A stretch of 63,088 bases of DNA, the filler included, from Olpidium bornovanus S191 (Eukaryota; Fungi; Olpidiomycota): the NCBI GenBank assembly GCA_017911155.1. It is 26 parts of 26 records of this genome, joined end to end, with 100 filler letters (N's around TTAATTAATTAA, not from the genome) between each part and the next. Parts side by side here need not be neighbours in the genome. Positions count along the whole stretch, not along the records: positions 4,372 to 5,632 come from JAEFCI010004201.1; 25 more parts are not named here. One strand, given 5' to 3'. The notes beneath the pieces were generated by a model. The model was given only the letters and a program-made list of their open reading frames with translations. It was not told where the DNA came from and did no database searches. A program made the position numbers and the translations under genes. Positions 1-63,088 of this stretch are shown piece after piece (positions within the stretch are counted from its first letter, which is position 1; every line of letters starts with the position of its first letter).

Positions 1-2425
1 CATGCCCTGTTACGCGCGGAATTGTCCGCCGTACGGACCTCCGTTCCGGGCGCAGACGGCAAGTCGACCTCGGAGGCAGATCTGCAGAAGGAGACAACGA
101 AATGGCAGGAGAACGTTCGTGTCATCGACGACCGCGTTAGGATTTTGCTGGACGTGCTGCGGTACGGCTCTTCCGGCCCGGGGAAGCCGACATCCGGAGA
201 TTTTGAGGAATCAACACCCGACGCACGACCTCCTACGCGACAGCTTTCCACCCCAGCACAGTCGTCGTCAGCAGGCGCGGCGCCGCCGTCGCTCGCAATG
301 CGGCTCGCGGCCGCGACGCCGGCCGAGCGCGAGCAGATTATCAAGGAGGAGGCGGAGCGGCTGCTCAAGGAAAGGAAAGCCAGCGTCGCGGGCCATATCC
401 CTGTGTCGCCAACGAAGGGCCAGGCGCCGTTCGAGGCCGGAGGAGCTCTTAATTCGGCGGCAGAGGACCGGCTGGCGAAGGAGCGGCGCGAGGAGGAGCG
501 CCGGGAGACCGAGAAGCGCGAACGAGCGCTCGCCCGGGAACGGGAGAAGGGTGCGAGGAAGGACGTCTTTGCTGCGCCTCCGCCGTCCTCGCCTGCTCCG
601 GCGCCGGTCGCGCCGCAGCCGGCACCGGCCCCCGCGGTCACAGCGACTTCGAGCCCCACGTACGAGGAGCTCCAGGCGGAAAGGAAGTCGCGGGAGCGAG
701 CGGCGAGGGAGGCCGAGCTGAAGAGGCAGAGGGAGGAAGCCGAAGCGTTGCGCGTGCGGGCGGAAGACGCAGAAGCCCGGCGCAACGAGGAGCGCCGGCG
801 GGAGGAGGCCGAGGAGCGGTCGCGCGCGGCCATGCGCGAGCAGAGAAGGCAAGGGCCGCTCTCGCCGGTCCGCGGGCCGTCGTCGCAGGCCGCGGCGGCG
901 GCGCCGCACGCCCACGCCTCCTCCGCGGCTGACCCGGTCCCCAAACTCGAAACGTCTCCGACGGAGGACGCGCCGGAAACGGGCGGGCGGATTTCGGCGG
1001 CGATCCCAGTGCCGCGCCCGCCGGATTTCCAGGCGCCGGCGGCGGCATTCCTGGCCGCGAAAGCGGGAAGCGACATCCAGAGGATGCGCGAGGAGCAGGA
1101 GCAGGCGCGACTGCAGCGCGTGCGGGCCGAGGAGGAGAGGCAGCGGAAAATGCGGGAGGCCCACGAGGCCCGGATCCAGTCGCTGGTCGCCGGCGCGCCG
1201 GAGAAGAGCTCGGGATCGGCGCCCCTGTCTTCCGCCTTGCCCGCCTCGCCCCTTTCGCCCTCGCGCTTTCCGGCGATTAACAAGTCCCCGTCGGGCGGCC
1301 TCGCCGCAGGAGGAGCGTCGCCGCCGTCGTCGACGTTCAGCGCCGCTGACAAGAACTTCGCGCCACCGTCCGGTCGGCACCCCGCCTTGGCCAAGCGGGG
1401 TTCCACGGACTGGCTCGACGCACTGGCCTCGGAGTCGTACAACAGCCTGCAGCCGGAAGAGCCCGGGCAAACCGCCGACGCTCGGACGCCGCCCGCGGCC
1501 AGAGGTTTCAGCCCGAACATGCGCCGCGCGCAGGAGGCCCTGGCGGCCAAATTCGCCCAGAGGCCCGCCGCGCCGCCCGACCTGGTGACCCGGGCGTACA
1601 ATGCGAACGAAACGAAGGTGTCGAGTAACGCTGCGCCAGCGCCGGACGGCGGCGTTCCCGTACCGCCGCCGCCGCCGCCGCCGCCACATTTCTCGAGCCC
1701 GTCCGGGCAAGCGCGCACGCATGCTCCAGCCGCCTCCCTTCTCCTGTTCGCGTCTCAACCGCTGGGCAGCGATGTCCGTTCCGGAACCTCGTCCGCTTTC
1801 GCATCCACAATTTCACCACCACCCCCACCACCTCCTCCTCCTCCGCCCCCACCCCAACTCCCGGTATCGTCTGGCACGCTGTCAACCGTTGTGGGGCCGG
1901 CCGACGTCCCGAAATTGCCTGCGTTTCCGACTTATTCGGCTCCGCCGGCAGCAGCGCCGCTCTCGCAAGGGCCGCCGGAGGCCGAAGCCGAACCGCCGCT
2001 GTCGGCGGCGGTAGACGTTTTCGGCGATTCTCAAGGGATGGAAGCTGAGGCGACCGAGGAACAACGCCCGCAGAGTGAGTTCTGCTCTCTCTCTCCCTCT
2101 CTCTCTGTCTCTCTATTCTTTCTTTTTGTCGCGCTCTCCGTTTGTTCATTTCAGGTCATCCGATACCCAAGTAATTTTCAGGAAGCGTCCTCAACTTACC
2201 CTTTTTTCCCTTTTTTTTTTCTTTTTTCTTTTTTCTCTTTTTTTTCGTACGGCCCCGTACAAGGCCGTTTTCAGGCAACGTACGCCTACGGTGGCGGCCG
2301 AAAGGACGACCTTACCTTCGCCGAAGGGGAAATCATACTTGTGGACGAGGAGGAGTACAACGACGAGGACGACTGGTGGTATGGCCGGAAAGAGGCCGAC
2401 GGCGCTCCCGGCTGGTTTCCGCGGG
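1..2425 (+). CDS. Coiled-coil, proline-rich protein with a C-terminal SH3 domain (Pan1/intersectin-like C-terminal architecture), partial at both ends
   Basis: Long open frame with E/R-rich coiled coils and poly-Pro tracts, then an SH3 signature (ATYAYGGGRKDDLTFAEGEIILV...DDWWYGRKEADGAPGWFP) at about 2270-2425. GTGAGT donor at 2075 with a pyrimidine-rich intron. EH domains are not seen in this contig. Confidence 0.7.
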
Positions 2426-2525
2426 NNNNNNNNNNNNNNNNNNNNNNNNNNNNNNNNNNNNNNNNNNNNTTAATTAATTAANNNNNNNNNNNNNNNNNNN
2501 NNNNNNNNNNNNNNNNNNNNNNNNN
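2426..2525. other. Artificial contig-joining spacer (44 N + TTAATTAATTAA + 44 N), first of 25 identical copies
   Basis: Identical 100-nt spacers start at 2426, 4272, 5633, 7938, 9866, 13040, 16523, 19858, 21952, 26371, 28177, 29456, 31767, 34485, 35839, 40030, 42536, 45281, 46395, 50817, 53086, 55875, 57717, 59365 and 60721. TTAATTAATTAA puts a stop in all six frames. It explains every ORF ending in XXX or XXXLIN. Confidence 0.99.
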
Positions 2526-2537
2526 CAAAGGGGGGGG

Positions 2538-2573
<36 letters not shown>

Positions 2574-2729
2574 AGTATCATGACGTGCCAACTTGCCATT
2601 TTCGAAGTGCATTATCGCCGGTATGCTACGAAGATGTAGACAGTTGCTCTGAGCCTCGATCTTTCGCGCCCAGAAGCACCGGGGGCTTCAACGACGACAG
2701 CTGCGCCGACGTCCTCGACAGCGGCAACG

Positions 2730-2987
2730 ATGGCGAAGACGTTCTTCCGAGGTTCGGCGGACACGCTACCGGACTGGGCAAAGGAACAGCGTATTCAGAA
2801 GCAGGCCGCATATCGGGAGATGCAGGAGGCGCTGAAGCAGCAGATCGCAGAGAAAGAGAGGGCCCGCATGGAGGTCAAGGCGAGGGAACAGGAAGAGGAG
2901 GCTCGTGAAATGGAGCGCATGCAGCTAGAACGCCAGGCGCTGGATGCGCACTTCCGTGCCGAGATCGAGCAGGAGCAGAGGCAAGCG
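2730..2987 (+). CDS. CCDC66/CSPP1-like centrosomal/ciliary coiled-coil protein exon; the gene probably continues in Pro/Ala-rich exons to about 3800
   Basis: TFFRG...KQAAYREMQEALKQQIAEKERARMEVKAREQEEEAREMERMQLER resembles the TF.RG...L..QI.EK coiled-coil motif of CCDC66/CSPP1. GTAAGA donor at 2988. Confidence 0.55.
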
Positions 2988-4371
2988 GTAAGAGGTGGAT
3001 TTTTTTTTTTTTGTGTGTGTGCACAGTTTGCCGGGCATGGCCCCGTCTGTGAGCGCTCCGGGCGTCTCAAGCGGACGTCACCGCGAGTAATTCAAGGCGA
3101 CGTCGGGTTGACTGCACCAGGAGGAAATCGCGAACAAAAAGAGGCAAGAAAAAGCGTTTTCGAATCGGCAGAGTTCGTCGGATCCTCCGGCCGCCCGGCC
3201 ACCGGGACCCCAGGCAAACCTTGACCGGCCTTTGTCCCTGGAGGGAATCACGGATGCTGAAACGAAAAGGGCCCTGGCGAAGAAGCTCCGCCTGCAAGGT
3301 GATGCCCCCTCCCCCAGCCTCTCCCACCTTTCGACCCCACACAACGCAATGTACCTGATCTACTGGGCGGGCCTAACATTTTCACCGCAAAAAGAGGCGC
3401 GCAACACAGCCAAGTCGTCGCAGGCCCCATCTCCCGTCCAGGCCCTGCCGCTCCGGCCGCCCAGTCCGCCGATCCGGGTGCAGCACAACGCCGCGGCCGC
3501 GGCGCTTACGGCGGACGCGAATTCCACGCCTTTCCCATCCGCTCGTACCGCGCGCCCTGCGGAGGCTGCCGCGCCGCGGCCCTCCTTTGACGAGACGCCC
3601 GTCGAGCGTCGCAGCGCCGCCGGCGAGCCGCTCCAAAATGCAACGAACCTCGTCCAGTCGGCGCAGCTTCCGCCTGTCTCGGCGGGCGTGAAAAGATACG
3701 ACGCCGTCCGCGCAGAAGCGCGCGCACTTGATCTCCCTCCGGACAACCAAGGAACTGCGACTAGCAGTCTGACGAGCGCGGGTGGGCCGCGATCTCCGGA
3801 CAAGGTGAGCGGATTTCGTTTTCCAGCCGCCTTCCATTTCGACACGGGGATACCCGCGTAACCACGCATCACCTTAGACGACTGTTCAAGCTGTTCTCGA
3901 CCAGCTCAGCGCACTGAAACAGGTTAGGAAGGACCCGCTATCTGAATGCGGGCGTATAAGAGGTCATTGTCCTCCGTTCTTTTGACCGCGCTGTTCCTCC
4001 CTTCTCCCCGGCCCCCCGGCCCTTCAAACGTCGCGTTCGTCGCGTTTTTTTTTTTTTCAGGACCTCGAGCAGGAGCAGCGCAAGGTGGAGCAAGACCTCT
4101 TGCAACCCCGGCCGCTGGCGGCCGGGGTTTTTGCTGGACGCCGGTTACGGTCTGCGATTCCTTTGGCGGCTCCGCCGATCGAGAAAAGCGGTAGGCACGA
4201 GGACACTCACGACGTCGTCAACGGTACGCGGGAAAAAGATTTCGGGTGGTTGCATTCTGCAGCGCTCTCCCNNNNNNNNNNNNNNNNNNNNNNNNNNNNN
4301 NNNNNNNNNNNNNNNTTAATTAATTAANNNNNNNNNNNNNNNNNNNNNNNNNNNNNNNNNNNNNNNNNNNN

Positions 4372-4429
4372 TACCCGCGTGACCGGGGGATCTTTTCGAA
4401 AAAACAGGTGAGGTTTGCCCGTTTTTTTG

Positions 4430-4464
<35 letters not shown>

Positions 4465-5361
4465 CCCCGCCGGAAATTTGGTCGACGCCTGGAAATCACA
4501 CGCACCACGCGGGGTCGGTGCCGAGAAAAGAAGAACCGGGTGACTCACGCGCAGCCGTTTGCGGGTTGGCAGCCGCGACAGCGGTTCTTTCTCTCGGAGG
4601 AGCCCGTGGCGGTCACAAACCAATGTATATATTTCACTCTCAACCGGTCGGCGTCCGCGGGGTTCCCCCGGGGGCTGGACGAATATTACTTCCTGGGCCT
4701 CCTCAACTCGTCCGTGATGCGGTACTACATGTCCGCGCACTGTAAGTACGACCAGTGCGGACGGCTGCGTCTTTTTCGGGAAAACCTGGCCCGTTTGCCG
4801 TTTGCGACGCCTCAGAAGACGAGTTTGCGGATTCTCTCTGCGCTCGCGGCGCGGGCGGCTCGCGTGCGGAGGAGAGTCTTTGAGTTTCACGCCGACCGGT
4901 CGCGGATGGAATCGGAAGGCATCTCTGCCAGTCTGCTGGAGTACGTGCGAAACGGCGTCCCGAGACTGCCGGACGCGCAGGCAGAGCCCGACGGAAATCC
5001 GCAGGAAGCAGTCGCGGATTTTGCCCGCAAGAACGGCGACGTTCGGTCCAAATCCACCAGAGACCATATCAATGCTCTGTTGAGAGTATCTGCAATTCTG
5101 CAGTACGCAGTGGACCAGATCTGCTACCGTATATACGGCGTGGACGGCGAGCTCCAGAAAGACTTGGAAAACGAACTGGACATTAGGGCTCAGGAGGACA
5201 TCCGGAAAGCCGCAAGCTTTACGTATTCAGAAACCACGGAGGTAGCGCCTGGAGAGATAGATTTCGACGAAGTGCTCAAATTGGCAGACAGCGTTCTCAA
5301 GTCTCCAGCGGTGGACCCACACGTTACCCCGGCACATACGCCAAGTAAATCTCCGCGCTGA
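4372..5361 (+). CDS. TaqI_C-like (Eco57I / type IIG restriction-modification) specificity domain plus helical tail; 3' part of a putative N6-adenine DNA methyltransferase
   Basis: Proposed spliced product (exon 4372-4407, intron 4408-4554 GTGAGG...GCAG, exon 4555-5361): YPRDRGIFSKKQ|PFAGWQPRQRFFLSEEPVAVTNQCIYF...EYYFLGLLNSSVMRYYM...GRLRLFRENLARLPF. This matches the R..F.K...F...N..Y...YLLGLLNS...+Y...G..R+....L..LP pattern of TaqI-like C-terminal domains. The catalytic MTase motifs lie off-contig. Confidence 0.65.
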
Positions 5362-5805
5362 TTGTGCCTACCGGCCGTAGGCGGATAGAAATTGAACTTG
5401 AGTGAGGACGGAGGGCGATGGAAGGGGAGAACGGGGCGGGGAGGTCGAAAGAGCGGAGGAAAAGTAAAAACCTACACCCCTTGCAGGATAGAGGGAAGTA
5501 CCTTAATTTGCCATGAACAAAACGCGCATAACCACAGCAGAAACTTACCGGCATCCAGCGGACCCTGGCTCGTGGGAAAAACAGGATTCGGACTGTGTAG
5601 CCGTATGTGCGGATGTCTTGGGGTGGTGCGGANNNNNNNNNNNNNNNNNNNNNNNNNNNNNNNNNNNNNNNNNNNNTTAATTAATTAANNNNNNNNNNNN
5701 NNNNNNNNNNNNNNNNNNNNNNNNNNNNNNNNAAAGTTTAGCCCCCTGGATTGGTTCGGCACGCTGCAGGGATCCAGCCTTCAGACGAATCTAAGAAGTT
5801 ACCAC

Positions 5806-6880
5806 CTTAGCACGCGGGCGTCAGACGTCAGCCCCGCGATCGCGACGCCCATGTGGTTGTCGATGCGGATGAGTTTCTTCTGATGAGAGGCCAGCTCTCC
5901 GATAGCCCGCTGGGAAACAGGGACGTGCAAAAGGGCGCGCGAGGGGCAAAGAGCGGAATCAGTCGGGCCCGGGGCCCGAATCGGGGCGGACGCCAGCCCA
6001 CGCGCGCCTTTCTCTCGCTCAACGCGCGAAACCCCGGCGAAGATGGGGCGCGTCCGTCGTTCGCCGGACGCTGGAAATCGCCTGACTGTGGATCTTATTC
6101 TCGCAGGCCCCCCCCCCCCCGCACCTTGACGGTCAAAAGGACGACGTGCGTCTTCGACCGGACTCCGACCGCCGCCGAGCCCTGCTTCACGGCCTCGAGA
6201 GCATACTCGATCTGGTGGATGCGCCCTTGCGGCGACCACGTCGCGTTGTCGTTATCGTACTACCGGAAATGCGAAAAAGGGGCAAAAAACAAAAAAAGTG
6301 TCAGCTCGCCTCTTTTGCGAAGGGGAACGATCGGGAAAAAGGTGTGGGGGAAAGCGGGTAAGCTGGCGGGCGGGCCGGGCCCTAAACCGCCGTCTTTTCG
6401 CAGCGCGGATGCGTCTGGCACGGCCGCCGGGAAAGAAATGGGAGCGCCCGTCCTTGCTTGGAGCAGTTCGACCGCGCTTGCGCGGCTTACCTGGTTTCTA
6501 AACTGCGCGAGAAAAAGAGGGAAGGAAGCAACGCGGGGTTGACATCAGAGTGTGATCAGGGCCGCGTTCTCCCGCCCGTACGCCGAAGAACGCGAGGGTG
6601 GGGTGGAAGCCGAGGCTGCGGGGGTAGGGGCAGGGCTTTTTGCCGAAGTCGCGCCACGCGAGACCCGGCAAAGAAGAAAAAAAAACAAAGGGAAAAACGG
6701 CGGAAAGTGCGAAAGGGGGAGGGCGGGAAGTAAAGCGCTCTCTTTCTCTCGTTCCGCTCCCGCCCGTTTTTTTTTTTTTTTTTGGCGGGTCGTCGGGATC
6801 GTTGGTGCGCGTGCGCGGGCGCCCGCGGGAGGGCGTGGCCGCGCTCTTGCGGCAGCCGGCGCCTCTTTCGGCCTCACCAT
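5806..6880 (-). CDS. PRE5: 20S proteasome subunit alpha-6 (PSMA1/Pre5), 5' part
   Basis: Exons: ATG 6878-6880; FRNQ 6491-6502; [45 protein letters not shown] 6125-6259; [34 protein letters not shown] about 5806-5909. Introns are GT-AG; the last donor position is approximate. Confidence 0.95.
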
Positions 6881-7039
6881 TTTTGCCGCTGTCTTGTCGC
6901 TTTCTCCCTTTTCTTTCGTCCGCCGCCTCCCACCTTTCGGCGGATTACGCCTTCTTTTCCTTTTCCTTTTTTTTCCCTTCTTTTTTTTCGCCTTCCGGCC
7001 GTTTGGCGGTCGGTGCCGGGCGGGGGGGGGGGTGGGGGT

Positions 7040-7071
<32 letters not shown>

Positions 7072-7854
7072 GGGGGGGGGGTGGGGCACGCCGGGAAGGG
7101 GAATTCAAGAAGGAAAAAAAAGAACAGCAAGAGTTGATGATTCATCATCGTTCACGCCACTCGCTGTCTCTCTCTCTTTCTCTCTCTCGCTCTGCTCCCT
7201 CTCTCTCTCTCTCGTTTCTCTGCTTTCTCTCTCTCTCTTTACCTCTCGCTGCTGCTGCCCGCCGCCGCCGCCCGGAGATTGACTGGAAACCGCCGCCCGT
7301 CGGGGGGTTGCGCGCAGGGGAGCGGGTGCGGGCGCGCGTGCGCGCGTGTGGCGGGGCCGCTTTCCATCGCCCGAAATGGAAACGGAAAAAACTCTTAACC
7401 GCCTTGGAACAAACCCCCCCCCCCCATTTCCCCCCTTCCCCAGAACCAAACCAAACCCCCCATCGCCGTCTCCCCCAACTGGCCCGCCGGCCCCCCCCCC
7501 CCTTTCCGCCGACCATCCACACCACCCAAACCCCGCGTAATCAAATTCAGGCTCCCGCACGCGGCCCGACCGGAAGTGAAAAGGGGCGGGAGGGCGTCTG
7601 CGTTATATTACTCTTTTCTTTCTGCTGTCCCCCCCCCTCCTCTCGTTTCTCTGGCCGACCACTCGAAAACGCCCTCCGTCGCCCGTCGCGAAGGGAATCT
7701 CAATCTCATCCACCTCCCCCCAATTCGCCACGTCTGAGGAGAACAAACGAACGAAAACAAAAAGATAAAATACAATAATAAAAAAGAAAGACCCCGGGGA
7801 ATTCGGCCGGTTTCAGGAAACTCGATCCCGGGGGAGAAAGGGGCGGGGAGAAAA

Positions 7855-7891
<37 letters not shown>

Positions 7892-8436
7892 GGGGGGGGG
7901 GGGGGCAGGGGGGGGGGGGGGGGGGGGGCGCGGGAGCNNNNNNNNNNNNNNNNNNNNNNNNNNNNNNNNNNNNNNNNNNNNTTAATTAATTAANNNNNNN
8001 NNNNNNNNNNNNNNNNNNNNNNNNNNNNNNNNNNNNNCAGCTGCAGAGCAATGCGCAGCAGCACCAGCAGCACGACGAATGAAAAAAAGCGGTTATCGTA
8101 AACCTTTCCCCCCCCACATTTTCTCCCCCGCCCCTTGGCGGTCTCTCCTGTTTTCATGTACAAATTTTCGTTGATTGTATTTTGTGTACGCTTATGGGCA
8201 ATGTGGGTGCCATGGCCGGCCGGTTCAAGGTTTTTTGTTTTTAAAAAAAATAATCTGAATAAAATGTGTTGTCGTGCGTGCCCTCGGTGTGTGTGTGTGT
8301 GCGTGTGTGTGTGTGCGCGTGTGCGTGTGGGTGTATGTATGCGCATGAGAGCGCCTTTCCCTCCGCCGCGCCCTTTTCCCCCACCCTTTCTCTCCCAGAA
8401 ACAGACCACCGCCCCCCCAGCAGAACCCGTAGTAGA

Positions 8437-9576
8437 ATGGGAAAATCGAAGAAGCGCGCCCGCTCCCCGAGCCGCGCGGCGGACGACGGCGCGCGCGGAG
8501 GAGAGCCGGCTGCTGCTGTTGCTGCCGCTGCCGCCGGCCCCGCGGAAACCGTGGCGCCCCCCGCGAAAACGGGCAGGAAGCATGCGCGGAAGAACCGGGA
8601 AACCTCGCCGGCCGCGGAACCCGCCGCGGCTCCGGCGCAAGCTGCTGCGGAACCCGCCGCACCCCCCGCGAAAACGAGCAGGAAGCATGCGCGGAAAAAC
8701 CGGGAACCCTCCCCGACCGCGGAACCCGCCGCGGCGCCTGCGCCGGCTGCTGCGGAACCGGCCGCGGCGATAGCCCGGCGGAGGCAGAAGAGCGAACCCC
8801 GCGGTAAGACGAAGGCCGTTGATCAGGCACGCGCAAAGAAGCGCGTCCTTGCCCGCGACGACGACGACGACGGGGACGACGGCGCCGGCGCCGTTGCCGA
8901 AGACGAGGATACCTCGGCCAGGGAGATCGCCGCCGAGGCGAAGGTCAAGAGTGAGAGGACGAGAGCAGCCAAGAGGGCAAAAAAGTTGGCCCCTGCTGGG
9001 CGGGAGAACGGCGCAGAAGAAACGGAGGAACAGAACGACGAAGGCCGTATGTTGCGGCTTCACCCCGAGCCCGCCGGTTCCTCCAACGGTGCGCCCGCGA
9101 AGCACGGTCAAAAGGGCAAAGTGAAAAGTAAAACGGAAGCCCGCCAGGGGGCGGACGAAAGCGAGGCGGGCCTTGAAACGGGCCCCCGCGGCTCCCAAGA
9201 GGCGGCAAGCCGGGGTTCTGAAGTCGAGAACGATATCCGCCGGAAAACTGTAGCCCGCAATCGACCTGCCGGCAAAAACGACGGCGCATCCCGGAAACGG
9301 AACGCGGACAAGGGCGGCACGCAGGATGCTGACGAGAAGTCGAAGCAGGTTAGACAGGACAGTGCGCACGCAGCGGCGGCCGAAATTTCTCGCAGCGGAA
9401 AGAGGCACAAGAGCATGGACACGGGAAAGGAGAGTGAAAGGTTGCCGGACTTCGTTGCCTCGAAAAAGGAAGGCGCGTCCGCCGGGAGCCCCGCCCAAGA
9501 GGGCGAGGGCATTGAGAAACCCGACGACTCCGACGCCGGAGCAACAAAAGGTTCCAAGAGCAAAAAGAGGAAAGAC
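8437..9576 (+). CDS. Lys/Ala-rich low-complexity protein, first exon (function unknown, possibly nucleolar)
   Basis: ATG at 8437 (MGKSKKRARSP...), open frame to a GTAAGC donor at about 9577, many basic NLS-like clusters, and an internal 105-bp duplication. Confidence 0.5.
8557..8766 (+). repeat. In-frame 105-bp (35-aa) tandem duplication
   Basis: PPAKTGRKHARKNRETSPAAEPAAAPAQAAAEPAA versus PPAKTSRKHARKNREPSPTAEPAAAPAPAAAEPAA; copies start at 8557 and 8662. Confidence 0.9.
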
Positions 9577-10335
9577 GTAAGCTTCATGTCTTTTGTTTGG
9601 ATCTTTTTTCGCATGGTGTTCGCATCGCCACCAGACAGTACTGTTTGTGCCTCTATGATTGACTTCTACGTCGAACTTTCACATCTCTTTTGGCCAACGC
9701 CTGCTGACCACTGTTGGTTTCACAATGCCTGGAAAGGAGAGTGAAATGCGCAAGAACGAGGCTGCGAAGGACGCTGGCGGCAAAGTCGGCAAGAGTAGGG
9801 GTGTAGAGGTCGATACCGCGGTTGAGGTGGGTGGCTCAAGGGATTATAACATTGGCCAAGTCATGNNNNNNNNNNNNNNNNNNNNNNNNNNNNNNNNNNN
9901 NNNNNNNNNTTAATTAATTAANNNNNNNNNNNNNNNNNNNNNNNNNNNNNNNNNNNNNNNNNNNNCTCAAGACCAGGGACCTGTTGGAGCATAATGTCAG
10001 CAAAAGGGAGATGGCAAGACGAACGTTCCCGCTTTCATTGTGCGCAGAAAAAAGGGGCGCTATCCGTGTAGCGAAAGCGCATGTGGCAGAAGATCACGTA
10101 AGCGTTGCCTTTTAACGGTCGCCGCGCGCCGGACAGCTGGCTGTTCCACCCCCCAAGGAGCCGCCGCGGGGAATATCTGCCGCAATTTCGTCCGAGGTCC
10201 CTCACGGGCGTCAAAACCGTCCGGGCGGTTTGGCAAGGTAGGCGTCACAAGGAGATAGGAAAAAGGCAAAACGTGCCCTATCTCCCCACCTCCCTTCCTT
10301 TAATTTTTGTTTTTTTTTTCCCAGAGAAAACTTAC

Positions 10336-11172
10336 CAGGTGCATTCGGTGGGGCTGGTGGACTCTGTCCGCCATAGCGTTAAAGATCAGCTCGGCGTCGG
10401 GCGGCGATCGCCCGAGCCCCGTCGTCAGGACGGCCAGCCGCTGGAGGTTGAACACCACGTCCGCGCGGGGGTACGCATCGAGCAGGGCAGCGCGGGCCCT
10501 CACGGTGGCAACTTGAAAGTCGGGCACGACGACGACGGCTTTGATTTCGGGCGCCCATCCGAGCCGGACGAGCCGAACGATCGACGGGGGCGGCGGCCGC
10601 CGGTCCGCGACGAGGGTGTCCAGGAATTCGCGAGACACGTCCCGCAGGTAGGACGCGACGAACCCGCCCGCCGTCGCGGCGGTCACGTTGTCCGGGTGCC
10701 CCTCGATGGTTAGGCAGTAGTCGAGCACCCGCTCCCGCAACAGACCCAGTTCTCCCAGCTCGTTGGCGAGGAGCACCCCGGCCACGACCGCGGCACCCGA
10801 AGAGCCCAGACCCCGGCCGAGTGGGATCTGGTTTGAAACGCGCACGGTCGTCCCTCGCGGGAAGAGCGGCCCCACCGAGGCGGCGGGCCGCTCGGCGGCA
10901 AGGACGTAGGCCGCGGTGTGCGTGATGAGGTTCTTCTCCCAAGCTAGCGGGACCGAGTCCGCGCCCTCGCCCGTGTAAGTGAGGATCGGCGCGTCAGACG
11001 CCTCGGAGGCCGACCCGTCCACTTCGACGTCGAGCCTCAGCCAGATGGACAGCGCGAGCCCCAGGACGTCGAAGCCCGGTCCCAGGTTCGACGACGAGCC
11101 GGGCACCTCGATCGAGAATCTCGCGGTTTGAGCGCCAGCGTTAGCGCCTGGCGGCGGCTCCGAGGTGGTCAT
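10336..11172 (-). CDS. THR1: Homoserine kinase (GHMP family), first exon; later exons unresolved
   Basis: VPGSSSNLGPGFDVLGLAL, IPLGRGLGSSGAAVVAG and EGHPDNV motifs. ATG at 11172; GTAAG donor at 10335. Confidence 0.95.
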
Positions 11173-11467
11173 CGCGGACCGGTGTGGGGGCCGATGGGGG
11201 GGGGGTGGGGCAAAGCGGAGGCGGGCTTCAGGGCGGGAGGCGGGAGAGTTGCCAGGAGCGCGGAAAAGGAAGCGGAAGGTGTAAAAAGGACGCGAGGCGC
11301 CAAGGCGTTCTGTTTGTTTTTTGTTTTTTGGAAAACCCGAGTGGGTAATGAGGGGGCGGGGGGCTACGGGTAAAGGCGTGCGACGCGCATTGCACTTTTC
11401 CCGCAGAGCTTGGACAACGACGGCTGGGAGAGACCGGACGACGGCGGACACAAGAACGACGTGATCG

Positions 11468-11660
11468 TTCAAAGGCATGGATGACGTCCTTTTCGTGCTG
11501 AAGAATAGCGCCAGGTTCCGAGTTGGCCTCGAAGCAGTCGTATCCCTTCTGACCGATGAGGTACCTGCCGTTGCCGGCGACGTAGGCGTGTGTCAAGGAT
11601 CTGTTCAACTTCAAATTCTTCTTTGCCATCTAGCGACACCGGTTCAGGTCGCAAGTTGGT
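11468..11660 (-). mobile_element. Ty3/Gypsy chromovirus integrase chromodomain remnant (frameshifted)
   Basis: PEPVSLDGKEEFEVEQILDTRLRR, then after a frameshift RYLIGQKGYDCFEANSEPGAILQHEKDVIHAFE: a chromodomain consensus with the aromatic-cage Trp residues decayed. Confidence 0.8.
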
Positions 11661-11819
11661 TTGTAGAATCGGGCGCAAATGAGAACAGCTTGAAGTATGA
11701 CCAGGGTTTTGAGGCGGCAAACCGAGGGGGAACTGAGAGTGACGCGGGTATACTCGATCAAATCTCTCTACGAGCAAATTCCCTACTAGGACGGCCACGG
11801 GGACGCATCTGCCCTCGAG

Positions 11820-12300
11820 ATGTTCACAACGTACTTCCAACAATATTATGATCAGGCCACAGGACACGTTCCGGAAAAGCTTCTTCTTCAACAAGTGACT
11901 TCCAAACTCAAAGAACGCGGCCTTCTTTTGGCTTTCTCATTTAACACCAGTGTTCGGCTACCGTGGCGCGCGGGAGGGCGATGTCGCTCTGGTTGTGCGA
12001 CCGGGAGCAAAATCAGCATGGCTGCAAGGGCGCCCTATCGGTCACCCTAACAGGTTCTTGACCTGGACAGATCTCTGCAAGGCCCTTCGCAATCAATTCT
12101 ATCCCACTGAAAACGAGCAAATCGTCAGCTCGAAGACCCTGAAATTCTCTTCCGCAAAATACAATTCCGCATCGCCGTAGAACGGTTCTTTCTCTAACGT
12201 GTTCCAACAACTCAAGTCTGCCGATGAAAATGATTCCACTTACATCAACGCCTACATCGACGGCCTCCCAGCCAGTTACCGCGTAAAACTCGTTCCCTCC
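11820..12300 (+). mobile_element. LTR-retrotransposon gag remnant (Retrotrans_gag-like), disrupted
   Basis: FLTWTDLCKALRNQFYPTENEQIVSSK...FQQLKSADENDSTYINAYIDGLPASY fragments spread over several frames. Orientation is opposite to the adjacent chromodomain remnant. Confidence 0.6.
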
Positions 12301-12650
12301 CTCGCCCAATGTTTATACAAGAAGTCACGGACCCTATGATGCGCATAAGCCACCCTGTGAAATGGTTGCAAGACTCTGGCAACCGTTCTGTGGAATCAAA
12401 CTTTTCAAAATGTATAAACGGATGAACCCCAACAATAAATCTAACACGTCCTCCTCTCACAAAGCCGTTTCAAACTCCACCCAGCAACCGCAGAAAAATA
12501 CACAGGATTACAATCGCAACCCATTAAATCAATGAGATTGGATTAGATTATTTGGATTACACAGCCAACCCCCCCCCGACATCGCTCGACATCATCAAGG
12601 GGGATATGTCACCTGATGTCACGAAGTGATGTCATTCGACACAGCGGGAT

Positions 12651-12774
12651 GTTGATATCGCGTTGTATCGTGTCAAGACACAACGCTCGCAGCGATGTCA
12701 GACGATGTCACAACGTGAGGTGATACGACATGACGGGAGGTTGATATCACGTTGTATCGCATCAAGACACAAAG
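12651..12774. repeat. 35-bp direct repeat in a CpG-decayed repetitive region
   Basis: gttgatatcgcgttgtatcgtgtcaagacacaacg (12651-12685) versus gttgatatcacgttgtatcgcatcaagacacaaag (12740-12774). Confidence 0.8.
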
Positions 12775-13139
12775 TGTGCAGAGATGCCGTAAGATGCCAT
12801 GATGCGATGTGATTTGACACATGGGATGGCAATATTGCAAGCCCTTGCGAAAGCAATTGCTACATGGCCTAAAGTCCTGTTATACTGCTCATCTGCACCA
12901 CATGAACCACATGCACCACATGCACAGCCACAATGTTTATTATTACCGAAACTATCACCCCAGCCCCCACGTCGTCATTTCATTGTCGTTCCATTGTCCA
13001 TCCCTAACTAATACATTATTTTGGTCTCATTTGGAGGTCNNNNNNNNNNNNNNNNNNNNNNNNNNNNNNNNNNNNNNNNNNNNTTAATTAATTAANNNNN
13101 NNNNNNNNNNNNNNNNNNNNNNNNNNNNNNNNNNNNNNN

Positions 13140-13176
<37 letters not shown>

Positions 13177-13818
13177 ACCGCCACCACCACCACGTTTGCG
13201 CCCGTGCCGCAGACGTGTTCCTTCGCGTTCCGCAGCCGGCCCTTCTCGGGCGGGAGGGAGAGGAAGGGGGTCGGAGGGGCATCGTCTCTTGTCTTCTCGG
13301 GGGCGCGTGTGCGTGCGTGAAAGCCGCGCCCCCCCCGCCCGCGGTTGGTTCTCTCACGTGTGTCCGGGAGAGACCGCCCCGCCCCGCCCGGCCCGGACCA
13401 CGAAGGCTTTTGCAAATGAGAAAAAAACATAAATCGTGCCAACCAGAACCTTATTTTGAGCCGCGAACGCGTCGCCCCCCCCCGGCGCTTCCTCCCCTGC
13501 TGCTTTCCCCCCCCCCCCCCCCCCCCCCCGCCCCCCCCGCGCCGCCCCCCCCCTCCCCCCCCCCTTCAATAATAGACAAGCCGCCCGGGCGAGCTGCTTT
13601 TCCCGGTTGTAGATGAGGCTGCACTCGCAGGAAGAGAACAGGGAAAGGCCAGGTGAGAGAGAGAGAGAGCAGAGAGAGAGCAGAGAGAGCAGAGAGAGAG
13701 AGAGAGCAGAGAGAGCAGAGAGAGAGAGGCAGAAAGAGGCAGAAAGAAAGGGGAAAAAGCGCTTTCGCCCGCGATCTCCGGTCCCCTCGGGTGTCGTTTG
13801 CGGCCAGAGAGAACAAAC

Positions 13819-13849
<31 letters not shown>

Positions 13850-14035
13850 AATAAATAAATAAATAAAACAATAAAAACCGCCCCCCCCGCTGCGGGGGCT
13901 CCCCGAGGCGACGAACGGCCCAGTCGTATCAAAACCCGTCGGTCGCCGCGTTTCCTGTCCGTCCTTCCACTCTTCCCCCTCCCTTTTCCCCTTCCCCCTC
14001 CCCTTCCCCCTCCCCCCGCCCCAGTCGCCGGCGCG

Positions 14036-15872
14036 ATGCAGAACCAGAACCAGCAGGCCGCGAAAAAAGACAACGCCCCCAAGAGGCGGGAACCCCGGCC
14101 GCTCACTCCCCAGGAGCTCGCCTCTCTTTTCACCGAGAAGTTTTACGGCAAATTGAAATCCGGCCGCGAGAACCTGTTCCAGTTTTTTGGCGACGATTCC
14201 CGCTTGGCGGCCGGGTACGAAGGAGAGAAAGTCAAAGTCTGCATCGGACAAGAGGTAGGCGGTGCGGAGGGGAGGGGAGGCCGGTATCCTCCGGGGTCGA
14301 AGTGCGTGGTCGATTGCGGAGCCCGGTGGTCCGTGATTTCCATACGGCTTTTTTCGCTCAATTCTATCTGCCCCGACAAGCGAGGTTAAGTCTCACACGA
14401 CCCCTCTCCCCGCGCGCGAGCGAAAAGCAAATCCACCGGCGGTTCCAAGAACCGGATTACAGGATCACGTTCACGGATGTCATCTGTGTCGACGCCCTGG
14501 AGATTGGGAACGGGCAGTTTCTGATTCAAACCACGGGACTCTGCGAAAATGTCGACAACGACCAGCTGCGTTTCCACGAATCCTTCGTTCTCGCGCCGCA
14601 AAACGGCGGCGGGTTCTACGTTCTGGCCAACGCCAGGAGGATTGCTCGGGAGACCGTCGCGCAGAAAGACGCCGCGCCTCCGGTCGCCGCGGCGTCCAAG
14701 CCGGCCGGCGTAACAGCAGCTTCCGCCGTCCCCAAGTCGGTTCAGGCCCAAGTCATCCCGCAGAAAGAAGAACCTGCCAAGCCGACGATGACGCAGAACT
14801 CGACAGCAGCCCCGGCGCCCGCTCCCGCGGCCGCTTCGGAGCCGCCCCAGGTCACTTCCCCTGTCTCGGCCGGGGATGCGGCCGTCAAGCGAACCGATTC
14901 CAAGCGCACGAACGCCAAGCCGGCCAGGGGCGGCGGTTATGTCGCGAATCCGGCTCCGGAAATCGCCAAGCCTGCCACGGCGGCGGAGCCTCCGTCCGCC
15001 CCCGACTCCGCGAAAAAGCCCACCAAAGCCGCTGATGCCGCCCCCGCGCCCAACACCGCTCCCGTGGTGGCCCCGGCGGCTGCGGCTCCCCCGCCGCCGC
15101 AGGGTGCCCCGCCCTCCCAACCTGCTCGCCATCCGCCAAATTCCGTCCCGCCTTCCGCGTCAACAGCTCCCGCCGCCGCGCCGCCGCCGGTCAGGACCTG
15201 GGCCAGCGCCGCCGCCAACAATGCCACGGCATCTTGGGACAAGAAGAACATTGCCGAAGTCAAGGGCACCAGCACGAAACCTTCTCAGTCGCCCGTGAAG
15301 ACCAGCCCGCCTCCTTCTGCTCACGGCCGCCGCAGGAGTGAGTCCCCGATCTGCAGGCTCTCTCTGTAGACGGGGACATTACGCGACGGCGTCACGGCTG
15401 ACTTTCCTGCTTCTCCGTCGTCTAGGCTCCGACCTGTCATCTTCCGTATTCGTCAAGGGTGGCGCCCGTCCCGGAGTCACGGATAAGGATATCGCGGCCG
15501 CGTTTTCCGCATTTGGGGAAGTTGTCCACGTGGACATAAGGGTACGATAGTTCCTTTGGGCGCTTGAGGGCGTTTCCGCTCCTGGGTTTTGATCAGGGCC
15601 TCTTTTCCCGTTCTCGAACCTTCATCACAAAACTCGCTTTGCGTGTTTCTTTCCCCCGTCCGCCCCAGAATACGGCCACATTTGTGCAGTTCTCAAGCCC
15701 GGGCGGAGCGGCCGAAGCGATCGGCAAACGCGTGATGCTTCCCGGCGGCGCGGAAGTGGTTGCCGAACCGAAAAAGGATATGCGCGGCCGCGCGATGCAG
15801 GGCTCCGGACCGGGACGCGGCGGCGGCGGACCGCGCGGGCCAGGAATGTCCGGTCGCCGCAGGGGTTCTTAA
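14036..15872 (+). CDS. G3BP/Nxt3/Bre5-family protein (NTF2-like domain + disordered linker + RRM + RGG tail)
   Basis: Exons 14036-14254, 14428-15337, 15426-15541 and 15669-15872 splice in frame. They give an NTF2-like fold (F..KFY..L...RENLFQFF; FHESFVLAPQ.GGFYV), a WASAAA motif, an RRM (SVFVKG...AFSAFGEV...FVQFSS) and a C-terminal Gly/Arg-rich tail. Confidence 0.9.
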
Positions 15873-16003
15873 ACAACCACCCCTTCCCTCCCTCCTCTTT
15901 GCCTTCTCCTTACCGGGCAAAATATTTCGTAAAAAAAAATGGTATCTATGTTCTAACCCGCCCGCCCAAGTCCCCCCTCTTCTGGCCCTGCCTCCTCTCT
16001 CCT

Positions 16004-16052
<49 letters not shown>

Positions 16053-16224
16053 CCCCCCCCCCCCCCCCCCCCCCCACCTTCTCCCCTCCGTTCTTCTCAC
16101 GCCCACGAATGATTCTAGGACGCCGACAAACCTGTCCCCTTTACCTCCATCCTCCCTTCTTCCAAGGCTTTGTCCGTCGCACCCTTTTAAAATCTATTCC
16201 TTTTTTCGTAATTGGGCACACACA

Positions 16225-16255
<31 letters not shown>

Positions 16256-16448
16256 CACACGTCATACCCTTTTCCCTCTTCCCTTCTTCCCTTCTCCCAC
16301 CTTACCCCTCTCCTTGTTTCCCGGCGCCCCACCCCCCTCCCCCCCGGCGCCCCCCGGCTCTTCCCCCGCCGCCCTTTCTCCCCCTCCCGCCGCCGCCCAC
16401 CCCGCCCGCTGGTTTTGCGAATCTCACGATTATTACGGTTGTTGTCGC

Positions 16449-16482
<34 letters not shown>

Positions 16483-16684
16483 GGGGGGGGGGGGAAAAAA
16501 AAAAAAGGAAAAAAAAAACCCCNNNNNNNNNNNNNNNNNNNNNNNNNNNNNNNNNNNNNNNNNNNNTTAATTAATTAANNNNNNNNNNNNNNNNNNNNNN
16601 NNNNNNNNNNNNNNNNNNNNNNGCACCATTCTGCGAGCCCCCGCTGGGGAAGAAGAAGAAGCCGGCGAGGTCCGGGCAGTGTTT

Positions 16685-16723
<39 letters not shown>

Positions 16724-16724
16724 C

Positions 16725-16764
<40 letters not shown>

Positions 16765-16772
16765 CGGGGGGG

Positions 16773-16810
<38 letters not shown>

Positions 16811-17026
16811 ACCCGAAAGCGCCGATTCGAGCAGACAGGGGGGTTTGCGGTTGAGTTGGGCAACGGAAGTCTTACGCTGGTTTTTTTTTTTTTTTGTTTT
16901 TTTGGTCGGCGGGGGCGGCCGTGTTTCTCGCCCCCTCCCAACTTCGTTTATCCGCAACTTTTTGTTCCAAGCGCTCCGTTGTCGATGGGAGCGTAACGGG
17001 GGCGGGGACGCGGACCCGAGATTTAT

Positions 17027-17062
<36 letters not shown>

Positions 17063-17079
17063 CCCCCCCGGGGGGAAAA

Positions 17080-17119
<40 letters not shown>

Positions 17120-17273
17120 AGGCCCCTCCACCTTTTGACCTTTCCCTCCTCTTATCCCCACCCAAGCGCCCCTCCTCCGCCGGCTGCCGCGCAGCCGTCT
17201 TTCGCCGCGGACGGTTCGCGGGCGTGAGCCGACGGCGCGTCCGGGTTTCTTCGCGTGCCGCGGTGTCCGCGCC

Positions 17274-19857
17274 ATGTTCGCCACCTGCCCGTGCCCGTCC
17301 CCCAAGGGGACGCTGCAGGAGCTCGCCGACTACTTCGCGACCCTGCTCCCGCCCGAGCCCTGCGAACTGCCTGCGCTTGTCCCCGCCCAGTTCTGCGGCC
17401 TCGGCTGGCTTACGACCCTTGCCCCGCCGTCCCCCGACGAGTTTCCGGCGATCATGTCGCGCTCTGCCGCCGAGGGGGCCTGCTGCGCCAAAACGACCGC
17501 TTCCTCCCCTTCCGCGGGAGCTCCGCCGTCGCTCCGCGGCCCGGACGCGCCTGACGCCGGTGTGCTCCCTGCATCCCTGCAAAGCTGGGGCTTCTCGAAC
17601 GGCGCGCGGAGCTCGCGCTCCGAACCGGCCGCCGCCGCGCCTGGCGCCGAAGAGGGGAACTTCGAGCCCCGCGATCCGCTCTTGCCCTCGCCGCTCTTTT
17701 GCGCGAACGCGCAGAACACTACGCCCGCCGCCTGGGGCCCAGCGCCGGCCGACTTGCAGTACGTGAACGTCGCGGACGGGGAACGCCGCGTGGATCGCGA
17801 AACCTCCTCGGCAGACCAGGCGCCCGGAGGTTTGGACGAAGACGGTGAACCCGAAGGTATGCCCGTTGAGGACAGACTGCGGCGTGTGTGGTGGCGTCCG
17901 CGTGTGCGCCGGCCTCGGTTCTGAGTTTCGTCGTTTCAGACCCCGTCAAGGCCGCCTTCGAAAACGATCCCAAGTGGAGAGCCTTCAGGCAGTGGGTTGA
18001 CGATTACTTCGCCGCCCGGGTCGAAACGCCGACCGACCTGCAGAGCGGGAATGTCGCCGGCGGCGGCGGCAACGGCCGGAGCCACGTGGATCGCGAAACC
18101 TCCCCAGCAGAACAAGCGGTTGGAGGTCTGGACGAAGACGGTGAACCCGAAGGTATGCCCGGGGATTGAGGAGCGGCTGCGCGGTGCGGCAGCTTCCGCG
18201 TGTGCGCCGGCGCGGATTTCTAAGTTTTGGCCTTCCAGACGCCGTCATGGTCGGCTTCCAAAACGATCCCAAGTGGAAAGCCTTCAGGCACTGGGTTGAC
18301 GATCACTTTGCCGCCGGCGCCACCACGCCGACCGACCTGCAGTACGGGAAAGTTGATGGCGGCGAACACGGCCAGAACCACGCGGATCACGAAACGTTCC
18401 GGTTTGGCCAAGCGGATGGATATCTAGACAAAGGCGGTGGATCCCTCGTCTCTCTTTATCACTCCGGCGCCCGGGGCGCCACGCCGGACGACCTGCAGTG
18501 CGGGAATGTCGTTGGCGGCGAACACGGCCAGAACCGCTTCAATCGCAAAACCTTCTGGGCAGACCACATCTCTCGCGACCAGCCCGGCGCCCGGGGCTCT
18601 ACCCCGTACGACCACCTGCAAAGCGTGAATGTCGCTGGCGGCGAACACGGCCAGGACCGCTTGGATCGCGAAGCCTTTCGGGTAGACCAAGCGGCGTGTA
18701 AGTTCTGCGCATTGTCCTTCCGCTCAAAGCGTTGCCCGTCCGACCTTGCTGACCCAGGCTTTGCCAAACCGTTCTCAGCAAACTTGTCGGCTCTGGTGGC
18801 GACTACTGATGCGGCGGCTGCTGACGTTTTGCCGGAAGACGAGAATACGCGCCGCACTCAGCAAGGTTCCGTTTCGCCTTTCAATACGCGCGGTGCCAGT
18901 TCCACGCGGAAAACCGCAACTCGGTATAATCAGAAGACGAGCGAGAAGACCGAGAAGTCCAACCGTCTCGCCAAAAGCGACGAAGACCTCCTCAATCCGG
19001 ATACTTGGTCCGAGATCAACAACGAAAAACAGCGGCGGCGTCGTGGGTGTCCTCGGACGCGACGCGACGCAGTTACGAGTAAGTTCCGCTCGTTGCTCTT
19101 CAGCTCCACGCGTCGCCCGCCCGGCCTTGCTGACCCGGTGTCTGCCAAACCATTTTCAGCAAGACCGTCGGCCCTGGTGGCGGCGGCTGCTGACGCCGTG
19201 GCTGCTGACGCCGTGCCGGACGACGAGAGCACGCGCGGCACTCAGCAGGCTTCCGCTTCTTCGCGTTCCAATGCGCCTGGTGCTCGTGCCGCGGCAGGCG
19301 CCGTCGAGAATACGCCTAGTCGCCAGCAAACTTCCGCTTCGTGTCCCAATGTGCGTGCGGGCCGCGCTGTGGCAGGCGCTGTCGGGAATACGCGCCGTAC
19401 TCAGGAAGCTTCCGTTTCACGTCCCAACGGGCGTTCTGCCCGCGTTGTGGCAGGCGCCAGGCGCGCTGTTTCGTCAAACGAAAAACCGGTTCCGGCGACG
19501 TCGGCCGCGACGCCGCCCGACGCGCGCGCTGCCCGCGCTGCGGCGGACGCAGTACGCGCCGTCCCGTTGAGGAAAAGGCCGGCATTGTCAACGTCGGCGC
19601 CTACGGCGCCGGAGGAGGGACCGACGACGAAGCGGGCGCGGAAGGCGGGCGGCCCCCGGTGGGAACTGTTGGAAGCGCCGACGCCGACGCCGTTGGCCAA
19701 ACCGGTATTTGATCGCCTCACCGGAAACCGGTACATCATGTCGCTGCTCGACGACGTGAGCGCCGGCGACGAGGCACGCGGCGGCGACCCATTCCGGCGC
19801 AGGACCCGCTCAGGCTCGGCCTTCCAAGCGGGTTGCGCTTGCGGCCGCGACGGCCCA
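17274..19857 (+). CDS. Uncharacterised repeat-rich protein, spliced, 3' partial
   Basis: Removing introns 17857-17939 and 18153-18238 joins ORFs 17274, 17888 and 18166 into one frame. It contains at least three unrelated repeat families. Confidence 0.65.
17750..18680 (+). repeat. Tandem ~297-bp exon+intron units followed by shorter intron-less sub-repeats
   Basis: Donors GAAG|GTATGC at 17857 and 18153; acceptors TTCAG|AC at 17939 and TTCCAG|AC at 18238. ENDPKWRAFRQWVDDYF and QNDPKWKAFRHWVDDHF exons; PT(D/Y)DLQ...GGEHGQ sub-repeats to about 18680. Confidence 0.9.
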
Positions 19858-19958
19858 NNNNNNNNNNNNNNNNNNNNNNNNNNNNNNNNNNNNNNNNNNN
19901 NTTAATTAATTAANNNNNNNNNNNNNNNNNNNNNNNNNNNNNNNNNNNNNNNNNNNNC

Positions 19959-21951
19959 ATGAAGGGAGTCGTGGTCGAGGAGTGCGAGCAGACGCTTTTA
20001 CGCAAGAACGTGGGCATCAGGCTGCAGTATTACGCTGTGATTGCGTTGAATCAGACCATTCTGACGAATGCGGATCAAGACGTGGCGGCTAAGCTGGTAG
20101 ATCTGTACATTACAATTTTCAAGCAACTGCTGCACGAGGGCGGCGGCGAGGACGCCACAAAACCGACAGAGGGGAAGCGAGAGAAAGCGATGAAGAAAAA
20201 GAAGAGAAAGTGCAAGGGCAGCACTTCCGTGACCTCCAATCCAACCATCATTGAGGGCGAGAGGTCAAAGCTCGTTACCGCGCTACTTACAGGCGTCAAC
20301 CGCGCTTTCCCGTTTGCAAAGATGGACGAAAATGTGTGAGTCCCGATATTGGGCTCCAGTGCATCCGGCCAGTCGTCCGGGAAGCCGTCGGCTTTGACTA
20401 ACGCTCTTTTTGGCCTTGCCAACATTAGTTATGATGGTCACATGGACACACTCTTCAAAGTGACGCATACTGGGACATTCAACCTGAGCATTCAGGCTCT
20501 TATGCTCATTTATCAAGCGATGTCGGCAAAGCAGGTGCGTCGGATTCTTCCCAGTTCACGTTGACGAGCCGGGGTGCCGGCCGAGGTCTCTGTTCCTAGA
20601 ACTTTTGGCTCACGTGAACTCTCACCGCAACCAGACTGTGTCCGACAGATTTTACAGAGCACTCTACGCCTCTCTCCTAGACCCGCGCCTAATGAATTCG
20701 TCCAAACAGCCGATGTACCTTAACCTTCTGTTCAAGGCCCTGAAGGCCGACATTATCCCGTCGCGGGTTAAGGCGTTTGTGAAGCGGTTAATTCAGGTGG
20801 CTGCCATGCACCAACCGCCGTTTATTTGTGGGAGCTTTTACATGATCTCCGAGGTAAGGAGCGGAACCGAACGCCGGAATGCCGCGGTGCGTTTTCTATA
20901 ACCATAAATATATGCTGACAACTCGCTTGAACCGCTGTCGGCACTTTTATCAAGATTATGAACGCTTACCCGAGTATTCGGTCGATGATCAGCCAGCCCG
21001 AAGATAATGAAGACCAGCAAGAACATTTTGTGGATGTCGATCGGGAAGAGATGCAGGGCGCTGATGGAGGCACGCTGGGGAACGCTCTGAAGACCGCAGA
21101 GTGCCCAACGCTCACTTCGTCGTCTGGGCCGGCGGGGACGAAAAACGAGTACGACCCGCTGAAGCGGGAGCCAATTTACTCGAACGCAGATCGGACGTGT
21201 CTTTGGGAACTAGTAAGTTGTGTTAGGTCGATCCACGACGCAGCTTTTTTATGTTTGATCTGACGAGATTTCCGCGCGCGAAAACAATCACAGGTGCCTT
21301 TCGCGAAACACTACCACCCCGCCGTCGCCCTGTTTGCGCGAACGCTGCTGGCCGGCGAGCGGATTGCACAGGCGCCCCAGATGGAGGCTCACACGCTCAT
21401 CCACTTCCTGGAGAGGTTCGTCTACCGCAACGCTAAGGCTCGCGAGCCTCAGAGGGGTGTCTCCATTATGCAGCCCATCCGGCCAACGCCGTCCGCTTCA
21501 AGAAAATGGGCTGTCAATACTGAGGAATGGTTTTCGCAGAGCGTGGACCAGATACCCGTCGAAGAGGTGAGTACACTAGCTCATGGTCCTGTGTTTGGCT
21601 TTGTGGAGACGCGCTTGAAATGCGGACCGTCCGCTGACGGTCCTTTCCTCCGTAAACTGCCGACCCCGCCTTCCGTCCGCTGCAAAAGCTCTTTTTCCAC
21701 AAATACTTCACGACGAAACGCGAGCAGGACCCGAATTTCGCAAAGAAGGCGAAGAAGAAGAAGGAGTCAGAAGGGGAGGACGGGGCTGCGGATGACGGTG
21801 ACCTGGACGAGGACGAGGTGTGGGATGCGATGATGAGAAGCGGCGGGCTGCCCGCTGGCGACTCGGACGAGGACGCGAGCGACGGCGAGGGCGATAACCT
21901 CGGGCCCATGTCCAGTGACGAAGAGGAGGCCGCGTTGGCGGAAGGGGAGGG
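19959..21951 (+). CDS. MAK21: CBF/Mak21 (Noc1/CEBPZ) ribosome biogenesis protein, internal exons
   Basis: [89 protein letters not shown]...[14 protein letters not shown] and [14 protein letters not shown], separated by GT-AG introns. Confidence 0.93.
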
Positions 21952-22062
21952 NNNNNNNNNNNNNNNNNNNNNNNNNNNNNNNNNNNNNNNNNNNNTTAAT
22001 TAATTAANNNNNNNNNNNNNNNNNNNNNNNNNNNNNNNNNNNNNNNNNNNNCCTGCCCCGCG

Positions 22063-22096
<34 letters not shown>

Positions 22097-23031
22097 CACC
22101 CTCCCACCCACCCATCTTCTCTCTCACACACACGCACGCTCACGCGCGCGCGCGCGCCCTCACGTCAACAAATTCCCAACGCCCCAGGAAGCTGCACTTC
22201 ATCAAGATTTAGCGTGCCAGCGGTCACACGTTTATAAGGTTCTGATCTGATTCTCCGTCTTTTTTTGATCGCGGCCTCACCCCCTTACGTATCTGGTTCT
22301 CCGTCTTTTTTTTTTTGGATCGCGGCCTCACCCCCCTACGTTGGACTTTTCTCGGAGCAGCAAGCGTGTCCGGTTCAGGCGTAATCTATCAATCTGCACG
22401 AAGTGTTTATATCCGTTCCACACCGCGGAGAGAGTGTTCGCCACCGTTCAACGGCGAAACGGCTCACAAAAGCGCAAGCGGTTGCCGCTAAGCAGGACCC
22501 AACCCGCAAATCCTGGAGAACGTGCGGAGAACCTCAAGGTTCCGCTTCCGCAAATGACATAGATTTGTATAATGAAAACCGCGCACAACCAATTCTATAT
22601 CCTGTGGTGGCGTATACGAGTGGGCACACCACGGCACACGGCACTTCCTCCGGAAAGATGGAGCGGCACAGTTGTCTGTGTCAGGTGTAGCCGCGTCCCC
22701 GTTCAAATCTGCTTTCGCAAAAAAAAAAAAAATTAGCCTGACAAATCAGCACGACAAGGGTTTTGGCTGCAAGCCGTTACCATCCACACGGACGGTGATG
22801 GGATGGGGATTTATACCAACAGACGACGTTGGGCAGCTGCTGCTCCTTTTTTTTTTTTCCATCGCCTTTTTGATCACCCTGCCTCCCCCTCTCGAAGGGC
22901 TGGGCCAGTGTGGCGGGGGCAGAAATTTTTTGGGTAAGAAAATAGTAAAAATAACGCCCCGCCCTCCCCCGCCCCCCGCCCCCCCCCCCCCCTTTCTTCC
23001 CCCGCACCGCGCCACAAAAAAAAAACACACA

Positions 23032-23063
<32 letters not shown>

Positions 23064-24092
23064 CACATCGCAGATCGCAGCATCACAATACGCATCTCCC
23101 CTTTCTTTTTCTCTTCGCTCTCTGCTCTCTCTCTCTTTCTCTCTCTCTATCTCTCTCTCTTCTCTCTCAATCTTTTTTTTGTCTCCTCTCTCTCTCTCCT
23201 CCTCTCCGCTCCTCTCTCTCTCGCCGTGTCCCCCCTCCGGCGTCCTCCCGCCGCCCCCCTTTCGCCCCCCTTCCCCCCCTCCCCCCCCTTCCCCTTCCCC
23301 CGCTCCGCCTTCCCTTCCCCGCCCCCCCGCCCCTCTCTTTCCCCCGCGCGCGCCCCCGCCCCGGCCCGCTCCGCCCCGCTCCGCCCCGCGCACCTCAAAC
23401 CGGGTTTGTCTCGCGCCAACAGAAATAGCCGTGCGCCCCTTCCCCCCCTCCCTCTCAGAAACCCCGCAAGGGCAAAAGAACTTCCGCCGCGCTGTGTCCT
23501 GCGTGCCTGGTATGTGCCGCCGGGTTTTTGCGGAGGCTGCGCCTTGGGTTTCCGTTCGGCACATATCCCAACCTCCCGCGGCACCGCGTCTGAGATCGAA
23601 CCGCCGTTCCCTTCCGTCCCGTCGCGGTTTTTGCGCCTCGCGTCTGCCGCGCTCCTAGCAGCTCCGTTCCGCGCGTTCCCGTCTACACGCGCGGTCTTCG
23701 CGCAAAAGAAGTTTGCGGACAGATGACGACGTCCCTCGCAGACGAAGAGGAGGTGGGTGGGTTGGCAGCCTCTGCCTGTGCCGGTCGCGTCTGTGCGTCC
23801 GATGCTGCTGCCCGCGCGTGGTAGCTGGCTGCCGCTGGGCACCGCGCGCTCCCCCCCCCCCTTCACCTTGCTTGGAAAGAAAAGCGCGCCATTTCATCCC
23901 GCGGGACGCTACCCGACCCGCGCGCTGCTGGCAGTATCGTTCGTCAGAACGACGGGGTTCGCAGGCACGTTGGCGCTCCGGCTGCAAAGATCACGAAACA
24001 ACGCCGCTCTACAAGTATCGGTAGACACGGAGCGGTTTAAATAATCATCTGCAACGTCTTTTCCTCGCGCGGAATTTTTGCGCGTCCGCCAG

Positions 24093-25620
24093 ATCTTCAA
24101 GTTCACCAGCGAGAGCGTCGGAGAAGGACACCCTGGTACGTGGCTGTGGCCGGCCACTGGTTGTCCGTGACTTTCAACTAAATCGCTTCTCACTTGCCGT
24201 TTCTGCCTCTCACGGACCCGGCACAGACAAGATCTGCGACCAGATCTCCGATGCTGTCCTGGACGCCTGCTTGGCACAGGATCCGCTATCAAAAGTCGCC
24301 TGCGAGACTGCAACCAAGACTGGAATGATTATGGTTTTCGGAGAAATCACCACCAGCGCGGTTATCGACTTCCAGAAGATCATCCGCAACACTGTCAAGA
24401 AAATTGGTTATGACAGCTCCGACAAGGGTAACTCAACTCCCGACCTCGGCGCTGCCTTGTCAGTTTTTTGTTATCCTTAATTTTTATATATGTATTTTTA
24501 ATTTTTTGCCGCTTTCCTTTTTTTTTTGGCAAATGGCCATTCAGGCTTTGACTACAAGACCTGCAACGTCCTGGTCGCCGTCGAGCAACAGTCTCCAGAC
24601 ATTGCGCAAGGACTAGTGCAGCAAGGTCACTGCATTGAGAATATTGGCGCGGGCGACCAGGGAATCATGTTTGGCTACGCCACAGACGAAACTCCCGAGT
24701 TAATGCCGATGACGATCGTTTTGGCGCACAAGCTGAACATGAAAATGGCGGAGCTGCGCCGCAGCGGTGAGCTCGGCTGGCTGCGACCCGACAGCAAGAC
24801 CCAGGTGACTATCGACTACAAGAACGTCAACGGCGCCATGGTCCCGCTCAGGGTCGACACCGTCGTCGTCTCAACCCAGCACTCTCCCGAGATTTCCACC
24901 GTGGACCTCCGTAGGGAGATCAAGGAGAAGGTCGTCAAAAAGGTCATCCCGCCCGAATATCTCGATGATAAGACCGTTTACCATATCCAGCCCTCAGGCC
25001 TTTTCATAATTGGGGGCCCTCAGGGCGATGCTGGCCTCACCGGCCGCAAGGTAACACTCGACTTTTAATTTCCGTGTTAAAACGTGATTCAGGTGTAACC
25101 AGTTGTTGATGGTGTGGCCTTGCGTTTAACAGATTATTGTCGACACCTACGGAGGATGGGGCGCGCATGGCGGTGGCGCCTTCTCTGGCAAGGACTGGTC
25201 CAAGGTGGACCGCTCCGCGGCTTATACCGGACGATGGATCGCGAAGTCGCTGGTCGCTGCCGGTCTGTGCAAGCGCTGCCTCGTCCAGCTTTCATACGCC
25301 ATCGGCGTCCCAGAGCCGTGAGCATTCTTCTCCCGCTTTTTCGCTTTGGAAAATACTTTGCCGTTTTGTTTGTTACGCGTTCGTTCTCCGGACCTGACAA
25401 CTTCTCGCACAGTACCTCCCTGTTCGTCGACACCTACGGAACCGGCAAGAAGCCCAACTCGGAACTCATCGAGATCGTGAAGAAAAACTTCAACCTCCGC
25501 CCGGGTCTCATTGTCAAGGAGTTGAATCTTATTCAGCCCATCTACGAAAAGACCGCCGTCTACGGTCACTTTGGGCGGCCCGAGTTCACGTGGGAGCAGC
25601 CCAAGCCCCTGAAATACTGA
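24093..25620 (+). CDS. SAM1: S-adenosylmethionine synthetase (MAT); start exon unresolved
   Basis: Exons 24093-24135 ([11 protein letters not shown]), 24227-24427, 24545-25050 ([19 protein letters not shown]), 25133-25317 (GGGAFSGKD) and 25413-25620 ([19 protein letters not shown]). Confidence 0.97.
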
Positions 25621-26000
25621 GGGGGTGAGGGGGGAGGAGTGTACATTCGCGAGCAACATTGTTCCAGTCGGATTCTGTCGATAACTCCTGTTTATATTCA
25701 CGCGCAAGATTGTTCCAGTGGGATTCTGTCGATACCTCCTGTTTATATCTTGTATTCATCCTGGTAAAAAGTTCACCTGGGTGCAGCCCAAGCCCCTGAA
25801 ATACTAAAAGGGGAAGGAGGGAGGAGGGCACATTCGCGAGCAATTTTGGTGAAGCTTCACTCGGAAGCAGCCTAAGCCCCTGAAATACTAAAGGGAAAAG
25901 GAGGGAGGAGAGTACATTCTCGAGCAATTAGTTCCAGTGGGGGTTCTGTAGATACTTCCTGTGATTTTTCCAGTGGGATTCTGTCGATACTTCCTGTTTA
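25583..26000 (+). repeat. Triplicated SAM-synthetase terminal codons and stop, plus four copies of a ~35-bp 3'-UTR motif
   Basis: CAGCC(C/T)AAGCCCCTGAAATACT(G/A)A...GGAGGAG...ACATTC(G/T)CGAGCAA near 25597, 25784 and 25868. TTCCAGT(C/G)GG...TTCTGT(C/A)GATA..TCCTGT near 25661, 25711, 25931 and 25968. Confidence 0.9.
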
Positions 26001-26739
26001 AGTTTTTTATTCATCCTTTTTTAGTGAATATTTCGAAGATTTCTTTTCGTGGCCTTCCGGGTCGCCTTGAAGGTGGCCTTTCGAGTTTTTCCGATAAAAC
26101 ACGAAATGCCTATCTTCCGATGCTCGGTTTCTGCCGTGGTGCCTCCAATCTCTCTCCTGCATGTGGCTGATAGTACAACATAGGCCGGGCGTCGTCGACG
26201 CCGGCTACAGTAACTTCACGTCTGATCGCCCCACCCCTTTCGGGATGTACCGCGGGAACCTTCTTTTGTCCCATCCTTCACTTGCAATCGGACCAAACCG
26301 TGTGCTGTCCAGGAACTTCGGATGGGATTCTTTTACCCCCCCCCCCCCCCCCCCTTCCCCCCCGGGGGCCNNNNNNNNNNNNNNNNNNNNNNNNNNNNNN
26401 NNNNNNNNNNNNNNTTAATTAATTAANNNNNNNNNNNNNNNNNNNNNNNNNNNNNNNNNNNNNNNNNNNNGCCCGCCCCCCCCCCGCCGCGCGGGGGCGC
26501 CCCCCCCCCCCCCCCCCCCCCCCCGGGGGCGCCCCCCCCCCCCCCCCCCCGCAACCCCGCAAATTACCCCGCAAAGTAGCGAACACGACAGCAAAACAAA
26601 ATAAGCATAAGAAGCGCACTCCATCCACTTGCAGCGTCAGGTTACTAAGCCCAAGCGAACAGCCCACTACTTCCGCTCACACTAGCAAAGGCAGGAGCTG
26701 CCTCCCACTTCTCGAAACAACACTGAGGTTGGCACGCAG

Positions 26740-27880
26740 CACCGACAAGTTGCCGCGAACATCGGCAGCATGCGTACACGAGGCCAGACGAGGCGCCAGC
26801 AGCAGCACCGCCAGCCTTCGTCAAGCTGCCTTCACGATGCACGAGACTACCGTGCAGTACGGCTTGTCAACAGCGGAGCTGGCTAGAGCGATGCTCTCTG
26901 CGCTACAGTGCTCCCACGAACTCCTCCTGTCAGGTTGTTTTTAGTCAGCAAAACACCACGCATTGCAAACCAAGCAGCCTCACTTTCCTCGGCTTTGGCA
27001 GCGCGCTCCCGGCGGCTTGCCAGTCATCACCGGACAGCCCCGACCACTTGCGGCCCCTCATGCGCAAACCACCCCACGACCACAAATCCGCCACGGTTGG
27101 AGAGGCTGGAAAGGAGGACGCGGCAGCTGACGCGCAGCAGGGCGATCAGGGCGCCCCGCACACGGCCGCTGCCCAGGAACACGCCCATTAAGCTTTGGTT
27201 GCTCGAGCTGGAATTGCGGTACATATCATGGATGCCACCCCTGCCGCCGCCTCTATCATGATCGTCGAGCCACCACCCCGTGCTGAACCCTTCGGAGCTC
27301 TCGCCAGACCGTGCGCCGCACACGCGCACTCAGGCAAAGAGCACACGTCAATCAACTCCGGCTCTTCGCATCACATTGTGCTGTCATTGCAGATAGTTGG
27401 AACCTTAACCTGCCAAAACATTATTTTAATGATTGCTGACAACTCCCAGCTTAACATCAGTTTTCAATGTACCATCAATCTCCACCATGCGCTCAGGACG
27501 CTGAGCCCGAAAACACCCCTGTGTCCAGGGCATCATATAATCACTCTTTTTGATTGACAGGGCGACAATTAATCGTGCCGGGATCTGGGCCGGCCCAAAT
27601 GGAAATGTTGCCATCAGGGCTACTGAGACGGCTGCTCTTTTTTTTTTCACAATGTTACCTCACCCTTGTGTCTAATGCTCAACGTTTCCTTGCCCTCTTC
27701 TTCTCCTGCCATCGCCACGGCGAGGGCTAACGTCTTCACAGCTGTCTTCGTAGACCTCTGGCATCGTTGCCTCGGAAACTATGGATGGCCGGTTACGAAG
27801 AAAATCAATCCCGCCATCACACAGTGCCAACATTTGGAACACGACCAATGACTGTCTAGCTTGTGAACCTTGCGCGCTTA
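26740..27880 (+). mobile_element. Ty1/Copia gag-pol remnant (gag, protease, GAG-pre-integrase), degenerate
   Basis: YGLSTAELARAMLSALQCSH (copia-type gag), SINSGSSHHI (decayed DSGAS.H protease motif) and VDLWHRCLGNY (LWHRRLGH pre-integrase motif), with stops and frameshifts. Confidence 0.65.
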
Positions 27881-28051
27881 ATCGCGGCGCTCTGTCAACC
27901 GTTCAAATTAAATGCCAAAACCGGGCTCCCCAGTTGGTACCATCCTTAGCTGCAATGCTTCAGGCACATTCGCCATTGGCGCTAATGGTTCCAAGTACGT
28001 TCTTACGTACACCGATTAATCTGCACAACTCATTGTCTCCTATTTTATCAG

Positions 28052-28176
28052 CAACCATGCACGAGTTCGAGTTCCTTGATCCGCCGGATATCACGCTAGT
28101 CAACAACGGGCTACGGCAGCTTTTTCTGCTCGGCGCCCTAAACAGGCACGGGGTTGTCACGGACCTGGGCAGGAAA
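28052..28176 (+). CDS. DEAH-box RNA helicase, HA2-domain exon (Prp22/Prp43/DHX-like), partial
   Basis: FEFLDPPDITLVNNGLRQLFLLGALNRHGVVTDLGRK after a TTTTATCAG acceptor. Confidence 0.85.
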
Positions 28177-29256
28177 NNNNNNNNNNNNNNNNNNNNNNNN
28201 NNNNNNNNNNNNNNNNNNNNTTAATTAATTAANNNNNNNNNNNNNNNNNNNNNNNNNNNNNNNNNNNNNNNNNNNNAAGGGCGCAGAGCGAAGGGCGAGA
28301 GGCGGTCGAAGGGTGGAAGCGGCGGCGGCGGGATCGAGGGCAGGACGGCCCCCGAACCCGGGGGTCGACCAATAGAATAGCCCCCCTCGAAGCCCGCCAA
28401 TCGAAGAGCTTCCCCCTTGCCCCCCTTCACCCCCCCAGAGCCGCACATGGGAACCCCCACCAACCGTAACCCCCCCACTGCCCTCGGAATTGCACGAGGA
28501 GATAGATGTTTAAACCAGCTTGGAACCCTCCCCCCATCTCCCCAAACATTTTGGTGGCGTGCAGGCGAAGAATCAATGCGGCTTCCCTGACTATCGAAAC
28601 GCTCGTGAATCTGCCCAGGGTACGAGTCTGCGCCCGTTGAACGCATGGTGCAGCGATGCATGTTCTCTTATAATGCCACAAGGACAGCCAGTCCTTCCGC
28701 GGTTTTGATAGTTTGTGTGAGGAGCAAAAACCGCTGTGTTTGCGGGCCTTTCGAGCCGGTTAAACCGTCTCTCCGTCTACTCGTGCAATTACAGATTCCC
28801 AACGGCCTTCGGCCTCGGCCATCTATCAATGGACGGACTTTTCGTCTAGAACAGGTACGTGAGCTCTAATTCTGCCTTGACATTATGGGGAAAAGATGCC
28901 TGAAGAACACCAGTCGGCCCCTTTCTGTCGACCGCCAGGTGGAAGATATGTACAGTAGGCAATACTAAACAAAATGTAAAGCGACGGAGGGTAAAAATGG
29001 AACAACTTGTGGGGCGAAATTTTTAAAGTTGCGGGTACCAGATGGGATCCATCAGTGCGAGCTTTACAGGCGCGGTTGCCTAATAAGCAACGGTACGTAA
29101 TACGTGATCAGCGGACGAGACCTCCAAACACGATAACTGACCGCAACCAACTCACATCGGAAATAAGGTCCAGCACTGCTTGATTCGCCGGTATCGTATT
29201 CGCAGCAGACTAGAATGACGATAAACACCCCCGGAAACGAAGTCGCTCAAAGTCAG

Positions 29257-29455
29257 TTAGATTCTTATCCTTAACCACGAAGCAAAATTTGGGCAATCCT
29301 TTTGCATAATAAAGAACTCATCGATCCGGACCGATTCGGTCTCCTTTAGACTTGCAAGGACCTTCGCCCGCTTGACGATTTGGTTGACGAACTGCTGTGT
29401 GCGCTCTTTTATCGGCAACTCTGGCATTGGCTTGTTCCCGCCCATCTGGGCCATG
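29257..29455 (-). CDS. Unidentified coding fragment at a contig end
   Basis: Non-repetitive, protein-like frame MAQMGGNKPMPELPIKERTQQFVNQIVKRAKVLASLKETESVRIDEFFIMQKDCPNFASWL; no family recognised. Confidence 0.35.
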
Positions 29456-29705
29456 NNNNNNNNNNNNNNNNNNNNNNNNNNNNNNNNNNNNNNNNNNNNT
29501 TAATTAATTAANNNNNNNNNNNNNNNNNNNNNNNNNNNNNNNNNNNNNNNNNNNNCCTTCTGCTGCAGCAGCTGCTGGGAGCGCAGCTCTTGCATCTTGG
29601 TGGCCACATGAGTTCGAGAATTTCCCGGCCACGGGTAAACGTCCGCCATTTAGGGTTAGGGGTGGGGGGGGGGGGGAGGGGGGGCCTTTCCCGGGGGGGG
29701 GGGAA

Positions 29706-29737
<32 letters not shown>

Positions 29738-31866
29738 CACGCCCCCCGGGGGGGGGGGGGGGGGGGGTGGGGGGGGGGGGGGGGGGGGGGGGGGGAGGGG
29801 GAGACTTTCCCGGGCGGGCGTGCGGGAGGGAGCGGAGGCGGCGCGGGGTGGGCCCGCAACGCCCGCCGGAGGGGTTGTGTGAGTGGTTGCCGGGATGCGG
29901 GCGGGCGGGGCGGTATCCAGGGACGACGGTCTGCGGAGCTGCCGGTCGGGTCCCCCTTTAGGTGGCGGTGCGAAACAACGCGGTTCCGAAAAAGGACACC
30001 ATTCTCGACGGGGCATTTCCGCCCGTACTCGTTTTTTTTCTTCTTCTTCTTCTTCTTCTTCTTTCGTTTTCTGTGCTGCCCATCAATTGTTCCCTGCCCG
30101 GTCCGATATGTAAGTTGTTACCCCTGCCCGCTAGTGACGCTCTTCCTTCCTGGGCGAAGAAGAAAAGGACGCGCGGGGCTTTTATTGCGGCTAGTTTCCC
30201 TCTCGGTCGTGCGCTCGTCGAACGCGCGGGACGCGCGCTTCTTCCGCGTACGGGGGAATTGCAGTAAACGCCCTCCCTCCATCGATACCTCCTGCAGAAG
30301 TCCGCCATCGATGCCCCATCGTATCAATACCGCGCGGTCACCGTCGTTGCCGCCTCCCTCACCGAATGCCAGTGGGCACGTGACAGATCGATTACTGTAT
30401 AAACCCCTCCGGACGTCTATGACAAACAACAACGCTTTTCCGACTTGCGCCACATCACAAAGCAGCGGCTGCAGAAGTCCGCTGTGATGCGGAAAAGTAG
30501 TGGCTGTCGTAACCATGGTCGAAGGACACGCAAACAACCAAGATTGTCCTCCAAACAGCGGCGCCCGGTTCGCGGAAGTAGTCAAGGACTACCAAGGCAT
30601 ATTTCCAGCCCACTTTCCCTCCGGTTGACGCCCTCCGAGCTCCTGCCAAAGGCATCGTCCCGCGAGATCACCAAAAAATATGGCGCTCGGCTTCGCAGCC
30701 AGCTCATTTACCACCTCTCGGAAGCTAAGCTCGCCGAGCCGTGACGTCAACTGAAAGGAATTTCTCGACGCTCGCCACATCCGGCCATCCAAATCTTGCG
30801 AAGACAACGGGAAACTTTCGTTTGACAAGACTTGTTTGTCTTGACATTAGCTGTCTTGACGCCCCTCCTCCCGAAAAATACCAAAATTGGCGCGCTTGCC
30901 GCCAAAACTGGCCCGTTGCCATAACCGGCGCGCCCGCCTACCGGGGGCCTTTGCCGAAGCCGGCGCCGTCGCAAGGTTGCTCGCCGATGCGCTCCCCGGT
31001 GCGGTTTCCAAAGCAGATGCGCTTGCTGACGCGCCCTCTAACTTTTCGACCTGCTCTTTGATGAGCCCTTCTGCAGTGGGCCGGGCGGCTCCCCTGGGGA
31101 AACCCCTCAGGGGGGGTGCGCTCACTGGTGAATATGCGCTTCGCGCTTCGCCCGACCAGCCAAAGACAATCCCGCACTCACGACGCCGACGACACCTTCG
31201 GGACAACCGCACCTCCACCTGACAGCAGCCCCGTGTCTGGAACTCCCGCGCCCCTTTCTTTCACCATATCAGAAGGGCGCTTTTCGTTGCCCTGCGAGAG
31301 TTTTGTTTTCGCAAAAACTAACGGATATTGTCAAACACCTCCACGTGGTGCTCTCTGGGCAATTGCTACCTTGGCGAGACCGGCTAAGTTTGGGCATCTT
31401 CCTTTCCTCTGCTCAATAGCTATGGTGTGCCGTTGCGCTGGGTTGGGCTGTTTAATTTTATCAGATTTTTAACGTTTGTGTTTCCTGTCCTGCGCCCGGT
31501 CCAACTCCAGTGACCAAAGAGAGAGATGGCCTTACGAATGCCTTTTGAATCCCTCGACGATTATGGATCTTCAAAAACCGGCTGGAGATTCCCTTTGAAT
31601 CCCTTTCGAAATACCCTTCGAGATCTTCCCGCCGGGCTGATTGTGCATGGATGCGCCGCCCAGCCCGGTCTTTAGTGTTGCCACGTGCTTTACGAGCACT
31701 TCGTTAGGCCCTTTGACGTAGAAGATCTCAAATCAATTGCGGGCCGTTGCGACGTGCTCTGCGAGCNNNNNNNNNNNNNNNNNNNNNNNNNNNNNNNNNN
31801 NNNNNNNNNNTTAATTAATTAANNNNNNNNNNNNNNNNNNNNNNNNNNNNNNNNNNNNNNNNNNNN

Positions 31867-31907
<41 letters not shown>

Positions 31908-32321
31908 AAAGGGGGGGAAGAGTATTTTTTTTTCGGTCGGCGGGGTAGGGGCGAGAGAGGTTTTCCCAAAAAAAAAAACCGGGGAGAGTTGGTGAGTGAG
32001 GGCCAGGCTATTATTGTCATCATCATCATTATTATTTACTTTGTTTACCGCGCCGGAGAAAAAAAAAAAAAAAAAAAAAAAAAGAGAGAAAAACCACCTC
32101 GAAAAGAGGATAAGCCCTTTTTTATACATTTCCTTCCTTCCTTTGCGCTCGCCCCCCCCCCCCGGACCCGAGAGAGAGAGAGAGAGAGAGACAGACGCAG
32201 GGGAGGCGGGCGGGCGGCTTTGCGGTAGGCCGGGCGGCAGGGGCCGTCTGAGCGCAGGGGAGAGATGGAGGGTTGGGGAGGGGGAAAGGGGAGGAGGGGA
32301 ACGGGGGGAGGAGGGGGGCGG

Positions 32322-32364
32322 AGAGGGGCTGAGGGGGCTGAGGGGGCTGAGGGGGCTGAGGGGA
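32322..32364 (+). repeat. (AGGGGGCTG)n minisatellite, about four units, G-quadruplex-prone
   Basis: gaggggctgagggggctgagggggctgagggggctgagggg seen directly. Confidence 0.8.
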
Positions 32365-33399
32365 GGAGCGAAGAAGGAGAGACAGGAGCAGGAGGAGGAG
32401 GAGGGCGAGAAGAACGAGGAGGACGGGTCAGGAAACGAAGGCGCGGGGAAAGGGGCCTCCCCCGGGGAGCATACGCCGGCGGAAGGCGCGTGCGGGGAAA
32501 GGGAAAGGGGGGAGGGAAAGGGGGAGAGAGAGAGGGGTGGGTGAGAGAAAAAAGATTCCGGACTGCAGCACCAAAAAAACAAAAAAAAAAAAAAAAAAAA
32601 AAAATTGCCCCCCGGAAAGGCAAATCAACAGTTCCCAGGCCTGTCCGATAACTACGTATGTAACTTCCGAATGTGAGATGTTGGGAAAAAAAGGAAAAAA
32701 AAAAGAAGCAAAGGCACGCAGCCCCCCCCCCCTCTCACCCCCGGAGAGCGCGCGCCGAGGCAGCGCGCGTTTCTTTTTCATGTGCGCGTGTAACATGCGA
32801 CGAAAGCGATAAGGTGGGGGAGAGGGGGCGAGGCCTCGGTTTCCGGTTTGCTCGCGTGGAGGGGACGTCCCATGTGCGGCAGCCGAAATAATTGTAGAAA
32901 AAAAGAAAACCCAGCGAGCGCGCCCGAGCGCGGGGGGTTTTATACCGCACCGTTGCGGCGGTTTTCGCTTTGTTCCGTGCCCACACACACACACAGCGCG
33001 GCTCGTCGTTTTAGACGAAGCTAAGAAAAAAAAAAGCAATTGGATGGGGAGTGGGAGACATTCGCATTTTCTGCACCTTTCTACCTTGCTGGACTTGCTG
33101 GACTTGCGGTTCTCGCTCGCGCACGGTCAATTCTGTGAGCGACCTGGGGCGGCAATCCAACCGGTGATGCGTTTCCTACAGGCTCCCCGATGGGGGTAGA
33201 AATTATCGTCGGGTTTCTCTATCCCGCACTTTGAACAGACCTTCGTTCTGGTTAACATTCTCGAATTGTTAACCTGACTAACTATTGTGCAGCTTCCACA
33301 TTCTAAACTTACGGGATGGCGGCGGCCCTACCATCGGGTAGTCAGGCAGATACTAGCACAAAACGACACCCAAAACACTTTCGACAGCAGAAAAACCAC

Positions 33400-34066
33400 C
33401 ACGATGGCCGCTTTCCTCGAGATCTTGCTGGCTTTTTGCGCTCGGCTTGGTCTTTAACACCGCGTATACGCGCAGGGAAGAACTGTGGGTCTTCGTCAAA
33501 GACGTCGTCCACATCATACTGGTACCGGAAATCGACGGGAGGGCCGACAGGCACTACCTCGCGTTAACTCTGCATGGCGCTATTCAGGGAGAGATACGGG
33601 ACCGACACCGACTCCCTATTCACGGCCAGGGACGAGTACGAGCGGGTCAAAAGGGAGAGACCGGAGCTGTTCGGAGACGATCTCGGGCGGTTCAAGGAGG
33701 AGTTCCAGAAGGAGACCAGACCCGGGGACATCGGTCCGTTCGGGATCTATGTCGCCAGGAAAACGTACGTCAACTGGGTTATTCGAAACGGGGAGGAAGT
33801 GATAATCAAGAAGCGCATGAAGGGGGCGGATCTCGAGCGGGACAAGGTGATAACCGGTCGCGTGTACAAAGGAGATGGAAACGGAGCCGCCGGTGGAAAG
33901 GAAGTTCAAGGTATACACGGGTACGGACAGGAAAGTGGGATTGGAGGAGTACAGGTCACTGGCGAGAGGGGAGAAGCTTCACCTCATGTGCTACCAGTTG
34001 GAAAAGAAACATCGCCGCGGCAGCAGAAGCGCTGGTAACGAATACGAGTTTCAGGACGAAGGGTGA
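33400..34066 (+). pseudogene. Protein-primed family-B DNA polymerase (pPolB), C-terminal remnant with at least two frameshifts (Polinton/adintovirus/linear-plasmid type)
   Basis: Frame A (33447): LGLVFNTAYTRREELW. Frame B (33574): RYGTDTDSLF (DTDS at 33604-33615), LGRFKEE, GIYVARKTY, KKRMKG. Frame C (33875): LEEYRSLARGEKL. Motif order and spacing match the pPolB palm and thumb. No introns are evident. Confidence 0.8.
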
Positions 34067-34592
34067 TATCCGCGTAAAGGCGGATCGGGCGAAACGGGAA
34101 TTTAAACGGCGCGAGAAACGCACGAACGGGGCGCAGGCGGGCCGGCGCTGGGGGCGTGCGGACAGGTGCTTCTGGAGAGGGACCGCGCGCTCAAACGGGG
34201 CCCGGGAACACCCGGATCCGGGCGCCCGGCGCGCGGGCGCCCCCGGAGGCGGGACCGGGCGCAAACCGCCTCGCACGGCGCGCTCGAAAAACATAATACT
34301 GCTCGGTTGTGCAAGTGGACCGCAAAAACACCCGGATTCGGGTGTTCGAAACAAATAAGCCGGTGGGAAACCAGCCCCCATGGCGACCGAGCGAAAAGTG
34401 CTCGCCAGGGGTGCACCACGCGCTCAATGGGGGCCGCAGGAGACGCCCAAGGTTGGACCAGGCTAAAGGGGTGCAAAATCATGCNNNNNNNNNNNNNNNN
34501 NNNNNNNNNNNNNNNNNNNNNNNNNNNNTTAATTAATTAANNNNNNNNNNNNNNNNNNNNNNNNNNNNNNNNNNNNNNNNNNNNAGACCCCC

Positions 34593-34643
<51 letters not shown>

Positions 34644-34695
34644 AAACAAAAAAAAAAAAAAAAAAGCCCCCCCGCCCCACCCCGGGCGCGGGGAG

Positions 34696-34726
<31 letters not shown>

Positions 34727-34987
34727 GCGCGCGGAACCGGAAGAGGCCCCCCCCCCCCCCCCTTATTTCTCCTCACACACGCCACACACGCGCACACACG
34801 CGCGCACGCACCCACACACCACGATATAAACCCAACGGTTCCCGCCGCTCCTCCCCCCTTCCCCCCTTCCGCGATTCTGGTCGCTGTATAAACGCAAGCT
34901 CGCCCCCGTACTCCCTCCACCGTCCTCTCCGGATTCCTCTCCTCCCCCCCCCCTCTTCCCTGCCTCCGCGCAATCCAGCGAACAAAC

Positions 34988-35680
34988 ATGGTCGCCGCTG
35001 CCGTTTTCGTAATCGCCGCCTGCCTCCTGGCGTGCGTCTTGCAAGTCGAGGGGGAAAAGTGGCAGCCGACGATCCCTCAGGAAGTCTGCATTCGATCCTA
35101 CGGTGGGTACCAAAAAAATATGTCGCGTTCAATTGCAAAAAAAGAGAAATTTACCGGCGGTCAGTCGGGAGGTGGTTGCCCCTTTGACAGCTTCTAGGAG
35201 GGTGCACACTCGCTGCACACGCGCGCGCATGCGACTGTGATCTGACCGGTTTCTTTTTCTCTTATCTTTTTCTTTTTTCTTTTTATCTTTTTCATTATTA
35301 TTTTTTTGGTTTTCTTCACGCGGCACCCCACATCGCCCCTCGCCGGTATCGTTTTCTGCTCGGCTCGCAAAGTCGGCCCGCTCTGCATTTCGCACAAGCC
35401 GCACTCCAAGCGCCGCTCCGTCAAGCTCTACGAGTGCCTGACGCCCGGCCTCAACAAGTGGAACCTCCATCTCGTTGATAGTACTCCTAACGAAGACGGT
35501 GAGTTTTTCTTTCTTTTTTTTTTTTTTTTTTTTTTTGGTCTCGTCAAATTTCCTGTTCTGCCAGCCGTTTGTGGTCGCGGGCACCTTGCGGATCGGCGCG
35601 GAGCGCGCGCGCGCGCGCCAAAATCATGAACTGAGCCCGCGCAAAACCCGCTCTGCGCAGGTGCACTTTACAACATTAAA
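34988..35680 (+). CDS. Putative secreted Cys-containing protein, spliced, partial
   Basis: Signal-peptide-like MVAAAVFVIAACLLACVLQVEG-EK. Downstream exon GIVFCSARKVGPLCISHKPHSKRRSVKLYECLTPGLNKWNLHLVDSTPNED ends at a GTGAGT donor (about 35499). Exon joins are not fully resolved. Confidence 0.45.
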
Positions 35681-35938
35681 GATTCGAGGAACGGTGAGCG
35701 AGGCGGAGGGGCAGGGAGAGTGGGGACGGGAGCAGGGGGAGAAAGCCGGCGGGGAGGGAAAGGGAAGAAGGGGTGTCGCGACGGGCCACGCGGCGATCGT
35801 CGCGTGGGTTTGCGCCGCGTTGGGGGTTTTTTTTTTTGNNNNNNNNNNNNNNNNNNNNNNNNNNNNNNNNNNNNNNNNNNNNTTAATTAATTAANNNNNN
35901 NNNNNNNNNNNNNNNNNNNNNNNNNNNNNNNNNNNNNN

Positions 35939-38350
35939 AAACACGGACACTTCAAGGCTGTGTTCGACACGCTCTTCCTCGCCAAGCGGGTCAGGCAGAA
36001 TGGACGTGACGGGCGGGGGCCGGCTGGTGGTAGGCGCAGCAGGCACCAGCTTTTTCATGCGTAACGCCGGGACTACGGCAGATTCTGGTGATGCTTTGAC
36101 TGACTCCTTGGTTTTCAGACGTGGCGTCGAAAAACGGTCTGCAGACGTTTCCCCTTCGATTTTTTCGTCGACGGGAGGTACCATGCCAGGAGCAGGCTTG
36201 ATGGGCCGCTCGTCGCCGTCCCCGGCAAATCTGATGGGGCTTCTGTCTAGCTTCGACTGTGGAGGCGACAATTTTTTTGTGTAGCGGTCGTCGTCTGCTG
36301 TCAGCGCGACCGCCGGTTTGATTGGGCGCTCGTCTAATTTTGAGGGATGCTGTGCCGGCTTGATCGGGCGTTCGTATGCATGCGACGGCAAAGGCGCAGG
36401 ATTGATTGGCCGCGCGTCCGCCGGTATCGGTTCGGCCTCCAGGCGAATATCAGCCCCAGTGAACTGCGGATCGTCAGATGCGGTAGGCAGAGTCAGCGCA
36501 CGGAGTGCGCTATCCATCGGCGCAACGCGTTCGCTAGGCGAAAGTTTTCTAGGAGTGAACTCGTTCGCGGTAGCACTCCTCGGCTTATGGGGGCTCGTTC
36601 CGTACTTAAGTTGCGTAACGTTCGGCGGCGAAAAAGACCTCCCGGTGGCCGCCTGCTCCTGGCCTCGCTGGTCCCGCATCGGCTGGTCAACGATTTCCGA
36701 TCCCACCCGCATGCCTGCTGCAGACTTATAATCAGGCTGTCCGTGTATGGGTGGTAGCATTCCTCTTGTGATGTTACCCACCTCATCCAAGCGGAAGCCC
36801 TCCTCGCTCAGACGCTTCGTCCTTGCTGAACGGATAGACGCAATCTCAACCCGGAAGCTCTCGGCCGCGTCAAAATCTTCTCGTTCGACTGCCGTCCGTT
36901 TCTGTGCCTCCATGCTCGCGATTTCTTCACCAGCTTTGCCAAAAGCTTCTATCAGCTTCTTTAGCGACTTAGCAGTCATAAAGTCTTCGCCTTAAAAACA
37001 CAGGACGCACAGGCCGATCAGGTAAAGTCTGATGTTCCAAGCTACTCCCCGCGTTGTTCACGTACTAGCAACCGCCGATTCCTTCGCTTGTCGGAGGGCG
37101 CGGAGCATCCTGGACGTCTCTGCATCATGGCTAATGGCAAACGATAGATCTGCCTCGACCGCCTGGTCGCGCGCCGGACCAGTCAGATCGTAATCCTGCG
37201 TCTTGTTCACAAGGCCCCACACTGCGGCATCTAGATTGGCAGCTATTGACATCGAGACGTCCGCGTCTGGGAACTCTAGCGCGCCAGGATCGTTACCAAT
37301 CTCTGAGGGCGCCACGGACGGCGCATATTCCAAAAAACTGGAATTAGACCTTTCGAGCACCTCGCCAATCACGTTGAGCGCAACGATAGATGCCTTTATG
37401 GATGCGTAGAAGAGGACAGACGGTAGGAGTGTGTGAGGAAACTGTGAATTGCTAAGCGTGCGTGGAGAACGGTACCTAATGACATAAGCGCGTGGGGCAG
37501 CGATTCGCGACATGTTGTTCCATCACCCAAGTGCAAAACAGGGGTCGGATACGAGCAGTTTCATTTTACCTTTGAGGCAGGTAACGTGTACGCGTCCGCG
37601 CCGACGCTAGCTGGCCGGCCGAGATACGACGGCTACGTCCGCGATTTTGCTGGCTCTTACCTGATTATAAAGGTTCAACTCGTTGACGTGGCACGACACC
37701 AACACGAGCTTGAGGTACTCGCCACGAGCTTCGAGGGGCACGGACTTCAATTCACGGGATTTAAACTGCGACCGGTCGTTGCTGTCCAGCTTGATATACC
37801 CCAGACGGGTGAAGTGAATCCCGTCCGCGGCAGACGGCCCGTGTCCCCGCTGCAGATGCTGACGCGACATGTTATCCTGCAGGTACGCAGCAAACTCCTG
37901 CCGGGACGGCCACCGCCCGGCCGCATCGTTCCCCATGCCGAATCGGTTGCCGACGCTCAGCTCAATCCGCGTTGCAATCTTGAAGTGGTGAGACAAGATC
38001 TGGAGCTTTCGTATCCTCGCGGGACCTGATGTGAAGCGGACGCATAGCGTTTGCGGGAACGTGCAGTATCTGCGGAATGTCCAACACAAGCCGGCTGGGT
38101 CAGCGAAAGATCTGGCAAGGACGGCTGCAAACTGCAGCCGCGCCGATCACGTAGACCAAACCCGCGGGCCCCACCTTGCGGTCTGCCATCCACGCGCCAG
38201 CGGGGAGTGGTTTTGTATTACCAGCTGGTCGGGAGGGTTTTCTTCGGCCCAGCTGGAGGCGTACACGATCTGGAAAGAGAGCTTCTGCTGGCACTGTTCC
38301 TGTCGGTTCCTGTCGCGGTTGCCGTGTTCCGGCGGTTCCGGCGGCTGCAT
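35939..38350 (-). CDS. CEP104: Centrosomal/ciliary-tip protein CEP104, 5' part
   Basis: KLSFQIVYASS...GWQTAR|YCTFPQ...RIRKLQILSHHFKIATRIE...FTRLGYIKLDSNDRSQFKSRELKSVPLEARGEYLKLVLVSCHVNELNLYNQV|..IVALNVIG...DLSFAISHDAET...AKESAV..EDF..AKSLK...EAQKRTAVEREDFDAAE. This matches the CEP104 jelly-roll and coiled-coil regions. The start ATG at 38350 is tentative. Confidence 0.93.
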
Positions 38351-39475
38351 GTGGTGGAGGTGCGTTCGCGGCGCAACGTGCTGCTGCGGGGCCGGCACCG
38401 GCCCGCGGAGTCGATGCGTCCCCGAGGGGTCGTGAGTCGTAGCCATGGCAAAACAGGTGGCCGTTCCGTCCGCCGAGAACCGGTGCTTTGTGTTCGAACT
38501 GCAGGAAGAGCGGGCGCGCGCTCGCACGTCCCAGCGTTCACCTCACCGTCGTCGCCCCGCACCCGCTCCGCCCACCGTAGAAGGTCGCCCGTCTCGACGC
38601 AACCACCGCCAGAACGCGGTTTCGCAGCCAAGACCCCTTTCTCTGCCCGGGTTGTCGCCTGGGCGCGCTCGCAGCCTTAGGCACGTCAGCGGGATCCCTT
38701 TCCTTTTCCTTACACGAGATACCTTTGCTTTTTCTTCTACACGAGATACCTTTCCTTTTTCCTTTTCCTTTTCCTTTTCTTCGAGATACCACCCACGCGG
38801 TCCTTTGCCTTGCTCTCATGCGCACACACATACGCACGCACGAACACACACTCTCACTCTCACACACACTCTCACACTCACACTCACTCTCACTCTCACT
38901 CTCAAATCATATTCATGAGCGGCCCGACATAAACGGCTTAGATGCGGTACTCGGCAGAGCTGCTCCCCCCCGATATCTTCCTGATAAAAAAAGGCAAGCT
39001 TGCCCGATGTCTGTGCATGACATCAAGGTGATGCTGCAGCGTGCATATGTCAAGAGTAGCCGGGGATTCTATCATGACATTCAATTTCAAGCCCCGGTGC
39101 AAAGAGGCAAAAAAAACAGAGACATCGCCATAGGCATTCCGCGATGTCAAGGTGACATCGAAATGCCGAATAAGCCCTGTCGTACAATTGACAGCAGTCT
39201 GGTGTGTATGATATCATGCCAATAGCCATTTCCAATAAAACTCAATGCGATAACCCAAAATCGCTGAAAAAATTTATTAAGCAAGATCTTGTTTTATTAC
39301 ATAAAAACACAGACTGCCACGGCATCGTGAAGCAAGGTCTACTGTCCGTTGTAACGGTTATTTAGTGGAAGCAAAACAGAAAACTTTAGAAAACAACGAC
39401 ATTCCAGGACGCAGTGCATTTCTGCTGACTTTAAAACGCTTGCCGCACAATAATGCATCACATGACTGCTAATCT

Positions 39476-39760
39476 TTGTATGCCCACGACATCGTTCGAT
39501 TACAATTGCAGTTCCTGGCCGATCTCCAGAAGGCTTACCACGATCGCTGCGCCACTGATACCGCTTACAAAAAGGGTTCGCACGTCCTTCTCTTTAATCC
39601 GAAGGGCACACTCCTCTCCCTAACAGATTCTTTGCAACCTCAGTCAAAAGTGAGCGGGTCCCTATATCGTCAATTTACACGCTTCTATAACGTATACTGC
39701 CTTCACGACCCGTCGATGGGCAATACTTGGTTTGTCAACATTGACCGCTTACACTCATCT
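39476..39760 (+). mobile_element. Ty3/Gypsy integrase C-terminal (SH3-like) remnant
   Basis: LQKAYHDRCATDTAYKKGSHVLLFNP...LQPQSKVSGSLY...VYCLHDPSMGNTWFVNIDRL resembles the QK.YYD...F..GD.VLL...KL.P...GPY...VY.L...V++.RL pattern. Confidence 0.65.
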
Positions 39761-40364
39761 CACGCTTGCTCCGCCCCGCTTTCCGATGTCGCCCGATTCA
39801 TTGAGAACGCCAATTATACCGTTCCGCGTGATATCCGCACGACCGCAAACAATATTATGAACCAACCGTTGGTTTGGCTTCGACGCGTTTCCCGGCGATC
39901 CGCCACCGTTCGACGTTGTGAGAAAGAAAAGCGAACACAAGACAATTCGAGGGATTCTCGGGAATTGGCACGCGTGCCAAGGGGTACTCAGGCAACAGAG
40001 CTCGAGGAGAAAGCGGCTTACGAATCATGNNNNNNNNNNNNNNNNNNNNNNNNNNNNNNNNNNNNNNNNNNNNTTAATTAATTAANNNNNNNNNNNNNNN
40101 NNNNNNNNNNNNNNNNNNNNNNNNNNNNNCCGGGGGGGGGCCCGGGGGGGGGGGGGGGGGGGGGGGGGGGGCCTTTTTAACCCCCGGGGGGGGGGCCCCC
40201 CCCGGAAAAAAAAAAAAAAAAAAAAAAAAAAAGAAAACACGCCCAGCAAATAAAAGGTCCGGCAAAAAGGCCGGGGCGGAAAAGCGTCCCCGTCGTCGGT
40301 CTTTCGGCGCGCCCAGGCCCACCAACCCACCCCACGCGACTCTTGCGCTCGCACGCCTCCAGCC

Positions 40365-41953
40365 ATGAGGTCCCTCCGCGCCGCCGTCCCGCTTCTCGCC
40401 GCCGCGCTCGCCGCCGTCCCCGCCCGCCCCGCCCTCGCCGGCATCTGCTTCGGCCCCGACGGCGTTTTCCTCCCGTTTTCGCGCGTCGGCGACCCCTGGG
40501 CGGATGCCGCCGCCGCCGGCTACCGCGGCCCGCTGCCTTTCTATTACGAGACCCTCTCCTGCGAGCCGCTCGCCGTAGCCATGACCGAGAAAGAGTTCAA
40601 AGACGCCGTCGAGCTGCCCGTCCCCCTCGGCTGCAGCAGAGTGACTGATCTGGCCCACTACGACGGGCCCCTCGTCGCCATCTCCGAAGTGAAAATCCTG
40701 GAGGCCGTCCGCGGCGCGCCGTACGCCAGGGCCACGTTCCGCGACGTCGCCGAGTGTCCGTTGTGCAAAACCTGCATGCACTTCGACACGGTGTAAGCGC
40801 GGAGCGGCGTTTCTCTTTTTGCCCCGACCCGACGCGTCCTGTCCCGTCGCCGTCCTCCGAAGACGACAGCGTCCTCCTGCCGAGGGGGTTCATTATTTAT
40901 TTATTATTTTTCTTTCTGTTTTCCGCGGTGCTGAACCACATCTCTTTCCGTCGATTATCCCCCCCCTCCCCCCCCCCACCCCTTCCCGCCCGTCCTCTCC
41001 TTTTCCCCGAAAATTTTGCCGAACACAGCAAACTTATCTGCGCCTGCGGCAACGCGGTGCACGCCGAATGTATCGACGATCATATAAAACGCTCCGCCGA
41101 CGACAACCTTCCGGTATGCCCCTTTTGCCATAATACGATCACTCCGGGCGAAGACCTCCCGCGGCCTGAACTCCTCGCGAAGGCGCTGATGCTTTTCGAG
41201 GAAAAACGCTGGATGCCGGCCAGGCCCGAAACCGGCAGCTTCGCCCACCGGGACGAACCCAAACCCTCCCGGGGTCCGTCCCCGGCCTTCGAGCTGCCGG
41301 ATACCTTTGCCGAGTTCATGCTGGACCGCATCAATGCGCATTTAAACCTAGCGGAGGCGGCGATCCGGGAGGCGGCGGCCGCGATTGACGGGCACGAGCC
41401 GAGCGAACATGATCGCGAGTACAATACGCTCCTCGGGCGCCTCATGGCCGGTATTATCAAAGCGGCGCGCTCCGCCGTGACGGAAGCTTACCCCGTGCCC
41501 GAAACTCCGGCCCTCGCCGATCTCAACCGGCAGTCGGCTGCCGCCTGGCTCAAGTCCTTGGCGGATGCCGTGGGCGCCGGCAACCGCGAAGTTCTCTGCC
41601 CGCAGTCGATCGTCGCCGATCTGAACGCGTGGTACATGCGCCTCGTGGGCGTGAAGTTGCTGCTGGACGCGGTCGCGGACATGAAGCGCCGGATGGTCGA
41701 ACTGCTCGCGGTTAACGGGGATATGATGGAGATCAAGGCAAACATCCCAGCGTACGACCTGGACCACCAGTACCGTGGCCACTACGCTGTACTGAGGACT
41801 TTCTTCACGTCCGCGGACGCACTGGACGTCCTCTGGAGCGCGTTAGTTCCAAAATTCAACGCCGTCAAGGATTTTGCTGCTGTGTTCTTTGGGGTGAAGG
41901 CGTTGTTCCGGACGGAAAGGGCGCTGTACTACGGAGAGCATGATGCGTCTTAA
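40365..41953 (+). CDS. Signal-peptide protein with a C4HC3 RING/PHD-like zinc finger and a helical C-terminal domain (about 450 aa spliced)
   Basis: Exon 1 40365-40792, intron 40793-41028 (GTAAGC...CAG), exon 2 41029-41953; the phases match. The junction creates CPLC-x12-CAC-x4-H-x2-C-x14-CPFC. N-terminus MRSLRAAVPLLAAALAAVPARPALA-G. Confidence 0.7.
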
Positions 41954-43194
41954 GACGCAAGGCGAGGCTTACGCGGACGCCCCGCATTTCTGCCAAACGA
42001 GTATCCGAGGCCGGGGATCGCAGGCGGAACGAGGGACCGAGAGAACCCCCCTTTTCCCCACACCCCCCTCCCCTCCCCCTCCCCCCTTCCTCCCATTTGA
42101 TCTGCACGCATTATACAAAACTCTCACCAGACCGTAGCACCACTGTAACTTTCGCGAAGTTTAATCTATAATCCGAACGCGCCTTTTTTTGTTTTTCGTC
42201 CGGTCGGTCGCGCGTCTCACCGTCGTCGGCCGTTCGCCGTTCGCTCGTTCGCCGCCTCCGTCGGACAGCGGAAAGAAAGCGCCGCGTGCGGGAAGCAAGG
42301 AAGCAAGCGCGACAGGGGGTGTTTGTTTCTTGCAAGTGGTGGCGGACTAACCGGTTTAAAAGGGGGAAAACGCAATTATTTTTTTTTTCCCCCCCTTTGT
42401 GGTCCTCCCTCGCACCCCAGCCGCCAACCCTAACCCAACTTCCCCCCAAGGACGCGGGGCGGTGCGCATTTTTTTTTTTTTTTTTTTTTTTTCCCCCCCG
42501 GGGGGCCCCCCCCCCCCCCCCGGGGCGTGCGGCCCNNNNNNNNNNNNNNNNNNNNNNNNNNNNNNNNNNNNNNNNNNNNTTAATTAATTAANNNNNNNNN
42601 NNNNNNNNNNNNNNNNNNNNNNNNNNNNNNNNNNNCCCCTGCGTAGATCCCGTAGTCGCCGCCATATAAAATAGGGTTAGAGGAAACTAGTAAACAAAAC
42701 GCCCCGAATACAGTTCTCCTTCCCTTCCCGTTCTTACAGACCCGCGGCGTTCTCTGCGTCTGCGCATTTTTCGGCTTTTTTCCCACCCCCCCCGCCCCCC
42801 CCCCCCCCCCCCCCCCCCTCGCCCCTGTTGGAGCCGAGCCGAAGAAAAAGGCGAAAACGCAGCGTATACCGCGAGCTCAAAAGAACGGGAAGGAAAGGAG
42901 AACTTTATTTGGGGCATTTGTTTACTAGTTTTCCCCTGCGCCCTATTTTATATGGAAGCGACTAAGGAATCTACGCAATGGGTGACGCGGGCTGGTGAGC
43001 TCAGTGTGTCTACGGCTCAGTCTCCCCCTTTACACCTCCCCCCCCCCCCAAAAAAAAAAAAAAAACCCCCCCACCAGAAAAAATGATATGACCATTTTTT
43101 TTTGTCGGACTCACGAAGATTTCGATATGCGTTCGAGCAGTCTCACGATACTCTGTCTCCTCTTGCTCTTCATGCCGAGTCACCGGCCAACGTT

Positions 43195-43420
43195 GACGAA
43201 CCAGAACCACCTCGCCTGCACCTCAAGCCGACTCACTTCTGCGATGCAGCGACGCGTCCCGACGCCCAGCACTAGGAGGATGCCATGCAACAGGAGTATG
43301 ATCCCCTTCTCGCGAACAACGTTTTTGAACTAATCCCAATGCTCGCCGCATTCAGGAAAATTGGGTGTACAACCTCAAACTGCACCCCGATGGAACCGTA
43401 GACAAACACAAATTTGGTGG
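43195..43420 (+). mobile_element. Ty1/Copia reverse-transcriptase N-terminal remnant
   Basis: PDAQH*EDAMQQEYDPLLANNVFELIP, then after a frameshift WVYNLKLHPDGTVDKHK. This is the AM..EY..L..N.V+EL...WV+..K..PDG...K pattern of copia RT (RVT_2). Confidence 0.75.
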
Positions 43421-43685
43421 GGTTGCACGTGCCTCGGCTGGCGTCCGTACGAAGGCAAAAAATTGCGCCGGCCAATAAACAAACGCTGCGGGATTTTTTT
43501 CTTGTGACGAAAACTAATTCGTTTCCAGCGCACCCGGCTTTTCGTCGAGAAGCCCTGCGCCGCGCTCGCCGGACGGAGCGCCCCCCGCCCAGCCGCCTGC
43601 CCGTCCGCCCCGCTCGCCCCGGCGCCTGCGCTTGCCCGCCGAACACCCCGCGCTCCGGCGCTCCTTTTCCTCCGAGGTCGCGTCG

Positions 43686-45280
43686 ATGCCGCCGCCGCCA
43701 GTCAGATTCGCCCTGCTGCTGCCGGCTGCCGGACGGAACCGCTCGCCACTGCCGCCGCCGCCGCCGCAGCAGCCCTCGCCGTGTGCCTCCCCTTCCCGTC
43801 CACGGCTCCTCCCCAGGCCGTCAGCGCCCTCGCCGCGCCGCCGCCCCTTCTCGTTCGCGCCCGTTTCGGCGGGCGGTGCTCTTGCGTCGGTGTCGGCGGG
43901 CGGGGCGCGGCGGACCTCCGCCGCGCAAACGCCCGCCGCCCCGCGGCACGGCCCGGCCGCTCGCGCCTTCGCGGCGGTGGCGGCCCGCCGCCCGCCATTG
44001 GCCCGTGTGCAGTCGGCTCGGCCGGCCGGGTCGGCGGCCGCCGGGACCGCCGAGGCACGCGCCGCCGCTGCCGCCGCGCCTTGTACCACCCCCTCCCCTT
44101 TTCCGTGGGCGCGGTCGCTCGCGACGTCCGCGGGCTCCGAGGTTGAGTGGCGGTCGTCGGATCCCGCCTCCCCGCACCGGTACAAGTACTTCGACGGCGT
44201 GCGAAAGCCCGACGCCGACGACAGGGGTTACCGTGTGCTGCTCCTTGCTAACAAGCTGCAGGCGCTGGTCATTTCCGACCCGGCGGCGGACAAGGCCGCC
44301 GCGTCTCTGAACGTCAAAGTCGGCCAGCTGTCCGACCCGCCGGAGCTGCAGGGTCTGGCCCACTTCTGCGAGCACCTGCTGTTCATGGTGAGATCGCCGG
44401 CCGTTCTGCCGTCTCACGAGAAGATTGTCCGCTTTTCGGCTGATTTTGACCCCATCCCCCCCTTTCTTCCCATCCCGGTTTCGCGCCTCAGGGCACTGAC
44501 AAGTACCCAAACGAGAACGAATACTCTCAGGTGCGTTCGAGAGGTGACGGGAGGCCCACGGGTGGTCCCGCTGCAGGTCCTTGAGTTTGATTTGCGGCGC
44601 CGTTTTGCGCTTTTCCGCCCACTTATACGCCTTCGCCCGCGCATTCTATAGTTCCTTTCGGATCACAGGTACCAGACGCGCCTTCCCTTACCGCTCTCAT
44701 CCAATACTATTCTGACCCGCCGTCTTTGCGTTGAAGCGGCCATTCGAACGCGTACACCGCACTCGAGGTTAGTTTCTGCCCGATACGGCCCGGCGCAGCA
44801 CGCGCGCAAAGAAATCAGAAACTCACGATTCTTGGCGATTCAGGACACCAATTATTATTTTGAAGGTGGTGTCCGGCCGCGTGCGCGGATGTGGCGGCGT
44901 GGACGCAGTCACGTTTGGATCAATCTTAACGGCACGGGCCTTTTTCGTGGTTATTGGCAGTTGGACACCGGCATTTGGATGGGGCGCTTGAAAGGTTCGG
45001 CTGTTGTTTTTACATTTTCTCGAGTTCGTCCTTCTTTCCTCTGGTTGCTGACGTCCGTTCCAGATTCGCTCAATTTTTTATTTGCCCGAAGTTCGAACCG
45101 AGTTGCACTGACAGGGAAATAAGAGCTGTTGATTCAGGTGCTGTTTTGTCGTTGTCCTAGCATGCATCTTTTGTGGGGGTGCCGGCGCTTACAGTCTGCC
45201 TTGCTCGGCTATCAGAGCACAAAGAGAATTTGCAGTCGGACGGGTGGAGGTTGCATCAGCTAGAGCGCTCCCTCGCTCGG
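43686..45280 (+). CDS. STE23: Insulin-degrading enzyme / Ste23 (M16A metallopeptidase), 5' part
   Basis: DDRGYRVLLLANKLQALVISDP.ADKAAASLNVKVGQLSDP.ELQGLAHFCEHLLFM (HxxEH), then exons 44492-44530, 44652-44668, 44737-44767, 44844-44865, 44961-44994, 45064-45137 and 45216-end, all in frame: GTDKYPNENEYSQ|FLSDHS|GHSNAYTALE|DTNYYFE|VGHRHLDGALER|FAQFFICP...REIRAVDS|EH.ENLQSD.WRL.QL. The start ATG is tentative. Confidence 0.95.
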
Positions 45281-46494
45281 NNNNNNNNNNNNNNNNNNNN
45301 NNNNNNNNNNNNNNNNNNNNNNNNTTAATTAATTAANNNNNNNNNNNNNNNNNNNNNNNNNNNNNNNNNNNNNNNNNNNNGGCCCCCCCCCCCCCCCCCC
45401 GGGGTTGGCGCTCGACGGCCTCGCCCGCCCAACAGAGGGGGTGTCATGCGCACGGGCAGTCCCGCCTCAGCGCTTGTCACGGGCGGCACGGGCCGCGGCG
45501 ACGGCTGCCCCCGGCCGTTGCACATTGAACAGTTGCGCGCGCTTGCCACCCACCCTCCCCCCTCCCCCCAAGTTCGTTTGACAAGACGGAGCCAGACATT
45601 CGACGACATTGTTCTCGCAGGCTTTTACCTCGCTTAAAAGGGCTCCGGACAAGGCCGGGCGGGGGGAGATGCGGGCCGCACGTCCAAAATATGTCACGTG
45701 ACTCCCTGGGTAACTGGAGCCCCCGTGGGGCGCGATGCAGTAATTCATTCGGTGCATGGCGGCCGTGGAAAACTCCTCCAGCGCATGCAACGAGCGGCGC
45801 TGCGATGATTTAGCCGTGGCATATCTGATCGGCGGGCCGCCCACGAGTGCGTCGTAAACAGCCGTCGGAGCTGTAGAACCTTTCTTGCAGCCAAAAATCA
45901 CCGGCCAAGACCCTGATATCCACGTCCGGGAAGGTCTTCGTGTGGACCAGGAGAATGGCCTGCCGGTAAAGAAAAGTAGCATCGTCAACAGCCGCCTGGA
46001 CGGACGAAAAAAACGCCGGGAGTCGGGCGGATCGATGATCGCCTGTCTAGGCCCAGAAGCAGGACAAAGCAAATTTAGTCCCGGCGAACGGGAACCGGAC
46101 TTGGCCGAGCGGGTATCCGAACCGATCAAAGCCTGCCGGCCTAGATCGCCGGCGGCCGGCATGCACCTGCCGCTTTGCGCCCAGAAGGGCAGCGCGGTGA
46201 TGCGCTCTGCGGGTCCACGCGTGGCCTCGCGGGCGGCGGCTTCCTCCCTCCCCGCGCCCGGGGTAACGCCAAGGCTGTGTCTCCCTACTTGCCCCCCCCC
46301 CCCCCCGCCCCGCTGCGTTTTAAAACCTCCCTCCCCTTTTACGCTCTCCGCCGCCGGGGCTGTGGCCGCCCCCCTCCGCTCCACCCAACCCCCCNNNNNN
46401 NNNNNNNNNNNNNNNNNNNNNNNNNNNNNNNNNNNNNNTTAATTAATTAANNNNNNNNNNNNNNNNNNNNNNNNNNNNNNNNNNNNNNNNNNNN

Positions 46495-47326
46495 CATGCC
46501 GTGGTGCGTCCCCTGAAGACGGCCGCGCACCGAGTTTTCGGAGGACGAACACGGCGAGCACAATTCTTCGTGACTGGGTTCTTTCTCGGCCTGCTTGGGG
46601 GACGCCGCCGCCCACGACGGAGCCTTCTTCAGTGGAACCATACCTCGCGCCCACGAATCAATAACGGCGCCTGCCGGCTCTATGCCCGGGGAGTGGGAAG
46701 GGCGGGGGAAGGGCGGGGCCCGTTCCGAGTTAGGCAATCCCGGTGGTTCGAGAAGGACCGGAAGAGGTGGACCGGGACATAACGCCGGTTTCCGGACCTT
46801 CGCCGGCCACCCAAACGGAAGGATCCACTTCTCCGGGATCGCACTTGAAGAACCGCCACTGCGAACGTACATAAAAATAAAGAAAAGGGAAGAGTTACCA
46901 TCGGCGAAACGTCGTCGGAGGTCTGCGGTTGTTCCCCTGCTTGCAACACCTCCGCCTCCGCCCCCCCCCCGTCTCTTTTTCGGCGGTGTTTCCGGCGTCG
47001 CGCTGCCTCCGGGTGCTGCGCGGACCGGCCGTCCCCGGGCCGCCGCCAACCGTCGCTTCCGGGTGTGATCGCAGAAACCAGGCCGCCGCAGAACCTGCCG
47101 ACACCTCTCCCACGGCGGGGCGAAGCGGCCGTACCTCGACCATGTTCTCGATTGTCTTCTTGCAGAACTGCACGGCGTACGGCAGCACCTGCGACTCGAT
47201 GTGCTTTTCGAACAGCACATCCTGCGACCGCTGTAGCACTTCGTCCACGACCGACTCCGCCAGGAATTCCGCAGCCTCCTGCTCCAGGATCAGCAGCCAC
47301 TCCGCCTCGGACAGGCTTCGTGCCAT
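46495..47326 (-). CDS. C2orf81-like (DUF4639-like) protein, 5' part
   Basis: Exons 47135-47326 (MARSLSEAEWLLILEQE...QVLPYAVQ), 46798-46858 (WRFFKCDPGE...W...E) and one starting at 46679 (EPAGAVIDSWARGMVPLKK). These match the LSEAEW / W.F..D.GE / EP....DSWA.G.VP motifs. Confidence 0.7.
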
Positions 47327-48061
47327 GGTCTCCGGGGGCGCGCGCGCGCGTGTGTGTGTGTGTGTGTGTGTGTGCTGCCGCCCTTGGTGATGACTCGCAG
47401 GCGGTGGAGGACGCTGAATGAGCGAACGCGAAAAAAAAAACAAAAAAACATCAGCCAGGAGGCCCGCCACGCGTCTTCCGCCCGCTCGCGCCCTTCCGCA
47501 CCCCGCGCGTACTGCAGCCCTCTCCGTCGGGAAAGGGGAGGGAGGGAAGAGGGGGAGCGGAAAAGGGGGGGAGGGGGTGCGGAGCGCCCGCTGCCGGGAC
47601 TTTCCGGCTGCACAACAACGCGTACCACACAGGCAGGCTCCAAAGCGGCAAAACCCAAATAGCTGCGGCAGCCCGGACGACGACGGACGCCCGCTGCAGA
47701 CGGGGGGGGGGTGGGGCTGGTCGAGTGAGGGCGGCGGGGAGGGGGGAGTGGGGCGGAGCCCCGACGAGGGCGAACGGAAACAAAAAAAAAAAGGAAGTGG
47801 TTTCTGGCAATCCAGTGTTTGGCGGTAGGGAAGCGAGTTTGGCGCTGTTGCGACGCGTCGCGTTAACGGTCCTCCTCTTTCCTCCCCTGCTGCTCGCGTT
47901 GTCATGCCGCCCCGCATTTTTTTTTTTTCTCCCACGCGCTCGGCAGCAAAAAGTAAAATCGGCGGGTCACGTGACCACTTCAGTCGCGACTCAATCCCCC
48001 GCTGCAGATTACGGACGCATGACCCGCACAATCCGCACAATTCGGAAGAGCCCGCCCTCGT

Positions 48062-50684
48062 GATGGATGCGGCGTCGAAGCATTCCGCACTCCGCCCCGC
48101 CATGCCGCCGGAGGCGCAGCAGCAGCAGCAGCAGCAGCCGCACATCGGCCGAGGGAGCGAGGCGGAGGCGCACGCCGAGCGGGGCGAAGGGTGGCGGGCG
48201 GCGATGTCGCTGGCCGCCGGGGCGGTGCGGCAGCTCGCTAGGCGCTTCCGCCGACCGAGGCGGCCGGTGGCCGACATCCAGTACGGCGCTTACGACGGCC
48301 AGGAGAATGCGGACGCGGCGGCCGCGGGGAATTGCTGCTGCGCGACGGCCGCGGGGAAATGCTGCTGCGTGGCCGTCGCCACCCCTCCGGGCGCCGCCGC
48401 GCACGCGCAGGCGAAGGAGCCGCCGCAGCCGCCGCCGAAACAGGCCCCGGCGGCGACCGGAGACGGCCCGCCGGGCGGCGCCGGCGCGAACCTGCCGGCG
48501 CTGCGGTCGCCACCGGCCTGGCAGATCCGCCGGCGGGGCTCACTGGCGGAAGGCGGCGCCGCGTTGCGCCGCCAGGTTTCCAAGGCGTCCTGGGACGCCG
48601 CCGCCGCCGCCGCCGGCTCCCGCCTCCCGCAGATCAGCATCACCCGCACGCCCGAGTGGCCCGATGCGCCGGCCGGCGGCGGCGGACCCGCGTCCGGCGC
48701 ACTCCGGGCGCCCTCCCGCGCGCCGGTCTCGAAGGCCGAGTTCTTGAGTCTGTACGCTCGCGGTTCGATCGCACTAGATCCGTTGGGCAAAGTGCCGCCG
48801 GCGAACTCTTTCGCCGGGGATCCCACCTTCCAGTTCCTCCGCGCCCCGAAGCCGCCCGACGACGACACGCGCCTGAGCAACCTGGCCGGATACGGCTTGA
48901 CCACGGTGAGAAGGGGGATCGAGGGAGGGGGACGGCCCACAACAGATCTTTTTTCTGCCGCCGCCCGCACCCCTGGGGCCCTTACCCTGGCCCCCTCCCC
49001 TCCTGCGGGTCCAGCTTGTGCCCCCCCCCCCCTCCGTTTAACTCCTCTCGCGTCCGTGTGAAGGCCCCCGATCCAAACATGACGCGCATCGTGGAGTTAG
49101 GGAAAGCGATCTTTAAGGTGTGCGTCGCATCGGGTTTTCTTACGAGCAAGGGGGGAAAAGAGTTTCTGTTTTATCCTCGCCAGCCTCGCTTCCTAACCCT
49201 CGCCAGCCGCTTGTTAAACCGCGCCGCCCCTGAAAGTCAGAAACCTGCGTTTTTTCCATCATCGATAAATATAAACACTGGTTCAAAGCGTGAGTCCCCC
49301 TTGGCGTCTGCTCCGGAGGCCAAAACGAAAACGGGAAACCCGGCGACGATCCTCACATCCGCCGGCCTCTCCCAGCTGCGTCGGAATCCCAAACATGACG
49401 CTCGACAGGTCGGCTTTTCGGAAAACGCGGCGAGCCAGTTTTGGTTTTGCCGTCCGCTCCAGATCCTGCTGACTGTCTTTCGCATCCCTATCCCCCTTCC
49501 CCACCCCCACCCGTCCCCGCTCCGTCAGAAACGTCGGGTTCTGTGCACATACCATTCTAAGGCACGCGTGGACTTTCCGCCCCGTCGCGAAATCCGATCG
49601 AAACCGGCCGCATATTAAAAGAGCCCGGACGACCTTCTCGTGATTTTTTACATCAGAAAGGACCAAGAGTGCTTCGTCGTCAGCGACGCCCAAAACGGTT
49701 GTTGCCTACTTTTTTTTTTCTACTTTGCGCCGTCGTCTACGGGCAGAAAAATGCAGCCCGATTGGAAGCTGATCACATGTTGATAACCACCCGACACCTC
49801 CCCCGCTCTCTTCCGCCGTCCGGTCACCGCAAAAAAAAAAAAAAAAAAAATGCGAATTCTTCATCCAATGCCGTTTTATGCTTTTTGCAGACTGGAGGTT
49901 CGCAAACCACCCGCTGGTTGTCGGAAAGCCGTACCTCCGGTTTTACGCTGGCGCGCCGGTGCGGTCGGAGGAGGGCCACAACATCGGGGTGGTGTGCGTG
50001 TCGGACCGGACGCCGCGGGTGTTCTCGGCGGCAGACGCGGCGGTGCTGAAGGGCCTGGCGAGCGCGGTCGCGCGAGAGCTGACGTCCATCAAGGAGAAGA
50101 ACTTCACGGCGGTGCTGCAGCGGCACCAGGAGCTGATCGCGCACTTCTCCAAGAAGGCGCCGTTCAAGACGTCGATAAGGGCCATCTTCCGAGACGCGTG
50201 CCAGCGCATCGCGAACACGATGGAGACGGAGATCGTGTTCGTGCTGGAGGCGACCGACGCGCAGAAGAACCGGTTCATCGTGCGCGCCGCCGAGGGGCTC
50301 CAGCCCGTCCTCGCGGCCGCCGCCCCCGGCCCCGCCTCCTCCGCCGGGGCCCCCGCGGCGGAGTTCGCCGAGAGCGACGAGAGCAGAGACAGCCACGTGC
50401 AGATGACGAGCTTCAGGAGGAGGAACTCGTCGTACACGCCGTCGGCCCGGCAGGGCATGCCGGACCGCCACCTGCTGCCCGCCAGTCCCCAGGCGCCCGG
50501 CGCGGCCCGCAGGAAGCGGCAGACGGCGTCGGAGCTGCTCAGCCTGAGCGTCCTCGATGACGTCATGTCCTCGCTGGACAACATGCCGAGTTCCGTCCTG
50601 CGCGGCAGCAGCGGGTGCGGATTTTCCACGCACACGGACGACGACCAGGTCGGCATAAAATGGAGCGGAGCCGAGTCGGAATGA
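48062..50684 (+). CDS. GAF-domain protein (sensor-type), multi-exon; the 3' end may continue off-contig
   Basis: APKPPDDDTRLSNLAGYGL, SIIDKYKHWFKA, CVGIPNMTLDR|NVGFCAHTIL, CFVVSDA|DWRFANHPLVVGKPYLRFYAGAPV....HNIGVVCVSDRTPR: a canonical GAF signature split over short exons. Confidence 0.85.
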
Positions 50685-52025
50685 AGAAGGGGCGAAGGGG
50701 AGGAGGAGCGGTTGATGCGGGCGGGGGGGGGGGGGGGGGGGGGGGGGTGGGAACCCCCCCCCGCGTGGTCCCCCGGCGGGGGCGCCCCCCCCCCCCCCCC
50801 CCCCCCCCCTTCGTACNNNNNNNNNNNNNNNNNNNNNNNNNNNNNNNNNNNNNNNNNNNNTTAATTAATTAANNNNNNNNNNNNNNNNNNNNNNNNNNNN
50901 NNNNNNNNNNNNNNNNGATGCCTTTAATGCTCTGCCTTGAATGTTTTAACAAAGTTTCGGCTGCATCCAGCAACAAGTTGGCGTGTTGTATCACAATTTG
51001 ATACAATCTGCTCGGTAAGTCGTTTTGTCGAATCATGATTTAGTGCTTTTGAGAAAGTGGCAGGTGGCGCCTGGCTATGGGGCCCGAGCGCCCATATTCT
51101 ATGGCGAATCTTGTTGGATGACACCTTTTGAGTGCGCGTTTCGAAGGGTGTCAACTGGAGGCAGCGGGTCCGGAAATGTTTTCCGGTTGTTCCCGATTAC
51201 TTTCACAAATCGTGCGTCGATACCTAGAGGTTTACTTTGTGAGCTGATGCCCCCCCCCAACCTCCCCTCCGACGAAAGGAGTGGCGCATCTTCGCGGTCA
51301 CTTTCGAGCGGCTCTCCGGGAGTATTCGCAGTCCCCCGGGGGGCCCCGCTTGTTGACGCAACAGCGGGCAAACCGATGTTTCCCATAGAATTCGTACCCG
51401 GAGCGCTCTTAGGGGGGAGGAAGGAAGGGGGGTGGGGAGGGGGGGGGGGTGCTGCGCTCATTGAATCCGCCAGAAACTCGCCCAAACGAGGTTCACGACG
51501 AAGGCGGACGGTCATTTTGTGCCAACAACCAGCCCCCACACTGGCTCGCGTGTGGGAGGCCATGTTCTCGTGATGCCCCTCGGAAAACATTAACACCCGA
51601 GAGGTCTGCGTGACTTCAAGCGGCGAGAGGAGCCGGTTCTGGACTCCAACACATAATATGCGGAGGGGAGGGGGGTGCCTGAGTACACGCGGAAAAAATG
51701 TGGTAATCCGGTCTAAGAGTTTTGGAATATCAAAGACGTGTGAGCGGTGGAAAAAAAAAAAACAACAACAAAAAGGTCGGTCAATTTTTGATGGGTGGAA
51801 AAAAAAAATGGCAACGCGGGAGGGTCGGGGAAAATGCGAATAGGTGTGAAAAAAGAAGAAGGCCGGGAATGCTAAACGGACGGAGCGCGGATGTAGATAG
51901 GAAGGCTGCGGCACGACATAATACGCCCAGGCGGTTACGTGCTTTTTTGTTCTTTTCGGTCGAAACGACGGGGCTTTGCGATGGCGATTAGACAAGGGCC
52001 CCCCCCCCCCGCCTTAACCCCGCGC

Positions 52026-53085
52026 TCATAGTGATCCCAGAGCGGTGGCCTTAAGGATGATGTTTATCGTGACGGCCGAGAAGAGCGTGACGGCGAGGAC
52101 GACCGGCCCCACGAGATCGTCGTAAGCGCCCTTGTCCCGGCGGCGGATCTTTTCCGCCCGCCACTGGTAGATCGCAAGCGCGTAGAACATGATCCCGATG
52201 GAGATGAACGTGAACAGGACGCCGGCTGTCCTGCCGGCCGTGTCTCCGAAGTTGACGAGCCCGACGGCAAGCGAACCGAGGAGGACGGCGAAGTGCAACC
52301 AGTGCAGGAACGTTCTCTCGTTGGCGAAGAAGATCTTCGGCTCCACGCGCGTTGGTATGGTTATGGGTTTGACCGCGGCTTCGCGGGAGGTCCTGCTGTT
52401 CGGCGCGCCGGCTTCGGCCGTGCCGTTGGAGGAGCTCACAGACGAAGGCGGGCTGGTCGAGCGGCGCCGGAACAGACCGCGGAGAGCCCGTGTGGTCACG
52501 AGTTTGCGACCACGTCCGCGCGGAAGCACGTCGCCGCCGGAGTAGCCTTCGCTGCGAGCCAAAGTCGAACCGGAGAGAAGCGGCGTGGTCTCGCTGTCAA
52601 TCATCCGCATGTTCAGTCGGACTTCCGGGACCTTTAGAAGGCCGTTGTTGGCCTCCTCCGAGTCCGCCTCGCTGGCAGGGTTGCTGGAACCCTTGGAAGA
52701 CACGTCGCGTTCATCACGAAAGCCCCATCGCAGGTCGTGCCGCGAGATGTGGAAGTCGTGTGAGGGAGGCTTCCGGATGTCATTGTCCATCTGAGGCAAC
52801 TTCATAGGAGCAAAAAAAAAAAGAAAAAGATTGACAAAATAAACGTAGGGTTCTACCACCGTCTCCGCCTTTCGCTTTCCTTCCCACGTATCGCTTGGAG
52901 CAGCACAGCAGACATACCCAGAACGGCAACAACGGAACTCTGGATTCCAGCAGGGTAGCGCACCCATGGATAAATTTGCTGAACTTGGGGACTTCCTCGA
53001 CCAGATGCGATGCTGTGAGATTTTGAACCCACCGCGGCGGCTCCGTCCCCAGCTGCGTCTGTAGCTTGACCTCCAAGATGGCATA
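52026..53085 (-). CDS. VTC4: Vacuolar transporter chaperone 4 (polyphosphate polymerase), 3' part
   Basis: [53 protein letters not shown]|[12 protein letters not shown] (intron 52800-52917), then the transmembrane region [17 protein letters not shown]...YQWRA.KIR...YDD..GP. Confidence 0.93.
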
Positions 53086-53319
53086 NNNNNNNNNNNNNNN
53101 NNNNNNNNNNNNNNNNNNNNNNNNNNNNNTTAATTAATTAANNNNNNNNNNNNNNNNNNNNNNNNNNNNNNNNNNNNNNNNNNNNCCTGGCGCTGAGGGA
53201 ACAAAGCTCACCGAGGGCTAGTGAATAGTAACGTAATCTTGGACGAAGCGCAGGTTCGGGTCACTATCGAGGGCGCGATTGCCGAATGAAAAACGGCATC
53301 CTCATGTGACAAACTGTGC

Positions 53320-53666
53320 GCAGACTGCGATCAGCCTCGCACGGCCAGGTTTTACGTCAAAAGCTACAACATGGAAGCCCGAAGGTTGATTGGTGCGATT
53401 GTTGACACACTCAGGTACGGGTCGTGTGGGCGCGGTAAAGCGCTTCCCTTTCTCAACCTCCCGAGGGACCCAAGCAACGATTGCGATTCAGATGGAAAAT
53501 CTATGTCTCTATTCAAAAGAAAGTGATTGCTCATTATGTTACATTTGACGAGGTCGCTCGCTTTAGTCCCCATTCTTACAGGTACTCCCTGACGCGGCCG
53601 TCGTTCGGGACAAGGATCGGGCCGATCCTGGAGAACGGCCACAAGATAAATTTGACTTTCGAGTGA
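53320..53666 (+). CDS. Unidentified spliced coding fragment convergent with IMP2
   Basis: ...RFYVKSYNMEARRLIGAIVDTL R|WKIYVSIQKKVIAHYVTFDEVARFSPHSY joins in phase across a GTACGG...CAG intron; no family recognised with confidence. Confidence 0.3.
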
Positions 53667-54398
53667 ATGAGGCCCAGTGGAACCTAAAAGGCACCGACAG
53701 CTTCCGGTCAACGTTCGTGTAAATCTCCGCCAGCGATTATGCAACTTAATGACGTACCGGGCCAAAATGGTTGCTGTCCACGCTGTGCGATGGGCCGTCG
53801 CCTTCTACCCACGCATGGCCCTTCCGTATCCTCACGACCTTGCCGGCGTCGGGACTGGTGTTCAACGGCCTGACGCAGTCCCCTTCCAGGGCTATGATAC
53901 GCTTCGTGATTTGACGGCCCGGTTCTATCGGCGAGCTGCAGACCGCGTACGTCAGAGACTCCGGAATTCGGCGGCGAGTGCTACAGCAGGATGAATGGCG
54001 AGACCAAAACCCACTTCAGGATCACCACGTCCCCGACCTCGTAGTCATGGGTGCGCGAGGCCCATCTCGTCAGAAGAACCAGGTCGCTCTTCAGCAGGTT
54101 CGAGTCTGGATTTAACGTGGGCTGCTCGACGCCGGGGAAAATAATTCGGAACGCGAAGTTCGCCGTTCACATTTTCACCGGCGCTCGGGGTTGTCGACGA
54201 ACCAACTGGGCGCACGTATGTCCGCTCTGGTGGTTTCTCTTCTTTCTGTCACTCTCTCTTCATCTCTCTCTCGCTCTCTCCCCCCCTCACCTGCATCGAC
54301 CGCCCTTCAACGAACGCCACTGACACGCCGTGGTCCACCACGAAGACCGCGACGGGCACCCACGGAAGCAGGCGAAACAGCCTCCGCGCGGTTAACAT
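53576..54398 (-). CDS. IMP2: Mitochondrial inner-membrane peptidase subunit 2 (S26 family)
   Basis: Exons VEGRSMQ|PTLNPDS...DLVLL.RW...GDVVIL|SPIEPGRQITKRIIALEGD...KGHAWVEGD...SVDSNHFGP|VPLGLIHSKVKFILWPFSR; catalytic Ser and Lys motifs are present. Confidence 0.92.
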
Positions 54399-55470
54399 CG
54401 AGTTAATTTCTTTTCCGCGGGCCGGCGGCCCCGTTCCGAGGAACGGCAACTCCTAAGCCGAACTCGGCCGCGCCCGGCTGGGTGAAAGCTTTGCGCCACG
54501 GCAACGGACCCGGCTTGCTCCCGGGTGGGTGCGGGCGCGCGCGAGCGAGGACGGGAGATGGCTGCGCATGCGCACGCGGGGACGGGCGGGGCTGGCGGGG
54601 GGGGGGGGGGGGGTTTTCCAGGGCTGGCTGTTCCATTGATTGATCATCACGTAAATTTGCCATTGGGCCAAGGTGTGACGACGGGGAAGGGGGGGAGGCG
54701 CGCGCGCGCGGGGCCCAAAGAAATGATGTCCGGGCGAGCGAGGAGGCCGCACATGCGCATGAGAGAGACCGTCGCTCGGGCGGAAACCCCACGAGACGAC
54801 CGGATGCCACAGTTCAGTGTTCTCCACCCAAACAAGCGCATAATACCTGGGGGGAAAAAACGAGCCGAAAAGAAAATGCCCCGCCCCCCCCCCCCTCCCT
54901 GTTTTATTCAGTTTTCTTGCTGGTTCCCTGACGTTTCAAAGTCTTTGCTTACCTAGTCAGAGTCCCGGCCTTGCGGCATCTTTTCGAGATTTCTTGCCTC
55001 ATTTAGCTTGGCACCCTTGGACAAGGTCCGACAGAGATAGTGACTAGATTTACTCTACTTACCGTGTATAGTACACTTTAGTTGACACGATTCGTAGCTA
55101 ACCTGTGTTAGAATTAGTGTGCCTGTGCGTCTGGTCAGAACCACTCAATGTACAGTAACGTAGTTTTCTTGTAGCAATGGAAGTTACGCGACGCATCCCG
55201 CACCCTCCTGCGGGAACCCTCAAAAACGAACTCGAACAACCTGTAAGTACAGGAGATTTTCCAGTGTTGGTGGACAAAGGCATAACTAAGTAAATGGAGT
55301 CATTATCAAAAAGGGTATATAATATCTCTATTCCGAGTCCTCCCTGTCCCCATCTCTTCGAAATTGCTGCATATCAGGGATGTCGCGGCTACGCCGTCAA
55401 AACCCTTCCCTGCCAGCCGCCAAACCCAGTCCAAGAAGCCTGGACAGCCAACAACGGGCGGGGGCCATGA

Positions 55471-55706
55471 GTCACGCGACGTCATGATTCGCCAAGCGGT
55501 CAAAATAAGCGGCCGCAACCAGTGCACCCGCTGCGCCTCACCACGTGACGTCATGGCTGTGCCGAGCCGTCCTCTCCTGGCACCAAGAAGTGGCCACACC
55601 AAGCGCAACTGCTTGCAACTGTCACTTGATGTCATGGTTCTGTGACTGACCCGGGACAAGAAGCCACACTGGGTGCACCGCTGCACAGAATCACGTGATG
55701 CCATCA
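55471..55706. repeat. Degenerate four-unit array (70-80 bp spacing) built on a TCACGTGACGTCATG core
   Basis: gtcacgcgacgtcatg (55471), ccacgtgacgtcatg (55541), gtcacttgatgtcatg (55621) and tcacgtgatgccatc (55691); flanking GTGCACC(C)GCTGC recurs about 150 bp apart. Confidence 0.7.
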
Positions 55707-55974
55707 TTGCCGGCACGCGGTGTGCCTAGCTGTGATTGGCACACGACAAAAACCCTGGCCCCGGCCTGGCCCCAAAGCCTAGAACCGTTTGTTACGGTGC
55801 ATGCCAGCGTGGTGGGGCAAAGCCAAAATATCGGCAAATTTCCACCACGCTGCGTCATTCGGAATATTTTCCGANNNNNNNNNNNNNNNNNNNNNNNNNN
55901 NNNNNNNNNNNNNNNNNNTTAATTAATTAANNNNNNNNNNNNNNNNNNNNNNNNNNNNNNNNNNNNNNNNNNNN

Positions 55975-57445
55975 CGAGCTCGGGACTTACTTTTCTGTGG
56001 CCGAAGTTTCCAAAATTTCGGAACCGGTAATACCATCGTCTGATCGTTTTCTCCAAAAAGCCGCAAAATGGGGCGCAGCGAAACGTGAAACCATGTGTCA
56101 AAACAGTCTTCCAGTCCGACCACAGCAAAGGGCACAATGCGATATCCTGTGCGGAGAAACCGTGAATATCATTTCCACTTTTGTCAGATCTTCTGTCTCG
56201 TCGCAAGTAACAAACCGTTCACTGATGCCACGCAACTGTTCTCTATGGCCATTTTCGCAAATCCGTTTCTAAGAGTCAATTGAAAGTCAGAAACTGAGGA
56301 GTCTTTCCGGCGAGGATGTATTTGGTCGTCGTTATACCTACTTGCCGTCCCATAGCAATGCGTATTTCGGCATGTTCGATCTCTTGAGCACTTCGTCGAC
56401 GCCGCCCGGGTAAAAAAGAATTGGTTGTCCCGCTGCCATCAAAGCCTTGCAATTGGCTGGCGTGGTGACGCCTCCTCCAAGCACCGTCAAAAGGTGTTTG
56501 AGCACAGGGACGGCGTGAACTGCGTTTCGGAGGAGAGTATTATTTTCCAAACATGCCGCGGACACGGATGGACAATTTCATCGTTCGAACGCACATATTC
56601 GGTCATAGAGCAGGCGAGGATAAAACCCCTTGGCCTGATACAAAACATCCTGGATCAAAAGGATATCAAAACCTGTCCCGGGATGTAAATATCCTCAGCA
56701 GGATTCTTCTCGGGTAGGGAAATGAACGCGCGCTGCCCGGTGACCTCACCGTATATCTGATGATTCCCAACAAAGAACAGTTGTGGGTCCTTCGGCAGCC
56801 TTTTTAATCCATACACTTCGAAACGCGCGAATCCACCAGTGAACCGACGAGTCCAACCCAGGTCGGGCGTCGTAAAAAGAACGTGTTCCCGGCAGTACCT
56901 TGAACGGGAAAGGACACGCGCAGTGGCAGCGACGCGAGGTGCATGGCCGACATTGAAAGAAGCCGCCGTTGGATTGTCGTATCGTCGACCGCCATTAATG
57001 ACCTACACGCTGCTCTGAAGAACGGGGAAATGGCAGTCAATATTTGGCAGTGCCACGAGGGTCGCAGGCTGAACACGGCGCACCATGCCGCAGGCTGCTG
57101 AGCGTACCGGAGAGCGAGATCAGCCAACTTTCGGATAGGGACGATCAACGTCGACGCTACCGACCAGAGCAACCTGAGCAAACCTGGTCGGGACGCGGCG
57201 CCCCGTTTGGAACTGCAGCAAGGCGACGCAACAGGGGATGACGGTGGTCGCGAGAAGGCGGAACGGCCGACTGGCGGCCCGGCGACGGGATGTGGCAAGC
57301 TTGCGGCAAGCGCCGATCTCCCGCGGGTGCCGCCGCGGCCTTCGTCGATGTTCCGCCTAAGGCGTTGCTGCGCGCAGCCGCAACCTGCAGGACGGCAGCC
57401 CCGCGATCTAGCCGCGAAGGGCACGTTCCCTCCGTCGGCGACCAT
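55975..57445 (-). CDS. PlsC-superfamily acyltransferase (DGAT2/TMEM68-like), partial
   Basis: GLKRLPKDPQLFFVGNHQIYG, VPVLKHLLTVLGG...NCKALMAAGQPILFYPGGVDEVLKRSNMPKYALLW, GFAKMAIEN and PFAVVGLEDCFD in successive exons. The start position is uncertain. Confidence 0.8.
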
Positions 57446-57569
57446 AAGTGCGTGTTTTCCTCGGCTCTTGGGGTACGTGTTGTTTACGCGTGCGCGCGGT
57501 GTGATGCGGAGGCGGACGGCCCTCGCGCGGCGGGCGGCGGGGGGCGGGGGCGGCCGTGAGGGAGAAGGG

Positions 57570-57620
<51 letters not shown>

Positions 57621-57955
57621 GAACAAAAAAAGAATAAAAAGAAAACAGGGGAAGGAACGGCCCCCTTCGGATGACGTCATAACTACGTGTGCACGCAGCG
57701 CTTTCTTCCCCCCCCCNNNNNNNNNNNNNNNNNNNNNNNNNNNNNNNNNNNNNNNNNNNNTTAATTAATTAANNNNNNNNNNNNNNNNNNNNNNNNNNNN
57801 NNNNNNNNNNNNNNNNCGTTCTTTTACCATTGCTGCTGCGAGCTCAACGTCAAGCCATTTTCAGTGATCCTGATTACGGTCAGTCCGAACTCAACCCACT
57901 GCCGTCCTGATTATCAGCAGCCATATTGCCTCACATGCGTCCAAACACTTGGCAG

Positions 57956-58883
57956 CTGACGGGTACTACTCCCTGGACAAGCCGCCGAACAGCGGACTTG
58001 GCATCGCACGGATGGCTGCGCTGCTGACATACCGGAGCCGAAATTCGTTCGAATCGCGGTTTGGCCGTAATTTCATGCCGCAGCCCTATGTATCTCAGAG
58101 TTTCGCGGAAAAAAATTATCCAGCGGCGTCGCCACAAAAGCCGCTCTCGCCTGCTGATGCGTCCGTTGAACACCATAACGACGGCCTGCAGGGTCGGACG
58201 CAGTTAGCAGCGAAACGGTGGGCCTCCTGTTCCGCCAACGGCGGCAAGCCGGATCCGCAGCCCCGGGTGTTCTCTGCGCAGAGCTACCTGAGGCACCAAG
58301 GCGAAAATTTTTTTAAGCGGTTCGACGCAAACTGCTACATTTCTCTGACCCGCAAGCTAGACGCCCACGATATCGCACGCGGCCGGCCCGGCTCTTACGA
58401 GGACGTGCTGAGGGGAATAAACCAGGCGGCGCTTATAATCGGTGGGGATGCGTGGGAGGTTTGGCTTTTTCTTTTTTTTTTTTTTTTTTTTTTTTGGCGC
58501 ACAGCACTGTATTCACGACGCGTTGGGGTTCGACTTTCTTTGATTTTCTGGCGCGCAACGGTATGTCACTGTTGGCGTGTCTCCACCAACCAGGCATAGA
58601 GAGCGACGGCCTTTTTACGATATCTGAGCAGTACGAGCTTGCGGAGCACATCTCTGATTCCCGTATGGTCGTCATCAACTCTCCCGAGGGGCACGACGGC
58701 TTCCTGATCGAGTTTGAACAAGTCAACAGGCACATCCGCCGTTTCGTCCAGGACCGCCTGCCCCATCTTTTCGAAGCTTCCAGGGTCAACCTCGCGGAGG
58801 GTAGCGCCGAAAAGTCGCCGTCCGGAAAAATTTCGGGAAGCGATCGAGCGTCTGAGGCGGAGGGCGGTGTGTGCGCGTGGTAA
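57956..58883 (+). CDS. MET2: Homoserine O-acetyltransferase, 3' part
   Basis: DGYY...PP.SGLGIARMAALLTYRS..SFESRFGR, SAQSYLRHQG..F.KRFDANCYISLTRKLDAHD, then across intron 58442-58593 GIESDGLF..EQ.ELA...INSPEGHDGFLIE; stop at 58883. Confidence 0.95.
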
Positions 58884-59464
58884 TATCCAGGTAGACCGCG
58901 ATAGAATTTTTCAGGCCCAGACGTGGAGACGCAAGTTTTTTGGGGAGGGCTTAGCATGCCAAACGCAAATCAGTGCGGGTCCGCGCCTCGCAGAAAAAAA
59001 AAAAGAAATTGCATCGCTGCTTCGCGGTTTGACCAGCGCATTCGATTGCACAATGTTCTGGGCGATCTCGGCAGCAGGGAGATAGATACTTCGATGTACG
59101 GTGGCCTCCGGACCGCGGGCAAACAGAACAACGGAGATCTCCCCGTTCGCAACGGGAAAGGAAAAAAAAAAAAAAAAAAAAAAGGGGGGGGGGGGCCAGC
59201 CCGGGGGGCACACGGGCCGCCTGCTCCCCTGTATCGAAATTCGCATGGATTGTTTAGGCGAGTCGCAAACAGGCTGTGACTCGAAAGTCGCGTGAGACGT
59301 GTGAACGGCGAAGTTTGGGGTTGCACAGCGCCCGCGCAGAGCTCAATTTCCCAATTCACGGCCANNNNNNNNNNNNNNNNNNNNNNNNNNNNNNNNNNNN
59401 NNNNNNNNTTAATTAATTAANNNNNNNNNNNNNNNNNNNNNNNNNNNNNNNNNNNNNNNNNNNN

Positions 59465-59734
59465 CCCCGCCGGCGCATGCGACCCTTCGCCGGCGGCGTG
59501 CGCTCGGCTTTCCTCGCCCGGGCCGCCGCCGCCGCCGCCGCCCTTCCGCGTTCTCGCGGCGCGCTCGGCCGCGCGGGCGAACAGGCCCTCCAGTTCCTCC
59601 GGCACCTCCATCAGCCTGAACGTGTTCCGGAGGCCGCCCGGCGCCGGGCCGCCGCCGTTCATGAACACAAAGGGCTGCGGCGCGGGAAGCCCCGGCGGCG
59701 GCCGAACCGCGGCGCGCGCGGAGCCGGAGGCCAT
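59465..59734 (-). CDS. Possible sister-chromatid cohesion protein Dcc1, N-terminal exon
   Basis: FRLMEVPEELEGLF resembles the Dcc1 N-terminal Y+LLELP.EL motif; only a short match is visible. Confidence 0.35.
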
Positions 59735-60671
59735 GAGTTGCGCGACGTTTTTTTTTTTGTTTTTGTCCTTTCTTGCGGCGACGGGGGGGACGAGAAGAGG
59801 AGGAGGAGATTTAGGAGCGAGGGAGGGGAAGGAAGGCGGGGAAGGATGGACGAGCGGCGGGCGGCGGGCGGGCGGCGGTTATTCCGTTTCGCGGGCGCCC
59901 CGGTTCGTTCAGTTCGTTTCGCATGGAGGGAGTTTTGAGACTGCGGGGCAGAAAGCGTTTTCCTTTTTTTTTTTTTTTGGTTCTGCAGTTACGGTTCAAA
60001 CTTCAATTAAGTGTAAATCTGTTTTCTTTTTCCCTTTCTTGACAGGGCGAGCGAGAAAGAGAGAGAAAGCGAGTGAGAGAGAGAGAGAGAGACAGAGAGA
60101 GACGAGAGAGACCGGAAAGGCCCGCCCGGTTTGAGGCCCCTTCCCGCCTTCCCCCCAATTCTTAGCGTCTGCCCGGCGTGGCGAACGAGCAGGCCCGTGA
60201 AAGGGGCGGGAGGCGCTGCTGCCGGGCAACGTGCAAGCCCGGTTTAGAACAGGAAAGAGAGTTCGGCTGGTGTTTCCGGATTGCCGGGCGGAGAGAACCT
60301 CCACATGGGAGCGAGCGCTCGAATTCGCAAAAACGCAAGGGGGAGGGGGTTGCGCAGGGGGCAGATTTGCCCCCTCCGCGGGAAACTTCCGCGGCTGCGG
60401 CTTTTCCAAAAGCCACCGCGTTCCGCGAAGTCGAGAAAGCGACCGGGATATATCGCCGCCGCCCCCTGCGGGGAAGAGAGGGGGAAGAAAAGGGGAAGAA
60501 AAGGGGGGAGGGGGCGGGGGGAGGGATGTATCCATGGTGTTTGGGTCGGCCTGCGTACATGCCCCATCGCGCTGGTGGCTTCTGGCGCTCGGTGGGGGGG
60601 CTCGGAATCGATATCAGCGGGAACGTGTGGCAGATGGGGTTGATCGTTTGCCCGAAGGGCGCCCGGGGGAA

Positions 60672-60706
<35 letters not shown>

Positions 60707-63088
60707 GGGGGGGGGAAAGANNNNNNNNNNNNNNNNNNNNNNNNNNNNNNNNNNNNNNNNNNNNTTAATTAATTAANNNNNNNNNNNNNNNNNNNNNNNN
60801 NNNNNNNNNNNNNNNNNNNNCACGCGCGAGTTTTTTTTTTTTGTACTCCGAACGGGCAACTCACCTCCGGTACAAGCGACTAATTGTCCCCGAGCCGGTA
60901 AGGTTTTGGGTTTACGCAATTTTGGGCGAAATTTTCCCCGAAAATCGGCACGGTTGATCTCGTACAGGTGGCGTCACCTTTCCTTCCTCGTGTTCCACAA
61001 TTATACGCGTGGAATTGGCCCCCGGCGCTACCGTCAAAGATCTTTGGGACACTCTGCGAATCCACAAGCCTGTCTGCGGTTGCCATCTGCCCTGCCGCAG
61101 GCATGCCTTCTGTTGCCATTGCCAGTCCTTGTTCCCGCATCAAACAAACGACGGGGCGAACCCACGGACGCGGTTCTCTGAATGGCGGGAAAAGGCGGGC
61201 TCCGTAGGATTCGTGTAGATTCAACAGAGCCACCAGCACGGGGATGAGGCGCGAGCGCAACGGGCCCGCGGCGCTCTTAGGGCGAGTCGCGAGCGCTAGG
61301 CGTAAGGCGCTTTAGCGGGAGGGGGAGGGGAGGCGAGCGCGCAGGAGGGAGGTTGGCGGGGAAGGTGGCGGGAACGCCGAGCAGAAGGGACGTGCAGGGC
61401 GACGAGGCTAAGGAAGAAAGGGCTTCTACTCCGCTGCCCCAACCCCCCGCACCCTCGACCGGCAATTGCGCATCGCCGAGCCGAATTCTTGTTGAGCCCG
61501 GCGTTGGACGCGGAGACGTCCGCCGCGAGCACGGCGAAATCCTGGCGGCCGACAAAATCTTCTCGGCAGGGGCGGGCGGCGCCGGCCGCTTTATCCGATC
61601 CCAACGGAGGCTCATCGGGGCGCTTTGACAGATCTCTCCGCCTGCCTACGTCGCCAGGCGCCATTCTCAAACGAGGACGCGCTTGTTCCTTTCTTATTGA
61701 CCCCTTCAGCGTGTCGCGGGGGCGACACGACCACCTGTTTCAATAAATCGGCCAAATGACGCCCGCGGCCAACGCCAAACGTTATCCGAAACCGAATTGG
61801 TCCGACGGCTAGGCTCTCTCCGGGGCAACCGTTGTTTCGGTTCCCCGATTTGGGGTCGAATTTCTTTTGCGTAGACGTCTTTTGGTTGAAACGCGACGAG
61901 GGCGGCTTTCCTCGGCAGTCGCATTGAACTTGCGACTCCCGGGCGTACACCTATAAATTATTAATACGTCCGCATCTATTTTGGACAATGATCCTGTTTG
62001 TACCCAGAAGCTTTCGTTTTGTTGGGGGAGAGGGAGGGTTAACCTTAAGGCCCAAACGAAGGGTGCCCAACTCCAGCACGGCGTCTGCAACATAACTCAC
62101 CTCCAAAAAGAGCAGAACCAAAGAAACCCACAAAAACGTGCGTCCCAGAGAGCGGGCCGCGATGCGAAGCACGGTATGCCGCGGTTTTCAAAAGTGGAAT
62201 GTATTTCCTAGTGAAACTACAGTGCTAGAGGTACAAGGAATTATTAAGGCAACTCTGCCTTTGCGTGTTTGGAGAATCTGAAACAAGCCGTGCCGCCACA
62301 TTTATTGGCCCGCGTTTATTCCTACCGTGCGACGCGACGCGGGAGCCACGCATACGAGAACTGAGTCGTGCCACCGACCCAATTGACGCCAAGCCCCCTT
62401 TGCCCTCGTTGCAATCTCGTCTAGAAACGAGCTCCCAGCAAGAGAAGAATGAATATGACGTCATTTGGATTGCTCATAGTATATTTTAAATTTTGTCAGC
62501 GTTAGACACAATGGGCGAGCTAGTAACAAACAGGGGTCACCGGTATTCGCGCAACAACCGATTTCTAAGTCCTGTGCTACGCCACCGCCGCTTCAACTTT
62601 CCCCACTAATAAAGAAAGAGAAAGCATTTTTATAAATACTTTAGGCGGTTCTCGGAGAAATGCCAGAAGGCCTGCGAACTAACCAACTGCGCACAAGCCA
62701 TGTACGACCGGCCTGAAATCAAGACGTCAAGGCTCTTGCGGGATCCGTCGTCCGCTTTTGCAAACTCGACGACGGCGGAAAACTCATCGGCAGACCAACG
62801 CCGCTTGGGCACTACATACGAAAGGCGTTTGATAACAATTCGGGGACATTGAAAAACGTGTGCCATTCCTCGATCACCACAAATGTCCGAAGCAGAGATG
62901 GCCGAACAGCTTACAACACTGAATTGTTCTCCTTGTCCCGATGCTTTTAGGCAAGTTTGTCCGCGCCCATGGAATAACCTCAGGTCTGTATTCGGCGTGG
63001 ATTTTCCTATATTCGTAGTAGGGGGTGCCTGGCGTCCTTCCCGGGAGAGTTCAATCGCAAAATCGTCCCAGTATATTTTGCCTCTGGC

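Follow-up and report, generated by a model that had tools for sequence, protein, structure and literature searches.

The window analyzed here is a 63,088-nucleotide stretch of DNA from the fungus Olpidium bornovanus S191, in which 26 parts of 26 records of the genome are joined end to end; the piece of interest occupies positions 4372 to 5632. It carries a single long open frame on the + strand (frame 1), which enters at the cut edge at 4372 and ends at a TGA at 5359 to 5361. A sequence-only reading of this DNA, made before any database search, had proposed that a bacterial-type adenine methyltransferase was encoded here in an intron-containing fungal gene, and the frame does hold every peptide quoted in that proposal. 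When a 165-nt phase-0 intron is taken out, the product is the last 274 residues of a protein, with 262 open codons lying 3' of the intron. An exact-product look-up of the open reading frame at 4408 to 5358 found it not to be on record.

The upstream exon end (4372 to 4407, + strand) is cut by the edge of the piece and encodes YPRDRGIFSKKQ, which corresponds to the family motif HPINYGYFSKxQ, as judged from its translation and a position-by-position match to 81 family proteins. On the far side of the intron, positions 4573 to 4803 (+) encode the last part of a TaqI_C-like target-recognition domain, including the elements PRQRFF, VTNQCIYFT, FLGLLNSS, CKYDQCGRLRLF, and ARLPF, with 23 invariant columns kept. 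A C-terminal helical region follows at 4804 to 5358 (+), recognized from the alignment and from AlphaFold models; it contains a variable linker at about 4975 to 5070 (+) and the conserved helix ILQYAVDQICYRIYGV..LQKDLENEL. The relatives of the protein end at a position comparable to that of the TGA (+). The GC content by codon position is coding-like across 4555 to 5358 (GC3, 0.62 to 0.77; GC2, 0.38 to 0.50), flat in 4408 to 4554 (0.49/0.45/0.49), and flat again 3' of the stop.

Positions 5362 to 5632 form a noncoding 3' flank, either 3' untranslated region or intergenic DNA, which is purine-rich on the + strand and has positive GC and AT skew. Neither Rfam nor a tRNA scan gave a match anywhere in the piece, 3' flank included. 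Within the flank, a purine-rich tract at 5395 to 5470 (GGAGGGCGATGGAAGGGGAGAACGGGGCGGGGAGG...) has strongly positive GC and AT skew and matches no RNA family.

An intron at a shared position

The donor CAG|GTGAGG at 4407|4408 and the poly-T tract behind it, a perfect run of 32 T's at 4433 to 4464 inside the intron, had both been pointed out from the sequence, and both are confirmed. In-frame CAG triplets that might serve as the acceptor end at 4554, 4572, and 4581. In the piece, YPRDRGIFSKKQ ends at 4407 (...FSKKQ) and PRQRFFLSEE begins at 4573. Because homologues join ...FSKKQ directly to PRQRFFL, the intron is placed at 4408 to 4572 (+; 165 nt, phase 0, GTGAGG...TGGCAG). Splicing of 4407 to 4573 restores the junction motif FSxxQPRQRFF, and the extended pattern HPIN[YFC]GYF[ST]xxQPRQRFF[LIV]D is ungapped in 81 of the 81 family sequences that carry the motif. 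The sole branch-point-like CTCAC in the intron lies at 4544 to 4548; its A (4547) precedes the AG at 4554 by 7 nt and that at 4572 by 25 nt, a spacing that would favor 4572 as the acceptor.

Two other acceptors were considered and set aside. The CAG ending at 4554, which had originally been taken for the acceptor, is present, but the homologues put the true acceptor 18 nt away, and use of 4554 would add six residues (PFAGWQ) that are absent from every relative. Use of 4581 would delete the invariant P and R. Similarly, a GTAAGT at 4742 to 4747 in exon 2 is a perfect match to the donor consensus, yet the alignment is continuous across it (HCKYDQ), and it is unused.

A phase-0 GT..AG intron interrupts the same Q|P boundary in Calcarisporiella thermophila (60 nt), Basidiobolus ranarum (61 nt), and Rhizophagus irregularis (130 nt), which bears out the claim that this is an intron-containing fungal gene. 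The Phycomyces gene has no intron at the boundary and appears to have lost it. In Paraphysoderma sedebokerense (locus L003, about 4700 to 4790), an intron lies about six codons upstream, inside the G codon of GY, an offset that could reflect either intron sliding or independent gain. The 147-nt stretch 4408 to 4554 is indeed free of in-frame stops, as had been remarked; this counts for little as evidence, since chance alone would leave about 12% of such stretches stop-free. By its sequence and its position in homologues, the intron is real, and 4407 would be joined to 4573 in vivo. The run of T's, if read through, would encode ten phenylalanines, and both variation in length and errors of assembly are likely there.

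Relatives among early-diverging fungi

A word-indexed protein search with the piece fragment returned nothing, and an exhaustive search was needed. Using phmmer on 1.84 billion protein representatives, we obtained 38 matches, 33 of them at an E value of 1e-10 or lower. The best relative is from Calcarisporiella (E, 1.3e-29; 40% identity), a similarity far too strong to be due to chance, and the identity of the piece to any protein in the collections searched is at most about 42% over the aligned domain. All matches are to long proteins, which align at their C termini; full-length relatives have about 950 to 2000 amino acids. Every named match comes from an early-diverging fungus: Calcarisporiella, many Glomeromycotina, Jimgerdemannia, many Mucorales, Umbelopsis, Mortierellomycotina, Basidiobolus, Conidiobolus, and the blastoclad Paraphysoderma. 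No relative came to light in the 185,579 GTDB genomes of bacteria and archaea by an exact 51-mer search and a pattern-plus-tblastn scan, in plasmids by tblastn, or in a scan of viral contigs. Furthermore, the homologous genes adjoin ordinary eukaryotic genes, such as those for a kinase, a RhoGEF, an Arf, and a RabGAP.

These relatives already have a name. In the parts of their paper that deal with the family, Lax et al. (2024; Nat Commun 15:6066, PMC11258239) describe MetB as a PF02384 protein conserved in early-diverging fungi. There, deletion of metB in Mucor lusitanicus is reported to lower 6mA by 70 to 75%, to abolish asymmetric 6mA together with the AAA(6mA)CA motif, which is the motif of the Mucor enzyme, and to confer hydroxyurea sensitivity. 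Later papers make the same point about MetB. Conidiobolus KXN73575.1 and Paraphysoderma KAI9143530.1 are cited as metB in the sections of the article on the family, and its supplement places ORY94032.1 and KAI8071772-4 among the metB homologues (PMC11258239). The piece matches the same set of proteins: P0004, which represents the 90%-identity cluster containing Conidiobolus KXN73575.1 (E, 2.7e-26); Syncephalastrum ORY94032.1 (E, 6.5e-24); and Paraphysoderma KAI9143530.1 (E, 2.1e-22). KAI8071772-4 are also among its matches. The piece is a divergent member of the published MetB family and not a new kind of gene, and we consider this family assignment highly probable.

With the relatives identified as the MetB of Lax et al., the statement that the only 6mA writers characterized in early-diverging fungi are MT-A70 proteins is out of date: those authors surveyed the fungi for MetB and put it to a genetic test in Mucor (PMC11258239). 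As described there, the survey, which included Chytridiomycota and Kickxellomycotina, places metB only in Blastocladiomycota (Paraphysoderma), Conidiobolus, and Mucoromycota sensu lato (PMC11258239). An earlier study had recognized the class, in that it described methylases of the EcoKI/TaqI type from basal fungi that carry a fused specificity domain (Iyer, Zhang and Aravind, 2016; PMC4738411); the likeness of the piece to clades 5 and 6 of their group 2 (EcoKI/TaqI-type) N6A-MTases is one of class, not drawn accession by accession.

Recognition and catalytic domains

Pfam finds one match in the piece, to positions 51 to 117 of the 118-position TaqI_C profile (PF12950; E, 7e-4), and its score of 20.3 bits is below the gathering score of 26.5 bits, so that the match taken by itself is suggestive. 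Part of the reason that only the second half of the profile is matched is that the sequence encoding the first half falls upstream of the piece. TaqI_C is also matched, at an E value of 0.01 or lower, in 23 of 30 family members (best, 8.2e-6), in the same C-terminal position where this was checked, and hhalign aligns a profile built from the C-terminal region of the fungal proteins with a TaqI_C domain that scores above threshold in a bacterial relative (E, 0.007). Together, these matches make the recognition of a TaqI_C-type domain in the original proposal probably right. Against the piece fragment, NCBIfam gave no match, and PADLOC gave only marginal methyltransferase and PglX matches.

The catalytic domain is seen in the full-length relatives. 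Eco57I (PF07669) and N6_Mtase (PF02384) score above threshold in all 29 of them, and the motifs GQFYTP, DPCxGxG, and TNPPY come before the TaqI_C-like region that the piece matches. The catalytic motifs whose presence was to be checked are thus found in family relatives, where they lie upstream of the part matched by the piece; the expected place of the domain in the Olpidium gene is likewise upstream of the piece edge at 4372. The class and the prokaryotic ancestry put forward for the protein, a gamma-class adenine methyltransferase in an intron-bearing gene, are supported by these motifs, but the gene is not a new capture, because MetB is already published. Mortierellomycotina versions (e.g., P0065, P0067, and P0078) are 1300 to 2000 amino acids long with large insertions, and in relatives from this group Pfam often finds the second half of the Eco57I domain only.

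An AlphaFold model of the fragment by itself reached a pLDDT of 77.8, and Foldseek found no meaningful fold match for it in the PDB, as is expected because the first half of the recognition domain is missing. For the same reason, a full-length relative was modeled instead, namely, the closest one (P0001; 1147 amino acids; pLDDT, 78.1; pTM, 0.79). Its best matches are CamA-DNA complexes (E, 1e-19; target TM, 0.70), followed by M.BseCI, BrxX/PglX, BpuSI, MmeI, LlaBIII, and DrdV. Residues 872 to 1147, the equivalent of the piece, are modeled as the end of the recognition domain, with its final beta strands and two short helices, and then as long helices; the long C-terminal helices have a pLDDT of 88 to 92 in the AlphaFold models. 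At the level of sequence, phmmer and a small profile of the C-terminal region gave only chance matches in the PDB, while the family profile placed CamA first (6.5e-16).

The orphan adenine methyltransferase CamA of Clostridioides difficile, which is specific for CAAAAA (PDB 7lni, 7rfn, and others), is therefore a close analogue by fold: a gamma-class enzyme made of a single chain, it recognizes DNA through a C-terminal domain and has no nuclease. Nevertheless, it is bacterial, has about 580 amino acids, is about 13% identical, and has no counterpart of the helical N terminus of the fungal proteins (roughly 270 residues), of their large inserts, or of their long helical tail. The type II methylases M.TaqI and M.BseCI, the latter being the second-best fold match of the P0001 model, share with Pfam TaqI_C and the piece a common motif pattern (an LG.LNS helix and a ..LP. 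strand), although the piece falls below the TaqI_C gathering threshold. Type IIG/IIL enzymes (Eco57I, BpuSI, and MmeI) and BREX PglX/BrxX have the methyltransferase fold and recognition-domain class in common with the fungal family; however, they rank below CamA and M.BseCI in the fold search, and the family has neither a detected nuclease domain nor a BREX-like gene neighborhood. The nearest counterparts are MetB of Mucor lusitanicus and the fungal "clade 1" homologues, fungus-restricted products of intron-containing genes with an N6_Mtase/Eco57I catalytic domain and a C-terminal recognition domain, which belong to the same sequence family as the piece and keep the same invariant C-terminal residues. 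The piece differs from them in its identity of at most 42%, its long unplaced branch, and a catalytic part that falls outside its edge. In the account of the domains given by Lax et al., HHpred matches MetB to MmeI (5hr4) and the recognition domain is MmeI_TRD-like (PF20466), whereas Pfam assigned the related TaqI_C in our analysis (PMC11258239).

Conservation and placement

In a 30-sequence alignment, 28 of 28 invariant columns of the C-terminal domain are kept in the piece: P1, R2, R4, F5, F6, T15, N16, Q17, C18, Y20, T22, L44, N45, C57, Y59, D60, Q61, G63, R64, R66, F68, A73, P76, Q177, D181, Y188, E199, and L202, the last five of which fall in the C-terminal helical region. One nearly invariant residue is changed (DQQG to DQCG). 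The retention of all invariant columns argues for purifying selection on the visible part, and the idea that the gene is still under selection holds up in this sense, as conservation.

In a neighbor-joining tree with 200 bootstraps, the piece is a long, unplaced branch that joins Conidiobolus at 40% support within a non-Mucorales group at 58%. Because the nearest identity is just 40 to 42% and the placement in the tree is weak, the gene may be either an orthologue or a paralogue of its relatives.

A probable MetB-type methyltransferase and its alternatives

We propose that the piece is, in all likelihood, the 3' end of a nuclear gene for a MetB-family DNA N6-adenine methyltransferase, from an early-diverging fungus or from a lineage closely related to these fungi. 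The piece would supply the final strands and helices of the TaqI_C-like target-recognition domain and the helical C-terminal region. By analogy with full-length relatives, the upstream part would comprise an N-terminal region made of helices and, with GQFYTP, DPCxGxG, and TNPPY, a Rossmann catalytic domain of the gamma class. Such a protein would likely be a single-chain enzyme. Its recognition domain would read a DNA motif that is short and asymmetric, and the adenine to be modified would flip into the NPPY pocket, where it would receive a methyl group from S-adenosylmethionine, on just one of the two strands. For the Olpidium copy, the catalytic domain, the enzymatic activity, and the motif recognized are all predicted from the relatives.

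Of the other explanations, a decaying or truncated remnant fares best, though we judge it improbable. The locus might be a pseudogene or a C-terminal fragment that has neither the catalytic domain nor methyltransferase function, in keeping with the visibility of just the C-terminal 274 codons, the mere 40% identity of the nearest relative, and the change of one nearly invariant Q to C. Such decay sits poorly, however, with 262 codons that stay open after the intron while all 28 invariant family residues are kept, with a GC3 pattern that is still coding-like, and with splice signals that are intact at a conserved intron position.

Alternatively, the gene could encode a type IIG-like restriction-and-modification enzyme or another defense enzyme, with a nuclease or helicase fused upstream, as had been entertained from the sequence. 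PADLOC and NCBIfam do return weak matches to type IIG enzymes, PglX, and MAD2, and the P0001 model does resemble BpuSI, MmeI, LlaBIII, and DrdV. Nevertheless, the PADLOC and NCBIfam matches are confined to the methyltransferase domain and lie far below curated cutoffs; relatives score 17 to 52 bits against NCBIfam defense methyltransferases (BREX PglX and MADS MAD2), for which the cutoffs are 353 to 900. Pfam found no nuclease family in the 29 full-length relatives, N termini included, the best structural match is an orphan methylase, CamA, and in the Mucor experiments, as Lax et al. present them, deletion of metB leads to loss of methylation (PMC11258239). A restriction-modification-like defense protein is without support and, in our estimation, very improbable.

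A bacterial contaminant or very recent bacterial transfer, with the "intron" an in-frame insertion that is read through, would suit a domain class typical of bacterial restriction-modification systems, a 165-nt stretch with no in-frame stop, and the precedent of one bacterial contaminant flagged in Batrachochytrium by Lax et al. (PMC11258239), but it is ruled out for practical purposes by the shared intron position and the eukaryotic neighbors of the homologous genes, given also that the bacterial, archaeal, plasmid, and viral searches yielded no relative, that the named homologues are all fungal, that the interruption falls exactly where three fungal genes have an intron, and that read-through would add 55 residues, ten phenylalanines among them, that are absent from all 81 motif-carrying relatives.

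Implications of a divergent MetB

With the piece read as a MetB-family gene, its interest lies in the history of the family. To our knowledge, no 6mA writer outside the MT-A70 class other than MetB has been validated genetically in fungi. The enzyme also clearly illustrates how a bacterial methylase of the restriction-modification type has become a eukaryotic chromatin enzyme, and a divergent member is one more data point on how broadly and for how long metB has been retained. The shared intron position provides independent evidence of an ancient transfer and, together with the eukaryotic gene neighbors, indicates that fungal genomes have carried the gene for a long time. No new question is opened, since the literature already covers the family, where it came from, and what it does. 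There is some chance, which we rate as rather low, that the piece comes from a lineage with no reported MetB, such as Chytridiomycota, Kickxellomycotina, or another unsampled early branch. If so, either the bacterial acquisition would lie further back in fungal history or the piece would belong to a distinct, deeply branching paralogue, whose recognition motif might differ.

Paralogues do occur in the family. Gongronella butleri has four MetB-like paralogues with consecutive accessions, KAI8071771 to KAI8071774 (P0034, P0033, P0026, and P0035), on one 933-kb contig, and a fifth elsewhere (P0031; KAI8068341). In P0031, P0034, and P0035, the otherwise invariant VTNQC of the recognition domain is replaced by LPAAC, LTSKC, or LTTQC; the set could be a tandem expansion with changed specificities.
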